Shown: positions 1 to 64,000 of the stretch, piece after piece
Layout of the letters: each line of letters starts with the position of its first letter
How positions within the stretch are numbered: position 1 is the first letter of the stretch
Assembly: GCA_963748625.1 (NCBI GenBank)
Contig: CAVVJT010000005.1
Span: 32,001 to 96,000, forward strand
Length of the DNA: 64,000 nucleotides
Direction of reading: 5' to 3'
From: an uncultured Chloroflexia bacterium
GTDB taxonomy: Bacteria; Chloroflexota; Limnocylindria; Limnocylindrales; CSP1-4
The notes under the pieces: model-generated
What the model saw: only the letters and a program-made list of their open reading frames with translations
Database searches by the model: none
Told to the model about the DNA's origin: nothing
Position numbers and translations under genes: made by a program

Positions 1-56
1 GGTCGTGCCGGGGTCGGGGGCACCGGTCGTGCCGGGGTCGGGGGCACCGGTCGTGC
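1..56. repeat. 24-bp tandem repeat (~2.3 copies) in Pro/Ala-rich low-complexity sequence
   Basis: ggtcgtgccggggtcgggggcacc at 1 and 25, partial third copy at 49. Confidence 0.75.
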
Positions 57-298
57 CCGCCGCGCCTCCCGTGCCGACCGCGTCGCCAGCCGGGCCGACC
101 GCGTCGCCCGCCGCGCCGTCCGTGCCGTCCGCACCGGCCGGCCCTGCCCAGGCGGCGCCGGCCACATTCCCCCACGGGTTCCAGGTGGTCGGCCGCTCCC
201 CAAGCGCGACCGATAGTCCGCCGGCTGCCCCGCCGCCTCCCCCGCCCCCTCCCGGCGCGCCACCCGCCTGAAGCCCACCGCCCCACGCAAGGATCCGC

Positions 299-1330
299 AT
301 GACCACCCTCTCCGAGATCGCCGAATCCCCCGCCGTCGCCGCCCGCCTGCTCGAGACTGCCTGGCCCGTCGTCGAGGCTGTCGCCCGGGACGTCCGTCGG
401 CGAGACCTCCGGCTGGCGGTGATCGCGGCGCGCGGCACCTCGGATCACGCGGCGATCTATGCGCAGTACGTGCTGGGCGGCCGTAACGGGCTGCCGGTCG
501 CCCTCGCGGCGCCCTCGCTCTCCTCGCTCTACGGCACGCCGCCCCGGCTCGACTCGGCGCTCGTCATCGGCATCTCGCAGTCAGGGCAGTCACCGGACAT
601 CGTCGCGGTCCTCGCCGACGCCCGCCGCCAGGGCGCGCTGACCCTCGCCATCACCAACGACCCCACGTCAGACCTTGCTGCAACCGCCGACCGCGTCGTG
701 GACCTGGGCGCCGGGCCGGAGCTGGGCGTCGCGGCGACCAAGACCTACACGAGCTCGCTCCTGGCCATCGCGATGCTGTCGGCGGCCCTGGGCGATGATC
801 CGGCCGCGCGCCGGGACCTCGACACCCTCCCCGGAGCCCTGCAGGCGGCCCTCGCGTCGGAAGGTCGGGTCGCGGCGTATGCGGCCCAGCGCGCCGACGA
901 CGACCAGTGCGCGGTCCTGGGCCGGGGCTTCCACTACGCCACGGCGCGCGAGTGGGCGCTCAAGGTCAAGGAGCTGGGCTACGTCCTGGCAGACCCCTAC
1001 TCCGCCGCAGACTTCCAGCACGGCCCGATCGCCCTCGTGCAACCGGGCTTCCCGGTCCTGGCGATCGCCACCACCGGCCCAGCCCTGCCCGAGATGCTCG
1101 CCCTGCTCGAGCGCCTTCGGGCGTCGGGCGCCCGCCTGCTCGTGGCGTCCGATGATCCCCGTGCGCTGGCCACGGGCGACGCCGTCCCGCTCGATCCCGC
1201 CGTTCCGGAATGGCTTGCCCCGATCCCGGCCATCGTCCCGGGCCAGCTCTACGCGGTCCACCTCGCGATCGCCCGCGGCCACGACCCGGAGCACCCGCGC
1301 AACCTCTCGAAGGTGACGCTCACCCGCTGA
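299..1330 (+). CDS. SIS-domain sugar-phosphate isomerase/deaminase (GlmS C-terminal-like, no glutaminase domain)
   Basis: ARGTS, GISQSGQSPD, VAATKTY, ALKVKE, DFQHGP, PRNLSKVT motifs; AAGGA RBS. Confidence 0.9.
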   Translation: MTTLSEIAESPAVAARLLETAWPVVEAVARDVRRRDLRLAVIAARGTSDHAAIYAQYVLGGRNGLPVALAAPSLSSLYGTPPRLDSALVIGISQSGQSPDIVAVLADARRQGALTLAITNDPTSDLAATADRVVDLGAGPELGVAATKTYTSSLLAIAMLSAALGDDPAARRDLDTLPGALQAALASEGRVAAYAAQRADDDQCAVLGRGFHYATAREWALKVKELGYVLADPYSAADFQHGPIALVQPGFPVLAIATTGPALPEMLALLERLRASGARLLVASDDPRALATGDAVPLDPAVPEWLAPIPAIVPGQLYAVHLAIARGHDPEHPRNLSKVTLTR

Positions 1331-1367
1331 CGCGCGGCGCGGCCACTGCGGCCCTACCATGACGCCG

Positions 1368-2984
1368 ATGGACAGCCGACCCGACCCCCTCGACGACCTC
1401 GATCCCCTCGAGCCCTTCCGCTGGCACCCCGAGCCCGAGCTCATCGGCCTGCGTGACGCCGGAGTCTCCCGCGCCGCCCTGGAGCGCGCCGGCGAGGCCA
1501 CGTGGCGCGCGAGCCTGGACTGGCTCTACGACGAGGCCATGGTCCGCGCGTTCGGCCTGCCCACCGGGTATGCGGAACTGCGCGAGCGCTACTTCGGCTC
1601 GACGGGCGGCCCCGGCCCGGCCCCGGCAACCCCCACGACCCTCCAGGCCGTCCTCGACGAGTTCACCGCGCGCATCGCGCCCCACACGCTCAACAGCTAC
1701 CACCCGCGGGCGTTGTCCTACTTCACGCCCCCGCCACTGGTCGCCTCGATCGCGGGCGAGGTCCTCGCGCAGTGGACCAACCAGGGCATCGACGTCTGGC
1801 ATGCGGGCCCCGGCGGCGCGTTCGTGGAGGAGGAAGTCGTCCGCTGGCTGTGTGATCTCGCAGGCTACGGCGAGGGCTCCTTCGGCCTGTGCACGTCGGG
1901 CGGCGTCATGGCCAACTTCATCGCGATGGCGCTCGTGCGCGACGTGCATCTCAAGCGTCTCCGGGGTGGCGGCCGACCCCCGCGCGGCGCGGGCCTGGAG
2001 AGCGTGCGCGTCTACACCGGCGACCAGACGCACTTCTCGATCGCCCGTGCGCTCGACGAGCTGGGCTTCCCGCCCGACACGCTGCGCATCCTGCCCACGG
2101 ATGGGCTGTACCGGCTGCACCCGGAGCCCGTCGCCGAGGCGATCGCCGCGGACCGGGCGGTCGGCCGGCTCCCCGTGGCGGTCTGCGCCGTCGCGGGTTC
2201 GACGAACACGGGCTCGGTCGATCTCGTGCCGGAGCTCGCGGCCCTGGCCTCCGCCGAAGGACTGTGGTTCCACGTGGACGCCGCGTACGGCGGGGCGGCG
2301 CGGCTCTCCAAGCGCGACGCGGCCCGCGTGCCGGGAGTGGAGCTCGCGGACTCGGTCACCGTCGATCCGCACAAGTGGTTCTTCCAGGCCTACGACCTGG
2401 GCGCGCTGCTGGTGAAGGACGGCGGCCACCTGCGCGAGACCTTCGACCGCTCGCCTGAGTACTACCGCGGCGGCGAGGGCGGCACCAGCGCTGCCGGGCA
2501 GGCCGCCCCCGATGTTGACGACGCCCACGACGAGCACGCTGGCCAGCTCAACTTCTACAAGCTCGGCTTCGAGGGCACCCGCCGCTTCCGCGCGCTCAAG
2601 CTGTGGGCCTCCTGGAAGCACCTGGGCACCGAGGGCCTCGGCCGCCTCGTGGAGATGAACGACGACATTGCGGCCTACCTCGCTGCGAGCGTCCGCGAGT
2701 CCGACGACTTCGAGGCCGTCCCGGCCGACCCCGAGCTGTCGGTGGTCTGCTTCCGGCACCTGCCGGGCGGCGCCGATGCAGCCCGCTCAATGGACCCGCA
2801 CGCGCTCGATGCCCACCAGGACCGCCTCTGCGCCGCGCTCGAGGAATCGGGCGACGGCTGGCTCTCCACCACCACGCTCGAGGGCCGGGCCTTCCTGCGC
2901 GCAGGCTGCGTGAACTACCTCACCACCGAGGCCGACATCGACCGCCTCCTGGCCACCCTGCGGGGGCTTGCCGGCGCGCTCTGA
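1368..2984 (+). CDS. Group II PLP-dependent amino acid decarboxylase
   Basis: TSGG..AN, HFSI, AGSTNTGSVD, HVDAAYGG, DPHKW (PLP lysine); start chosen 7 nt after TACCAT (alternative 1359). Confidence 0.9.
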   Translation: MDSRPDPLDDLDPLEPFRWHPEPELIGLRDAGVSRAALERAGEATWRASLDWLYDEAMVRAFGLPTGYAELRERYFGSTGGPGPAPATPTTLQAVLDEFTARIAPHTLNSYHPRALSYFTPPPLVASIAGEVLAQWTNQGIDVWHAGPGGAFVEEEVVRWLCDLAGYGEGSFGLCTSGGVMANFIAMALVRDVHLKRLRGGGRPPRGAGLESVRVYTGDQTHFSIARALDELGFPPDTLRILPTDGLYRLHPEPVAEAIAADRAVGRLPVAVCAVAGSTNTGSVDLVPELAALASAEGLWFHVDAAYGGAARLSKRDAARVPGVELADSVTVDPHKWFFQAYDLGALLVKDGGHLRETFDRSPEYYRGGEGGTSAAGQAAPDVDDAHDEHAGQLNFYKLGFEGTRRFRALKLWASWKHLGTEGLGRLVEMNDDIAAYLAASVRESDDFEAVPADPELSVVCFRHLPGGADAARSMDPHALDAHQDRLCAALEESGDGWLSTTTLEGRAFLRAGCVNYLTTEADIDRLLATLRGLAGAL

Positions 2985-3028
2985 CACGTCCGCGGACGCG
3001 AATCACGGCTGCCCCGTACGATGCGCAG

Positions 3029-4033
3029 GTGATCGTCGAGCCCGTCCCGCTCGGACCTCCGTCGGCGCCCCGGCGCCGTCTGCGTCTGATCGCGCTCATC
3101 GTGCCGCTCGCCCTGCTCGCGGGGGTGGTAGCCGCAGGGACGCTGGGCCCGCAGCCCGCACCCTCCCCCGTCCCGTCCGCCGTCGCTGTCGCCGTGGCAT
3201 CACCCACGGCGACCGGCGCACCCGCGCCGTCCGCGCAGGCCCCGGCCGACCTCGAGCCTGGGTCGCTCCCGCCCGCGGTGCCTGCCCGGATCGCGGGCCT
3301 CGATGTCCTCAGCGTGGTCGACGCGCTCGCTCAGCGCGAGGCCGGCCAGCTTGGCGGGGTGACCGCGATCGCGGGCTACCTCGGCGTTCGCGAGCAGCCC
3401 GCCTGCGCCAGCACGTTCTGCGCCCGGACCGGCATCCTGGCCGCCCAGCCCTTCTCCGCATCGACGGGCTTCGCCGACATCGGAACCCACCTGCACCCGC
3501 AGCTCCCCGCGGGAGTCGTCCTGCCGCCGGCCGCCAACCTCGCGGACGTGGACCCGGAGCCCGATGGCCCCGAGGCGCCCGCGGCCATCATCGTCGCCCG
3601 CTTCGACGATCCCCGTGCCCGCGCCTGCCTGCCCGCCGGCCGCCACTGCGGCGAGGAGCTGGTGGTCGAGCGGGTGGTGTGGGTGGACGGCCAGTCGTAC
3701 CCCTCCCTTCTTGCCGTGGATCCCGGCGTCACGGGGGCGCCGTCGGCAACTGGCCTGCGCACGGCGGGCCGGGCAGCCGAACGAGCGCTGGGGACAGGCG
3801 CGACGCCGATGCTGACAGCGCTTCTCCGACCGGGCGCCATCACCTACATCGACCCGGTGATGGCGCCGATCGTCGCCGGCCTCGACCAGGATGCCGTGTG
3901 GTACGTGCGCGGTCTCCACCTCGAGCCGGGCGCCAATGCCATCGCCTGGGTCATCGCCGAGCGCGACGGCACCTTCCTGCTGCACGGGTCGGTGCCCGTG
4001 GCCGGCCCATCCGGCCGGCCGCTTCGTTCGTAG
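3029..4033 (+). CDS. Membrane-anchored hypothetical protein, one copy of a Cys-containing domain
   Basis: Basic N-terminus + hydrophobic helix + Pro/Ala/Thr linker; clear similarity to the next gene; GTG 6 nt after TACGAT. Confidence 0.75.
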   Translation: MIVEPVPLGPPSAPRRRLRLIALIVPLALLAGVVAAGTLGPQPAPSPVPSAVAVAVASPTATGAPAPSAQAPADLEPGSLPPAVPARIAGLDVLSVVDALAQREAGQLGGVTAIAGYLGVREQPACASTFCARTGILAAQPFSASTGFADIGTHLHPQLPAGVVLPPAANLADVDPEPDGPEAPAAIIVARFDDPRARACLPAGRHCGEELVVERVVWVDGQSYPSLLAVDPGVTGAPSATGLRTAGRAAERALGTGATPMLTALLRPGAITYIDPVMAPIVAGLDQDAVWYVRGLHLEPGANAIAWVIAERDGTFLLHGSVPVAGPSGRPLRS

Positions 4034-4045
4034 AGACGGGCAACG

Positions 4046-5824
4046 ATGATTGTCGCGCCCGCACCCACCGGTCCCCGCTCGCCGTGGCGTCGCGCTGCCC
4101 GTGTCGCGGGCCTCGTGCTGGCCCCGGCGCTGCTCGTGACGGCGGTCGCAGTGGGCGTTGCTGGGCCAAAGGCGGATCCAGCGCCCACGGCTCCGCCTGC
4201 AGCTCCGACCACTGCGCCGACAGCGACGGCATCCGCTGCCCCGGCCCCGCCGTCATCCGAGGCCGTGATCACCGCCAGCGAGCAGCAGCAGACGCCACCC
4301 GACACCTTCGCGGGCCTCCCCGCCCTGACCCCGGGTGACGCCATGGCGCTGCGGGCGGCGGGCGCGCCCGACGAGCCCGTGGTCGTCACGGGCCACCTCA
4401 AGCTCGACACTCCCGACGCGTCATGCGACGGCGGCGACCTCGGACCGCTGGGGCCGTGGTGCACGCGGACCGGGATCCTGGCCGAGCATGCCTGGGCGGT
4501 GACCGGCGCTGACTTCGACCAGCTGCCCGCGCACCTCCACGTGACGCTCCCTACCGGCGTCCGGGTGCCGGAGGCCATCGCCCGGATGGCGGTGGCGCAG
4601 GCCGGACCGCCCCTGCCCGTGGTGGTGGTCGGCCGCTTCACGGGGACGCGCTGCGATCTCGCCGACCTGGCGTGGTGCGAGGAGCCCTTCGTGGTGGACC
4701 GCGTGACCTGGGCCAACGGTGTCCGCAGCGCGCTCACGCCGCTCGCGGAGGACCGTCTCCAGACCGGCCGCCGCCGCGCGAACCCGTTCCAGCTCGCGGT
4801 CGATGCCGGCCAGACCCCGCTGCTGGGTGTGCTCGCATGGCCGGAAACGGTGGCCCGACTCGACCCGGCCACCGCCGACGCCGTCGGCAGTCGCGAGGCG
4901 TCCGAGCCGGTCTGGTACCTGCGCGTCCTCGAGCGGGAGGGACCCGGGGCGGCATCCGGGGAGGGCACGCCCGCGGTGCGCTGGCTCCTCGTCGATGAAC
5001 GCCTGCTCGAGGTAATCGCAACGGGCACCACGCTCGCGATCGCGGACCCGGGCACCGTGGCGGCCACGGGCCATGCGCCCGACCCCTTTCCGGACGCCAT
5101 GGCGGGTCTCCCGGTCTGGAGTCCTGCCGAGACACGGGACCGGGTGGCGGCGGACAACGGCTCGGTGGGCCCCCGTGCCGTGGCGGGCTACCTGCGTGAC
5201 GTCCGCGCATCGGATCGCTGCGAGCGCACTGGGCCGACTGCGCGAACCCTGTGCGAGCGCACGGCCTGGCTCGACCCCGGGACCGGTCCGGCGGCCGGGT
5301 CGGCGGGCGTCCGCGTAAGGATCCCGGCCGGGGTCCGCGTCCCGAGCGGTGCGATCGGTCCGGACGCGGGGCCACTCGCGGTCGTCATCCTCGCGCGCAG
5401 CCGCCTGGGTGGCAGTGGCTGCGCGGCGACGCCGGCCTGCGAGCTCACGCTCGACGTGGACCGGATCGCGTGGGCCGACGGCGCGGACGTCGCCGCACGC
5501 CCCGTCGTCGACCCTGCCCTGAGCACGCGCGCCCGGGTGACGGCCCGGTCCAGCCGCGATGGCGCCGAACGCCTGGCAGCGGGCGGGTCGGGAACGGTGC
5601 TCCTGAGCGCCCTCGTCCGCCGCAGCCACGTGGGGACGCTCGATCCCGTAGCTGCCGATGCGCTCCGGGCGTCCGGGCCCGGCGCCAGCCCGGTGTGGTA
5701 CGTGCGGGCGCTCGAGACCCGCTACGGGTCCATGCGCTACCAGACGGGCGACATCCCGCCGAGGGTCAGCTGGGTCGTCGTGGATGCCGTGACCGGCGCG
5801 GCGCTCGCCTGGGGTCCCGGCTGA
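4046..5824 (+). CDS. Membrane-anchored hypothetical protein, two copies of the same domain
   Basis: N-terminal TM, PT linker, repeated AGL / C..C.RT / P.GV..P / RV.W..G / VWY.R.L blocks. Confidence 0.8.
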   Translation: MIVAPAPTGPRSPWRRAARVAGLVLAPALLVTAVAVGVAGPKADPAPTAPPAAPTTAPTATASAAPAPPSSEAVITASEQQQTPPDTFAGLPALTPGDAMALRAAGAPDEPVVVTGHLKLDTPDASCDGGDLGPLGPWCTRTGILAEHAWAVTGADFDQLPAHLHVTLPTGVRVPEAIARMAVAQAGPPLPVVVVGRFTGTRCDLADLAWCEEPFVVDRVTWANGVRSALTPLAEDRLQTGRRRANPFQLAVDAGQTPLLGVLAWPETVARLDPATADAVGSREASEPVWYLRVLEREGPGAASGEGTPAVRWLLVDERLLEVIATGTTLAIADPGTVAATGHAPDPFPDAMAGLPVWSPAETRDRVAADNGSVGPRAVAGYLRDVRASDRCERTGPTARTLCERTAWLDPGTGPAAGSAGVRVRIPAGVRVPSGAIGPDAGPLAVVILARSRLGGSGCAATPACELTLDVDRIAWADGADVAARPVVDPALSTRARVTARSSRDGAERLAAGGSGTVLLSALVRRSHVGTLDPVAADALRASGPGASPVWYVRALETRYGSMRYQTGDIPPRVSWVVVDAVTGAALAWGPG

Positions 5825-5846
5825 CGGAACCGCGGATCAGCGCCCG

Positions 5847-7234
5847 TCAGCCCTCGATGTAGGCGATCTGGCCTGCGGCCACCACGAGCCGCACAACGCC
5901 ACGCACCTGGCGGCCGAGGAGCGGCGTGTTCTTGCCCTTCGAGGCGAGCGCCTCGGGCGTGACCGTCCAGCTTGCACCGGCGTCCACGACCACGAGGTCT
6001 GCGAACTCGCCCGTGCGCAGGCCGGGCGGGAGGACGCCGTCCGCGCCGAGCACCCGGGCAGGGCCCGTGGTCAGCGCCTCCACGACGCGTGCGAGGGGGG
6101 CGCCGCCTGCGGCCACCAGCTCCAGCAGGACCGGGAGCGCCGTCTCGATCCCGGAGATCCCGTTGATCGCCCAGCCGAACTCGACGTGCTTGTCCACCTC
6201 GGTGTGCGGCGCATGGTCGGTCGCGATGGCGTCCGCGGTGCCGTCCACGAGCGCCCGCAGGCACGCAGCCGCATCCTCGGCCGAGCGCAGCGGCGGGTTC
6301 ACCCGCAGGGACGTGTCGAAGGGCTCCGCCGTCAGCGAGCCATCGGTCCACGGATCGGTGGCGTGCCCGTCGGCGTCCACCTGCTCCCAGGCCCAGCGGC
6401 GCGAGCCCGCGATCCAGGCATCGGTGAAGGCGAGATGGTGCGGCGTGACGTCACACGTGACCGGCAGCCCGGCGACCTTCGCCGCCCGGACGTGGTCGAG
6501 CGAGGCCGCCGTGGACAGGTGCGTGAGGTGGAGGCGCGCCATGGGCACGTCCCGGACCACGTCGGCCAGGATCGCGATTGCCCTCGCGACCGCGCCTGCC
6601 TCCCCGGAGACCGGCCAGCCCTTGAGGCCCAGCACGGATGCCACGTACCCCTCCGACGCCTCGGCGCCGGTGGTGAGCGATGGGTCCTCGGGGTGGTCGA
6701 TGACCGGCAGGCCCAGCGACCCCGCGTAGGCGAGCGCGTTGCGCAGGAGCGCGGCCGAGTGGACCGGCGCCCCGTCATCGGAGAAGCCCACCACGCCGGC
6801 ATCGGCAAGCTCGCCCATGGGCGCGAGCTGCTCGCCCTTCCGCCCGACGGTCACGGCGCCGTGCACCAGCACGCGCACCGGGGATTCGGACGCCCACGCG
6901 GCATCGAGCACCCGGCCGACCACCCCCGGCTCGTCGATGGTCGGGGTCGTGTTGGGCATCAGGGCGACCGTTGTGAACCCGCCGTGGGCGGCGGCCGCGA
7001 GGCCCGTGGCGACCGTCTCGGCATCCTCGTTGCCGGGCTCGCGGAAGTGGGCGTGCAGGTCGATCAGGCCGGGCAGGATCAGCGTGCCCCCGGGCGTGAT
7101 GCCCGGACTGTCATCCGGCAGCCAGGTGACCTGCTCCAGCACGCCATCCCGGACCGCGATCTGGGCCGGTCCCTCCCGGCCGGACGCCGGGTCCACCGCC
7201 CAGCCCCGCAGGACCAGGCCGTCCGCCGTGTCGC

Positions 7235-7238
<4 letters not shown>
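5847..7238 (-). CDS. pyrC: Dihydroorotase
   Basis: PGLIDLHAHFREPG, GGFTTV..MPNT, VNPPLR, IATDHAPH, SKGKNTP; overlaps pyrB stop. Confidence 0.95.
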
Positions 7239-9003
<1,765 letters not shown>

Positions 9004-9555
9004 TCAGTAGACCGAGACGGTGACCTTGGTGGTCCCGGACCAGGACGGGCACCCGCAGATCGCGAAGAAGTCGGGCGCGTAGAGGTCGACGATCCGGCTC
9101 TTCGTTCGCGGCCCGTAATCGGTGATGGTGCGCTGGATGCAGCCGCCGTCACCGCAGATCACCACGATCGTGCCGCGCGGCAGGCGCATGGCGGTGGTGC
9201 CATTGTGATAGAAGGTCGCGTAGCCGGAGACCTTGTACTCGGGCTCCTTCCAGGCCTTGCCCGACGGCGTGGCCGGCTGGCGCACGACAGGTCGGGACCG
9301 GGGGACCTTGGGCTGTTTGCCGGGCTCCACGAAGACATCGGTGGCCGAGAGGGCGCCAGCCGAGTCGAGGGCAGGATCAAGCAGGCCCCCGGCGCGTGGC
9401 GCGGGGGCGTCCGCGGAGATCACCACCGAGGTGAAGGCCGCCGTCGCCACATCCCGGACCGAGGACGGTGCCTGCGAACCGACCGGGACGGGCAGTCCGG
9501 CGAGTGCGAGTGCGGCGATGAGCGCCGTACCCGCGACGACCGTTCTGCGTCGCAT
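9004..9555 (-). CDS. Exported protein with C-terminal RlpA-like double-psi beta-barrel
   Basis: Signal-like N-terminus; GYATFY...LPRGTIV...ITDYGP..RIVDL...F pattern. Confidence 0.7.
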   Translation of the reverse strand: MRRRTVVAGTALIAALALAGLPVPVGSQAPSSVRDVATAAFTSVVISADAPAPRAGGLLDPALDSAGALSATDVFVEPGKQPKVPRSRPVVRQPATPSGKAWKEPEYKVSGYATFYHNGTTAMRLPRGTIVVICGDGGCIQRTITDYGPRTKSRIVDLYAPDFFAICGCPSWSGTTKVTVSVY

Positions 9556-9611
9556 GGGAGGCGCACTGTACCCGATCCGGCCGCCACTCGCGAGTGTCCC
9601 GGGCCCCAGAC

Positions 9612-10048
9612 AAGCATCCCAACGTCTGTGCTGGCCAGACCGGCTCGCGGTTCCCGGTTCCCTGCTCGCGGTTCCCGGCCCGGCTCCCGGCTCCCGGCTC
9701 AGGCCCAGATGGGCGGCTCAGGCCCAGATGGGCGGCTCCGGCCCGGATGCGCGGCCAGCGTGCGTACGGGCGGATGCCCTGCGATTCCTGCACGCCCAGC
9801 GCGCGGGAACGATGCTCCCCGGGCCCGGGAGGCGCGGAGCTGCGCGCTGGGCGCGCAGGAGTGACGGGTCACGCTCCCGTAGGCACGCCCGGCGCGCACC
9901 GGCGACGGGCGGGGACCTGCGGCGGGGGCCAGGGGCGGGCAAGAACTCCCGCGGGAACACCGGCCGGCCGTCAGCATGCAGGGCACAGGCCGACGGGTGC
10001 GGCACGGCCCGCACCGCGCACTGGGGCCAGCACAGGAGTTGGGACGCT
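9612..10048. repeat. Intergenic element with ~24-bp terminal inverted repeats, internal tandem repeats and hairpin (MITE/REP-like)
   Basis: aagcatcccaacgtctgtgctggcc (9612-9636) vs reverse complement of 10025-10048; ggctcaggcccagatgggc tandem near 9695-9745; ~19-bp stem near 9786-9859. Confidence 0.6.
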
Positions 10049-10087
10049 CCCTGGATCGCGGACGTGCACCGCGGCGCGGCGCCGATC

Positions 10088-11896
10088 TCAGCGGACGATG
10101 GTGCCGCCGGCCTCGGAGGGGAGCTCAACGATCCCCATGCCCTCGCTGTTCCAGGCAAGCACGCGGACCACCGAAGTGTCGCCGGCGCCGATCGCGGGCC
10201 AGGCGAGGTGGTCGATGTCAAGCGCGAACCCCTTTAGCGCGGGGGCATCTTCGAGGAGCGGGTTGTCGAGGTCGACCGCCATCCCGTCGCCGGTGGCCCG
10301 GTACAGCGAGAGCGTGCCCAGCTCTGCATCCGTCGGGCCCGCCGTCCAGACGGCGAGGACGGAACCACTCGGGTCCCACTGGGCCGACCAACCACGCAGG
10401 GGCCCTTCGGCCAGCTGCTGGGTCACACCCTCGCGCTCCCAGGGGCCGAGCACGAGGTTGCCGGCGCCGGTCACCGGGGTGAGACCGCCACGCGCGAGTC
10501 GGACCTCGCCATCCCACCAGACCGCTGCAGCCCGGTTGGGGCTGATCGCGGGCAGCCAGCCATCGCTGACCGGGCCGCGCTCGGTCCCGTCGACCGGGTC
10601 GACGAGATACGTGCGCGCGTTTCGATCGCCCACGCGGCTGACCACGAGGTCGCCGCTATGCCAGCCTGCGAAGACGGACCGGTGGTCGTCGGTGAGGCGC
10701 ACAGCCCGCGGCTCGGTCGTGGTCCAGACGTAGACATCGGGGCCAGCAGACCCGTCGGCAGGGCGGGCGGTGAAGGCGAAGCGGCTGCCCGAGCGGTTGT
10801 ACGCGGCGACCGACCCGACGACGATCACATTGCTCGCGATCTGGATGGCGCCGTCCGGGCCAGGGGTCACCTCGACGCTGGGCGACGGGGCGGGCGTGCG
10901 CGGCGCCTCGGTGCCGGCGGCAGGGGTTGGCTCCGGTGACGGCTCCACGGTGGCATCGGCCGAGGGCTCGAGCGTGGGCTCGGTGGTGGGCGTCACGGCC
11001 GGGCCTCCGGACTCGGCGGGGTCCGGCGTGGAGGCAGGCGGCTCTGGCGTCTCGGCCGGGGTACCGCTGCCCGCCGGAGCCTCGGACGAGGCTGTCGGCA
11101 CCGGCTCATCCGTCACGCCGGGCGTCGCCACGTCCGCGGTCTGGACAGGTGTCGGGGTGGCCGGCTCGGCGGTTGGCACACCGGGCGTCCCGGTCGGACG
11201 CTCGACCGTCGCGGTCGCGACAGGGACCACGTAGACCTCCTGGTCGCCCTCACCGCCCTGGACGATCACCAGGCGGTCCCGGGTGGGCGACAGGATCGCC
11301 CCAGTCACGACGGGTGTCTGCGCCATCGCCGCCAGCTGCTCCGTCTCGGCCGACGGGTCCACGCTGCAGGTCTCGGCGCCCACCGGGCAGACCTCGCTGA
11401 CGTTCTGGGTCCGGATCTCGAGACGGCCATCCTCGTCCTGGCCAAGCACCTGGATGTTGGCGGCGACGGCCATCGGCGTGGCAAGGGCGACGGCCGAGCC
11501 GGGCGACGCGGCAGGCTGGCCGTTGAGCATGCCGGCTCCCACCGCGATCGCGACCATCGCGACCCCCGCGACGGGAGCGAGGATCCAGCCGAGGCGGCCG
11601 GTTGCCCGGCGGGAAGGTCGCGACGACCCGCCGGCGCGGCCGGCACCCTGGACCTCGATCGAGGCGGCGGTCCGGGCCCACAGGTCGCGCGGCGGTTCGG
11701 GTACCGCATCGAGCAGCCCCTGGAACAACAGGTGGCCGGTGTCATAGTCGGCGGCGGCGGCGGCGCAGTCCGCACACGCGGCGAGGTGGCTGTCGAGCCA
11801 AGCCTCCTCGGCGGGCTCAAGCAGCCCGTCCAGCCGCCAGGCGGCGAGCTCGTGCGCCCGGTCGTGGTCGGTGGCGCTGTGGAAGAGACCGCTCAT
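10088..11896 (-). CDS. Zinc-binding anti-sigma factor with TM, PT-rich linker and extracellular beta-rich domain
   Basis: HLAACADC (Hx3Cx2C) motif; overlaps stop of the ECF sigma gene. Confidence 0.85.
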   Translation of the reverse strand: MSGLFHSATDHDRAHELAAWRLDGLLEPAEEAWLDSHLAACADCAAAAADYDTGHLLFQGLLDAVPEPPRDLWARTAASIEVQGAGRAGGSSRPSRRATGRLGWILAPVAGVAMVAIAVGAGMLNGQPAASPGSAVALATPMAVAANIQVLGQDEDGRLEIRTQNVSEVCPVGAETCSVDPSAETEQLAAMAQTPVVTGAILSPTRDRLVIVQGGEGDQEVYVVPVATATVERPTGTPGVPTAEPATPTPVQTADVATPGVTDEPVPTASSEAPAGSGTPAETPEPPASTPDPAESGGPAVTPTTEPTLEPSADATVEPSPEPTPAAGTEAPRTPAPSPSVEVTPGPDGAIQIASNVIVVGSVAAYNRSGSRFAFTARPADGSAGPDVYVWTTTEPRAVRLTDDHRSVFAGWHSGDLVVSRVGDRNARTYLVDPVDGTERGPVSDGWLPAISPNRAAAVWWDGEVRLARGGLTPVTGAGNLVLGPWEREGVTQQLAEGPLRGWSAQWDPSGSVLAVWTAGPTDAELGTLSLYRATGDGMAVDLDNPLLEDAPALKGFALDIDHLAWPAIGAGDTSVVRVLAWNSEGMGIVELPSEAGGTIVR

Positions 11897-12525
11897 GACC
11901 GGGCCTCCGGTCGCTGGTCGGCGCGGGCCTCGGCCTCGGCCACGGCGGCCCGTTCGGCAGCGAGCGCCTGACGGAGGCTCTCGCGGGCCCGAGTCAACAG
12001 GGCGCGCGCGGCGACGTGCGAGACGCCGAGGGCGGCCGCGAGCTCGATGCCGGTGAGATCGTGCAGCTCGGCAAGCAGCAGGGCGGACCGCTGGCGCTCC
12101 GGGATCCGCTCCAGCGCCCGCTCGAGCTCGCCCGACAGGCGGGCCTCCATCACGAGGTGCTCAGCGGACGGCGCCGTGTTGCGGGTCTCGCCCACGAGGG
12201 GGATGAAGCGGATGATGCGCTTGCGACGCAGATCGTCGAGGGCGACGCGGTGGGCGATCTGGTACAGCCATGCGCGCGCGTTCTCGGGCTTCTCGAGCGT
12301 GTCGTAGGCCTTGTAGGCCTTCACGAACGCGTCCTGCGTGAGGTCGGCAGCGAGCTCGGGGTCGCGAAGCATGCGCACCAGGTACGCGTAGATCTCGCGC
12401 TGATGCCTACCGAACAGCTCCTCGACGAAGCGATACGCCTCGTCGCGGTCCCATGCGGAGGTCACCGGTCGACCGACCGGCATGGCGCGCCGCTGCTGTT
12501 CGAGCTGGAAGGGATCTGCGACCAC
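11893..12525 (-). CDS. ECF RNA polymerase sigma-70 factor
   Basis: AADLTQDAFVKAY, AWLYQIAHR..LD..RR, region 4 helix-turn-helix; start uncertain. Confidence 0.92.
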   Translation of the reverse strand: MVADPFQLEQQRRAMPVGRPVTSAWDRDEAYRFVEELFGRHQREIYAYLVRMLRDPELAADLTQDAFVKAYKAYDTLEKPENARAWLYQIAHRVALDDLRRKRIIRFIPLVGETRNTAPSAEHLVMEARLSGELERALERIPERQRSALLLAELHDLTGIELAAALGVSHVAARALLTRARESLRQALAAERAAVAEAEARADQRPEARS

Positions 12526-12633
12526 GTGCGCTCCGGCTGGATGGATCGGAACCCCCCGATCCGGAGCTTGGCGCTCCAGGCCCCTCTGACGATCGTCTCC
12601 CCCACCCTGTGACGGCCTCCTCCCCCGGCTCCG

Positions 12634-13635
12634 TCAGCGAAACGGATGCTCCGGCTCCGCCGCTCCCGGCCCTGTCCGGAGCTCGTCCACCGCGTCCTCG
12701 GGCGAGACCGGGTTGACGGGCAGTCCGGTCCCCAACTCAAGACCTGCAATCTCGCGCAAGCGTGGGTGGATCTCCCAGTGCCAATGGTACGTGGCATCGA
12801 CGTGCTCTTTGAGCGGACTGCTGTGGAGGACGAGGTTGTAGGGCGGTCCGTCGAGGCTGGCGGCAAGCTGGCCCAGCACGTGGCGCAACGCCTCCGCGGT
12901 TGCGGCGATGTCGGCATCGGAGGCCCGCGCGAAGTCGCTGTCGTGGCGGCGCGGGACCACCCAGATCTCGAACGGCGAGCGGCTCGCGTAGGGTGCGAAC
13001 GCGACGGCGTTCGCGTCGGCGTAGAGCAGGCGGTCGGGGCGGCGTACCTCGTCGCGGACCAGACGGCAGTAGGGGCACTCACCCTCACGGATCATGAACC
13101 GCGCGGCCCCGCCGAGCTCCTCCGCGATCCGGTGCGGGATCTGCGGCAGGTCGTAGAGGTCGAAGCAGAGGTGGTTGGTCCGGGCGCCCGCCTGCTGGCC
13201 CCAGTTCTGGACGACCTGGAGGTGCTGCGTCCGCCCGGCCTGCCGCGACGCGGTGATCTCGTCCCGGCAGCGCGCGAGCAGCGCTTCGATCTCGTGGTTG
13301 CCCACCGCGTGCAGGGGGCGGTGCTCCCCCGGCGGCGCCACCACCGTCCGCCACGAGCCCGCGGCCCTCGCCTCGGTGAGCGCGAGCTGGGCGACCTGCC
13401 CGTCGCGTGCCCGCGCCTCCTCCTCCGTGCCCGCCACCGTGAACGCGAAGTCCTTGAGGACCCGCAGGCGCACCCCGTCGCCGGGCGGGATCCGGCAGTT
13501 GAAGCAGTCTCCCCGATCCTCGGCCCGCCCGGCGGGCAGCGCGAACCGCTCGCGCGCGAACGTGCGGTCGATGATCGTGGCCACCCACCACGACGTGATC
13601 GCGTCCTTGCGCAGCTCGAACAGGCCCTGACTCAC
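12634..13635 (-). CDS. GalT/HIT-superfamily nucleotidyltransferase homolog with altered active site
   Basis: ELRKD..T..WV, CFNC, CPYC, FAPYASRSPFEIW, YHWHWEIHPRL..AGLELGTG..VNPV.PE; HPHxQ replaced by HLCFD. Confidence 0.85.
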   Translation of the reverse strand: MSQGLFELRKDAITSWWVATIIDRTFARERFALPAGRAEDRGDCFNCRIPPGDGVRLRVLKDFAFTVAGTEEEARARDGQVAQLALTEARAAGSWRTVVAPPGEHRPLHAVGNHEIEALLARCRDEITASRQAGRTQHLQVVQNWGQQAGARTNHLCFDLYDLPQIPHRIAEELGGAARFMIREGECPYCRLVRDEVRRPDRLLYADANAVAFAPYASRSPFEIWVVPRRHDSDFARASDADIAATAEALRHVLGQLAASLDGPPYNLVLHSSPLKEHVDATYHWHWEIHPRLREIAGLELGTGLPVNPVSPEDAVDELRTGPGAAEPEHPFR

Positions 13636-14366
13636 GGCAGCTCACCCGCCAGCGCGGCGCCGATGCGGGCAGCGAGGGACGGCGCGAACGCGCGTGCGGC
13701 CCCCGCCACGCTCTCCGTGGTGGGCGGCTCCGTGCGGCGGCCCAGCTCCGACCAGACCGAGGTCGAGATGAGACCGGGCATGCCGCAGGGATCGATCAGG
13801 TCGAAGTCGCGCAGGTCCACGCTCACGTTGAGCGCGATGCCGTGGTAGCTCACGCCCCGCTCGATCCGGATGCCGAGCGCGCCGATCTTGCGCGGATCAG
13901 GGCCGTCCGCGCCCACCCAGCAGCCCGGGTGTCCCTCGCGCGCGCCGGCGGTCACCCCGAACGCCGCGCAGGTGTCCACCAGCGCGCCCTCGAGCGCGCC
14001 GACGTACGGCCGCACGTGGAGACCCCGGTCGGCGAGCTTCACGATTGCGTACGCCACGAGCTGGCCGGGGCCGTGGTAGGTCACCTCGCCACCGCGCTCC
14101 ACGCGGATCAGCTCGATCCCGCGCGCCTCCAGGATCGACGACGGGGCCAGCACATGGTCCTCGTGCGCCTGGCGGCCGAGCGTCAGGACCGCCGGGTGCT
14201 CGAGCAGCAGCAGCGTGTCCCCGATCTCATCGCGCGCCCGCTCCCCGGCGAGGCGCTTCTGGAGGTCCCAGGCCTCGCGATAGCCGATCCGTCCCAGCCA
14301 GCGCGCCTCGAGGGGCGCACCGGCACCGGCCGGGGTGGGTTCGCGGTCCGTCTCAACGGCGTGCAT
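13632..14366 (-). CDS. lipB: Octanoyltransferase
   Basis: LLLEHPAVLTLG, RGGEVTYHGPGQLVAY, RKIGALG, HGIALN, PCG. Confidence 0.95.
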   Translation of the reverse strand: MHAVETDREPTPAGAGAPLEARWLGRIGYREAWDLQKRLAGERARDEIGDTLLLLEHPAVLTLGRQAHEDHVLAPSSILEARGIELIRVERGGEVTYHGPGQLVAYAIVKLADRGLHVRPYVGALEGALVDTCAAFGVTAGAREGHPGCWVGADGPDPRKIGALGIRIERGVSYHGIALNVSVDLRDFDLIDPCGMPGLISTSVWSELGRRTEPPTTESVAGAARAFAPSLAARIGAALAGELP

Positions 14367-14503
14367 GGCGCGGACGATAGCAGGGGTGCATGCACGCGCC
14401 ATCACCACGCCACACTGGACCCAGCGCCCGCATCCACGGGTAGCGCGCCCGCAGCGTGCAACGGCGAGCCCGGCGTCATGCCCGGGGGCGTCATGCTCCC
14501 GTC

Positions 14504-16507
14504 ATGCAGTCACCCGCGGCCTTCCCGCATCTCCTCGCGCCGCTCAGCATCGGCAGGGTCACCATCCGCAACCGGATCATGTCGTCCGGCCACGACACCG
14601 TGATGGCCCGGGGAGGCCTGATCACCGACCAGCTGATCGCGTACCAGGAGGCCCGGGCGAAGGGCGGGGCGGGACTGATCATCATCCAGGTCGCTGGCGT
14701 CCACCCCACCGCCCGCTACACGTCCACGGAGCTCACGGCGGACACGGACGCCTCCATCCCCGGGTACACGGCCATCGCAGAGGCGATCCACCAGCACGGT
14801 GCGACCGTCTTCGGGCAGCTCTTCCACGGCGGCCGCGAGATCATGGACACCGAGGACGGCACCCTCGCCGAGGCGCTTGCGCCATCCGCCGTCCCCACGG
14901 ACCGCTTCCACGTGGTGCCCCGGGCGATGTCCGACGCGCTCATCCGCGAGATCGTCGATGGGTTTGGAAGGGCCGCGGCGCGCCTGGAGGCGGCGGGCCT
15001 GGACGGGTGCGAGGTGCTCGCGGGGTGGGGCTACCTCGCGTCCCAGTTCCTCAACCCGCGCACCAACCTGCGCGACGACGCGTGGGGTGGGGACGCGGAG
15101 CGGCGGCTGCGCTTCCTCGCGGAGTCGCTGCGCACGATCCGGCGCTCGGTGTCGCCCGGCTTCGTGGTTGGCGTGCGGCTGTCGATCGGCGAGGTCACCG
15201 ACGACGGCCTGACCGAGGACGAGGCGCTCGCGGCGCTCGCGGCGCTCGATGCCGAGGGGCTCATGGACTACGTGAGCGTGATGGTCGGGACGTCCGCGTC
15301 GCTCCTGGGCTCGGACCACATCGTGCCGCCGGCGCCGATCCCCACCGGCTACATCCTGCCGCAGGCGGCGCGGGTGCGGGCGACGGTGAGGGTGCCGATC
15401 TTCCTCGCCGCGCGCTTCAACCAGCCGCAGGACGCGGAGAACGCCCTCGCCGCGGGTGCATGCGACATGACGATCATGACCCGCGCCCTTATCTGCGACC
15501 CGGAGATGCCGGCCAAGACCGCCGAGGGCCGGCTCGACGAAATCCGCGCCTGCATCGGCTGCAACCAGGCCTGCATCGGCCACTTCCACGCGGGCTACCC
15601 GATCTCGTGCGTCCAGTTCCCGGAGACCGGGCGCGAGCGGCTGTTCCCGCGGCCCGGCGCCGGCGGGCACCAGCGCCATCCGGCGGCGGCACGGTCGCGC
15701 CGGGTGCTGGTTGTGGGCGGGGGTCCCGCGGGGCTCAAGGCTGCGGCGGTCGCGGCGGAACGGGGACACGACGTCACACTGGTCGAGGCGGAGCGCTGGG
15801 TGGGCGGCCAGGTGCGACTCGCCCAACGGCTGCCCGGGCGCAACGAGATGGGCGGCGCGATCACGAACCTCGAGGGCGAGGCGCGCCGCGCGGGGGTGAC
15901 GATCGTGACGGGCACGCGGGTAGACGCCGCGTACGTGCGCGAGGCCCGCGCGGATGTCGTCCTGGTGGCCACGGGTGCCGTCCCCTACCGGCCGCCGCTG
16001 GAGATCATGGGCGCGCCGCGGGTGCTTGACGCGTGGGACGTGATCCGCGGCGTGGAGGTGCCGGTCGGCAGGGTGGTCGTTGCGGACTGGCGCTGCGACT
16101 GGGTGGGCCTGGGCCTGGCCACGATGCTCTCGACGGGCGGGCGCCGGGTCGTCCTGGCGTCGTCGGGGTACTACGCCGGGCAGCGCCTCCAGCAATACGT
16201 CCGGGACCAGATGCTCGTGGCGGCCCGGAAGGCCCGGGTGGAGATGCTCACCACCGTGAAGCCGTTCGGCGCCGACGACACGACGGTCTACCTGCAGGAC
16301 GTGCTCACGGGCGACGCGGTGGTCATTGAGGATACGGTGGCGCTCGTCCTGGCGACCGGGCACGTGCCCGCCGGTGGCCTGCTCGAGGAGCTGGCCGCGG
16401 AGGCCGCCAGCGGGGCGTTCGAGGTGCACGGGATCGGCGACGTGCTGGCCCCGCGGACGATCGAGGAGGCGGTCCTCGACGGACTCCGGGCGGGGGTCGC
16501 CATCTAG
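14504..16507 (+). CDS. NADH:flavin oxidoreductase (OYE barrel + 4Fe-4S + FAD/NAD domain)
   Basis: RAKGGAGLI, QLFHGG, GYLASQFLNP.TN.R.D.WGG, CIGCNQAC, VVGGGPAG. Confidence 0.9.
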   Translation: MQSPAAFPHLLAPLSIGRVTIRNRIMSSGHDTVMARGGLITDQLIAYQEARAKGGAGLIIIQVAGVHPTARYTSTELTADTDASIPGYTAIAEAIHQHGATVFGQLFHGGREIMDTEDGTLAEALAPSAVPTDRFHVVPRAMSDALIREIVDGFGRAAARLEAAGLDGCEVLAGWGYLASQFLNPRTNLRDDAWGGDAERRLRFLAESLRTIRRSVSPGFVVGVRLSIGEVTDDGLTEDEALAALAALDAEGLMDYVSVMVGTSASLLGSDHIVPPAPIPTGYILPQAARVRATVRVPIFLAARFNQPQDAENALAAGACDMTIMTRALICDPEMPAKTAEGRLDEIRACIGCNQACIGHFHAGYPISCVQFPETGRERLFPRPGAGGHQRHPAAARSRRVLVVGGGPAGLKAAAVAAERGHDVTLVEAERWVGGQVRLAQRLPGRNEMGGAITNLEGEARRAGVTIVTGTRVDAAYVREARADVVLVATGAVPYRPPLEIMGAPRVLDAWDVIRGVEVPVGRVVVADWRCDWVGLGLATMLSTGGRRVVLASSGYYAGQRLQQYVRDQMLVAARKARVEMLTTVKPFGADDTTVYLQDVLTGDAVVIEDTVALVLATGHVPAGGLLEELAAEAASGAFEVHGIGDVLAPRTIEEAVLDGLRAGVAI

Positions 16508-16739
16508 CGGAGATCGCCGTCGGGCGGGGGTCGCCATCTGCGGAGATCGCCGTCGGGCGGGCGTGGCCATCGGACGGGTGCATCGCCATCGGAGGAAGCA
16601 TCCCAACTCCTGGGCCGGCCCTGGCCCGGCCCTGGCCCCGCCCAGACCCCCGCCGCTGGCCCCGCCCAGACCCCCGGCCATGCCGGTACGCGCCGGACAT
16701 TGGGATGCTTACGCCATCGGACGGGTGCATCGCCATCGG
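16487..16739. repeat. Composite intergenic repeat: ~33-bp tandem units, 27-bp direct repeats flanking an inverted-repeat pair
   Basis: gccatcggacgggtgcatcgccatcgg at 16566 and 16713; aagcatcccaa (16596) and ttgggatgctt (16700). Confidence 0.75.
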
Positions 16740-16869
16740 GGGGAGAGGCTGCTACAGTCTGCGGCAGCCTGTTGTCCGTAGCCACGGATGGCGGGTGAGG
16801 ACCCGAGGGCGACGGAACCGCTCCCGGGTCCGTTCTCGTTTTCGGCCCCTCCGTGTCGCCGGGCGGAGC

Positions 16870-18636
16870 TCAGCCGCGCAGCGAGTCCCAGCCGATGCGG
16901 GGCACGCGGGTGAGGCGGCGGTCCCCCTCGAAGCGCACGAGCTCGCGCATGAGCGTGTCTGCCGTGCGGTGGCTGGCGAACCACGGCGGCTTGGGCCAGG
17001 CCCGGAACGGTCCGCGCGCGACGGTCTTGAGCGAGCGATCGAACATCAGCGGGTTGTGGACGACGCCGGTGCCGGAGCCGATGTCGGTCCGGTCGTGGCC
17101 GGGATAGGCGCCCCAGGGCGTGATGCCCAAGCCGTAGCCGACGGCGGACCAGGCGTTGATCGAGACCGTGCCGTAGCGCAGGTCGCGGATCGCCCGGTCG
17201 AGCGCGGGCCTGACCGCAGGGTCCCTGGCGGTACGCGGGTCCACGATCACGGTGGCGTTGAGCGTGCCCCACAGCTCCTCGTTGACGAAACGCGTCGCGC
17301 GGTCGAGGAAGGCTGCCGCGTCCGTGGCCTCGAGCGGCGTCTCAGCGGTGACGGAGCAGAAGGCCTCCACCCGGTAGCACGGATCGCCCGTGGCCTCGGG
17401 CGACAGGGCAGGGATGAGCATCCAGGGCAGGTGGCCATCACCGTGGGCGCCGAACTGCTCCGCCTCGGGATGGGCCTCGGCGAATGCCGCGTACCGGTGG
17501 GCAGCACCGGGGTAGTAGGCGAGCCGCGTGGGCATGGTGGCGAGGCGCGCTCGGATCCGGTCCAGGAGCTCCTGGCGCTGGGGCCAGTGCCTGGCCGTCA
17601 CGATGACGCGGGACGTCGTGCAGTTGAAGCCCGCGTTGTTCGTGAGCATGGTGACGATGTTCTCGGCGTGGTGGTCGAGGTCGCCCGCACTCCACCGCCC
17701 GGGCACCACGATGATCGGCGTGAGGTTGCCCAGTTCCGCGCTGAACGGCTTGTGGAGGAGTGGGGCGTCGCGTCGCCTGCGGTCCTCCGCGTCGGGGCCG
17801 GTCCCGAACACGATGGCGTCGTACGTGCGGTCCGAGCCGGTGATGTGGAGCGTGTCCACGCCGGGGTGGCTCGCCAGGTGGGCACCCTGGACGGCATCGC
17901 CCACCACGATCCGGACGACGCCCTCGCGGATCAGCGGCGCGAGCGCGGCGCTCTGCACCTCGGTGAGGTGGGCCATCACCGGGTGCATCTTGAGGACGCA
18001 GACCTGGTTCTCCACGAAGAGCTTGTGGATGACGTCGAGCGGGCCGATGGAGCTGGCGTTGCCGGCACCGAGCACCAGGCACACCCTGCCAGGCGGCGGG
18101 CTGGCGTGGTGGACCGCCATCGTCGACGGCAGGCTCTCGAGGGTGACGCCATCCTGCATCCACACGTCGGCGCTGAGACGGATGTAGGAGACGCGATCGA
18201 AGAGCTCCGCGGGCATGACGCGCGCCGCAACCCGGCCGTCCGGGAGGGTACGGGCGCCCCCCGGGATGTGGGGCGTCCCGGTGCGTGCGATGTCCCGCAT
18301 GGCGTTGCGGTGGAAGCGGGTCGCCCGCATGAAGATGTACGGCCCGACGATCGCCTCCTCCGCAGCGTCCACGCCCGCGGGATCGAGGCCCTCGTGGAGC
18401 GAGCCGAGCTCGGTCCAGCGGTCGGCGACGGGGATCGTGGCTCGCAGCACCTCGTCGAGGAGGGCGGCCTTGCGCTCAGGGGAGGTGCGCACCCAGGCGT
18501 CGGCGTGGGCGCGGAGCTCCGCGACGACTGCGTCGCAGGCGGGCAGCGGCGTGGGCGCCGGGACCGGCAGGCGGGGCTCGAAGTGGAGGTCGGGCGCGGG
18601 AACCCAGAGGTCGGGCGCGGCGGGGGCACTGGTCAT
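16870..18636 (-). CDS. Aldehyde dehydrogenase family protein
   Basis: LGAGN, HITGS, AELGN.TP, NAGFNC (catalytic Cys), EAF. Confidence 0.88.
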   Translation of the reverse strand: MTSAPAAPDLWVPAPDLHFEPRLPVPAPTPLPACDAVVAELRAHADAWVRTSPERKAALLDEVLRATIPVADRWTELGSLHEGLDPAGVDAAEEAIVGPYIFMRATRFHRNAMRDIARTGTPHIPGGARTLPDGRVAARVMPAELFDRVSYIRLSADVWMQDGVTLESLPSTMAVHHASPPPGRVCLVLGAGNASSIGPLDVIHKLFVENQVCVLKMHPVMAHLTEVQSAALAPLIREGVVRIVVGDAVQGAHLASHPGVDTLHITGSDRTYDAIVFGTGPDAEDRRRRDAPLLHKPFSAELGNLTPIIVVPGRWSAGDLDHHAENIVTMLTNNAGFNCTTSRVIVTARHWPQRQELLDRIRARLATMPTRLAYYPGAAHRYAAFAEAHPEAEQFGAHGDGHLPWMLIPALSPEATGDPCYRVEAFCSVTAETPLEATDAAAFLDRATRFVNEELWGTLNATVIVDPRTARDPAVRPALDRAIRDLRYGTVSINAWSAVGYGLGITPWGAYPGHDRTDIGSGTGVVHNPLMFDRSLKTVARGPFRAWPKPPWFASHRTADTLMRELVRFEGDRRLTRVPRIGWDSLRG

Positions 18637-18910
18637 GACGGCCCCATCATGCCGGACGGGGCCGGGCCGGGCTGTCGGAGGCCGCGCCGGACTCGCGGAG
18701 GCCACCAATGCGGTCACGCTCACGAACCCCGACGCGGGTGACCTGACGGGCACCACCATCTCACTGGTCATCAACGTTGTTGAAGGAGGCGGTGGGCGCC
18801 GCTGACCCCCACACACCTGCCACGACCGGGCCCTGCCGGCCCGGCGGATCCCGGGACGCGCGAAGGCGCGGCGCCGCAGACCGCCGGGCCGGCGCGATTC
18901 CCGGCACAAC

Positions 18911-18949
18911 CTCCACGTCATCTGCGCGGATCCTGCACCGGGGGCTGCA
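18911..18949 (+). promoter_or_regulatory. Four direct repeats with 11-bp period (OmpR/PhoB-type operator candidate)
   Basis: CTCCAC 18911, CTGCGC 18922, CTGCAC 18933, CTGCAA 18944, upstream of the gene preceding an OmpR-type two-component system. Confidence 0.55.
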
Positions 18950-19011
18950 AGCATCACCTTGATCCACTCCGACACGAGGCGAGCGGCCCCGTCCAAGGAC
19001 CCGAGAGGTGA

Positions 19012-19614
19012 ATGACGATGAAGACCAGGACACTCGCGACAGGCATCGCCGCCCTGCTGCTCCTGGGCGCCGTGACCGCGGTCTCGGCTGCCGGGAGTGG
19101 CCCCGGACCCGGCGCCGGTGACTGCGTCGAGGATTGCGACGGCACGCCGGATCGCGAGCAGGACCGCCTCCGGATCAGCGCTCCAGTGATTCCCGAAGTG
19201 GTCGATCTGGCGGTCCCCGCCGATGTGACCACCGCCGGCGACCAGGACCAGATCAGGGACCGTGACGGGTCGTGCATCGAAGACTGCGACGGCACACCAG
19301 ACCAGGACCGGCTGCGGACCCGGGACACGGACCGCATCGGCCAGGTGGCGGCCACGGCCGACGAGCCGAAGGTCGTGGGCTCGCAGGATCGCGAGCGGAG
19401 CCGCGAGAAGGACCGCGAGCGAGTCCGAGACGGCGCGGCCGTCGAGAAGCAGACGCGCACCCAGACGCAGACGCAGACGCAGACGCAGACCAAGGCTGAG
19501 ACGCAGGCTGAGACGCAGACGCAGGCTGAGACGCAGACGCAGGCTGAGACGCAGACGCAGACGCAGGCCGGCCCGGGGGCGGGCAACGGACCTGGATCCG
19601 GCCGCGGGGGCTGA
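19012..19614 (+). CDS. Secreted low-complexity protein with two CxEDCDGTPD repeats and a (QT)n tract
   Basis: Signal peptide, GAGAGG RBS, visible repeats. Confidence 0.8.
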   Translation: MTMKTRTLATGIAALLLLGAVTAVSAAGSGPGPGAGDCVEDCDGTPDREQDRLRISAPVIPEVVDLAVPADVTTAGDQDQIRDRDGSCIEDCDGTPDQDRLRTRDTDRIGQVAATADEPKVVGSQDRERSREKDRERVRDGAAVEKQTRTQTQTQTQTQTKAETQAETQTQAETQTQAETQTQTQAGPGAGNGPGSGRGG

Positions 19615-19795
19615 AGAATCCTATAGCGCCCCCGGCCGTGCCAGCCGGAGGGCGTGCTCTCGAACGGGACGGTCGGATCTTCCCCCATCCGACCGTCCCC
19701 CCCACCATGCTTGACGACGGTGGCACGCCCGGCACTCGCCGGGCGTGCCACCATACCGGCCAGATCGGCACAATCAGGGAGCCGCCGGTGCACCT

Positions 19796-21499
19796 ATGAG
19801 CTTGCGGGTTCGACTGGGCCTCTCGATGGCTATCGTCGCCGTCATCACCTCGCTGGTGATGGTGGCGTCGATGCCTGTCGTGATCCGGTACGGCTTCGAC
19901 CCCGTCCTCCCGGCAGCCGAGGCACCGTCGCCCACCGCGGCCGCTGCTTCGACTGCGGCCCCGAGCGCCGCATCGCAGGATCCGAGCACCCCGGCAGCGG
20001 GATCACCCGGCGTGATCGAGGGCGCGACGGCGGCCCCGGCGGCCTCCGGCCCCGTTCCCACCGGCCCCACCGGCTCCCGGTCCCCCGTTTCCAGCCCCAC
20101 GGCAACCCCGCGGGCCAGCCCATCGACCGGCCCGGCCCTGACCGCATCGCCGCCTCCTCCACCTTCGCCATCCAGGTCGCGTGCGCCGTCACCCTCCCCG
20201 GTCCGCAGCCGCCAGCCGAGTGAGCCTCCGAGGGGGTCGGCCAGCCCGAGCGCCACCGGATCGGGCGGATCTAGCGGTGGGCCGGGTGCCGGACCCAGCG
20301 GGGGGCCGGGTGGCGGGACGGGTGGCGGGTCCCCCGTCGACGGCGGTGGCGGGTCGACTCCGGCCCCGTCGGCTGGGAATTCAAGCGCGACGGGAGGCGC
20401 AGGCGCCAGCCAGCCCAGCGGAGGAGACAGCGGAACAGGCGGGGCGGTGTCGGCCATGCTCGCGGTCAGCCACCAGGACCCGCCAGCGACGGCTCGTGCG
20501 GCCGCCGACCCGCCCGCGACGGTGGCTCCCATCACGACCCCGGATCCCGTCACAAGCGCGGATCCCGCCACGGCGGCCTGGGTCGAGGTGGAGCGGCGCA
20601 CCTCCACGATGTTCGTCGTGATGGCCGTCCTGTCGGCGGTGGTGGCCATCGCGATCGGGCTGCTCCTCGCCGAGGCGGTGATCCGCCCGCTGCGCGCCCT
20701 CGGGAAGGACGCGGCCGCGATCGCCGGGGGCGACCTGGGCCGCCGGTCTGCGACGAGCGGGCGCAAGGACGAGATCGGGGAGCTGGGGCGGTCGTTCGAC
20801 ACCATGGCCGAAGCGCTCCAGCGGTCGGACGAGTCCCGGCGCCGCTTCCTGCAGGACGCTGCCCACGAGCTCGGGACCCCGGTCACCGCGATCCAGACCA
20901 CCGTGAGCGCGATCCTGGACGGCGTCTACGAGCCCGAGCGCCGTCACCTCGAGACGATCCGGGACGAGACCCGGCTGCTGGGCAGGATCGTGGACGACCT
21001 GCGCACCATCGCGCTGGCCGAAGTCGGGCAGCTGCCGCTGGCGACCGAGGAGGTCGACCTCGCGGCCGTGGCCGCATCCACCGCCGACGCCTTCGCCGCC
21101 AGGGCCGCCGAAGGCCGACGCACGCTCGTCGTGGACGGCCAGGAGTCCGTGATCACCTTGGGCGACCCGGACCGGCTCCGGCAGGTGCTGTCGGCCCTGG
21201 TCGACAACGCGCTGCGGCACGCGCCCGACGGAGGGCACGTTGCCATCCACCCGCTGCTCGTGGAGTCCCGGGCGGTCGTCGAGGTGGTCGACGACGGACC
21301 CGGTCTCGGCGAGCACCCCGAGCGCCTGTTCGACCGGTTCTTCCGGGCCGGCGCCCTGCCGGACCGGACGAGCGGACATGCCGGGCTGGGGCTGGCCATC
21401 GTGCGGGCGCTCGTGGAGGCGCAGGGCGGCCACGTGACGGCGGCCAACCGGCCGGAGGGCGGTGCCGTGTTCCGGGTCGACCTGCCGGCGGGAGCCTGA
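19796..21499 (+). CDS. Sensor histidine kinase (TM - low-complexity loop - TM - HAMP - HisKA - HATPase)
   Basis: DEIGELG..F..M, AAHELGTP, LVDNALRH, DDGPG, GLGLAIV. Confidence 0.92.
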   Translation: MSLRVRLGLSMAIVAVITSLVMVASMPVVIRYGFDPVLPAAEAPSPTAAAASTAAPSAASQDPSTPAAGSPGVIEGATAAPAASGPVPTGPTGSRSPVSSPTATPRASPSTGPALTASPPPPPSPSRSRAPSPSPVRSRQPSEPPRGSASPSATGSGGSSGGPGAGPSGGPGGGTGGGSPVDGGGGSTPAPSAGNSSATGGAGASQPSGGDSGTGGAVSAMLAVSHQDPPATARAAADPPATVAPITTPDPVTSADPATAAWVEVERRTSTMFVVMAVLSAVVAIAIGLLLAEAVIRPLRALGKDAAAIAGGDLGRRSATSGRKDEIGELGRSFDTMAEALQRSDESRRRFLQDAAHELGTPVTAIQTTVSAILDGVYEPERRHLETIRDETRLLGRIVDDLRTIALAEVGQLPLATEEVDLAAVAASTADAFAARAAEGRRTLVVDGQESVITLGDPDRLRQVLSALVDNALRHAPDGGHVAIHPLLVESRAVVEVVDDGPGLGEHPERLFDRFFRAGALPDRTSGHAGLGLAIVRALVEAQGGHVTAANRPEGGAVFRVDLPAGA

Positions 21500-21502
21500 G
21501 CC

Positions 21503-22207
21503 ATGTCCCGGATCGCGGTCGTGGACGACGAGCCGACCATCGCGGAGGGCGTCGCAGCCTATCTCCGCCGGGACGGACACGCTGTCGAGATCGCCGCATC
21601 GGCACCTGCTGGGATCGAGCTGGGGCGGACCGGGCCCGACCTCATGATCCTTGACCTGATGCTCGGCGGCGGATCGGGGTTCGACGTGCTCCGGACACTG
21701 CGCGGCGAGGGACGCAGCGTCCCGGTGATCATCCTCAGCGCGCGCGTCGACGTCATCGACCGGGTTGCCGGACTCGAGCTGGGTGCCGACGACTATGTCA
21801 CCAAGCCGTTCGAACCACGGGAGCTCGTGGCCCGCGTCGGCGCGGTGCTCCGGCGCGCCCAGGGAGAGGCGCGCGCAGCGGTGGGCACCAGCCCGTCGGG
21901 CGAGGGCATCGCGCGCGTCCTGGACCTTGGCGTGAACGTGGCGGCCCGGGAGGTCCGACGCGGGTCCACGGAGATCACGTTGACCCGCACGGAGTTCGAC
22001 CTGCTCGTCGCGCTCGCCGAGCACCCGGGGCACGTCATGTCGCGGGAACAGCTCGCGAACCGCCTCTTCGGGGGCCTGTACGAGGAGTCCGACCGGACCG
22101 TGGACAGCCACGTTCGGAACCTGCGCCACAAGCTCGGGGCGGGCCCGGACGGAGGCGAGTACCTCGAGACGGTCCGGGGCGTCGGCTACCGCGTCGCCCG
22201 GAGGTAG
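21503..22207 (+). CDS. OmpR-family response regulator
   Basis: VVDDE, LDLML, GADDYVTKPF, LTRTEFDLL, RTVDSHV, TVRGVGY. Confidence 0.95.
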   Translation: MSRIAVVDDEPTIAEGVAAYLRRDGHAVEIAASAPAGIELGRTGPDLMILDLMLGGGSGFDVLRTLRGEGRSVPVIILSARVDVIDRVAGLELGADDYVTKPFEPRELVARVGAVLRRAQGEARAAVGTSPSGEGIARVLDLGVNVAAREVRRGSTEITLTRTEFDLLVALAEHPGHVMSREQLANRLFGGLYEESDRTVDSHVRNLRHKLGAGPDGGEYLETVRGVGYRVARR

Positions 22208-22236
22208 AGATCCGCGCTGGGGGATACGCTTCGGAC

Positions 22237-22566
22237 GTGACGCACCTGTACACCCTCTTCCTCGGCGGCCGGATCGCACGCGGCGACGGCCTGGGCGACG
22301 CGACGGCGCTGGTCGTTGCCGCCGACACGGTGCTCCTCGTCGGGACCGACGAGGAGGCGGCAGCGGTCTCGCGAGGGGACTCGATGACCGTGGACCTGGC
22401 CGGTGCGGAGATCGTGGCGACCGGCGACCTTGATCCCGGCAGCCCGGCCGACTTCGACGTGGTCCGCAGGGACGGTACCGCGCAGATTCGTGGCGGGCGC
22501 CTCGTCCATGGCACCCTGCCGGGCTGGCACGACCATGTGCCCGGCGAGGAGGGCGGCGCCCACTGA
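22237..22566 (+). CDS. Small protein resembling the N- and C-terminal beta-sandwich strands of amidohydrolases, without the barrel
   Basis: LFLGGRI..ATALVV..VLLVG..VDLAG joined directly to GDLDPGSPADFDVV..GGRLV; TACGCT 6 nt upstream. Confidence 0.55.
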   Translation: MTHLYTLFLGGRIARGDGLGDATALVVAADTVLLVGTDEEAAAVSRGDSMTVDLAGAEIVATGDLDPGSPADFDVVRRDGTAQIRGGRLVHGTLPGWHDHVPGEEGGAH

Positions 22567-22606
22567 CCGTACGCGAGGATCGGGCACGGCGGGACCCTCA
22601 ATGCAA

Positions 22607-22640
22607 GACAGGGGCCCCGCCTCGCGGCAGGGCCCCTGTC
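22607..22640 (-). terminator. Intrinsic terminator-like hairpin between convergent genes
   Basis: GACAGGGGCCC / GGGCCCCTGTC 11-bp stem followed by TTGCATT on the minus strand. Confidence 0.65.
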
Positions 22641-22674
22641 GGCTCCCTCGGGGTAAGGGGCCTGTGACGGTTGG

Positions 22675-25600
22675 CTAGCGGGTGACGCGCTGGTTCACGA
22701 CGGGGCTGGTGCTGCCGGCGTAGTTCGTGGATGCGACATAGCGCGCCGTCATCTGGTACGTGCCGGTGTTCAGGCCCGTGTTCCGGTAGCTGAGAACGGC
22801 GACGCCGTTGACCAGCGTTGCGGTCCCGATCCGGTTGCCGTTGCGGAAGAAGCGGACCGTCCCGGTGGGGGTACCGCCGCCGGGGGCGACGGCGACGACG
22901 GTCGCCCGGTAGGTGATGGTGTTCTGGCGGCTGACCGGGGTGGTCAGCGTGAGCGTGGTGCCCGTTGAGGCCCGGCTGACGACCTGGGCGAGCGGTGCGC
23001 TGGTGCTGGAGGTGTAGTTCGTGTCGCCGGGGTAGACCGCCCGGACGGCGTGCGTGCCGACGGACAGCCCCGTGGTGGTGATCGACGCCACGCCGAACGC
23101 GTCGATTGCCTGGGGCGCGCCGAGGTTGGCGCCGTCCAGGGTGAACTGGACGGTGCCGCCCGGATTGATCCCGAGGCTGCCGTTCTGCGGTGTGACGGTG
23201 GCGGTGAAGGTGACGGACTGGCGGAAAACGCTGTTCGCGTCGTTCGAGACGACCACGGTGGTCGTCGTGAGCTGGGCCACCACGGTGTGGGCAAGCGCGG
23301 CGGACGTTGCACCGAGGAAGTACGTGTCGCCCGAGTAGCGGACGGTGATCGAGCGGTTGCCGGTGGTGAGGGCGGACGTCTGGATGACGACGGCAGACCC
23401 GATGACCGGAACGGCCGCGCCCGTATCGACGCCGTCGACCACGAGCTGGAGCGTGCCCGTCGGCGTGCCGGCGAGCGGGTTAGGGTTGTTGACCGTCGCG
23501 ACGAAGCTCGTGATGGCACCGGCCTTGGTCGGGTTGAACTGGGTGGACAACCCGATGGTGACCGGGGCCCGGAGGATCGTGAGCGACCGGCTGACCGGGG
23601 CCGCGGCCTGCCAGTTGCCGTTGCCCGGCTGGGTGGCCGTGATGGTGCACAGGCCGGGCGCGACGAGGAACACGGCCGTGCCGGTGACCATGCAGGTTGC
23701 CGGCGTGTCCGAGGTGAAGGCGACCGCCAGGCCGGACGTGGACGTCGCGCTCACGAGGAACGACACGGTGCCCCACGTGCGGTTGGCCTGGGCCGCGAAC
23801 ACGATGGCCTGGGGGGCCGGCGTGACGGTGACCGTCCCGGCGGCGTAGCTGATGGTGTAGTTCGGGTCGGCGGCGCCCGAGCAGGTGCTCGGGTAGACAC
23901 CGGTGTCCGAGGTGGAGGTGGCGGTGGTGGAGCAGGCCGGCGGGGTGGCGGGGGCGGTGTCCGGTGCGACGAGGCCTGCGTAGATGGGCGTGATGGCCGG
24001 CACGGCGGCGCCGTAGACCATGGTCCCGGTCGAGGCCGTGATCGTGAGGGCGGCCTGGGCGACCGTGACCGTGCCGTCCACCAGGGTGATGCCGTAGTTC
24101 GTGTCGGCGAAGCCGGTGCAGGTGACCGGGTACGGGCTGCCGCCCACGCCGCTGCCCTGGGTGTAGGTCGTGGTGCACGTGCCGACCGTGGCCGGGGCGA
24201 GATCGCCCGCGACGAGGCCCGCGTAGGCGGGATCCATCGGGCCCGGGACTGCGTCGCCGTACGTGACGGCGAAGCTCGGCGCGGTGATGGTCAGCGGGGC
24301 GGGTGTGATCGTCACGGTCCCGGCGGCGTAGCTGATGGTGTAGTTCGGGTCGGCGGCGCCCGAGCAGGTGCTCGGGTAGACACCGGTGTCCGAGGTGGAG
24401 GTGGCGGTGGTGGAGCAGGCCGGCGGGGTGGCGGGGGCGGTGTCCGGTGCGACGAGGCCTGCGTAGATGGGCGTGATGGCCGGCACGGCGGCGCCGTAGA
24501 CCATGGTCCCGGTCGAGGCCGTGATCGTGAGGGCGGCCTGGGCGACCGTGACCGTGCCGTCCACCAGGGTGATGCCGTAGTTCGTGTCGGCGAAGCCGGT
24601 GCAGGTGACCGGGTACGGGCTGCCGCCCACGCCGCTGCCCTGGGTGTAGGTCGTGGTGCACGTGCCGACCGTGGCCGGGGCGAGATCGCCCGCGACGAGG
24701 CCCGCGTAGGCGGGATCCATCGGGCCCGGGACTGCGTCGCCGTACGTGACGGCGAAGCTCGGCGCGGTGATGGTCAGCGGGGCGGGATCCACGGTCAGGA
24801 CGCCGTCCACGTAGGTGTACGCGTAGTTGCTGTCCAGCGCACCGTCGCACGTGATCGGGTAGGCCCCGACCGGGTCGCCCGTGACGTACGTGGTGGTGCA
24901 GACCGCGAGCGTCGTGTCCGGGTCCACGCCGGTCGAGTACGTCGGCGTAAGCGCCGGCGCATCCGCCCCGTAGAGGATCGTGAGGCTCGGAGCCGTCACG
25001 GTGGCCGGCGCCTTGCCGACCGTGACCGTGCCGTCCACCAGGGTGATGGCGTAGTTCGTGTCGGCGAAGCCGGTGCAGGTGACCGGGTACGGGCTGCCGC
25101 TCACGGGCGAGCCCGCGGCGTACGTGGTGTCGCAGGTGCCGACCGTGGCCGGGGCGAGATCGCCTGCGACGAGGCCGTCGTAGGCGGGAAGGATCGGGTC
25201 GGGCTTCGGGTCGCCGTAGGAGACGGTGAAGCTCGGCGCGGTGATGGTCAACGGGGCCGGGCCGACGGTCAAGGTCCCGTCGACGTAGAACACCTGGCCC
25301 AGGAAGATCGGGTCCGGGGTAGCGCCCGTGCAGCTCGTCGCATAGGTGCCGACCGGGTCGCCGACGGTATAGGTCGTGGAGCAGGTGGCCTCGCCGACCG
25401 GGGCCGGGAGGTCCGGGGTGTAGGCGGCGGTGATCGTCGGGACGGGATCGCCGTAGAGGATCGTGGGCGAGGACGCCGTCACGACCAGCGCGACCGAAGC
25501 ATCGAGCGTGTTGGACACGCCCTCACCGGCCTCGTTCCAGGCAACGACCTTGTAGCGGTACACGGTCCCGAGCGTCGCGGTCTCGTCCGTGTAGGACACG

Positions 25601-28600
25601 GCGTTGGCGAGGGCGGTGCCGATCTGGGTGTACGGACCGGGCTCACCCGCGGTCAGGGTCGCGCGGAGGATCTTGTAGCCGACCTCGTCCTTGGGATCGG
25701 TCCACGTTGCAAGGTTCGCGTAGTCCACCAGCGTGCCATCCGTCCAGCCGAGGACGACAGGACCGCCGGGCAACCTGGTCAGCACCGGGGCGTCGGGGAC
25801 CTCCGAGTCCACCTTGACCGACACCGGCCGCATCATGTCCATCTCCTCGTGGGAGAGGATGTGGCAGTGGAAGACGTACTCCCAGTTGAAGTCCACGATC
25901 GCGTTCACGATCGGGGCGATCGGGGCGCCGGCGGCGTTGGTGTTGTTGAAGCCGGCTTCCGTGCCGAGGACGCCGTTCTGGGAGCCCTGGGCCCCAATGG
26001 GCATCATCGGGTTGAGCGGGCGGCGGCTGTCGGGGACGTTGAACGGGAGCTCAGGCACGATCGGGCGGATCGCCACGTACGTGTCCTGGAGCGGATTGAT
26101 GCGGACCGTGTCCTTCCAGCCCAGCTCGTTGGGATCCGGTGGCTGGAGGTTGTTGTCCCAGGCCACCCGGTTGAGCACCTGGACGTCATAGAGATGGAAG
26201 TGGATCGGGTGGGTGTCCACGCCGTTGTGGGTGATCTTCCAGATCTGCGTGCCGTCGTCCGCGGATGAGATCGGGGTCACGTCGAGGGTGCTCGGCGTCC
26301 CGTTGGCATCGAGGATCTCGGTCACCGGGTTCACGTACGGGTACAGGATGATGTTCTGGGTGATCGGCGTCGCCCCCGGCGCCTCGAGGCCCAGGTTGGC
26401 CGTCATCCGCCCGTACTCGTCGAAGCTCGCCGAGTTCATCTCGTCATGGATGCCCTTGGGCTCATACGGGATCGAGAGCTGGGCGCCATCGAGCGTGTCG
26501 AACTTGAACTTGTCGCCCGGCTTGGCGCCCTCCTGGATGCGGGCGTAGCCGTCGCAGCGCGCGGACGGGTTGGTCGGCGCGGAGCACCAGCCGCCGGCGG
26601 CGAAGTTGGATCCGTACGCGTCGTTGTAGGAGGACTGGCCGACGATGATCGGGTTCTGGCCGGACTCGAAGACTCCGGAGCCATCGGCCTGGTGCTTGAA
26701 TGCGGCGACCAGGCGGCCCTGGCGGTCGTTCGTCGTGTTCGGGCGGTCCCAGGCGAGCGCCGGCGCCGCGTTGGAAACCTTCACCTGCATGATCGTGCGG
26801 GTGTTGGGACCGTAGCCGGGCAGGGTCGTGTTGGCGCAGGCCGGCCGCAGGTCGGCGCTACCGGTGTAGTAGTCGTAGCAGGCGACGCGGGCCGGGAAGG
26901 CGGCCGGAGCATCGTTGTACAGGATCAGGGTCTTGCCGCGGTACTTGCTGAAGTCGACGATGACGTCAGCACGCTCGGCCGGGGCGAGGAGCAGCGAGTG
27001 CTGATCCACGTTGCCCACGTCGAAGCGCGTGGGATCGGTGATCCACGTGGTCGGCTGGGCCGGGATGGTCACCGGTGAGGGCAGGAAGCCACCCTCGGTC
27101 CCGATCTGGACCCAGTCCGGGCCCTTGGGGCTCTTGGTCTCATCGGGCGTCGGGAAGGCGGCTGTATCGGTGAGGGCCGCCTCCACCTCGGCGGGCTTGA
27201 GCGCCACCTCGGAGAGCGTGCCGGTGGTGGGATCCGCGACGTACCAGGACAGGTTCCAGAACCGGTCGTTGGCCGCGTTGAGGATGCGGTAGCGGTAGGC
27301 CTTCGGCTCGACCGTCGTCTTGGGATAGGCCGTGCCGTTGACGATCGGCGTGTCGTTGAAGGCCTCCATGCCCACCGAGACGTTCGGGGTGCCGGGGATC
27401 TGCGGCGGCTCGCAGAACGGCTCGGACTGGTACTGCCAGGTGTCCGGGTTGTCGAGGTCGCAGGCAGGGTCGTAGTACGGGTTGTCGATGGGCTGGTACT
27501 TCGCCGTCGCGGACGGCGGCCAGAACCAGGGGCCGTACATCCAGCGCCCGAAAGAGCTCATGCCGGACGGGTCGTTGGGGTTCTGGGCGGGCATGTAGAC
27601 GTGCGGCGCCCAGAGCGAGCCCTCGCCGCCCCACTTGCTGGTGTCCCAGGTGGGATCGGTGTCGTGGATGTTGGCGGGGACGAAGGTCTTGTCCTGGATG
27701 ATCAGCGGCGTGCCGATGCCGAGGCCTTCGTCAACCGTGGGCGTCGACAAGTCGTCGCCCATTGCCCCACCGGGCGCAGTGAGCGCCTTCTCGACGTCAT
27801 CGGTGATGACGTAGCCGGCGGCCTCGCCCGCGTAGACGTTGAGGCGGGTGATGCCCCACGCGTGGTCGTGGTAGAACATCAGCCGCGCCGACTGCTGGTT
27901 CGTGTAGAAGAAGGTCATGGAGCCCGGTTCCGGATCGGGCATGTCGGGCACGTTGGAGACGCTCACGCCCTCGGGATACCTTGTGGCCTCGTCAGCCGGC
28001 GTGATCCACTGGTGCGGCGTGCCGTCGCTGATCCAGGGTGTGACGCCACCGTGGAGGTGGAGCGTGGCCCTGTTCTCCGAGTAGCAGTCCATCTTCTCGA
28101 TGGAGCACATCGGGTTGCGGGCCTCGTCCAGGACCGACCCGAACTCCGCGGTCGTGTCGATCGGGACACCGGCGCCGTCAAGGTCGACGGAGTCGGGGCC
28201 CATGCCGGCGCCCATCAGCGTGGTGTCGACCGGCAGGAAGAGGTCGCCCCCGACGCCCGTCGGCAGCAGGTTGCGGAAGAGGATGCGGACAGGGCGGTCC
28301 TTCGTCGCGACGATCGTGGGGCCCAGGTAGTGGGGGACGTCCACACCTCGGGCGCGGGAGCCGTCGGGCAGGAGGATCGGGGTCGAGGGTCCGTTGGGGT
28401 CGAGGCTCTCGTTGCTCAGCGCTGCGCGCGCCCCGGGGACAACGTCCGTCGACAGCTGCACGTAGCCGCGCAGCAGCGTCGGCGGCACGTCCTCGTGGAA
28501 TGTGTGCCGGTACTGGACCAGGCCGATCTCGTAGTAGTCGGCGCCGGGGTACGTCGTCGTGTCGGGCACGCCGACAGGGATGTAGTTGCCCTGGTCATTG

Positions 28601-30162
28601 GCGGCGTCGGGCCCCAGGCCCGGGAGCGTGTTCACGAACTTGCGGATGCCCGGCGTGAGGTAGCCGGCTCCGGGGTTGGTGACCGTGATGCCCGTGACGG
28701 CGCCCTTGACGGCGACCGTGGCGGTGGCGCTCGCGCCCTTGTCCGCCACGCCGACGGTGTCGGCGATGGTCACGGTCGGGGCCGAGTCGTAACCCTTGCC
28801 ACCTGACGTGATCGACACGGCGGAGATGCCGATGGTCGCCGTCGCGGTGGCGAACTCTGTGGGCACCTGCTCGCTTGCGTCGGTGATGGTGACGCCCGGC
28901 GCCTTCGTGTACCCGGAGCCCGGGTCGGCGACCTCGATGCCGGTCACGGTGCCGTTGGCGTCCATCGTGGCGGTGGCAGTCGCGCGCACGCCACCCACGG
29001 TGATGTCGGGCAAGGTGATGGTGACGATCGGCTGCGACTGGTAACCGCTGCCGCCGTTGGTGATGACGATGTTGTCAACGCCGCCGCTGGCGGCCGCGGT
29101 CGCCTCGAAGCCGGTGGTGAAGTTGCCGCCCGCGAAGGTGACCGCAGGGGCGGTGAAGCCGAACCCGGCCTCGTCAACGGTGATGCTGTTGACCACGCCC
29201 TCGCTGATCACCGCGGTCGCTGTCGCCTGCGTGGTGGGCGTCATGCCTGGGGCGGTGATGGTGACGGCCGGGGCGTTCAGGTAGCCCTGGCCGGGGCTGG
29301 TGACCGTGATGTCGCTGATGGCGCCCGTCTTGGAGTCGACGGTCGCCGTGGCCGTCGCGCCCTCGCCCGGATCTGTCCGCACGGTGGCGGACAGGGAGTA
29401 GATGCGGTCACGCGCGGCGACGGGGAACAGCGGATCGACGCCCAGGGACACGACGGCGCCGGCGATGGGCGCGTCGGGACCGACCGGGGAGGCGGTCACA
29501 TCGGTGCCGGCCGCCAGGTCGAACGGGATGCCCTTGCCGTACCAGCCGATGACGTCACCGTTCTCCACGGCAACGTTCGGGGTCACGGGGAACGAGACGA
29601 GCTCCGGGACCAGCGGGTCCGCCAGGTTCGGGGCGGTCAGCGGGCCGCTGTCGTACACGACGGTGTACTCGTCGGGGTTCGCCGTGGGCCGCAGCACGTA
29701 GGCATGGAAGATGTCGCCTGAGAGCCCGGGCGTGGGCTCCTGGTTCCAGACCTGGAACCTGCGGAGCATGCCGGCGGGCAGAGCGCTGCCTGCGACAACG
29801 CCGAATGCCGCCTCCGTGTCGGTGGCGGTGGCTCGCGCGACGAGCGGGTTGCCGATCGCAACCGGCGGTGGCGCCGCGATCTCGACGACCGCGTTGACCA
29901 TGACCTGGGGGCTGTTGGCGTAGTTGGAGTACGGGCCGAAGTAGTGGGGAACCGCCGACTCGTCGGTCGCGGACAACGGCAGGTCGCGCGTGGCGCCGTC
30001 CTGGCCGGTCGCCACAGGCTTGACTGCAGCGGGGGCTGGGGCCGGAGGCGCGCCAGCCGCGACCCCTCCATCGGGCCCTGGGCCCGAGCGGGCAGCACCC
30101 GCAGGTACGGTGACGACGAGCAGCATGAGTGCGGCGATAAGCGCCGCAAGACGCCTGAGCAT
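22675..30162 (-). CDS. Giant secreted multicopper oxidase (MofA/OmpB-like) with FN3, MBG-like and Ig-like repeats
   Basis: Copper motifs HLHGG, FYHDH, HPIHFH, HCHILSHEEMDMM; signal peptide MLRRLAALIAA; YRYKVVAWN FN3 pattern; PTGTV.F...Y.GD.NY Ig repeats. Confidence 0.9.
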   Translation of the reverse strand: MLRRLAALIAALMLLVVTVPAGAARSGPGPDGGVAAGAPPAPAPAAVKPVATGQDGATRDLPLSATDESAVPHYFGPYSNYANSPQVMVNAVVEIAAPPPVAIGNPLVARATATDTEAAFGVVAGSALPAGMLRRFQVWNQEPTPGLSGDIFHAYVLRPTANPDEYTVVYDSGPLTAPNLADPLVPELVSFPVTPNVAVENGDVIGWYGKGIPFDLAAGTDVTASPVGPDAPIAGAVVSLGVDPLFPVAARDRIYSLSATVRTDPGEGATATATVDSKTGAISDITVTSPGQGYLNAPAVTITAPGMTPTTQATATAVISEGVVNSITVDEAGFGFTAPAVTFAGGNFTTGFEATAAASGGVDNIVITNGGSGYQSQPIVTITLPDITVGGVRATATATMDANGTVTGIEVADPGSGYTKAPGVTITDASEQVPTEFATATATIGISAVSITSGGKGYDSAPTVTIADTVGVADKGASATATVAVKGAVTGITVTNPGAGYLTPGIRKFVNTLPGLGPDAANDQGNYIPVGVPDTTTYPGADYYEIGLVQYRHTFHEDVPPTLLRGYVQLSTDVVPGARAALSNESLDPNGPSTPILLPDGSRARGVDVPHYLGPTIVATKDRPVRILFRNLLPTGVGGDLFLPVDTTLMGAGMGPDSVDLDGAGVPIDTTAEFGSVLDEARNPMCSIEKMDCYSENRATLHLHGGVTPWISDGTPHQWITPADEATRYPEGVSVSNVPDMPDPEPGSMTFFYTNQQSARLMFYHDHAWGITRLNVYAGEAAGYVITDDVEKALTAPGGAMGDDLSTPTVDEGLGIGTPLIIQDKTFVPANIHDTDPTWDTSKWGGEGSLWAPHVYMPAQNPNDPSGMSSFGRWMYGPWFWPPSATAKYQPIDNPYYDPACDLDNPDTWQYQSEPFCEPPQIPGTPNVSVGMEAFNDTPIVNGTAYPKTTVEPKAYRYRILNAANDRFWNLSWYVADPTTGTLSEVALKPAEVEAALTDTAAFPTPDETKSPKGPDWVQIGTEGGFLPSPVTIPAQPTTWITDPTRFDVGNVDQHSLLLAPAERADVIVDFSKYRGKTLILYNDAPAAFPARVACYDYYTGSADLRPACANTTLPGYGPNTRTIMQVKVSNAAPALAWDRPNTTNDRQGRLVAAFKHQADGSGVFESGQNPIIVGQSSYNDAYGSNFAAGGWCSAPTNPSARCDGYARIQEGAKPGDKFKFDTLDGAQLSIPYEPKGIHDEMNSASFDEYGRMTANLGLEAPGATPITQNIILYPYVNPVTEILDANGTPSTLDVTPISSADDGTQIWKITHNGVDTHPIHFHLYDVQVLNRVAWDNNLQPPDPNELGWKDTVRINPLQDTYVAIRPIVPELPFNVPDSRRPLNPMMPIGAQGSQNGVLGTEAGFNNTNAAGAPIAPIVNAIVDFNWEYVFHCHILSHEEMDMMRPVSVKVDSEVPDAPVLTRLPGGPVVLGWTDGTLVDYANLATWTDPKDEVGYKILRATLTAGEPGPYTQIGTALANAVSYTDETATLGTVYRYKVVAWNEAGEGVSNTLDASVALVVTASSPTILYGDPVPTITAAYTPDLPAPVGEATCSTTYTVGDPVGTYATSCTGATPDPIFLGQVFYVDGTLTVGPAPLTITAPSFTVSYGDPKPDPILPAYDGLVAGDLAPATVGTCDTTYAAGSPVSGSPYPVTCTGFADTNYAITLVDGTVTVGKAPATVTAPSLTILYGADAPALTPTYSTGVDPDTTLAVCTTTYVTGDPVGAYPITCDGALDSNYAYTYVDGVLTVDPAPLTITAPSFAVTYGDAVPGPMDPAYAGLVAGDLAPATVGTCTTTYTQGSGVGGSPYPVTCTGFADTNYGITLVDGTVTVAQAALTITASTGTMVYGAAVPAITPIYAGLVAPDTAPATPPACSTTATSTSDTGVYPSTCSGAADPNYTISYAAGTVTITPAPLTITAPSFAVTYGDAVPGPMDPAYAGLVAGDLAPATVGTCTTTYTQGSGVGGSPYPVTCTGFADTNYGITLVDGTVTVAQAALTITASTGTMVYGAAVPAITPIYAGLVAPDTAPATPPACSTTATSTSDTGVYPSTCSGAADPNYTISYAAGTVTVTPAPQAIVFAAQANRTWGTVSFLVSATSTSGLAVAFTSDTPATCMVTGTAVFLVAPGLCTITATQPGNGNWQAAAPVSRSLTILRAPVTIGLSTQFNPTKAGAITSFVATVNNPNPLAGTPTGTLQLVVDGVDTGAAVPVIGSAVVIQTSALTTGNRSITVRYSGDTYFLGATSAALAHTVVAQLTTTTVVVSNDANSVFRQSVTFTATVTPQNGSLGINPGGTVQFTLDGANLGAPQAIDAFGVASITTTGLSVGTHAVRAVYPGDTNYTSSTSAPLAQVVSRASTGTTLTLTTPVSRQNTITYRATVVAVAPGGGTPTGTVRFFRNGNRIGTATLVNGVAVLSYRNTGLNTGTYQMTARYVASTNYAGSTSPVVNQRVTR
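23834..24786. repeat. Near-identical intragenic tandem duplication, 483-bp period (161 aa)
   Basis: 23834-24303 matches 24317-24786; diverged related unit near 25020-25260. Confidence 0.9.
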
Positions 30163-30404
30163 CCCGAATTCCCCTTCCCCGGGCCGGTCTGAGGTACCGG
30201 CATCCAACGGCCCCAATGCCCACACGGCACTCCCAAGGGGCCCTGTGCTGCACCGTAACCGCTCGGCGACCGGCGCCCATCGGGGGAGACCCCTACCCAA
30301 CCACGGAAACCTGTGGTCCGGTACGTACGTGGATTGTCCGTGGCGGATGCGCGCGTCCGCCGGGTGCAGCCGCCCGGCGGAGGGGGCATCATCGCGGGGT
30401 GCCG

Positions 30405-30818
30405 ATGAACGCCGACTTCGAAGCCGCAGACCTGGTCCGGCGCCGCCCGGGTAACCGCCGGGCGCTGGTGCCCGATCCGCAGGTCGCCGGGTTGCTCGCC
30501 CCAGGCGAACTCGTGCTGGCGTCACGTGCCGGCGTGCTCCTCGACCAGCGGGCGCCACGCCGTGAGGAGCCCGACGCGGTGCCCGACGGCGTGTCCGGTG
30601 ATCTCTACATCACGTCAGACCGCCTGCTCCACATCAGCGCGGTGATCGTGGAGGTCCCGCTGGGCGTGATCCTGGAGGCCATCATTACCACCGACACCCT
30701 GTGGCTGCTGCTGGCCGGAGGTGGCAGCTGTGCGGTGCGCGTCCCCGACCCAGCGGTCCTGCGCGTGGAGCTGGCCGCCGCCCGGCGTGGCGATCCGGCC
30801 GGGGAGCCGGTCTCCTAG
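30405..30818 (+). CDS. Hypothetical protein, possibly PH-like fold
   Basis: LAPGELVL...GDLYITSDRLL...EVPL..I pattern. Confidence 0.55.
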   Translation: MNADFEAADLVRRRPGNRRALVPDPQVAGLLAPGELVLASRAGVLLDQRAPRREEPDAVPDGVSGDLYITSDRLLHISAVIVEVPLGVILEAIITTDTLWLLLAGGGSCAVRVPDPAVLRVELAAARRGDPAGEPVS

Positions 30819-31468
30819 CCCTCCTCGCGGTAGCGGCGGGCCGCCTCGCCCCGGTTGGCGGCATCGAGCTTGTGCAGGATGTTGCTGACGTGCGTCTCCA
30901 CGGTCCGCGGGGAGATCGTCAGCGCGACTGCGATGTCCCTGTCGGACAGGCCGTCGGCAAGGAGGCGCAGCACGTCACGCTCCCGGGCAGTGAGCCCGTC
31001 GAGGTCGCTGCGGTCCGCCGACTGGTCCACCTGGCCCCGCCAGGACACCTGGGCGAGAAGCCGGTGGGCGAGCCGGCGGCTCATGGCCAGCTCCCCGGTC
31101 TGCGTGCCCAGGAGGGCGCGGACGAGCGCGTCCGGGGTCAGGTCCTTGGTCAGGTAGCCACGTGCGCCGTAGCGCATGGCGCTCAGGACGTCGCGATCGC
31201 TCGCCGTCGTGGACAACACCACGATGGAGGTCGCCGGCAGCCGGGGTGCGAGCTCGCGCACGACGGACAGTCCGGAGATGCCGGGGAGCGCGATGTCGAC
31301 GAGGAGGATGTCAGGTGCGATCGACGGTGCGAGCTCGATCGCGGCCTCACCGGTCGCAGCCTCCGCGACCATGTCCATGCCGCCGGGCCCGATCGCCGCC
31401 GCCACGGCACCCCGTACCAGCGGATGGTCGTCCACGATCATCACCCGCAGCCTGACCCCGTCCCTCAC
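30815..31468 (-). CDS. NarL/LuxR-family response regulator
   Basis: IVDDHPLVR, GARGYLTK, LTARERDVL, ISPRTVETHVSNIL.KL. Confidence 0.95.
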   Translation of the reverse strand: MRDGVRLRVMIVDDHPLVRGAVAAAIGPGGMDMVAEAATGEAAIELAPSIAPDILLVDIALPGISGLSVVRELAPRLPATSIVVLSTTASDRDVLSAMRYGARGYLTKDLTPDALVRALLGTQTGELAMSRRLAHRLLAQVSWRGQVDQSADRSDLDGLTARERDVLRLLADGLSDRDIAVALTISPRTVETHVSNILHKLDAANRGEAARRYREEG

Positions 31469-33018
31469 GGCGTACCCCCTTCACTGTGGCCTGATCCGGG
31501 CTTCGATCCGGTCGGTGCGGTCACCTGGATGCGCGACCCGTCACCGGGCCGCGACGCGATGCGGACGCGGCCCCCGATGAGCGCGGCCCGCTCCCGCATG
31601 GACACCAGGCCGAACGCGCCGTCGCGCACGCCAGCCGGATCGAATCCCCGGCCATTGTCCACCACGCGCAGCGTGAGCCGTCCGGGCCGGATGGCGAGGC
31701 GGACCCCGACCATTGTCGCCTCCGCGTGCCGGGCGACGTTGGTGAGCGCCTCCTGGACGATACGCAACACCTCGGCCTGGGTGCGGGGCGCCACGGGCAG
31801 TCGCTCATCACCGTCCCAGGAGAACTCGACCCGGAGGCCGTAGCGGTCGGCCGACTCGTCCACGGTCCGGCGCACCAGCTCGGGGAACGTCGGCTCTCCG
31901 GTGCCCACGGAGCGCAGGGCGGCGACCGCCTGGCGTGCCTCACCGAGGCCCGCGTCGACGGCGGAGGCCGCCGCGAGCGCCGAGGCACGCGCCGCGGGCG
32001 GCAGGTCCGGGACGGCGAGCACCTCACCGGTCCGCAGCTTGGCCAGCCACAGGTCCTGGGAGAGGCCGTCGTGCAGCTCCCGCGCGAGCCGGGTGCGCTC
32101 CTCCAGGGCGGCCCGCTGCACGTCCGCGTCTCGCAGGTCATTGAGCGAGGCGTTGGCCGTGCGGAGATCGTGGAGGCCGGCCCGCACCGCCGCCTCGAGC
32201 CCGACCAGGAGGGTGACCGAGAACGCAAGCCGGAAGATGTCGCCGATCGACACCTGCCCCGGGTGGGCACTCGGGAACATCGTCCAGATCAGCTCGCCGA
32301 AACCGGCGAAGATGAGGCCGACCGCGATGTAGGCGTCGATCACCGACTGGCCGCTACGCCACAGGCGCCGGCTGGCATAGGCGCCAGCGAAGAACAGGCT
32401 CGCCACGCTGAGGTGCACTGCGGCCCCGAATGCTGTGATGTGCGGCAGGCCCTCGTGCTGGTCGAGGTGCAGGATCTCCAGCGCCGGCGGTGGTGGCCCG
32501 AGGATCGCGCCCGCCAGCGCAGCGCCCACGACGAGCAGCGTGGGAAGCACCAGGATGCGCACGGGCTGGCGGCCGTAGGACGCCCGTGTGACGAACGTCC
32601 CCGCGACGACGAACAGCATGGCAGCCGCCAGCCTCGAGAGCGCGAACACAAGCGACTGGATGCCTTCGGGCTCGCCCAGGTCAGCGATGCTGGAGCTGTG
32701 CACGAGGCTGATGACGAGGGCGATCCCGTAGCCGGTCGCGAGCACCATGAACGCTGACGCGTGGTAGATGGCGGCGGTCGCGACGCTCTCGCGGAACCGC
32801 GCCCAGGCGAGCGCCGTGAGGGCGACACAGGCGAAGAAGGCGATCGTGTCCAGCACGAGGTCCAGCACCGGCACCGCGGCGTGGCCGTGTGTCCCGAGCA
32901 GGAGCATCCCGGAGGTCACGAGGATGCCGCACAGCACGACCGAGCGGAACAGCCAGTCCAGCGACCGGCTCCCGGCCCTTGGCGTGGCGAACGCCCCCTG
33001 TCGACCGTTGTGCATCAC
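31465..33018 (-). CDS. Multi-pass membrane sensor histidine kinase (HisKA_3 type)
   Basis: About 7-8 TM helices; EERTRLARELHD, QEALTNVARHA, DNGRGF, FGLVSMRER. Confidence 0.92.
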   Translation of the reverse strand: MMHNGRQGAFATPRAGSRSLDWLFRSVVLCGILVTSGMLLLGTHGHAAVPVLDLVLDTIAFFACVALTALAWARFRESVATAAIYHASAFMVLATGYGIALVISLVHSSSIADLGEPEGIQSLVFALSRLAAAMLFVVAGTFVTRASYGRQPVRILVLPTLLVVGAALAGAILGPPPPALEILHLDQHEGLPHITAFGAAVHLSVASLFFAGAYASRRLWRSGQSVIDAYIAVGLIFAGFGELIWTMFPSAHPGQVSIGDIFRLAFSVTLLVGLEAAVRAGLHDLRTANASLNDLRDADVQRAALEERTRLARELHDGLSQDLWLAKLRTGEVLAVPDLPPAARASALAAASAVDAGLGEARQAVAALRSVGTGEPTFPELVRRTVDESADRYGLRVEFSWDGDERLPVAPRTQAEVLRIVQEALTNVARHAEATMVGVRLAIRPGRLTLRVVDNGRGFDPAGVRDGAFGLVSMRERAALIGGRVRIASRPGDGSRIQVTAPTGSKPGSGHSEGGTP

Positions 33019-33165
33019 GTCCCCCAGCGGCCCGAATCCCCGTCCGCGGCACCCCGCGGCGGCCGTTCACGCACCGTGCCCCATCCGGCTCCTTGATGAT
33101 CAACCGCGAGTACGGGTTCCTGTCAAGTGGTGGGCGCGCCACCGACTGGAATCACCACCGAAGGG

Positions 33166-35811
33166 TCAGTGGATGGGCGCCGCCTCCTCGCGGCCTTCGA
33201 ACGTGATGCAGCTCTCAACCGGGCACACATACATGCACAGCCGGCAGCCGACGCAGTTGTCGTCCACGACCTCGAGGTGCCGGGTGCCATTGCTGCCGTT
33301 GACCTCGATCGCCTGGTGGGCACCGTCGTTGCAGGCCGCATAGCACAGGTTGCAGTGGATGCACGTCTCCTGGTCGATCCTGGCGATGAGGCGCCACTCC
33401 TGGTCGAGCTTGCCCCAGTCCGTGATCGTCGGCAGTGCCTTGCCCACGAGCTCGCTCGGGCTGTGGAGGCCCTTGTCGCGCAGGTAGGTCGTGAGGCCGT
33501 CCACCAGGTCGTCGGCGAGACGGAAGCCGTAGTGCATGACGCTCGTGCCCACCTGGACGGTGGTGGCGCCACAGAGCAGGAAGTCAACGGCGTCACGCCA
33601 GGTCTCGATGCCGCCGACGCCGGAGATCGGCAGGCCCACCTGCGGGTCCTTGGCCACCGAGCTGACCATGTTGAGCGCGATCGGCTTGACGGCGGGGCCG
33701 GCGTACCCGCCATGGCTGCCCTTGCCGCGGACGTCCGGATCGGGCGCCCATGACTCGAGGTTGACCCCGATCAGCGAGCTGATCGTGTTGATCATCGAGA
33801 CCGCGTCGGCGTTGGCGGCCCTCGCAGCCCGCGCCGGGAACCGGATGTCGGTGATGTTCGGCGTCAGCTTGACGATGACGGGCATCGCCGCCTTCTCCAT
33901 CACCCACTCGGTGATCATCTGGACGTAGTCGGGCACCTGGCCCACCGCCGCGCCCATTCCCCGCTCGCTCATGCCGTGCGGGCAGCCGAAGTTGAGCTCG
34001 TAGCCGTCGGCGCCGGTGTCGTTGCACATGTCCAGGATCTCGTGCCACGCCTCGCGCTTCGCCTCGACCATGAGGCTGATGATGACGGCGTTGTCGGGGT
34101 ACTTGCGCTTCGTCTCCGCGATCTCGGCGATGTTGACCTCCGTGGGCCGGTCGCTGATGAGCTCGATGTTGTTGATGCCGGTGATGCGCCGGCCCTGGTA
34201 GTCGAACGAGCCCAGGCGGGCGGTCACGTTGCGGATCGGCTCGCCGATCGTCTTCCAGACCGCACCACCCCAGCCCGCGTCGAACGCGCGCTGGACCATC
34301 TCGCCGTTGTTGCTGATCGGGCAGCTGGCGAGCCAGAACGGGTTGGGGCTCTTGATCCCGGCCATATCCACCGAGAGGTCGATGCCGGGCAGCGTGGCAT
34401 CCACGGCCCGGCGGACGGGCTCGATGCGGGCGCCCAGCCCGAGCTCGCGGATGATGGAGTGGGCGGCAAGCTTGCCCGCCTGCACCGCGTTGACCACCTC
34501 GGCGCCGCCGCTGGTGATGTCGCCGATCGCCCAGACCTTCGGGTTGGCCGTGTGGCCAGTGGCGCTGTCGGCGCGCACGCTGTCGGCGCGAGAGGTGTCG
34601 CGGGTCTTGCGCACGCCGAGGGCCGTGAGCAGCTCGCGGGCACCGTCGGGCTCGCCCTGTCCGACAGCGCGGATGATGGTGTCGAGCGCCACGCCGAACT
34701 CCGTGTACGCGATGGGCATGGGCGAGCGGCGGCCGGAGGCATCGGGGTCACCGAGGGCCATGCGTGCGAAGGTGGCGCCCTCGACCCGGCCGTCGCCGGT
34801 GATCGCGGTGGGGGCAGTGAGCCAGCGGAGCGTGACGCCCAGCCTGCGCGCGAGATCGATGGCGTGCGGGTAGGCCGGGGTCTCGGCCTCGGTGCGGCGG
34901 TAGAAGAGGGTGACCTCCTCGGCGCCGAGCTTCACCGCGGCCGCAGCCGCGTCGAAGGCCGTGGAGCCGCCGCCGATCACGCCGACCCGCCGGCCGATGA
35001 CCGACGTGGCGAGGGCCGTCGCGTTGGTGCCCGCGGCCGTCGCGTTGGCGCCCGCGGCCCCGGCCGGGTCGATGGCGCGCCGGATCACGTCGAGTGCGTC
35101 CACGACTCCCGGGAGGTCCTCGCCAGGCACACCCAGCGCGCGGGCCTTGCCCAGGCCGATGGCGATGACGACCGCGTCGTTGTCGGCCAAGAGCCTGGCC
35201 GGATCGATGTCGCGCCCGACGCGGCAGCTGGTGATGATGGTGGCGCCCGCGCGCTCCACCTCCGCGGCCTCCGTCGCGATCGCCGTGGCAGCCATGCGCC
35301 AGGGCACGATCCCGTGGTCGGCGAGGCCGCCGGCCCGGGGGGTGTCGTCGTAGAGGGTCACGGCAACGCCGGCCTTGCGCAGCTCCGCCGAGACGGCGAG
35401 GCCGGCGGGTCCGGCGCCGATGACGGCAACCTTCTTCCCGGTCTCCTCGCCCGGCGTGAAGAAGGCGCGGCCAGACTGCGCATAGGCGTCGACGGCGCCC
35501 TGCTGGAGACGGCCGATCGCGATCGGGGTGTCAAGGGCCGTGCGCACGCAGGCGCCCTCGCACAGGTGCTCGACCGGGCATACCGCACCGCACGTGGAGC
35601 CGAGCGGGTTGGCGGCGAGGATGGTGCGCGCCGCGCCGTCCACGTTGCCGGTGGCGATCTTGCGGATAAAGCCCGGGACGTCGATCCCGGTGGGGCAGGC
35701 ATGGGTGCAGGCTGCGTCGACGCAGTAGAGGCACCGTTCGGCCTCCGTCCTCGCGAAGTGACCGGTCAGGGGGAGCACGCGGAGAAACGGGTCAGCCAGG
35801 GCGACGGTCAT
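33166..35811 (-). CDS. preA: Dihydropyrimidine dehydrogenase, PreT-PreA single-chain fusion
   Basis: N-half EAERCLYC..AC..ACP, GAGPAG, GGGSTAFD; C-half NPFWLAS, NNIELIS, ELNFGCPHGM.ERGMG, KLTPN, two CxxCxxC ferredoxin motifs. Confidence 0.92.
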   Translation of the reverse strand: MTVALADPFLRVLPLTGHFARTEAERCLYCVDAACTHACPTGIDVPGFIRKIATGNVDGAARTILAANPLGSTCGAVCPVEHLCEGACVRTALDTPIAIGRLQQGAVDAYAQSGRAFFTPGEETGKKVAVIGAGPAGLAVSAELRKAGVAVTLYDDTPRAGGLADHGIVPWRMAATAIATEAAEVERAGATIITSCRVGRDIDPARLLADNDAVVIAIGLGKARALGVPGEDLPGVVDALDVIRRAIDPAGAAGANATAAGTNATALATSVIGRRVGVIGGGSTAFDAAAAAVKLGAEEVTLFYRRTEAETPAYPHAIDLARRLGVTLRWLTAPTAITGDGRVEGATFARMALGDPDASGRRSPMPIAYTEFGVALDTIIRAVGQGEPDGARELLTALGVRKTRDTSRADSVRADSATGHTANPKVWAIGDITSGGAEVVNAVQAGKLAAHSIIRELGLGARIEPVRRAVDATLPGIDLSVDMAGIKSPNPFWLASCPISNNGEMVQRAFDAGWGGAVWKTIGEPIRNVTARLGSFDYQGRRITGINNIELISDRPTEVNIAEIAETKRKYPDNAVIISLMVEAKREAWHEILDMCNDTGADGYELNFGCPHGMSERGMGAAVGQVPDYVQMITEWVMEKAAMPVIVKLTPNITDIRFPARAARAANADAVSMINTISSLIGVNLESWAPDPDVRGKGSHGGYAGPAVKPIALNMVSSVAKDPQVGLPISGVGGIETWRDAVDFLLCGATTVQVGTSVMHYGFRLADDLVDGLTTYLRDKGLHSPSELVGKALPTITDWGKLDQEWRLIARIDQETCIHCNLCYAACNDGAHQAIEVNGSNGTRHLEVVDDNCVGCRLCMYVCPVESCITFEGREEAAPIH

Positions 35812-36020
35812 CGATTCCACCCTCGGGTTGCGCCGGTCGGCGGCGCGGATCGGCGACCACGCTCAGGGTCACCTCAAGGGGCCAGTGTGCGCGGGGGTCG
35901 GGCGGTTCTCCGACGGCCGAAGGACCCCCACTGGACGTGACCGATTGCAGGGGTTCGGGGCGCGGCGGCGTGGGCCGGGCGCGGCGGCGTGGGCCGGGCG
36001 CGCAATGCGACCACACCGGG

Positions 36021-36544
36021 TCAGCTCCTCCCACCCGGCCGACCGGTGCTCCGCTCACCCACGTGTCCGGAGGCCGTCAATGCCGTCAAGGAGCCGGGCG
36101 AGCCCGAACTCGAACCGATCCGCCACAGTCCCAGCGACCAGCGCCGGGGCTGCTCATGCCATGTTTCCAGGGCCATCGGTGGCCAGCCGCTCCGCCACGC
36201 TCCCGGCGGTTGCCGCGGCCTCGGAGCGCGACTCCCCCGTCGAACCGCCGAGCCCCGCGGCCTCCCACAACGCGGCGCCTGCCACGAGATTGCCCAGTGC
36301 GTGGTTGGCGCGGACGGCCTGCTCGGGCTCCAGCCCCGCCGCCATTCGTCGAGAACCGCCGGAATCTCCGGGGTGTCGAACAATCCAGGCTGAGCGAGGC
36401 GAGGACGGCGTCGAACACACCGTCGTCACCAGGGTGACTGGCTGCGTCGGCAACGCGGAGGTCTACGCGATCCGTGAGGCAGGGGCTGGCCAGCCGGCGT
36501 CGCGCATGCTCGATCATCGCCGGGGACAGGTCAATGTCCGACAC
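36021..36544 (-). pseudogene. Truncated, frameshifted class I SAM-dependent methyltransferase
   Basis: IDLSPAMIEHARRR...VADA..FDAV continues in another frame as FDTPEIPAVLDEWRR; motif I absent. Confidence 0.6.
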
Positions 36545-36572
36545 GCTCCCGGCTGGGGCGCAAGCAGCCGTC

Positions 36573-36860
36573 TCAGCGGCGCGTCGCCCAGTAGTCGTCG
36601 GCCTCGACCTCGAGCTTCGCGAGGCGCGTGTAGTAGTCCGGGAACTCCTGGAGGTGGGCGAGCGCGATCCGGCCCGTCACGAGCGGGTCGTCGCCAGTGA
36701 CGTTCGTCCCCGGATCGCGCAGACCGTGCTCGAGCTCGACGTCAAGGCCCATCCGGTACTGCTCGAGGTCGAAGCCGAGCGCTCCGAAGTCAACCTCCAG
36801 CTGCGTCGCGATCGCCAGCGCCTCGTCGCTCGTGAAGTGCCGCTTCGCCTCGGCCATCAT
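36573..36860 (-). CDS. DUF5661-like small protein
   Basis: MGLDVELEHG..TNVT..IALAHL.E.PDYYTRL; GGAGG RBS. Confidence 0.8.
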   Translation of the reverse strand: MMAEAKRHFTSDEALAIATQLEVDFGALGFDLEQYRMGLDVELEHGLRDPGTNVTGDDPLVTGRIALAHLQEFPDYYTRLAKLEVEADDYWATRR

Positions 36861-37084
36861 CGTGCCTCCACCTCCATGCGCTGTCATGCCCGACCCGGCG
36901 CCAGCCGGCTTGGTTCCGGGCACGCGGGGCTCGCTGCTCGGACGACGCTATTCAGCGCCCGTTGGACTGCTGGGCACCACCGGCAATCGGGGACTCGCCG
37001 AGGGTCGAATGGCCCGCCGCCAGTGCCGGGCATCGGCGCTGGGAGGCAACGGGCAGGTCGGAGGGTCCGGCCCGCCGGAGTATC

Positions 37085-37765
37085 TCAGCGGCCGGCGGGC
37101 CGGCCCCCTGGCGACGCGGACCTGAGCGCGTCGATGGCCGCGATCCCGGCGATCCCCATCCCGACCAGGAAGACCGGCCACGGGTACGGCCCGGGCGGAC
37201 CGCCGGCCAGCACGTCGCCGGCTCCGAGCACGTACGAGAGGACCACGATGAGCCCGCCGGCGACGCAGGCCACGAGGTGCCAGCGGCGGACCGTGATCCG
37301 CCTCCCGGCATCGAGCGCGCGGGCGGTGGCCAGGCCGAAGCCGACCAGTGCCAGGCTGACGACCACCGGCGACCACACGGGCCCGACCCACGGGACGGGG
37401 ATCAGGAACAGCAGGTCCGTCGCCGCCGGGGAGGCCGGCCAGCCCGCGAACAGCCACAGGAACACGTAGTACCCGATGTCCCAGGTGCCGAACACGACGG
37501 CCGCCCAGGCGAGGCGCTCGAGCCACGTCCGGCCGGCAAGGATGCCGACCGTCGCGATCATGACGAGGGTTGCAGCCTCGCGCCCGACCTCGACCCAGCC
37601 GAGGTTCCCGAATGCGGTGGCAGGCTGCAGCGGGAAGAGCACGCCGACCTGGCCCCCGAGCGCAGCGGTGAGATAGACGACCACGGCGGCCTCGAGGTAG
37701 GCCATGGCGACGGCATAGGCGATGACCGTGATGGATCGCGCACGGAAGGAAAGCACGGGCTGCAT
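37085..37765 (-). CDS. Uncharacterised integral membrane protein
   Basis: AMAYLEAAVVVYL, E.GREAATL.M, WDI.YY, DLLFLIPVPWVGPV. Confidence 0.8.
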   Translation of the reverse strand: MQPVLSFRARSITVIAYAVAMAYLEAAVVVYLTAALGGQVGVLFPLQPATAFGNLGWVEVGREAATLVMIATVGILAGRTWLERLAWAAVVFGTWDIGYYVFLWLFAGWPASPAATDLLFLIPVPWVGPVWSPVVVSLALVGFGLATARALDAGRRITVRRWHLVACVAGGLIVVLSYVLGAGDVLAGGPPGPYPWPVFLVGMGIAGIAAIDALRSASPGGRPAGR

Positions 37766-37820
37766 GACGTGCATGGTCGCAGGGGCGTGACGGCCGGGCT
37801 GGCGCGGCACGCACGACCGA

Positions 37821-37849
37821 TTGAGCGAGGCCGCGAAGGGCGCTAGAAT
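37821..37849 (+). promoter_or_regulatory. Housekeeping sigma promoter of tRNA-Gly
   Basis: TTGAGC-17 bp-TAGAAT. Confidence 0.75.
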
Positions 37850-37862
37850 GGCGGCCTCCCGA

Positions 37863-37938
37863 GCGGGAGTAACTCAGTTGGCAGAGTGTCAGCTTCCCAA
37901 GCTGAATGTCGCGGGTTCGAACCCCGTCTCCCGCTCCA
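37863..37938 (+). tRNA. tRNA-Gly(CCC)
   Basis: GCGGGAG/CTCCCGC acceptor stem, anticodon loop TTCCCAA, GGTTCGAA T-loop, encoded CCA. Confidence 0.97.
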
Positions 37939-37961
37939 CATTCCCCCTCGAGGCGGAATGT
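37938..37961 (+). terminator. Hairpin immediately after the tRNA
   Basis: ACATTCC...GGAATGT stem; no clear U tract. Confidence 0.45.
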
Positions 37962-38023
37962 CGCTGATCCCCCACGGTGCACTGGCGTACCGTTCCGCCC
38001 GCGTCGCGTGCAGCGCTTCCCCG

Positions 38024-39076
38024 TCACCCCACGCGCCGGTCGAGGCACGGGGGCAGCTCCCCGTCGTACGCGCCCGGCTGCGTCTGGTAGAAGTCGGCAC
38101 CAACGATCACCACGCTGGTGACGTATGAGCCTTCGACCGGGTACTCGGCGTAGAGGATGTCCCCGGACGATGCCAGCAGGACGTCGAATCGCGAGACGTC
38201 GAAGGTGGCCGCCGACGCGGACCCGCAGGCGGGGACCGGCAGCTGGGCCCCGTTCCTGTCGCGCAGCAGGATGTCCGACGTGATCCGGTTGTGGACGGTC
38301 AGCACGTCGCCCGGAGCCAGCGTCGGGGGCAGAGTGATCGGAGGGTCGATGGGGCCGACGGCGCCCCATGCAGTGAACGTGTACCTGATGTCGACCTCGA
38401 TCCCGCCAGCCGTGGTCGTGGTGCCCCGCAGCAGGAGCGTCGCAGACGCTGGCCGACCGTCCGCATCGACGCGGACCTCGAAGCTCGCGTCGCTCGGGCT
38501 GATGGCACCCACGCCCTGGGGGAGCGTGACGCCCATGGCCCGCGTGAACGCCTCGACCGGGTCGCGGACCACAAGCCGGTGGCCAGCCTGCCCGCCCACC
38601 TCGAGCTGCCCCGCGTACTCGAGATCGGCAACGCTGAGGCCCCGCAACGGGTCCTGGGGCGGCGACGGCGTCTGCGCCCCGGTCCAGTCGCCATCGCCGC
38701 TGCGCGTGTAGCCGACCCCGTCCACCACGGCCGTGGTGACCGACATGGTGCCGAAGGCGGGCGCCTCGACGGTGCTGGTCCCCCGGTAGTCGTCCCCGTG
38801 GAGGTCGTACGCCGAGGTCAGCGCCATGTCAGCCCCCGCGGACCGGACGATGCCGTCGGCCTCGAAGTGGGCGGAGCGGTCGGGCGCCTGGGTCAGGCTG
38901 ATGAAGGATGCGACGATGGCGTCGCCGCTCGCGGTGGGCGCCAGGCTCGGGGTCGGCGTCGGGGTCAGCGTCGGCGCAGAGGCTCCGGTACAGCCCGCGA
39001 GCAGGGCGGCCGCCGCGACGAGGGCGAGGAGCGGGCGGACCTCGAGCCGTCGGCAACGGACATCGGTGGCCTGCAC
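38024..39076 (-). CDS. Lipoprotein, LppX/LprG/LolA-like fold candidate
   Basis: Lipobox LLAGC; VVDGVGYTR..DW and FTAWG...I.PP patterns; start uncertain. Confidence 0.7.
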   Translation of the reverse strand: MQATDVRCRRLEVRPLLALVAAAALLAGCTGASAPTLTPTPTPSLAPTASGDAIVASFISLTQAPDRSAHFEADGIVRSAGADMALTSAYDLHGDDYRGTSTVEAPAFGTMSVTTAVVDGVGYTRSGDGDWTGAQTPSPPQDPLRGLSVADLEYAGQLEVGGQAGHRLVVRDPVEAFTRAMGVTLPQGVGAISPSDASFEVRVDADGRPASATLLLRGTTTTAGGIEVDIRYTFTAWGAVGPIDPPITLPPTLAPGDVLTVHNRITSDILLRDRNGAQLPVPACGSASAATFDVSRFDVLLASSGDILYAEYPVEGSYVTSVVIVGADFYQTQPGAYDGELPPCLDRRVG

Positions 39077-39174
39077 GTTCCTGCGGGCCTGAAACGCGGA
39101 TCGCACGGTGCCCATCGTGACCACTCCATCCCCGGCGGGACGCCGTGGTGATGACGCGTTACGCAGGACACCAG

Positions 39175-40203
39175 TTACGGCGCTTGCCGCACCGCCCGGG
39201 CGGGGACGGTCGCCACCGCCATCCCGAGGAGCACGACAGCGCCGCCCGCGACCTGGACCGGTGACGGCCGCTCGGCGAGCAGGATGGCGGCGAGGATGGT
39301 GGCGGTGATCGGGTTGAGGAGCAGGAACGCCGCGGAGCGGGCCGCCTCGATGCGGCGGACGCTGGCCACGGTCAGGACCGGGCCGAGCGCGGCCACCGCG
39401 GCGAGCCAGCCCAGGGCGACGATCGCCTCCACGGGCGGGTCGGCCGGCGCCAGGAGAGAAGGCTCTGTGACGAGGACGAACCCGCCGAGCACGACCGCGC
39501 CCAGGGCGCAGTTGGCGAACGCGACCGTCAGACCGTCGAGGCGGTACGGCGCGGACCACCGGCGTGCCAGCACGAGGTAGAGCGCGAACGACAGGGCGGC
39601 GAGGATCCCCCAGGCGATGCCGGCGACGTCGGTGGCGTCCGGGTCCAGCTCGGCGAGCAGGGCCGTGCCGAGCAGCGCCAGGAGGAGCCCGCCCAACGCC
39701 CGGCCCGTCAGCCGCTCCGGGAGAAGGGCGGGTGCGATGACGGCCGACAGCACCGCATAGAGCCCCGCCACGAAGGCGGCGATCGCCGCGCCGACGTGGG
39801 CGACCGCGAGGTTCATTGACGCGAGGAACAGCGGGCCGGCGAGCGTCGCGAGCACGAGCAGCCGGACGGCGCGATGGGCAGCGGCGGGTCCGGGATTCGA
39901 GGCGTCGGGGGTGAGCGCTGGGGAAGCAGGCGGGGGCGCCGTGGCGCCAGGCGCATCCGGCAGGGCCCCGGCCCGGTTGCCGCGCCCCCGCACGAGCACG
40001 ATCGACCCGACCGCGATCGCCGCGAGCAGGCTCCGCCATGCCGCGGCCGGCACCGGCTGGAAGGCCGTCAGGGCGAACGAGGTCGCGACGTACGCGGACC
40101 CGAACCCCATGGCGGCCAGCGCAGCGAACAACTCTCCGCGGTGCCGCTGGGGACCTGCATCCCCCACTCCCACCTCCTCGCCGACCCGGGTGCGAACCCA
40201 CAC
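39175..40203 (-). CDS. DMT/EamA-family transporter
   Basis: About 10 TM helices in two EamA-like halves; LLNPITA..LA..LL.E. Confidence 0.88.
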   Translation of the reverse strand: MWVRTRVGEEVGVGDAGPQRHRGELFAALAAMGFGSAYVATSFALTAFQPVPAAAWRSLLAAIAVGSIVLVRGRGNRAGALPDAPGATAPPPASPALTPDASNPGPAAAHRAVRLLVLATLAGPLFLASMNLAVAHVGAAIAAFVAGLYAVLSAVIAPALLPERLTGRALGGLLLALLGTALLAELDPDATDVAGIAWGILAALSFALYLVLARRWSAPYRLDGLTVAFANCALGAVVLGGFVLVTEPSLLAPADPPVEAIVALGWLAAVAALGPVLTVASVRRIEAARSAAFLLLNPITATILAAILLAERPSPVQVAGGAVVLLGMAVATVPARAVRQAP

Positions 40204-40227
40204 GGGCCGGAAGGCGGCCCCGCTTGG

Positions 40228-40398
40228 CTAGCGGTTCTTGCGGTTCCGGCGGCGCAGGAACCAGGCGCCGAAGAAGCCGACCAGGGCGCCGCCGATCACC
40301 GCGATGGTGCTCTCGAGCAGGAACCCTCCGATGGGCAGGACGTCCATCACAAGCATCAGGACCCACACGGACACGGCGGTCAGCAGGACAAGCGTCAT
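40228..40398 (-). CDS. 56-aa two-TM membrane protein (absent from the ORF track)
   Basis: MTLVLLTAVSVWVLMLVMDVLPIGGFLLESTIAVIGGALVGFFGAWFLRRRNRKNR; GAGGAGG RBS. Confidence 0.7.
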   Translation of the reverse strand: MTLVLLTAVSVWVLMLVMDVLPIGGFLLESTIAVIGGALVGFFGAWFLRRRNRKNR

Positions 40399-40631
40399 GG
40401 TCGGATCTCCCTCCTCGACTTGGGCTGACTCACCCGGGTGCCCGACGACGCCGGGGCATCAGATGGGCCGCCCGGACGTCCCGGCTCCCCCGGGGGAGCG
40501 GACGCGCACAGCCTACGCTGCCGCGACGCGGTCCGCGGGCCGGTCACGCCCGCCGGGCCGGGGATTCGCCGGATCCCTGGGGACAATGGTGCTCCGGGTG
40601 ACAGGCTCCTGGACGCAGCGCGCCATCGTCG

Positions 40632-41090
40632 TCAGGTTCCCCTGGGCGTCCGCCCGGCCCGGGGATGCGTCCCGATGTTGAGTCCCGTGTTCACCGCGAA
40701 CAGCACCATGAACACCGCCCACGCCGGCCGTGCGATGTTCCAGAGCGGCCACCACATCCACATCTGTGCGAGGAAGTAGAGCACCAGGTAGGGGGCCAGC
40801 ACCCGCCAGATGATCGGCGGGCCCCGCCACGGCCGCGGCCGCCACAGGTCGACGGCCGCCCCGAAGATGGCCCACGCGGCCGTCAGCAGCGGCCCGATGG
40901 CGAGGCGCCAATCCGCACCGCTGGTGGCCAGCCACACGCCGACGACGACCCCGAGAGTACCGAGCGTGTAGACAGCCACGCCGACCGGGCCCGCGCGATG
41001 CGGCAGCCAGCGGTGCACAGCGAAGAACACGATGAGGGCGGCCTGCATCACGAGGCCGAAGCCCGCGAACACGAGTACCTGGCTGGTCAT
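40632..41090 (-). CDS. Hypothetical membrane protein
   Basis: About 5 hydrophobic helices; GGGAGA RBS. Confidence 0.7.
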   Translation of the reverse strand: MTSQVLVFAGFGLVMQAALIVFFAVHRWLPHRAGPVGVAVYTLGTLGVVVGVWLATSGADWRLAIGPLLTAAWAIFGAAVDLWRPRPWRGPPIIWRVLAPYLVLYFLAQMWMWWPLWNIARPAWAVFMVLFAVNTGLNIGTHPRAGRTPRGT

Positions 41091-41237
41091 GGTGTCTCCC
41101 GACATGCCGCTGGCGACCCGTGGCTGATCACCGCGGACGAGCGTGGCGAGTCGGGTCGTCGAGCGAAAGGGCCGGCGGTCGTGGTTCGGGCGGTCGGCGG
41201 TGTGCGGTGGCCGCCGCCTCCTCGTGTGCGCCACACG

Positions 41238-41624
41238 ACGCGGGTCGCCGAGATGGCACTCGCCCTGACCGCGGCCGTAGGCCGGATCGATGCCGCAGTC
41301 CGCCTCGGGATCCGCTTCCGGATCGGCATCCACTGCGGACCCGCGGTCGCGGGCGTGATCGGCACGCGGAAGTTCATCTACGACATCTGGGGCGACACCG
41401 TGAACCTCGCGAGCCGCATGGAGTCGCTCGGCGCGCCGGGGCGCATCCAGGTGACGCAGGCCGTGAAGGAGCGTCTCGACGGCCGCTTCGTGCTGGAGCC
41501 ACGCGGGCTCATCGAGGTGAAGGGCAAGGGCCCCACGGCCGCGTGGTACCTCGTGGCCCGAGGCGGGTCACCGGTCGACGCCGCAGCGGCGCCCAAAGCC
41601 ACCATCACATCTCCGGGCGCCTGA
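41238..41624 (+). pseudogene. C-terminal fragment of a class III adenylate/guanylate cyclase
   Basis: RIGIHCGPAVAGVIG..KFIYDIWGDTVNLASRMES, VKGKG; N-terminal metal-binding Asp region missing. Confidence 0.75.
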
Positions 41625-41718
41625 CCGGCCCCTGCCCACACCGGCGGTCGCAGACGACCGGTGACAACGGAAGGCACCGGCATCCTGAACGACGACCGCG
41701 GACTACGATGGCTCTGCG

Positions 41719-42231
41719 ATGATGACCATCCTGCTCTCCGGCGACGGGTCACCTGCCCGGTTCCCGGCCGTCACCGGCCGCTCGCTCCTGGGCGTGCAGC
41801 TGGCGCTCCCAGGCGACTTCCCCGCCGAGCGGACGCTGGCCGTCGTGGCGTTCCAGCAGTGGCACCAGGCCCGGGTGGACCGCTGGATCGCCCGCGCCGT
41901 CGACGCGGGCGTGCCGCCGACGCCGCGGGCTCACACCGGCGTGCTGCCCGCAGCGGTCGTGGAGCTGCCCGTCCTTGCCACGGCGTGGCGTCCCGTGCGG
42001 CGCTTCATCGACGGCGGGATGACGGCCGGCATCGGCGATCCGGACGTCCTCGCCCGCACGATCACGATCTACACGGATGTCGGGCGATTCCAGCGCGCTT
42101 TGGCCATTCCGGGCAGCGACGACGTCCATGCGCTGGTCGTGGGTCGCGACGGCACGATCCTCGCCCGCGGTTCCGGTGATCCGCAGGACCGCGAGTGGGA
42201 CGGGATCCTCGCCGCGCTGCGGGCGGTGTGA
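41719..42231 (+). CDS. Hypothetical thioredoxin-like (ATP10-like) protein
   Basis: FPAVTGRSL..LPGDF..VVAFQ..Q..VDRW..FIDGGM..GI pattern; TACGAT upstream. Confidence 0.65.
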   Translation: MMTILLSGDGSPARFPAVTGRSLLGVQLALPGDFPAERTLAVVAFQQWHQARVDRWIARAVDAGVPPTPRAHTGVLPAAVVELPVLATAWRPVRRFIDGGMTAGIGDPDVLARTITIYTDVGRFQRALAIPGSDDVHALVVGRDGTILARGSGDPQDREWDGILAALRAV

Positions 42232-42372
42232 GCTGCGGGGATTGGGCGGGGATCGGGCTGGGAGCGCAGTGCAGGGGCGCGACGGCAACCCTCGCGGACG
42301 TGCCCTTGACGACGCGGCGGGGAGCTCCTCGCCGGAACTCCCCGCCGGATGGTGATCCGTCAGTCGCGCTGC

Positions 42373-42903
42373 TCAGCGCTCGAGGCAGGCGTTGATCCCC
42401 ATGAGCCGGTCGCCGGCGCTGAAGCGCAGCTCCAGCGAGCCGAAGGGCATGCCCCGGTACATGTACACGAAGGTCGGCGTGCCGTAGATGGAGGTGATGC
42501 GGTTGGGCTCGCCGAGCTTCCCGCGCACGTCGGCAATCGAGTCGCCCCAGACCAGGCCCATCGGCAGGGTGCCCCGGTACGCATCGACGACATCCGAGTC
42601 ATTGAGCGCATGGAGCGAGACAACGTCGACCGTGCCGTCACTCGCCACGATGGCATTCCAGTCGCCGCAGAAGGCCGCCGTGGCGCTGCCAACCTGCAGC
42701 GGGGCGGTGGCGCAACCGGACAGGTCAGCCTTGGTTCCGAGCTGGGAGATCGGGCTGAGCACGCTCCGGTCTCCCCGGGTTACGCCGTCTGCAATCGCAC
42801 CGCCCGCATGGACGAGGAGCAGCGACCACAGCACGAGGCTGCAGGCTGCAATGGCGATCATGGACGGGCGGCCCCAGTGGGAGTCGCGAACTGCGGTGCT
42901 CAT
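42373..42903 (-). CDS. Exported hypothetical protein
   Basis: Signal/TM segment, LPMGLVWGDS..VRGKLGEP; GGGAGG RBS. Confidence 0.7.
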   Translation of the reverse strand: MSTAVRDSHWGRPSMIAIAACSLVLWSLLLVHAGGAIADGVTRGDRSVLSPISQLGTKADLSGCATAPLQVGSATAAFCGDWNAIVASDGTVDVVSLHALNDSDVVDAYRGTLPMGLVWGDSIADVRGKLGEPNRITSIYGTPTFVYMYRGMPFGSLELRFSAGDRLMGINACLER

Positions 42904-43115
42904 GAAGCACCTCCCCGAGTTGTGGCGATGTGCGCATACCGACTATGACCCAGCCGATTGTCGAGGCGCAGGGCCGAGTGGGTCCGTGTGGAAGCCGGAG
43001 GTCCCCCAGCAGGGCCGTCCGGCAGGCCGTGAACGGGCCGCGGACGTGCCGGAGGTCCCCCAGCAGGGCCGGGCGCTGGCGATCCGGCCGTCGACGGCGC
43101 CGCTCGCCGGACCGG

Positions 43116-44676
43116 TCAGGACCCGCCCGTGATCTCCCGCTTCCGGCGCTCCACGAAGGCATCGAGCGCCTCGGCGCGGTCGGGCGCGAGGGCCGGCGGC
43201 TCGTAGTCGGCGAGCAGGCGCTTCCACACTCCGCGCGCCCGCTCGGTCGCCGTCCGCGCCCCGTCCTCCTGCCAGGCCTCGAACGTCCGCCCGTCCGAGA
43301 GGATCGGCCGGTAGAAGGCGGTCTCGAAGCGGGCGATGGTGTGCGCCGATCCGAAGAAGTGGCCGCCCGGGCCCACCTCGGCGATGGCATCGAGGCCCAG
43401 TGTGTCGTCGGAGACCTCGATGGGCGCCAGGACTTCGGCGATCTGCTGGAGCATCTCCGCGTCCAGGACGAGCTTCTCAAAGGAGGCCGTCAGGCCACCC
43501 TCCAGCCACCCCGCACCCTGGTAGAGCAGGTTCGCGCCTGCGGTCACCGCGCCCCAGATCGACATCCCGCTCTCGTACGCGGCCTGCGCATCCACCACGG
43601 CCGACGACGTGACGTTGGAGGTCCGCCACGGCAGGCCCACCCGCCGGGCGAGCTGCCCGGTCGCCAGCTGGGCCTTGACGTACTCGGGCGTCCCGAACGC
43701 AGGCGACCCGGTGCGCATGTCCACGTTGGACGTGAAACCGCCGTAGACCATGGGTGCGCCCGGCCGGGCGAGCTGCGCGAGCGCCACCATGAAGAGTGCC
43801 TCGGCATGCTGCTGGGCGAGCGCGCCCGCCAGCGTCGCCGGGGTCATCGCGCCCGCCAGCGTGAACGGGGTGGCCACGGTGGCCTGCCCGTGCTCGGCGA
43901 GCGCGATCAGCCCGTCGGACATGGGCCCGTCCAGGCGCAGCGGGGAGTTGGTGTTGACCACCGCCATCAGGGCCGGCTCGCGGGCGAGTGCGTCCCGGTC
44001 GGTGTCGAGCGTGATGCACGCGACCTCGACGGCGTCCTCTACCGGGCCCCGGCCGAAGGCGAAGCACTGCCAGGACTTGTCGAGCAGGGTGGCCAAGGTC
44101 CGGTAGAGGTCCAGGTGCCGCGTGGCCACCGGGAGATCCTGCGCCTCGACGGGGCCGCCCCCCTCCTGGTGGATGACGTCGAGCGCGCCGATCACCCGCA
44201 CGTAGGCCTCGAGGTCCGCCAGCGTGCCCGGGCGCCGACCACGGTCAAGGTCGGACACGAAGGCCGGTCCGCCCACCGACGAGAAGACCAGGTGCCGCCT
44301 CGCCGAACACGAGGGCCCGCTCCGGGTTGCGGGCGCGCAGGCCGAAGCGCGACGGAGCGAGCGCGACGAGGGCATCCACCTGCTCCGGCTCCAGCCGCAC
44401 CCGCCCGGCGTGGCCGCGCGCACCGTCCTCCCGTTCGACCCGCGCCCCGCCCCCGTCGAACAGGTCCAAGTGCCCGCCCGCCCAGCACCTCCATCCCGAC
44501 GTCGCGCAGGAGCGAGAGCGCGGCCCGGTGGATCGTCGTCGACCTGGTCAGCGGAGAGGATCTCGAGCGGCCGGAAGGGGTTGACGAGGCGGCGCCAGCC
44601 CTTGAACTGGGATGACGCCGGTGGCCCAGCGCTCGCCCCGGGAGCGGCGCGGCACGGGAGCGGTCGGGTCGGACAT
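43116..44676 (-). CDS. Trimethylamine/glycine-betaine methyltransferase (MttB superfamily, non-pyrrolysine), 5' part frameshifted
   Basis: NTNSPL, TPFTLAGAM.P, YGGFTSNVDMRTGSPAFGTPE, DAQAAYE, GWLEGGL, VGPGGHF; N-terminus split over frames at ~44290-44620. Confidence 0.85.
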
Positions 44677-44743
44677 GGGTGAACGATAGCCGCAGGACGG
44701 AACCGGCCACCACGCCGGACCGCCCGATGCCACCATGTCGCCC

Positions 44744-47187
44744 ATGCGCAACCAGTACCGGGTCGTGATCATCGGCGGTGGCATCGTCGGGGCCAGCGTC
44801 GCCTACCACCTCGCTCTGCGGGGCATCACCGACGTCCTGCTCGTGGAGCGCGACCGGCTCACGGCGGGCTCGTCGTGGCACGCGGCCGGCGGCTTCCACG
44901 CCATCAACCCGGATCGCCGCGTGGCCGAGCTGCAGCGCTACACGATCGAGCGCTACCCGCTGATCGAGGCGGAGTCCGGCCAGGCACTGGGACTCAAGAT
45001 GTCCGGCGGCGTGGAGCTGGCCGCGACCGCGGACCGCTTCCGCTGGCTCCACGCGGAGCGGTCGCACCTCCGCGCCCGCGGCCACCAGGGCGCCGAGCTC
45101 CTGACCCCGTCCGAGGTGGCCGACCTGGTCCCCATCATCAACCCCGACGGCCTCCACGGCGCGCTCTTCGACCCCGACGAGGGCAACCTCGACCCGGTCG
45201 GCGCGGTGATGGCCTACGCGGGCGCCGCCAAGGCACGTGGCGTGGAGATCGTCCAGGGCAACCGGGTGACCGCGCTGGCCCCGCGCACGGAGGGCGGCTG
45301 GACGGTGGCCACCGAGCAGGGCGACATCACCTGCGAGCACGTGGTGAACGCGGCCGGCCTGTGGGCCCGGCGCGTCGGGCGGATGGCAGGCGTGGAGCAC
45401 CCGGTGGTCCCGTTCGCGCACCACTACATGGTCACCGACGAGATCCCGGCCATCGCCGCGCGGCCGGGCCTGATGCCGGCGGTCACCGACCTCGAGGGCT
45501 GCACCTACCTGCATCGCGAGGGCAACGGCGTGGTGCTGGGCGTGTACGAGAAGGACATCGCCCACTGGGCCACCGACGGCGCGCCGTGGGACTTCGGCCA
45601 GCAGTTGCTGCCGGAGGACGATCGACCGGATCGCGCCCGAGCTCGAAGCTCGCCTTCCACCGCTTCCCGGCGATCGGCGAGACGGGGATCAAGCGCTGGG
45701 TCTGTGGGCCGTTCACGGCAACCCCGGACGGGAATCCGCTCGTTGGCCCCATCGACGGCAGGCCAGGCTACTGGGCGGCGTGCGGCGTGTTCGCCGGGTT
45801 CAGCCAGTGCGCGGGCATCGGCCTCGTGGCTGGCCAACTGGATCGTGGACGGCGAACCCGGCCTGGACGCCTTCGGGATGGACCCGGCACGCTTCGCCGA
45901 CTGGGCCGCGGAGGATTCGTACCTGCTGCCGATGACGGCGCAGTTCATCTCGCGGCGCTTCACGATCGCCTACCCCAACGAGACGCTGCCGGCCACGCGT
46001 CCGCTGCACACGACGCCGGCCTTCGAGGCGCTCACGGTGGCGGGCGCGAGCTTCGGCGTCAACTGGGGCCTCGAGACCGCGCGATTCCTCTCCACGGACC
46101 CCGGCTTCGAGGAGGCGGCAACATTCGGGCGGTCCAACGCAAGCCGCTTCGTCGCCGACGAGGTGGCGGCTGTGCGCACCGCCGCGGGCATCGTCGAGAT
46201 CGCGCAGTACGCGCGGTACCTGGTCGAGGGCCCGGGGGCCGGGACCTGGCTTGACGGCCTCGTCGCAGGTCGCCTGCCGGCGCTCGGACGGATCCGCCTG
46301 GCGCCCATGCTGGGCCGGACAGGACGTCTCATGGGCGATCTCTCGCTGGCGCGCATCGCGCCGGAGCGCTTCATCATCACCGCGTCCTACCACCTGCAGG
46401 CCTGGCACATGCGCTGGTTCCACGCGCATCTGCCGGCGTCCGGTGTCCGGGTGACGAACCTCACCGATTCGCTCTCGGGCTTCGCGCTCGCGGGGCCGGC
46501 CTCCCGCGACGTGCTGGCGGCGCTCGTGGCGGCTGCGGACCGCGACGCCGCGGTGGCACTCCCGTTGTTCGGCATCACCGGCCTGCGCATCCCGGCAGCG
46601 GGCGGGGTCATCGCCGACGTCGGGCGGATCGGGCTCACCGGGCGAGCTGGGCTACGAGCTGGTCGTGCCGGCCGACCACCATCTCGCGCTGCTACGAGGC
46701 CCTCCTGGCGACCGGCGCGCCCCACGGCCTCCGCGTCTACGGCGACCTCGCCTTCGACGTGCTGCGCCTCGAGCGGGGATACGGCATCTGGGCCGCCGAG
46801 TTCCGGCGGGACGTGACGCCTGCCGAGTGCGGGCTCGACCGGTTCGTCGCCTTCGACAAGGGCGAGTTCATCGGGCGGGACGCGGCCCTCGCCGAGCGCG
46901 GGGCAGGGCCGGCGCGTCGCCTGGTGCTCCTGGCGGTGGATGCCGCCGATGCCGATGCCGGCTCCGACGACCCGGTCCGCACGGCCGACGGCGCGCTCGT
47001 TGGGGAGGTGACCTCGGGCGGGTTCGGGCACACGGTCGGGCGGAGCCTGGCGCTCGCCTACGTGGAGCGCGAGGTGGCCGACGCGCGCCCGGCGCTCGTG
47101 GTGGAGGTCATGGGCGAGGACCGCGCCGCGCGGATCCTGCCCGAGCCCCCGTACGACCCGTCCGGCGCTCGGATGCGGGCCGGCTGA
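44744..47187 (+). CDS. Dimethylglycine/sarcosine dehydrogenase-like (DAO + GcvT domains), frameshifted
   Basis: IIGGGIVG, GSSWHAAG, VNAAGLWA, TPDGNPLVGP, LRLERGY, GEVTSGGFG, YDP.G.RMR; frame changes near 45620-45830 and 46640-46690. Confidence 0.88.
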
Positions 47188-47267
47188 GCCGGGGATCCCG
47201 CCCCCGGCTCCGGTCGCGCGGTCGGGCGCGGGTCGGGCGTGGGGATGCGCGACGGGTGACCGGGCGC

Positions 47268-48461
47268 TCAGTACGTCACGGTGCCGCCGGCGCCGGCGAC
47301 CACGCCCGGCCGGCCCAGCCGGTAGGGGTTGCGCTCGTCGTCAGGCTCGACTCCCGTCACGATCGCCGCCAGGCGCCGCCCGGCTTCCGGCCCACCCTCG
47401 ATGCCCCAGCCGTTGTCGGCGGCGTGGAGATAGAGCCCGGATACCGCGCACCCGCCCAGGATCGGCAGCCCGTCGGCGGTGCACGTGTACTGGCCCGCCG
47501 CGAGGTTGAGCTCGGCCGCCGTCAACCGGTCTGCGATCGCGCTCCAGAACGGCACCGCGCGGCTGGCCGCGTCCATCACCACCGCGGGGAACGTCCAGTC
47601 CGTTGGCACCGGGTCGGACGGCTCCGTGCCGGGCTCGTCGAGACCCATGCCCAGGAACGCTCCCCCACCCTCCGGGCGCCAGTACGCGTGCGTGTCAACG
47701 TCGAGCGTCATGGGGCCGTCGGCCGGGATCTCGGGCTGGGGCGTGACCATCGCCCGGTGGCGGCGGACCATGGTCACCGGCAGGTCGATCCCCGCGGTCG
47801 CCGTCAGGCGCCGTGCGTACGGCCCGGCGGCGATCACGACCCGCGGCGTGGAGATCGGGCCGCGACTCGTCTCGACTCCGGTCACGCGGCCGGCCTCCAC
47901 GGATATCCCCGTAACCCCCACGCCCGTGTGCACCGACGCCCCCGAGGCGCGCAGCAGGCCCCGCACCACCTCGTACGGGGAGACCCATCCGTCGCGTGCC
48001 CGGAACGTGGCGGCGGTCACGGGCTCCGCGACCCACGGGAAGCGGCGGCGGACCTCGTCGCCCACCAGCAGCTCGGCATCGGTGGTCCCGAAGCCGTGAC
48101 TCGCCGCCACGAACCGCCCGAACGTGGCCGGGCCATCGGCCGCGGACGTCAGGAACAGCCAGCCCTGCGGGCGCAGGCCGATCTCCCACCCCGGCAACCC
48201 GGTCTCCGCCTCGAACGACTCGTAGAAACGCACGCTCGGGATGACCAGGGCGGCGTGGTCGGCCTCCTCCCATTGGGCCCGGTAGCAGGCAACGGCCTGC
48301 GCGGTGGTGAGGGCGGCCAGCTGCGGCGCACGCTCGACCACCACGACGGACAGCCCTTGGCGGGCGAGGAAGAAGGCGTCCGTAGCCCCCGCGATCCCCC
48401 CGCCGATCACGACGACGTCCGTCGTGGCAGGGAGCTCTCCACCGATGCCCACGTTGACCAC
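47268..48461 (-). CDS. FAD-dependent oxidoreductase (DAO / sarcosine oxidase beta family)
   Basis: DVVVIGGGIAG, DGWVSP, VVIAAGPY, YTCTADGLPILG. Confidence 0.88.
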   Translation of the reverse strand: MVNVGIGGELPATTDVVVIGGGIAGATDAFFLARQGLSVVVVERAPQLAALTTAQAVACYRAQWEEADHAALVIPSVRFYESFEAETGLPGWEIGLRPQGWLFLTSAADGPATFGRFVAASHGFGTTDAELLVGDEVRRRFPWVAEPVTAATFRARDGWVSPYEVVRGLLRASGASVHTGVGVTGISVEAGRVTGVETSRGPISTPRVVIAAGPYARRLTATAGIDLPVTMVRRHRAMVTPQPEIPADGPMTLDVDTHAYWRPEGGGAFLGMGLDEPGTEPSDPVPTDWTFPAVVMDAASRAVPFWSAIADRLTAAELNLAAGQYTCTADGLPILGGCAVSGLYLHAADNGWGIEGGPEAGRRLAAIVTGVEPDDERNPYRLGRPGVVAGAGGTVTY

Positions 48462-48466
48462 CGGCG

Positions 48467-49732
48467 TCAGCCCTCCAGGACGACGTGGATCTGGCCCGAC
48501 CCGTCCACCGAGACCGGGATCTGCGGCAGCGGCGCGGGCGGTGGCCCGCCGAGCACCGCGGCAGCGTTGGCGGGATCGAAGCGGCCCAGATGGCAGGGGC
48601 AGACGAGCTCCTCCACCGACGGGTCGAACGCGACAGTGCACCGGCCATGGGGGCACGTGGCGTTGTAGGCGACGAAGCGGCCGTCGGCCAGCTGCACCAG
48701 CACGCCCGGACCGCCAGGGCCGAGGGCGAATGGCATCTCGTTGGGCACCGTGAAGCCGATGCCGGTGTTGGGACCGAGGTCGGACACACTCGCGATGACG
48801 GGGCCTGCGGTGCCGCCCACGGCACTGGGGGCCGGCGTGGGCGGGGCGGTGGGCGTGGCGGTGGGTGCGGCCGTGGCGGCGGCGGTGGCGGCGGTCGTCG
48901 GGGCAGCCGTGGGGCCACCCGTTGGAGCCGGGGTCGCGGTGGTGGCCGTGGGTGCGGCCGTGGGCGACGGCGTCCTGGCGGCTCCCCCACCCGATGCAGC
49001 CTCGTCCGCGCCAAGGGCTCGAAGGCGGGACATGGCGCCAGCCGTGAAGACCGTCAGCGCGGCCAGGACGCCCACTTGCAGGAGGGCCCGGCGAGCGGGC
49101 GAGATCGCCCGGGGCGTTCCGTCGGCCGCATCGCCGGCGTGGTCGCGAGCATCGGATGCCTTCCTGTGACCACCATCAGTCGGCTGCCCGTCATCGGTCG
49201 GCTGCCCGTCATCGGTCGGCTGCCCGTCATCGGCCGACTGTCTGCCCCGGTCGCCCTTGGACGGCCACGGGTCGATCACCAGCAGGTGCCCGTGACCTGC
49301 CAGCGCGAGCGTCAGGAAGCCGAACGCGTACGGGAGGTCGGGGCTGAAGAAGTACGGCGCGATCGACCACGAGGCCGTGAGCCAGAACAGGATCGACAGG
49401 GCGAAGCCGGCCCACGCGGACAGCCGGTACGCCAGGCCGGTGAGCAAGCCGATGCCGATCGCCAGCTCCCCAAGGGCGATGAGCGCCCCGATCGGGATCG
49501 CCAGCGGCAGCGCCGCCTCGATGAGCGGCGCCAGCGGCGAGAAGCGCAGGTAGCCCTCCATCTGCGCGGCGACGGAGAACGGGTCCGAGGCCTCGAAGAA
49601 GTGAGGGCTGATGAGCTTGTCGATGCCCGCGTAGAGGTACGTGAGCCCGAGGAAGACCCGGAGGGGCAGGAGGGCGGCGGCGGCGATCGGCCGGCCTTCG
49701 AGGCGGGCGGCCCGCTGGTCCCGCTGCGTCAA
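48467..49732 (-). CDS. DoxD/DoxX membrane domain fused to an internal twin-arginine helix and a Rieske [2Fe-2S] domain
   Basis: LPLRVFLG.TY.YAG.DKL, ELAIGIG; SPARRALL; CPHGRC...CPCHLGRF; TTG start overlaps upstream stop. Confidence 0.85.
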   Translation of the reverse strand: MTQRDQRAARLEGRPIAAAALLPLRVFLGLTYLYAGIDKLISPHFFEASDPFSVAAQMEGYLRFSPLAPLIEAALPLAIPIGALIALGELAIGIGLLTGLAYRLSAWAGFALSILFWLTASWSIAPYFFSPDLPYAFGFLTLALAGHGHLLVIDPWPSKGDRGRQSADDGQPTDDGQPTDDGQPTDGGHRKASDARDHAGDAADGTPRAISPARRALLQVGVLAALTVFTAGAMSRLRALGADEAASGGGAARTPSPTAAPTATTATPAPTGGPTAAPTTAATAAATAAPTATPTAPPTPAPSAVGGTAGPVIASVSDLGPNTGIGFTVPNEMPFALGPGGPGVLVQLADGRFVAYNATCPHGRCTVAFDPSVEELVCPCHLGRFDPANAAAVLGGPPPAPLPQIPVSVDGSGQIHVVLEG

Positions 49733-50856
49733 CGGGGGCCTCCTGACAGGGCGGGCACCGACACGGACTCGGCGGCTCGGCGCGCCGTGCGCCACGTTCG
49801 GAAGGCTGCGAAGCCCAGGACAGCGCCGGTGATCGGGACAGCGACGAGGATCAGGAGCTGCCCGTACGCGGCCGCCGCCGGCACGTCGGTGGAGACCAGG
49901 AGCAGGTAGCCGAGATATGCGCCGTAGAAGGCCAGCAGGAGCGCTCCCTCCCGCCGGTCCACCGTGAGCCCGGTGTAGATGATCGGCAGGCAGGCGACAG
50001 CCGCCGCGACCATGAGCGGCACGTCCACGAGGAGGAGCTGCGGCGACACCGGCACGGGCTCGGGCGACACGAGCGCGGTCACTCCCAGCACCATGAGCAG
50101 GTTGAACAGGCAGCTCCCGACCACGTTGCCAACGGCGAGGTCGCGGTGTCCGCGCAGACCCGCCACGATCGACGTGGTGATCTCCGGCAGCGATGTGCCG
50201 ACCGCCACGATCGTGAGGCCGATGACGACCTCCGGGATGCCCAGGGCGGTGGCGATGGTGCTCGCGCCCTCGACGATCCAGTTGGCCCCGACGACCAGGC
50301 CCACCAGCCCCGCCCCGACGAAGGCGAGGTTCGCCACCATCGACCGCGGTGCCCGCTCGACGCGGGCCTCCGCCTCGACCTCCGCGTCGGGCGCCACCTG
50401 CTCCTCGTGCCGGGCGCCACGGACGAGGGCGACGGTATAGACCGTGATCGCCGCGACGAGCAGCAGGCCCTCGACCCGCCCGATGGTCCCGCCGAGCGCC
50501 ATCAGCCAGAAGGCGCCCGAGGCCGCGATCATGATCGGCACCTCGCGCCGGACGACACGCATGCCGGCGGTGATGGGCGTCACGAGTGCGGCCAGGCCCA
50601 GCACGAGCAGGACGTTGGCGATGTTGCTGCCCACAACGTTGCCCAGGGCGATGTCCGGCTGCCCGTCGATGGCCGACGTGATCCCCACCGCGAGCTCGGG
50701 AGCGCTGGTGCCGAAGGCGACGACGGTGAGGCCGATCACCAGCGGGCTGATTCCGAGCACACCGGCGAGGTGGCTGGCGCCACGGACGAGGAACTCACCG
50801 CCGACGACGAGCGCGACGAAGCCGCCAGCGAGCAGGAGCAGCGTTGAAGGTTCCAT
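49729..50856 (-). CDS. Calcium/sodium antiporter (YrbG-like CaCA family)
   Basis: Two alpha repeats GLTVVAFGTSAPE / GLTIVAVGTSLPE, GNVVGS twice. Confidence 0.93.
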   Translation of the reverse strand: MEPSTLLLLAGGFVALVVGGEFLVRGASHLAGVLGISPLVIGLTVVAFGTSAPELAVGITSAIDGQPDIALGNVVGSNIANVLLVLGLAALVTPITAGMRVVRREVPIMIAASGAFWLMALGGTIGRVEGLLLVAAITVYTVALVRGARHEEQVAPDAEVEAEARVERAPRSMVANLAFVGAGLVGLVVGANWIVEGASTIATALGIPEVVIGLTIVAVGTSLPEITTSIVAGLRGHRDLAVGNVVGSCLFNLLMVLGVTALVSPEPVPVSPQLLLVDVPLMVAAAVACLPIIYTGLTVDRREGALLLAFYGAYLGYLLLVSTDVPAAAAYGQLLILVAVPITGAVLGFAAFRTWRTARRAAESVSVPALSGGPR

Positions 50857-51014
50857 CAGGGGCCGATCGTAGCCCGGCCACGGGACGCCGGGAGCCGTGT
50901 CCGCGCCCGGACGGACCCTGGGTCGCGTCCGAGCGGGCCTTGGGTCGCGTCCGAGCGGGCTGACCGGGGGTTCTCGCCCGGCCCCGAGTCAGTAGGGCGG
51001 TTGCCGTGCTGGGA

Positions 51015-51044
51015 CCGTGCACGAAACCCGGGTTTCGTGCACGG
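51015..51044. repeat. Perfect 30-bp palindrome downstream of hoxH
   Basis: CCGTGCACGAAACCC|GGGTTTCGTGCACGG. Confidence 0.85.
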
Positions 51045-51211
51045 CGCGTGCGGGCAGATCCCGCCGGTGACTCGAAGCCGAGTCACGATGCGGGTGCGGT
51101 CCAGGGCACCGGCCGGCCGGGCGCGAGGGCCACCGAAGGCCCGCCGGCCCGGCCGGAATGGCAGGGTGCGATGCGCTGGTCGCACCCTGCCGGGTCCCCG
51201 ATACCTGGGCG

Positions 51212-52669
51212 CTAGACGGTTCCGATCTCGTCGAGGAGCTCGCCGTCGGGCCCTTCGAGCTTGACAACCACCGCCGCCTGCCCCAGCACGTGCGTGGAGC
51301 AGGACAGGCACGGGTCGTAGGCGCGCACGATCGCCGACACGCGGTTGAGCATGCCTTCCTGGAGCTTGCGTCCGTCGACGAACCGCTTCGCCACCTGCTC
51401 CACGCCCCGGCCCATGGCCAGGTTGTTGTGCCCGGTGGCGACGATGAGGTTGACCCACGTGATCGCGCCGTTGTCGTCCACCTTGTAGTGATGGATCAGC
51501 GTGCCGCGCGGGGCCTCGATGACCCCCACGCCCTCGAGGTCGTTGACACCCGCGTGGGCGCGCACCTTGGTGCTCAGGATCGCCGGATCATCGAGCAGCA
51601 TCTGCATGCGCTCAAGGCAGTAGAGCGTCTCGATGAGACGCGCATAGTGGTAGTGGAAGCCGCTCTGGACGATGCGCCCGTACCGCTGGCGGAACTCCCC
51701 GAGCTCCACGTCGGCCAGGGGCGTGCCGCAGCGGTCGATCACGTTGAGCCGGGCGAGCGGACCCACACGGTAGATCCCCGTGTCGAACCCGGACGGCCGG
51801 TAGTACGGCGCCTTGAGGTACGAGTCGGGCAGGGTCGCCTCGGCGATGTGCTCGGCGTAGCGGGACGGGGGCACCTGGTCGGCGACCATCGTCCCGTCGG
51901 CAGCCACGAAGCGCAGGTTGCCGTCGTACAGGCGCAGCTCGCCCTCGGGGCCCACCAGGCCGCAGTACATGGTCGGGAAGTTGGAGAACGACTCGATCTC
52001 GGCCGGGAACGAGTCCACCGTGGCCTTCCACATCCCGAGCGTCCGCTTGACGATGTCCAGCGCGCCTGGCAGCTCGGCCAGGATCTTGTCGCGCGAGGCC
52101 GGGTCCAGGGGCTGGTTGACGCCTCCCGGCACCGTCCACGACGGGTGGACCCGCTCGCGGGCGAGCCGTTCGATGGTCTGCTGGCCGAACTTGCGCAGGG
52201 CGATGCCGTCGCGCAGGGCGTCGGGATGCTCCTCGAGGAGCCCCGCGACGTTGCGCTTGGCCGGGTCATAGTCCATGCCCAGCAGCAGGTCCGGCGCGGA
52301 CAGGTGGAAGAACGAGAGCGCGTGGCTCTGCACGAACTGCGCCATGTGGAGCAGCTCGCGCAGCTTCGACGCGGTGGCCGGGATGCGGACGGCCATGATC
52401 GCGTCGCACGCCTTGGACGATGCGAGCAGGTGGCTGACCGGGCAGATGCCGCAGATCCGCGATGTGATCGAGGGCATCTCGTAGTACGGGCGACCCTCGC
52501 AGAACTTCTCGAACCCGCGGACCTGTGTCACGTGGAACTGCGTGCCCGACACGTCGCCCGCCTCGTCGAGGCGGATCTTGATGGTCGCGTGCCCCTCGAT
52601 CCGGGACACGTGGTGGATGGTGAGGTCGCGGGGGCCGGCGGCCGGCCCGGACTTGGTCTTGGTCGTCAT
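51212..52669 (-). CDS. hoxH: [NiFe] hydrogenase large subunit (group 3d type)
   Basis: [38 protein letters not shown] plus C-terminal extension. Confidence 0.95.
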
Positions 52670-52676
52670 CGTGGGC

Positions 52677-53207
52677 CTACCCGAACCGGAGCTTGGAGCC
52701 GAGGTCCGGCTGGCGCCCCTCGAGGAGCTCCGAGAGGACCATGAGGATCGCGTTGGGCTTGGGCGGACAACCCGGGACGTGGACGTCCACGACCACCTGC
52801 TGGTGCAGCGGCTCCGCCTGGCGCAGGAGCGGCGGGACCCCGTCGACGGGCACCCCGTCCGACTCGGTGGCACCCTCGATGTAGATGCGCTCGAGGAGGC
52901 GCTTGACCGGGATGCCGTTGCGCATCGAGGGCACATTGCCGGTCACCGCGCAGTCGCCCAGCGCCACCACCACCCGGCTGCGGGCGCGGATCGTCTGGAT
53001 GAGCTTGAGATCGTCCTGGCTGGAGACGGCGCCCTCCACGACGGCGACATCCACGTCCTCCGGCCACTCCTGGGCGTCCACGAGCGGCCCGAACACGATG
53101 TCGGCCTTCTTGAGCACCGCCACGATCCCCTCGTCGAGGTCGAGCAGGGACATGTGGCAGCCGGAGCAACCGTCCAGCCAGCAGGTCCCGATCCTGAGCT
53201 TGTCCAT
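52677..53207 (-). CDS. hoxY: [NiFe] hydrogenase small subunit
   Basis: WLDGCSGCHMS, VEGAV, GDCAVTGNVP, PGCPP. Confidence 0.95.
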   Translation of the reverse strand: MDKLRIGTCWLDGCSGCHMSLLDLDEGIVAVLKKADIVFGPLVDAQEWPEDVDVAVVEGAVSSQDDLKLIQTIRARSRVVVALGDCAVTGNVPSMRNGIPVKRLLERIYIEGATESDGVPVDGVPPLLRQAEPLHQQVVVDVHVPGCPPKPNAILMVLSELLEGRQPDLGSKLRFG

Positions 53208-53914
53208 CACGCGCCCTCGCGCATCGAGGTCAGGCGGCTGACCACCGTCCGCTGCTTCGTCATCTCCTCGACGGCGAAGCCTTTCTCGGCCATGGCGCCG
53301 GTGGGGCACGCCTGGACGCACTTCCCGCACGAGGTGCAGGTCGTCGCCTCGCCCCACGGCCGGCGCAGCTCGGACACCAGGTGCGAGGTGACGCCGCGGC
53401 CCGCGATGTCCCAGACATGGGCGCCCTCGATCTCGGCGCAGGTGCGCACGCAGCGCGAGCACAGCACGCAGCGGTTGTGGTCGAGCACGTACCGCGGGTG
53501 GGTCGTGTCCACGGGCAGCCGCGGGTAGCTGTACGGGTAGCGGACGTGGGTCACGCCGTGCTCCTGCGCCAGCGACTGCAGCTCGCAGTGGCCGGACGAC
53601 ACGCACACGGCGCACACGTGGTTGCGCTCGGCGAAGAGCAGCTCCAGGGCAATCTTGCGGTAGCCCTCGATCTGCGCAGAGCTCGTGACCACGGCCTGGC
53701 CCTCGGACACCGGCGTCGTGCAGGCCGGCAGCAGGCGCGACACGCCCGACACCTCCACCATGCACAGCCGGCACGCGCCCACCGTGGACAGGCCCTCCAT
53801 GTAGCAGAGGGCCGGGATGTACTTGTTGTTTGCCCGCGCCACCTCGAGGATCGACTGGCCGGGATCGGCGGCCAGGACCTCGCCGTCGATGCGGACCTTC
53901 ACCTTCTCGCTCAC
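53207..53914 (-). CDS. hoxU: Diaphorase Fe-S subunit
   Basis: IPALC..GACRLC.VE, ERNHVCAVC, RCVLCSRC..C, CTSCGKC..ACP. Confidence 0.95.
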   Translation of the reverse strand: MSEKVKVRIDGEVLAADPGQSILEVARANNKYIPALCYMEGLSTVGACRLCMVEVSGVSRLLPACTTPVSEGQAVVTSSAQIEGYRKIALELLFAERNHVCAVCVSSGHCELQSLAQEHGVTHVRYPYSYPRLPVDTTHPRYVLDHNRCVLCSRCVRTCAEIEGAHVWDIAGRGVTSHLVSELRRPWGEATTCTSCGKCVQACPTGAMAEKGFAVEEMTKQRTVVSRLTSMREGA

Positions 53915-53924
53915 GACATCACCC

Positions 53925-56900
53925 CTATCGCTCGAGGCTGCGGATGTCGCAGCGCAGGCAGCGGGTCGTCTCCTCGAGGGCCGCCACGGCCGTCAGGCCC
54001 AGCGACACCTCGGCTTCGGACTTGACGCGCTGCGCCGCCGGCAGCTCCAGGGGCACGTGGCGCCCGGACTCGCCCGGCGGATCGGGTGGCTCCATCACGT
54101 AGACGAACTCGGGAGTCAGGGCGCTGAAGCGCTTGGCGCCCATCAGCCGCTTGTCGATGTTGCGCGCAGCCTTCTTGCCATAGCCCATGGCGTTGGACAC
54201 GTTCGACGCGCCGGTGATCAGGTCACCGCCCGCATAGAACCGCTCGCGGCTCGTCTCGAGCGAGAAGCGGTCCACCACGATCGTGCCGTTCTCGTTGAGC
54301 GTGAGGCCTGACGCGCGGCAGAAGTCAGGGTCCACGGTCTCGCCTACCGCGAGGATCACGGTGTCGCAGTTGAAGCGGACCACCTCGTCGGTGGAAATGG
54401 GGCGCCGACGTCCCGAGGTGTCGAACTCGCCGAGCTTGGTGCGAACCGCCTCGAGGGCGCGGACCTTGCCGTCCTTGTCGCCCACGATCCGGTGGGGCGC
54501 CGCGAGGTAGACGATCTTCGCTCCCTCGTGCTCGGCGGCCTGGATCTCCTCCGGGATGGCCGGCATGTCCTTGCGCTCGCGCCGGTACACCACGGTCACG
54601 TCCGCGCCCAAGCGCCGGGCGGTGCGGGCGGAATCGATGGCCGCGTTGCCGCCGCCGATCACCACCACGCTCTTGCCCACCGGCACCTCGTCGCTGCGGG
54701 ATACGGCCTCGAGGAACGGCAGGGCGGGGATCACCCCGGTGAGCTCGGTGCCGGGCAGGTAGACCCACGCCTCCTTCCAGGTGCCGATCGCCATGAACAC
54801 CGCGTCGTACTGGTGGGCGATGTCGTTGAGCGTGATGTCCTCGCCGACGTTGACGTTGAACTGGAAGCGCACGCCCAGGCGTTCGATGAGCTCGATCTCG
54901 CGGTCGAGCGACTTCTTGGGCAGGCGGTACTCGGGCAGGGCGTAGCGCAGCATGCCACCCGCCTGCGGCCGGGAGTCCATGACGGTCACGGTGTGACCGA
55001 ACAGGGCGAGGTAGTAGGCGCAGGTGAGGCCCGTGGGCCCCGCCCCAACCACCGCGACCTCGCGACCGGTCGGCTCGAGCCGGCGCTCCCGGAGCTTGGC
55101 CACCATCGTCTCGAAGCGATCGGTGAGCAGGACCTCGTCGGCGATCAGGCGATGGACGTCGCGCATGTTCACCGGCTCGTCGATGCCGGCCCTCCGGCAG
55201 CGATCGTCGCAGGGGTGCTGGCAGACCCGGCCGGTGGAGGCCGGCAGCGGATTGTCCAGGATCACCGAGAGGAACGCGTCCTCCAGCCTGCCCTCCTTGT
55301 ACAGCTGCAGGAAGCGCGGGATGTTCATGTGCAGCGGGCAGGAGTTCTCGCAGGGCGAGAGCGCCAGCTCCTCGCACACGCCGGCGCGGCAGCGTTTGGC
55401 GACGATGTGGTCCTCGAACTCGTGGCGGAAGTGCCGCAGGGAGGTGAGGACCGGGTTGGGCGCGCTCTGGCCCAGGCCGCACAGCGAGGTGTCGCGGACC
55501 ATGCGGCAGAGCTCATCGAGCGAGGCGAGGTCCGCGTGCGTGCCGGTGCCCTTGGTGAAGCGGGTGAGGATCCGCAGCGCCTTGTCCAGGCCCACCCGGC
55601 AGGGGACGCACTTGCCGCAGCTCTCGGAGTGGGTGAACTCGATGAAGTAGCGGGCGACGTCCACCATGCAGTTGTCGGTGTCCATGACCACCATGCCGCC
55701 CGAGCCCATGATCGAGCCGAGCTGCGCGAGGGTCTCGTAGTCCACCGGCGTGTCGAACATGTCGGACGGGATGCAGCCGCCCGACGGGCCGCCGGTCTGC
55801 ACGGACTTGATGTCGTGCCCGGTCCCGGCGCCACCGCCCACGTCGTAGATGAACGTGGAGAGCGGGGTGCCCAAGGGCATCTCGACGAGACCGGTGCTCT
55901 TCACCTTGCCGACGAGGCTGAACACCTTGGTGCCCGCGCTCTTCGGCGAGCCGGTCTCGGTGAACCAGGCCGGACCCTTGGAGACGATGGGCGCGATGTT
56001 GTACCAGGTCTCGACGTTGTTGATGTTGGTGGGCTTGCCGTAGAGGCCCTTCTGGGCCGGGAACGGCGGGCGGGTCCGGGGCTTGCCGGTCTGCCCCTCG
56101 AGCGACGCGATGAGGGCGGTCTCCTCGCCGCAGACGAAGGCACCGGCCCCCTCGACCAGCTGGATGTCGAACGTGAAGCCGCGGCCCAGGATGTTGTCGC
56201 CCAGCACGCCGTACGCGCGAGCCTGGCCGAGGGCGCGCTCGAGGCGCATGACGGCCAGCGGGTACTCGGCGCGGACGTAGATGATGCCCTTCGTGGCGCC
56301 GGTGACGTAGGCCGCGATCAGCATGCCCTCGATGAGAGCGTGAGGGTCCGATTCGATCTCGTTGCGGTTCATGTAGGCGCCCGGATCGCCCTCGTCCGCG
56401 TTGCAGATGAGGTACTTCTCGGGGCCCGGGGCCTTGGCCAGGAACTCCCACTTGTTGCCGGTCATGAAGCCGGCGCCGCCGCGGCCGCGGAGCTTGGCAG
56501 CCTTGATCTGCTCGATGACGGACGCCGGGTTCTGGTCGATCAGGACCTTGTACAGGGCCTGGTATCCGCCGACGGCGACGTACTCCTCGATGTCGTCGGG
56601 GTTGATGAGGCCGCAGTTGCGCAGGACGATCTTGACCTGGGGGTGGAAGAAGGGGACGTCGTGCCAGTCCGGCACGTCGGGCAGGCCGAGGCCGTACTTG
56701 ATGTGCCCCGTGAGGTGGTCCCACTCCTCGATCTTGCACAGGATCGTCTCGGCCGGGGGGAGAGCGCCATCGTCGACGGCCTCGAGGATCGCTTCCACGT
56801 GGTTCGGCCGGACCTGGCGCAGCATCAGCAGCGGCCGGCCCGGGATCCATACGTTCACCAGGGGCTCCTCGGCACAGAAGCCGAAACAGCCGACCGGCGC

Positions 56901-57080
56901 GAGCTCGATGTCGAGGCCGCCCGCCTCGATCTCGGACGCGAACGCGTGGTAGACGGACTCCGCACCGTTGCCGGAGCCGCACGTGCCCATGCCAACCGCG
57001 ATCCGCGGCCGTGACGGCAGGAGCTTGGCGAGCCCCGCCTCACGCACGCTGGCGAAGGCGGCGATGTCGGTGATCCTCAT
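53925..57080 (-). CDS. hoxF: HoxF/NuoF-like diaphorase subunit fused to a C-terminal GltD/NfnB-like FAD/NAD(P)H module
   Basis: LRGRGGAGF, CNADEGDPG, GAFVCGEETAL, ESCGKC.PCR; then PCENSCP, GRVCQHPC, GAGPTG, GGGNAAID, YRRER, RCLRCD. Confidence 0.9.
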   Translation of the reverse strand: MRITDIAAFASVREAGLAKLLPSRPRIAVGMGTCGSGNGAESVYHAFASEIEAGGLDIELAPVGCFGFCAEEPLVNVWIPGRPLLMLRQVRPNHVEAILEAVDDGALPPAETILCKIEEWDHLTGHIKYGLGLPDVPDWHDVPFFHPQVKIVLRNCGLINPDDIEEYVAVGGYQALYKVLIDQNPASVIEQIKAAKLRGRGGAGFMTGNKWEFLAKAPGPEKYLICNADEGDPGAYMNRNEIESDPHALIEGMLIAAYVTGATKGIIYVRAEYPLAVMRLERALGQARAYGVLGDNILGRGFTFDIQLVEGAGAFVCGEETALIASLEGQTGKPRTRPPFPAQKGLYGKPTNINNVETWYNIAPIVSKGPAWFTETGSPKSAGTKVFSLVGKVKSTGLVEMPLGTPLSTFIYDVGGGAGTGHDIKSVQTGGPSGGCIPSDMFDTPVDYETLAQLGSIMGSGGMVVMDTDNCMVDVARYFIEFTHSESCGKCVPCRVGLDKALRILTRFTKGTGTHADLASLDELCRMVRDTSLCGLGQSAPNPVLTSLRHFRHEFEDHIVAKRCRAGVCEELALSPCENSCPLHMNIPRFLQLYKEGRLEDAFLSVILDNPLPASTGRVCQHPCDDRCRRAGIDEPVNMRDVHRLIADEVLLTDRFETMVAKLRERRLEPTGREVAVVGAGPTGLTCAYYLALFGHTVTVMDSRPQAGGMLRYALPEYRLPKKSLDREIELIERLGVRFQFNVNVGEDITLNDIAHQYDAVFMAIGTWKEAWVYLPGTELTGVIPALPFLEAVSRSDEVPVGKSVVVIGGGNAAIDSARTARRLGADVTVVYRRERKDMPAIPEEIQAAEHEGAKIVYLAAPHRIVGDKDGKVRALEAVRTKLGEFDTSGRRRPISTDEVVRFNCDTVILAVGETVDPDFCRASGLTLNENGTIVVDRFSLETSRERFYAGGDLITGASNVSNAMGYGKKAARNIDKRLMGAKRFSALTPEFVYVMEPPDPPGESGRHVPLELPAAQRVKSEAEVSLGLTAVAALEETTRCLRCDIRSLER

Positions 57081-57607
57081 CGTGCGCCGTCCTTGCGGAC
57101 CTGCTCGATCTCTCGGATGAGAGCCTGCTCCCTGACGTGGCCCCGGATCGCGTGATCCACCTCCACGACGGGTGCGAGCGCGCACTGGCCGAAGCAGGCG
57201 ACGGTGCGGACGGTGAACTTGCGGTCCGGCGTGGTCAGGGTGAGCTTGTCGGCCGCATGCGCCTCGCCCAGGCCAAGCTGGAGCTTGACCCGCTCGAGCA
57301 GCATCCGGGAGCCCCGGGTGTGGCACGCCGTGCCGCGGCAGATCGCCACGGTGTGCGTGCCCTGGGGTTCGAGGTTGAACAAGGCGAAGAACGTGGCGAC
57401 CGCGTAGACCTGCGCCTGCGGAATCCCGGTCCGGAGCGCCACGTACTCGAGTGTCTCCATGGGCAGGTACTTGTGCCGGTTCGCGTCCTGCAACTTCTCG
57501 AGGATGCCAAGCAGCGCCCCGGGCCGGCCGTCCTGCTCGCCGATGATCCGGTCGATCAGGTCCTGGTCCTCGACCCTCGGTAGCGCCGTGGCCAACGAGT
57601 TGGACAT
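57077..57607 (-). CDS. hoxE: NuoE-like [2Fe-2S] subunit
   Basis: VATFF, CRGTACH, ACFGQCALAP; GGAGGG RBS. Confidence 0.92.
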   Translation of the reverse strand: MSNSLATALPRVEDQDLIDRIIGEQDGRPGALLGILEKLQDANRHKYLPMETLEYVALRTGIPQAQVYAVATFFALFNLEPQGTHTVAICRGTACHTRGSRMLLERVKLQLGLGEAHAADKLTLTTPDRKFTVRTVACFGQCALAPVVEVDHAIRGHVREQALIREIEQVRKDGAR

Positions 57608-58089
57608 CGGGCCCTCCAAACACACAAGAAAGCCGTGCACCTGGGAGGACAGGACGGAGTCCGGCCAGGAGGACGCACGGCAACTGCGGCAAGCCTCCCG
57701 CAGCGGGACTAGAACGGTGAAGTGCCTCGGGACAGGGGGACGGCAGGGGCCGGTCCCAGTCCGACCATGCCGAGCGGCGGGCAGCGGGTGCCATGTGGAT
57801 GGCGCGTCGCCGCGCCCGTCCCGCGCTCTCGGGGTCGCCTAGTGTCGCGTGCCGCCAATGGCTGGCGGATACCCCTTCGTGCCCGTGCCGCTGGTCGGAA
57901 GCGGCATCACCGGGCGTCGCCCACGACGGCTGCTGCCGTGCGCACCCGGCGCGCACACGGAGCGGTGACGTCGCGGGATGTGCGCCCCGTGCTCCGCCCG
58001 TGCGCTCCGCCAGGGTCCCGAGGGCACGACCTGCGCACCAGCCGCGCATCGAGCGCTGCCGCCGCACCGTGTGGCCGTCCGGCGCGCAG

Positions 58090-58145
58090 CCGGACGGAGA
58101 CAGGACCCGGACGGAGACAGGACCCGGACGGCGCCAGGACCCGGA
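58090..58145. repeat. 17-bp tandem repeat, ~3.3 copies
   Basis: ccggacggagacaggac twice, then ccggacggcgccaggac. Confidence 0.8.
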
Positions 58146-58189
58146 GCGGCGGTCCTACGCAAACCGCCAGCGACCAGCGAATCGGGACA

Positions 58190-59161
58190 CTAGTTGAGCA
58201 GCTTGGGCGAGGTGTCGAAGGCGACGTGCCCGCCGAACCGGCCGTGCAGGGCGTCGTCGAGGTGGTCGGCAAGGGCGCCCAGCTCCTGGCAGGCGAACGC
58301 GACATGGGCAGGCGTGAGGTCGATCGCCGGGATCTCGAGCACCACGAGGACTACTGGGCCTGCAGTGAAGACGCGCCCGTAGCGCGTCCGGCCATTGATG
58401 TCGTCGATGGCGGCGAGGAGGTCTGGGGTCACCTTCACATCTTGGAGGACCGGCGAGAAGACGGAGATGGCCGGCGGCACCCCGTCGAGGATCCGCAGGT
58501 AGCAGATGGCACTGCCGGTGCGGATCGGGTAATCCCCGTCCTGGTCCGGGACGACCCTGGACACGCCCAACCACGCCGCGAGGGCCTTCTCCACCCGCGT
58601 CCGCAGCCCGCGCGCCCGCTTGGGCTTGCGTCCCCGCTCCGGGGAGCGGCGCGGCTCGTCACGCCGGATGCCGAGCGATGGCAGGGCGGGCAGGGTGTCC
58701 GGGCCGGCGGGAAATGCTTCGTACGCGAACCGCAGGACCCCGGGGTCGCCGGCCCCGTAGACCTCCCGTAGCGTCTCCACCGCAAGCGCGGCGACCTCCC
58801 CCACGGGCGCGGGCGCCTCCCAGGTCCGGTGGGCGTTGCGCTGGGTGTCCTCGTCCGCGGGCTCCGTCCAGCCGAGGTTCCGGATGCGCTCGCGCTGGGC
58901 AACGGTCAGCGGCTGCGCGGGCGGCAGGTGACCACTCCCGACGGCCTCTGCCCGGAGGTCTTCCGCGCGACTGGCGAACTGCACGTAGTAGCCCGGGTCA
59001 TCACCCTGCGCGGGCACCGACAGGACCAGGAATGTCTCGGGCGCCATCGCCGCGAGGGCCTTCGCCAGCCGCCGCTCGAAGGCCGCCCACGTCAGACGCC
59101 GTGTCCGGGGTGCCGCGGCCGACGCCGATGGCGATGCATCATTCCTGCGCCCGACTGGCAT
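58190..59161 (-). CDS. Two-domain T3SS-chaperone/YbjN-like (TY-Chap) protein
   Basis: W..F..RL, YVQF..LRAEAV..LGW..P..N..TLREVYG; C-terminal DQDGDYPIR.GS..INGR..YGR. Confidence 0.65.
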   Translation of the reverse strand: MPVGRRNDASPSASAAAPRTRRLTWAAFERRLAKALAAMAPETFLVLSVPAQGDDPGYYVQFASRAEDLRAEAVGSGHLPPAQPLTVAQRERIRNLGWTEPADEDTQRNAHRTWEAPAPVGEVAALAVETLREVYGAGDPGVLRFAYEAFPAGPDTLPALPSLGIRRDEPRRSPERGRKPKRARGLRTRVEKALAAWLGVSRVVPDQDGDYPIRTGSAICYLRILDGVPPAISVFSPVLQDVKVTPDLLAAIDDINGRTRYGRVFTAGPVVLVVLEIPAIDLTPAHVAFACQELGALADHLDDALHGRFGGHVAFDTSPKLLN

Positions 59162-59295
59162 ACGCTCCTCCGTGACGGCTCCCACCCCTCAACACGCACA
59201 GCATGCACGCTGCCTGTGACACCTGTCTGTCGCGCCCGACGGGGGTTGGGCCCGGGTTCGACCTGTAGTGGCGGGTGGCGGGGCTGTGACGCCCC

Positions 59296-60523
59296 TCAGG
59301 CGATGCCGACCGCGGGAGCGGTGGCCGACGAGGGCCTGGGAACGAGGCGCAGCAGCACCAGCGCGAGGACGAGCAGCCCCAGCACGAGGCTCCATGCAGC
59401 GAGCACGCCGATGGTGGCCGCGGCCACGCCCAACACCAGCGGGGCGGCCAGGATCGCGAAGCCCGAGGCGAGGTTCAGCCGGGCGCCGGCCGTGACCGGG
59501 GAGGCGGGCGCGTTCGCGAGGGCCACGCCAGCCGCGGTCGCCCAGACGCCGGCCAGCCCGAGGCCGCCGAGGAGAAGCCCGGCGCCCGCGATGGCCGCGG
59601 AGGTGCCGAGCCAGACGAGGAGGCCTCCTGCCAGTCCGGCCAGGACCATGAGGACCAGCAGGCGACGGGCGTCCATCCGGACCCCGCCGCGCAGGCCAAG
59701 GCCGATCCGCCCCATGACCTGGCCGAGGATGAACAGGGAGCCGAGGGCCGTGGCGTCGGTGAGGCTGAGGCCGGCCTGCTGCACCGATACCTGCGCGCCC
59801 CAGGTGACGAACGAGGCCTCGGCGCCGATGCACAGGGCGAGGAACGTCCAGGCCAGCCAGTAGGCGCGGCCGAGCGGCGTCTCGCGGCGGGGAGCTGGGC
59901 GGGGTGCGAGCACGGGTGCGGCCGGAGTGCCGGGGGCAGTCGGGCGTGCCGGGGGCAGCGGGGGCGACCGGCTCGCTGGTGCCGGAGGCGGCGGTCCGGC
60001 GGGCGGTCGGTGCGAGCAGCACGAGCGCCAGCGCGAGGGGCACCGGGGCCAGCATGCCCCAGTTCCAGCCGATGGAGCGTGCCGTCGCCGACAGGACGAT
60101 CGGGCCGAGGACCCCGCCGATGACGGACGCGAGGGTCGCGCGGATGAGGAGCACGCCGTTGCGGCGCCCGGCGAACTGGGTGACCGAGTGGGTGAGCGAC
60201 CCGGCGCCGGCCACGCCGATCAGGAAGCCGCCCACGACCAGCGTGGGCAGCGACGCACCGAAGGCGATCAGGACCGCCGTCGCGGCGAGGGTCAGGGCCC
60301 AGGCCCGTGCCGCGCCCCACGGGCCGAAGGCCCGGACGACGGGCGGCACGACGACGGCGGACGCGAGCAGCCCCACCGCCATCATCGAGTTCGGCAGCGC
60401 GGACGCCCAGGTGGGGGCGCCCAGCTCGGCCTCGACGTAGGGCGTCAGGTAGCCGATCGAATAGAAGAGGAATCCCTGGCACACCATGAGCAGGTACGTG
60501 GTCCAGGTGTCACGGCGGGCCAT
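59296..60523 (-). CDS. MFS transporter, frameshifted near 59900-59940
   Basis: Two hydrophobic 6-TM halves in different frames; IGAEASF..WG motif. Confidence 0.8.
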
Positions 60524-60530
60524 CGGGCGC

Positions 60531-61058
60531 CTACCAGTGGTCGTAGCGGACCAGCTCCTCGAGCGGGCGCCGCTGCCCGTGGCGCGGTGAGATCACGTGG
60601 TCGGGCGCCGGGTAGCCCAGCGGCGAGAACAGCATCGGCTCGCCCTCGGGTGGGATCCCCAGGACGTCCCGGGCGGCCGCCGGGTCGAACGCCGCGATCC
60701 AGCACGTGCCCAGGCCGGCCTCGGTGGCCGCGAGCACCATGTGGTCCATCACGATCGCGGCATCCACGTCGGCGTGGCTGCGCCCGTCGTACATCGTCCG
60801 CACCCAGGCCTCGTCGCGGACCGCAACCACGCAGAGCACGATCGGCGCCCCAACGAACCAGTCCCTGTCGTAGATGCGGCGCAGCTCGTCCTCGCGGCCC
60901 TCGGTGCGGACCACGAGCACACGGAACGGCTGGCGGTTGGCGGCCGTGGGGGCGATGCGGGCTGCCTCGAGGACACCGGCGAGCACGTCGTCCGGGACGG
61001 GGTCCCGGCGGTAGCCGCGGATGCTGGCGCGGCGTCGGGCCAGGTCGAGGAACGTCAT
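60531..61058 (-). CDS. Nitroreductase family protein
   Basis: RRASIRGY, APTAANRQP, LAATEAGLGTCWI, LGYP. Confidence 0.93.
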   Translation of the reverse strand: MTFLDLARRRASIRGYRRDPVPDDVLAGVLEAARIAPTAANRQPFRVLVVRTEGREDELRRIYDRDWFVGAPIVLCVVAVRDEAWVRTMYDGRSHADVDAAIVMDHMVLAATEAGLGTCWIAAFDPAAARDVLGIPPEGEPMLFSPLGYPAPDHVISPRHGQRRPLEELVRYDHW

Positions 61059-61085
61059 GGGGGCCTCCGCGAAGGATGGATGCGA

Positions 61086-62334
61086 CTACGCCGGCGTGCC
61101 GAGCGCGTCCAGCGCGGCGGCGGCATAGAGGGCGACACCAACGGCCATGGCACTCCTCGTGGAACACCACGAGGTTGGAGTGGTTCTGAGGCACGGTCGC
61201 AGGATCCGAGCCCGGGATCGCGGCGCCCAGGAACGCCATGGCGCCCGGGACCGCCTCGGTGACGTAGGCGAAGTCCTCGGCGCCCATGATCGGGTGCTCG
61301 AACACGTCGACGTTCTCCGCGCCCACGAGGTCCCCGGCGAGGCCGATGATCCAGCTCGCGATGGCGTCGTCATTCACGAGCACGGGGTAGCCGGGCTCGA
61401 TCCGGAAGTCGAGGGAGGCGCCGTGGGCCGCCACGACGCCCTCGGCCACGCGGCGCACCAGCGCGTGCATGTGCTCGCGAGTCCCGGGTGAGACGCAGCG
61501 GATCGTGCCCTGGAGCTCCACCGACCCGGGGATGATGTTGTGGGTGGTGCCGGCTGCGAACTTGCCGATCGTGAGGACGGCCGGGTCGAAGACGTCCACG
61601 CTGCGGGTGACGGCGGCCTGGAGGGCGAGCACCAGCTCCGCGGCAACGGGGATCGGGTCGAGCGCCAGGTGCGGCGCGGAGGCATGCCCGCCACGGCCCT
61701 TGACCGTCATGAACACGGCGTCGGCCGAGGCCATCTCCGGACCCGGGCGTAGGCCGATGACCCCCGTGGGATAGCGCGTGCTGATGTGGATCGCGAAGGC
61801 ACGCGTGACGTCGCCAGCGCCGTGGGGACCTTCCGCGAGCAGCCCCTCGTCGAGCATCGCCTTGGCGCCCGCATACCCTTCCTCGCCGGGCTGGAACATC
61901 AGCAGCACGCGACCGTGCATATCCGAACGGCGCTCGTTGAGGAGGCGCGCGGCCCCGAGGAGCATCGCCATGTGGGTGTCATGGCCGCAGGCGTGCATCC
62001 TGCCCGGGTGCTCCGAGGCGAACTCGAGGTCCGTGTCCTCCTGGAGCGGCAGGCCGTCCATGTCGGCGCGAAGAAGGATCGTGGGCCCGGGGTGCTCGCC
62101 CTCGATGATCGCCGTCACGCTCGTGGTGGTGCTGCCGGGTCGCGGGGCGAGGCCGATGCCCTCGAGGGCTTCCCGCACGACCTGCTGGGTCAGGGGGAGC
62201 TCGAGGCCGACCTCCGGGATCCGGTGGAGGCGGCGGCGGACCTCGATGGTCTGCGGCAGCTGGGCGCGGGCGGCGGCCAGGAGGTGGTGTTCAGCGGCGA
62301 GCACGGGGAGGTCGGTCGCCGGGGTGTCGGACAT
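61086..62334 (-). CDS. M20D amidohydrolase, frameshift near 61150
   Basis: RRRLHRIPE, LRADMDGLP, MHACGHDTH, FQPGEEG, GGHAS, AEDF, NHS; C-terminus AMAVGVALY in another frame. Confidence 0.9.
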
Positions 62335-62449
62335 GTCGGACTCCGCGTGGGGGCAGGGCTGGGCGGGCAGGTCGGGGCGGGCCTGAGTTCGGGCCCATCG
62401 TATGCCCGGCTGCGCCGGTTGGGCCGAGGTCCCGTGCCCGGCCGGCGGC

Positions 62450-62505
62450 TTCTGGCATTCCGGCCGGCGTTCTGGCATTCCGGCCGGCGTTCTGGCATTC
62501 CGGCC
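62450..62505. repeat. 20-bp tandem repeat, ~3 copies
   Basis: ttctggcattccggccggcg at 62450 and 62470, partial at 62490. Confidence 0.85.
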
Positions 62506-62661
62506 CACGTGTGGGCCGTTTCCGCAGTCGGTGAGCGTGGTCCGGGCGCGAAGGTCGAGGTTTGCGACGCAGACCGTGCGGGCGAGGTTCGGATTCGCCC
62601 CCTACGTGGGCCGGGAACAGGTGTTGCCCGCCGCTCGGCGGCCGGAGCCCGCTGCCGCCGC

Positions 62662-63930
62662 TCAGCGACCCGCGCCGACGCCCGCCACCTCCCGCAGCAG
62701 CGGCTCCAGCGACCTCGCGAAGACCGCCTCCCAGCTGAACGATGTGCGGATCCGGCGTCGCAGGCCCAGGAGCAGGTCATCCCGCAGCACCCGCCCGATC
62801 ACCTGGGCGAGCGCCTCCGCGCCGGCATCGGGCGGCACATACGTGGCCGCGTCCCCCGCCAGCTCGCGCAGCACCGGCAGGTCCGTGCAGACGATCGGCA
62901 GGCGTGCCAGCCCGGCCTCCAGGATCGGCAGCCCGAACCCCTCGTCGGCGCTCGTGACCACCAGCACGTCGGCGACCCGGTACAGGCCGGCGACGGTCGC
63001 AGGCCCGGGCGGAGGACCGGTCAGCGACAGCAGGTGGACCGCGTCCGCGACACCCAGCGACGCCGCCAGCGCCACCAGCTCACCCGCGTACCCCTCGCCC
63101 CGTCCCTCGTGCGGGTCAGGTGGGCCGGTGACCAGCAGGTGGACATCGTCGCCGGCGGCCCGCAGTGCGGCCACCGCGCCGATCGCCAGCTCGAGCCGCT
63201 TGCGGCGGGTGATCCGGGCCGGCGCCAGGAGCACGACCGCCCCCGGGTCCACCGCCCCCGGCTCCGCCGCGAGCCCCCGCACCACGGACCGGCCCGCGCG
63301 CCCGAGCCCCAGGAACTCGTCGATGTCGATACCGTTGGGCACCACCGCGATCGGGCCGGCGGCCTCGCCGTAGACCGCCTCGAGCTCCCCGCGACGTGCC
63401 TCGGACACCGCCACGTGGCGGACCCCCGGCCATGCCGAGCCCAGCAGGCCCCACGGGTACCCGGCCGGGATCGAGGCCCCGGTGGCGCGCGCCGCGGACA
63501 GCGCATGGTCGTGATGCCAGGCGATGAGCGGAGGGCCGTCGCCACGCTCCACCAGCCGTGCCAGCGCCGCGGTGAGCGCGAGATTGAGCGGCAGCGAGCA
63601 CACGTTGTGGGCGACGAGCACGTCGAGCCCGTCCACCGCCGCCACAAGCCCCGCCTCCAGCTCAGCCACGGCGGCCTCGAACCCGGGCGGCACCACGCCC
63701 CGGTCCAGCGAGCGCCGGAGCGCCCCGATCCGCGCCGCCCGGGCATCGGCCAGGGGCAGGCGGATGGACGTCACACCCGGCATCGGCAGGCGCCCGCGTC
63801 CACGTCCCTGTCCCCGCCCGGCGATGATCCGCACGCGGTGCCCGGCCCCCGCGAGCAGCGCGGCATGCCGACCCACCACCCCCTCGACCCCGCCGACCAC
63901 CGGCGGTGCCGTGTAGTGGAGGAGCCCCAC
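62662..63930 (-). CDS. GT4-family glycosyltransferase
   Basis: HYTAPPVVGGVE, WHHD, VVPNGID, PARITRRK, EGFGLPILEAG. Confidence 0.9.
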   Translation of the reverse strand: MGLLHYTAPPVVGGVEGVVGRHAALLAGAGHRVRIIAGRGQGRGRGRLPMPGVTSIRLPLADARAARIGALRRSLDRGVVPPGFEAAVAELEAGLVAAVDGLDVLVAHNVCSLPLNLALTAALARLVERGDGPPLIAWHHDHALSAARATGASIPAGYPWGLLGSAWPGVRHVAVSEARRGELEAVYGEAAGPIAVVPNGIDIDEFLGLGRAGRSVVRGLAAEPGAVDPGAVVLLAPARITRRKRLELAIGAVAALRAAGDDVHLLVTGPPDPHEGRGEGYAGELVALAASLGVADAVHLLSLTGPPPGPATVAGLYRVADVLVVTSADEGFGLPILEAGLARLPIVCTDLPVLRELAGDAATYVPPDAGAEALAQVIGRVLRDDLLLGLRRRIRTSFSWEAVFARSLEPLLREVAGVGAGR

Positions 63931-63938
63931 CGAGAGCG

Positions 63939-64000
63939 TCAGATCGGAGCCTCCCCGAAGCAGTCCACCACCAGGTCGGCCAGCCGCCGCCGCAGGATGG
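63939..64000 (-). CDS. 3' end of an upstream gene (partial, unidentified)
   Basis: Reads ILRRRLADLVVDCFGEAPI* and stops just before the GT4 start. Confidence 0.4.
   Translation of the reverse strand, partial: ILRRRLADLVVDCFGEAPI

Follow-up and report, generated by a model that had tools for sequence, protein, structure and literature searches.

Can a Hox-type [NiFe] hydrogenase exchange electrons with two pyridine nucleotides through one and the same subunit? The question is raised by a hox operon in the window, a stretch of 64,000 nucleotides from an uncultured Chloroflexia bacterium, in which the FMN/NADH subunit HoxF runs on into a second flavin module. Canonical HoxEFUYH is reported in a 2026 preprint (10.64898/2026.06.25.734504) to bifurcate electrons between NAD+ and ferredoxin, with NADPH no partner. 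The fused subunit, together with its conservation and its closest relatives, suggests that NADP(H) may here take over the part played by ferredoxin.

Results

The hox operon

An open reading frame and profile check of the window gives five minus-strand genes in the order hoxE-hoxF-hoxU-hoxY-hoxH (Table 1), the start of hoxF overlapping the stop of hoxE as ATGA; the initial annotation had read the same operon, with a HoxF of about 1050 residues. HoxE has all four cysteines of the thioredoxin-like [2Fe-2S] site (Cx4C...Cx3C) and 7t2r_C as its best solved relative (114 bits), and scores 116 bits against the NCBIfam HoxE model, below its cut-off of 224. HoxU exceeds the cut-off of NCBIfam NF005745 HoxU (345.7 against 333 bits) and matches the 692-residue chain 7t2r_A over residues 3–215 of that chain with 237 bits. 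In HoxH both the N- and the C-terminal CxxC pairs for the NiFe site are present, the C-terminal motif DPCLSCSTH being followed by 25 further residues; its matches are 7t2r_D (519 bits), the H. thermoluteolus-type HoxH 5xf9_D (only 397 bits) and MvhA 5odc_F (380 bits). The best solved match of HoxE, HoxU, HoxY and HoxH is the bifurcating NiFe-HydABCSL (7t2r), while for HoxF 7t2r_B and 9n5u_B are nearly tied (619 and 623 bits). Judged by its genes and their similarity, the operon is that of a predicted soluble Hox-type (group 3d-like) [NiFe] hydrogenase HoxEFUYH. A second hox operon in the same genome is canonical and unfused; its HoxH is 54% identical to that of the fused operon, and its HoxF, which has the C-terminal hinge, is 50% identical to the fused HoxF.

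Table 1. Genes of the fused hox operon and segments of HoxF, in positions of the window.
Feature	Coordinates	Strand	Description
hoxE	57077..57607	-	176 aa; NuoE/HydC-type; PF01257, 123.7 bits
hoxF	53925..57080	-	1051 aa; HydB/HoxF-type FMN/NADH subunit
hoxF residues 1–150	56631..57080	-	N-terminal thioredoxin-like domain; three Cys (C34, C65, C69)
hoxF residues 151–572	55365..56630	-	NuoF/HydB core: FMN/NADH site, [4Fe-4S] site, hinge site
hoxF residues 573–660	55101..55364	-	GltD/NfnL-type Fe-S domain: C577, C581, C620, C624, C628, H643
hoxF residues 661–985	54126..55100	-	FAD domain (GAGPTG, R719 in PEYRLPK) and NADPH-type domain (GGGNAAID, VTVVYRRERKDMPA)
hoxF residues 986–1051 and stop	53925..54125	-	Tail back to the Fe-S domain, giving C1041 and C1044 (RCLRCD)
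hoxU	53207..53914	-	235 aa; short NuoG/HydA-N-terminal type Fe-S subunit
hoxY	52677..53207	-	176 aa; short [NiFe] small subunit; PF01058, 104.9 bits
hoxH	51212..52669	-	485 aa; [NiFe] large subunit; PF00374

The composite HoxF subunit

HoxF carries the Pfam domains Complex1_51K (residues 192–363), SLBB (387–435), NADH_4Fe-4S (474–558), Fer4_20 (561–650) and Pyr_redox_2 (674–966) in a single frame, and all of the motifs quoted for it in the initial annotation were located (EGAGAFVCGEETAL at residue 310, CRAGVC at 564, GAGPTG at 679, GGGNAAID at 809 and YRRER at 832). The N-terminal domain aligns to those of 9n5u_B and 7t2r_B. Where BfuB has its N-terminal [2Fe-2S] site (B5/F2), this domain has three cysteines to the four of HoxE, a pattern shared with T. 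sibiricus NfnB, in which the site is reported to hold a redox-inert Zn in an enzyme that still bifurcates (PMC12018979). The core (Complex1_51K, 148 bits; NADH_4Fe-4S, 111.6 bits) provides the [4Fe-4S] ligands C488, C491, C494 and C534 and the hinge ligands C471, H558, C564 and C569, and presents GGPSG. Its A-x-M motif, one of the marks of the bifurcating type, reads AYM; the departure from A-F-M counts against a bifurcating reading.

Of the features expected of the Bfu family, HoxF has the FMN site, the B1 site ([4Fe-4S]) and the His/Cys site of the hinge, whose ligands all 68 orthologues retain. The C-terminal 2x[4Fe-4S] domain (B3 and B4), for which Schut et al. (2022) use IPR017896 as a selection criterion, is missing from HoxF both by Pfam and in the alignment to HydB, which ends at residue 572 with the GltD-type Fer4_20 domain next. 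Beyond CPAGVC, non-fused relatives of the Hox type come to an end and those of the Bfu type run on into CxxCxxCxxxCP, whereas fused HoxF continues into SPCENSCP. The in-frame switch that had been placed directly after CRAGVC is a fusion as described, but C564 and C569 of this segment belong to the hinge site and the GltD module begins only at C577, eight residues past C569. By alignment the module probably stands just where bifurcating HydB subunits have their ferredoxin-like domain.

Residue-level alignment with 5jca_L, 9n5u_A and 9bov_A identifies in this module a Fer4_20 domain (66.4 bits; aligned also with 8oh5_C) and two Rossmann domains (Pyr_redox_2, 114.6 bits) with the FAD motif GxGxxG and the NADPH motif GxGxxA..YRR. 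The C-terminal half of HoxF scores 375.6 bits with 9bov_A, 348.5 with 9n5u_A and 325 with NfnL (5jca_L), although the NCBIfam GltD/Nfn-type models all remain under their cut-offs (PRK12771, 469.7 against 516; gltA, 362.9 against 471.75; gltD_gamma_fam, 292.4 against 482.95). The position of H643 is a lysine in Nfn-Bfu and a glutamate in NfnL. The RCLRCD tail aligns with RCLECG (around residue 560) of the StnC-like 9bov_A and 8oh5_C and with the N-terminal RCLQC of 5jca_L, so that the last two Fe-S ligands of the module stand at the C-terminus in a circular permutation common to StnC/NfnA; neither cysteine varies in alignment A1, in alignment A2 or among the 68 orthologues. The FAD-distal cluster (C577, C628, C1041, C1044) would be tethered at a distance of eight residues from C569 of the hinge. 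Its sequence makes HoxF an FMN-NADH subunit of the Bfu/Hox type that is joined, at the C-terminal Cys/His hinge, to a module of the NfnL/GltD type with two predicted [4Fe-4S] sites, an FAD and an NADPH-type site. Domains and conserved cofactor ligands agree with the earlier proposal of two nucleotide-type flavin sites in one Hox [NiFe] hydrogenase subunit.

Conservation and distribution

The fusion was followed in the 80 best loci from species-representative genomes, which comprise Chloroflexota and Acidobacteriota metagenome-assembled genomes, with ligand checks on 68 orthologues. Searching for this architecture beside hoxUYH, as had been suggested, returned near-full-length HoxF matches in 73 of the 80 loci and the complete E-F-U-Y-H order in 67. 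The core, hinge and GltD Fe-S ligands are kept in all 68 orthologues; the N-terminal cysteines and the FAD/NADPH-type motifs are kept in 67–68. The best matches belong to uncultured Chloroflexota and Acidobacteriota of soil, wetland and fresh water, and existing labels of the fused genes are ‘NADH-quinone oxidoreductase subunit F’ or ‘FAD-dependent oxidoreductase’. At least 793 stretches from species-representative genomes carry relatives of the protein, part of which were checked for the fusion, and in an even sample of 151 genomes from the phylum 12 hold a match that spans the junction.

Seven more distant fused subunits (43–47% identity) were examined; distant fused homologues even come with a long HydA-like subunit of about 650 residues, as in NiFe-HydABCSL. 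Five of the seven lie in NiFe hydrogenase operons, one adjoins an [FeFe] HydA and one adjoins FdhA, followed by FolD and Fhs, which makes the fused subunit a reusable module. These distant homologues (7/7), like 67–68 of the 68 orthologues, retain the GGGN..YRRxRxDMP motif, the FAD GxGxxG, the N5 Arg and every Fe-S ligand. Some of the seven have a four-Cys N-terminal site, which would leave room for a ferredoxin branch. The architecture is not peculiar to the window but that of a widespread family; the statement of the initial annotation that it knew of no characterised enzyme built in this way agrees with the literature searched, where no description of a NuoF-GltD/HoxF fusion was found.

Energetics of coupling

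From the potentials given in Table 1 of PMC9304861 (NADP+, −380 mV; NAD+, −280 mV) we computed that reduction of NADP+ alone would need about 7 kPa H2, and that 1:1 coupling with NAD+ would lower the requirement of the pair to about 0.15 kPa. In the reverse direction NADH alone would support about 3 Pa H2, and NADH with NADPH about 150 Pa.

Discussion

Proposed mechanism

The GltD module is quite likely a working entry or exit for NADP(H) wired to the hydrogenase, and its FAD site would, by motif homology, be expected to favour NADPH over NADH. In the mechanism that we propose, NADP(H) would play the role of ferredoxin in NiFe-HydABCSL and Synechocystis HoxEFUYH: electrons from H2 would pass from HoxH through HoxY and HoxU to the HoxF [4Fe-4S] cluster and the FMN, from which one pair would leave to NAD+ as a hydride and the other would reach FAD and NADP+ by way of the HoxE [2Fe-2S] cluster and both clusters of the GltD type. 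The net reaction, 2 H2 + NAD+ + NADP+ = NADH + NADPH + 2 H+, would be reversible. We put this explanation as a whole at a probability of about 0.5, a figure that treats coupling as likelier than any one rival mode. An obligatory coupling of the two nucleotide reactions, by bifurcation or confurcation at the FMN site, is a tentative proposal at somewhat less than even odds; a step more speculative is the generalization that fused NuoF-GltD subunits form a ferredoxin-independent Bfu/Hox branch in which the FMN and Fe-S site splits electron pairs of H2 (or formate) to NAD+ and NADP+.

Bifurcation, if it occurs, should by analogy with the Bfu enzymes and Synechocystis Hox take place at the FMN with its neighbouring clusters. 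The hinge histidine is reported in nearly all BfuB and as missing from non-bifurcating homologues (PMC9304861; PMC12018979), and HoxF, with this histidine, the three hinge cysteines and GGPSG, carries the marks of the bifurcating type. The bifurcating FAD in the style of NfnB that had been envisaged earlier is unlikely, since FAD-based bifurcation by NfnL depends on NfnS (a PyrK-like partner), and no NfnA/NfnS-like gene ([2Fe-2S] and second FAD), which would give the FAD a second way out, was found in or beside the operon. In the homologous modules of Stn/Nfn-Bfu, moreover, the FAD that binds NADP(H) is reported to terminate a single electron path (PMC12018979).

Weighing the alternatives

The principal rival, which we consider unlikely though nearest in weight, is a dual-coenzyme hydrogenase without coupling, in which the GltD module just adds a port for NADP(H) to a linear chain of Fe-S clusters, NAD+ or NADP+ is reduced independently and NADH/NADPH transhydrogenation occurs slowly as well. 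Glutamate synthase, dihydropyrimidine dehydrogenase and the NADP-formate dehydrogenase of M. thermoacetica are reported to use GltD-type modules simply as ports for NADPH (PMC8097209; PMC5736913), and the potentials of the coenzymes lie close together; as the two differ in vivo by only about 100 mV, NADP+ being the lower, the gain from coupling would be modest and an uncoupled two-coenzyme enzyme would also work. An AlphaFold2 model, with pTM 0.53 and pLDDT below 50 over the hinge (residues 557–580), shows no fixed arrangement of the domains and does not predict where the GltD module lies relative to the HoxE cluster. Against this reading stand the hinge His/Cys site and GGPSG reported for bifurcating members, the position of the module where the ferredoxin domain would be, and the fact that the close solved relatives with a characterisation all bifurcate.

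An improbable variant has four partners: ferredoxin or flavodoxin would still react at the HoxE/HoxF N-terminal surface and the module would add an Nfn-like NADPH link, making the enzyme a hydrogenase and ferredoxin-dependent transhydrogenase. Synechocystis Hox is reported to use ferredoxin without a C-terminal domain, at a site near HoxE and the N-terminus of HoxF, so that a C-terminal addition need not replace ferredoxin; Stn/NfnABC join NADPH, NAD+ and ferredoxin, and five of the seven distant fused homologues have the four-Cys N-terminal site. In the clade of the window, however, this site has three cysteines in 67–68 of 68 orthologues, the pattern that accommodates inert Zn in T. sibiricus NfnB, and the B3/B4 domain for ferredoxin docking is missing. 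Use of NADH or of another acceptor by the module, such as the polysulfide reported for sulfide dehydrogenase, is less probable still: GltD-like modules do have varied partners, and eukaryotic and some cyanobacterial glutamate synthases are reported to use NADH (PMC8097209), but the second Rossmann motif and YRR(E/T)x(K/R)DMP match the NADPH-using NfnL/Nfn-Bfu modules residue by residue and are invariant in the family. As for an assembly or frameshift artefact joining two genes, no support was found, although the genome is reported with 7.7% contamination and may be a binned assembly. The same uninterrupted frame of 1000–1100 residues recurs in 67 of 80 loci from independent assemblies, the best 120 protein clusters are 1021–1056 residues long, and the eight residues between hinge and first GltD ligand are too few to hold a stop, a start and a ribosome-binding site for it; frame conservation and spacing rule an artefact out in practice.

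Implications

Given their current labels, such hydrogenases are presumably counted in surveys as ordinary NAD-linked group 3d enzymes. The fused design, common in soil bacteria, may instead trade H2 against NADH and NADPH together rather than against NADH and ferredoxin. Should the NADP(H) module work as we propose, the H2 metabolism of these abundant lineages would connect directly with the NADPH pool, a nucleotide could stand in for ferredoxin in the bifurcation machinery of Bfu/Hox enzymes, and the same subunit would yield [FeFe] hydrogenases and formate dehydrogenases linked to NAD and NADP. If the ferredoxin-independent branch exists, it would allow aerobic or facultative soil bacteria to make NADPH from H2 at sub-kPa pressures or, in reverse, to vent NADH and NADPH as H2, and it would provide the first bifurcating enzyme with a pyridine nucleotide, not ferredoxin or flavodoxin, as low-potential partner. 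Joint regeneration of NADH and NADPH driven by H2 would be of interest for cofactor recycling.

Comparison with known systems

Other hydrogenases tied to NADP(H) or to GltD-like proteins are built differently. The NADP-coupled group 3b [NiFe] hydrogenases described in the HydDB paper have unrelated beta and gamma subunits, and HoxH matches the sulfhydrogenase alpha subunit with only 118 bits; the [FeFe] group A2 enzymes of the same paper are linked to a GltD-like protein encoded by a separate gene, with no NuoF. Synechocystis PCC 6803 HoxEFUYH (group 3d), reported to bifurcate at the FMN site, shares the five subunits, their order, the short HoxU and HoxY and, within HoxF, the FMN and [4Fe-4S] sites, GGPSG and the C-terminal H-x5-C-x4-C hinge, the last as seen in the genome's own canonical paralogue. 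Canonical HoxF, however, stops at this hinge and uses soluble ferredoxin, whereas the fused HoxF has 480 more residues with the predicted FAD, two [4Fe-4S] sites and NADPH-type site; the canonical subunit has four N-terminal cysteines and AFM, the fused one three and AYM. Among solved structures the bifurcating Bfu-type NiFe-HydABCSL of Acetomicrobium mobile (7t2r/7t30) ranks first or nearly so for each of the five subunits, and it shares the hinge ligands, although its C476 is a threonine in HoxF and its HydA has 692 residues to the 235 of HoxU. Its HydB closes with the ferredoxin-like 2x[4Fe-4S] domain from which ferredoxin receives electrons; in HoxF the GltD/NfnL module stands there instead.

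The module itself belongs to the fold family of NfnAB/NfnSL and GltD, with which it shares the two [4Fe-4S] sites, the FAD and the NADPH motifs, but those are stand-alone subunits with an N-terminal CxxC, which in fused HoxF is C-terminal. Its closest relatives are the modules of Stn/NfnABC (Nfn-Bfu; 8oh5, 9bov, 9n5u), which combine the same kind of BC core with the same circular permutation, the CxxC following the FAD domains. In those enzymes the module is an insertion within the A subunit, which is NuoG/HydA-like, and feeds in NADPH electrons as a mid-potential donor, B keeps its ferredoxin-like domain and a hydrogenase is lacking; a lysine serves as fourth ligand of the FAD-proximal cluster, against His643 in HoxF. 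In the fused hydrogenase HoxU lacks a Pyr_redox domain, and the module is carried by the B-type subunit instead.

Operon layout and the fused subunit

The five hox genes are tightly packed on the minus strand in a region of 68-70% G+C, with the stop of hoxE and the start of hoxF overlapping as ATGA. Gene starts were taken as the first Met beyond which similarity begins; longer open reading frame calls of 1380 and 574 aa were rejected as upstream read-through in high-GC DNA. All motifs quoted in the initial annotation are present in HoxF at the places it assigned to them, and Pfam recognizes in a single frame Complex1_51K (residues 192-363), SLBB, NADH_4Fe-4S (474-558), Fer4_20 (561-650) and Pyr_redox_2 (674-966). 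The CRAGVC sequence, after which the GltD-like unit had been placed, is likewise present but forms part of the hinge site of the N-terminal half (C471, H558, C564, C569), which aligns with C438, H525, C531 and C536 of the A. mobile protein and with C437, H524, C529 and C534 of that from T. sibiricus. Passages of two papers describe Zn at this site in several structures (PMC12018979; PMC9304861). The alignment of the N-terminal half ends where HydB-type relatives start their C-terminal 2x[4Fe-4S] ferredoxin-like domain, and C577, the first ligand of the GltD/NfnL-type Fe-S domain, lies eight residues past hinge C569.

Coordinates and content of the hox genes, of other genes in the window and its genome (G000), and of loci with distant fused genes
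Feature	Position	Strand	Content
hoxE	57077-57607	minus	176 aa, NuoE-type (Pfam/NCBIfam)
hoxF	53925-57080	minus	1051 aa
hoxU	53207-53914	minus	235 aa; above curated NCBIfam cut-off
hoxY	52677-53207	minus	176 aa; Oxidored_q6 small subunit (Pfam)
hoxH	51212-52669	minus	485 aa; NiFeSe_Hases large subunit with DPCLSCSTH
DoxX-Rieske frame	48467-49795	minus	442 aa, putative start; DoxX/DoxD (41-144), C-terminal Rieske [2Fe-2S] (364-427)
Dihydropyrimidine dehydrogenase-like fusion	33166-35820	minus	884 aa; Fer4_20, Pyr_redox_2, DHO_dh, Fer4_21
Canonical hoxEFUYH, G000 contig C4	L105:6055-11079
Hdr-Mvh cluster, G000 contig C4	L107:6856-13908		HdrB (CCG), HdrA-like, MvhD (FlpD), MvhG NiFe small, MvhA NiFe large, HycI protease
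nuo-like operon, G000 contig C7	L106:1893-12372		NuoD-, NuoH- and NuoL-like genes
NuoG-like gene, G000 contig C7	L106:4844-7294	minus	816 aa; Fer2_4, GltD-type insert (Fer4_20 + Pyr_redox_2), 4Fe-4S dicluster
Distant fused loci L109, L110, L114			downstream: 650-662-aa NuoG/HydA-like subunit, NiFe small and large subunits (NiFe-HydABCSL layout)
Distant fused locus L111			downstream: polyferredoxin-like protein, then NiFe subunits
Distant fused locus L112			downstream: second E/F pair, then U, Y, H
Distant fused locus L113	5944-10815		downstream: [FeFe] hydrogenase HydA (Fe_hyd_lg_C, 348 bits)
Distant fused locus L108	7281-17150		downstream: FdhA-type molybdopterin subunit, two FolD genes, formate-tetrahydrofolate ligase

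The genes around the operon (Na/Ca exchanger, DoxX-Rieske protein, DAO oxidoreductase, YbjN-like protein, MFS transporter and M20 peptidase) appear unrelated to it. A scan of 50700-58300 found no promoter or terminator, and the 355 bases 3' of hoxH (50857-51211) hold no credible gene. HoxH extends 25 residues beyond DPCLSCSTH (residues 461-485), which implies endopeptidase processing; no HycI-type endopeptidase gene adjoins the fused operon, and three lie elsewhere in the genome. Elsewhere in the window, the combination of DoxX/DoxD with a Rieske domain is unusual; the window's second GltD-module protein, the dihydropyrimidine dehydrogenase-like fusion, is of an ordinary kind.

Spread and conservation

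The 120 best-matching protein clusters range from 1021 to 1056 aa in length and share 81-93% identity with HoxF; a cluster look-up returned no informative names. Among species-representative genomes at least 813 stretches matched, at least 793 of which encode a relative, and in the best 80 of these loci, all from metagenome-assembled genomes, the match covers residues ~1-1047 or beyond in 73 and is cut at a contig end in seven. Searching these 80 with the five proteins of the window (tblastn) recovered E in 73, U in 76, Y in 76 and H in 74, with all five genes in 67 and the order E-F-U-Y-H in nearly all; an exception is one locus (L060) where the top matches to U and H are located upstream of hoxE, and missing genes, among those inspected, fall at contig ends. 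The unsplit frame at the junction, on which the claim of a fusion turned, recurs as one uninterrupted frame of 1000-1100 aa in 67 of the 80, the other 13 comprising the seven contig-end cuts and six split matches. The ligands and motifs listed are identical in 67 or 68 of 68 sequences (67 loci and the window). Mean column identity in a full alignment is 79%. Two short contigs of public sequencing run X20 (records 25 and 27) also bridge the junction near 55364, weak evidence that was left out of the conclusions. The best public run contains 0.21 of the sampled words, with only short contigs of relatives recoverable, and metatranscriptome X19 covers parts of the gene, which is not a demonstration of transcription.

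Among the same best 80 loci, HoxF identity is 77-86% in Chloroflexota, Limnocylindrales-labelled genomes included, 78-84% in Vicinamibacteria and other Acidobacteriota and 70-75% in Bryobacterales and Terriglobia. The 78-84% identical Acidobacteriota copies (within L009-L088) are as close to that of the window as many from Chloroflexota, a pattern that points to a recent transfer of the entire operon across phyla, or else to mis-binning of contigs.

The GltD/NfnL-type module

The closest matches to residues 574-1045 of HoxF are the NADPH-entry modules carried as inserts by A subunits of the Stn/NfnABC type (9bov_A, 375.6 bits; 9n5u_A, 348.5 bits; 8oh5_C, 317.8 bits); the alignment to NfnL (5jca_L) scores 325.3 bits. 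The terminal RCLRCD (C1041, C1044) aligns with RCLECG behind the FAD domains of Stn-type chains as well as with RCLQC at the N-terminus of NfnL, so that the module is circularly permuted as in the Stn/Nfn-Bfu inserts. By analogy with the topology of dihydropyrimidine dehydrogenase, we take the predicted ligands to be C1041, C1044, C577 and C628 for the FAD-distal cluster and C581, C620, C624 and H643 for the FAD-proximal one. The H643 position, His in the HoxF of the window, is occupied by Lys in Nfn-Bfu and Glu in NfnL (passages of PMC12018979, with our alignments). The FAD motif GAGPTG, the N5-Arg motif PEYRLPK and the NADPH-type stretch GGGNAAID...VTVVYRRERKDMPA match those of NADPH-using relatives. 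What the sequences show are the cofactor sites of the fused HoxF, by homology to these proteins, together with the conservation of these sites and the place where the module stands. An AlphaFold2 model of HoxF from a 34-row alignment (mean pLDDT 75.5, pTM 0.53) has pLDDT below 50 at the hinge (557-580) and at most cofactor sites, and the predicted hinge and domain arrangement are not confident.

Fused subunits in other operons and in the same genome

A junction-spanning query (HoxF residues 500-720) matched over its whole length in 12 genomes of an even sample of 151 from the phylum, that of the window included; the frames are 1032-1076 aa long (1409 aa stop-to-stop in the window's genome), with identities of 88% in one congener and 42-47% in ten others. 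In the seven of these ten distant genes that were inspected, nearly the whole 1051 residues align at 43-47% identity, behind a nuoE-like gene in every case, and the downstream genes vary (table). The NuoF, hinge, Fe-S, FAD and NADPH-type motifs are kept in all seven and the four-Cys N-terminal site in five, with Lys (six) or His (one) at the H643 position. As these gene contexts indicate, the NuoF-GltD subunit is a module and not a peculiarity of Hox.

The genome of the window (4.63 Mb, 10 contigs) is unusually rich in hydrogenases, with six loci matching NiFe large subunits. One is a second, canonical hoxEFUYH, so that fused and canonical forms coexist in one genome. The canonical HoxF shares 50% identity with the fused one (54% between the two HoxH), carries AFM and a four-Cys N-terminal site, and ends nine residues past HIVDKRCPAGVCE, where the fused HoxF continues. 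The Hdr-Mvh cluster is, from its gene content, a predicted group 3c-type hydrogenase with heterodisulfide reductase, and two further large-subunit loci score 774 and 533 bits. Separately, the 816-aa NuoG-like protein on contig C7 shares its layout with StnC/NfnA; its gene lies directly behind NuoE- and NuoF-like genes, and the system might be an enzyme of the complex I type linked to NADPH.

Origin of the fusion

A quick tree of the NuoF core was built from 46 hand-picked rows, 21 fused (12 of the 68 close orthologues, that of the window included, the representative proteins P0125 and P0127, and the seven distant genes) and 25 non-fused (22 representatives and three genes from loci). The fused label changes five times on the tree as drawn and once where well-supported branches force it, and the tree is therefore compatible with one or several fusion origins. 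The clade of the window and P0125 form one group (SH-aLRT 99); with weak support, this group lies closest to HydB-type proteins with the ferredoxin-like domain.

Ten representatives of fused length and 30-40% identity (P0135, P0142, P0144, P0151, P0154, P0166, P0167, P0195, P0204, P0220) were assigned to another family and left aside for their degenerate NuoF motifs, judged by eye in protein alignment A1 (GRGGAGF, FMN loop, CxxCxxC). In four of them (P0142, P0154, P0195 and P0220; 1030-1130 aa, one cluster labelled Desulfobaccales) the NuoF-like N-terminal half is degenerate, without FMN loop or CxxCxxC, but the hinge His/Cys site is retained and the GltD module is intact; the C-terminus is further extended by a Cys-rich stretch. 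These four look like a separate family.

Possible mechanism and energetics

In Bfu enzymes, as described in passages of PMC12018979, PMC11829005 and PMC9304861, bifurcation occurs at the FMN with neighbouring [4Fe-4S] and [2Fe-2S] clusters, and low-potential electrons pass by way of a mobile HydC/NfnC domain and the B-subunit ferredoxin-like domain to ferredoxin. The fused family may instead route its low-potential branch to FAD and NADP+ in place of ferredoxin, which would give the net reaction 2 H2 + NAD+ + NADP+ = NADH + NADPH + 2 H+. With an E0' of -414 mV for H2 and in-vivo potentials of -280 mV for NAD and -380 mV for NADP (from Table 1 of PMC9304861), such coupling is calculated to lower the H2 pressure for making NADPH from ~7 kPa to ~0.15 kPa, and to raise the sustainable fermentative H2 pressure from ~3 Pa with NADH alone to ~150 Pa; the NAD/NADP energy gap is small, which weakens the proposal.

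The initial annotation had also considered bifurcation at the FAD in the manner of NfnB. This is unlikely by analogy, because the operon offers no NfnS-like partner and the FAD of the homologous Nfn-Bfu ends a single path (in the relevant passage of PMC12018979). Ferredoxin use by the fused enzyme is possible, since the proposed ferredoxin-docking site of canonical Hox lies near HoxE and the N-terminus of HoxF (passage of 10.64898/2026.06.25.734504); the HoxEFUYH of Synechocystis is described there as bifurcating and confurcating with NAD(H) and ferredoxin as its partners, NADPH taking no part (10.64898/2026.06.25.734504; cited in 10.64898/2026.07.24.740500).

Relation to known enzymes

No description of a HoxF/HydB-GltD fusion was found in open-licence PubMed Central papers and bioRxiv, nor in passages of the Bfu survey, an Nfn review, the HydDB paper, a review of Fe-S flavoenzymes and the Hox preprint. 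The Bfu survey, in its passage on selection, chose BfuB by a domain set that includes a ferredoxin-type 4Fe-4S domain (PMC9304861), a criterion by which the fused family would be excluded. Enzymes of the Hox and Bfu types are known, as is the NADPH-entry module; what is new is the place of this module.
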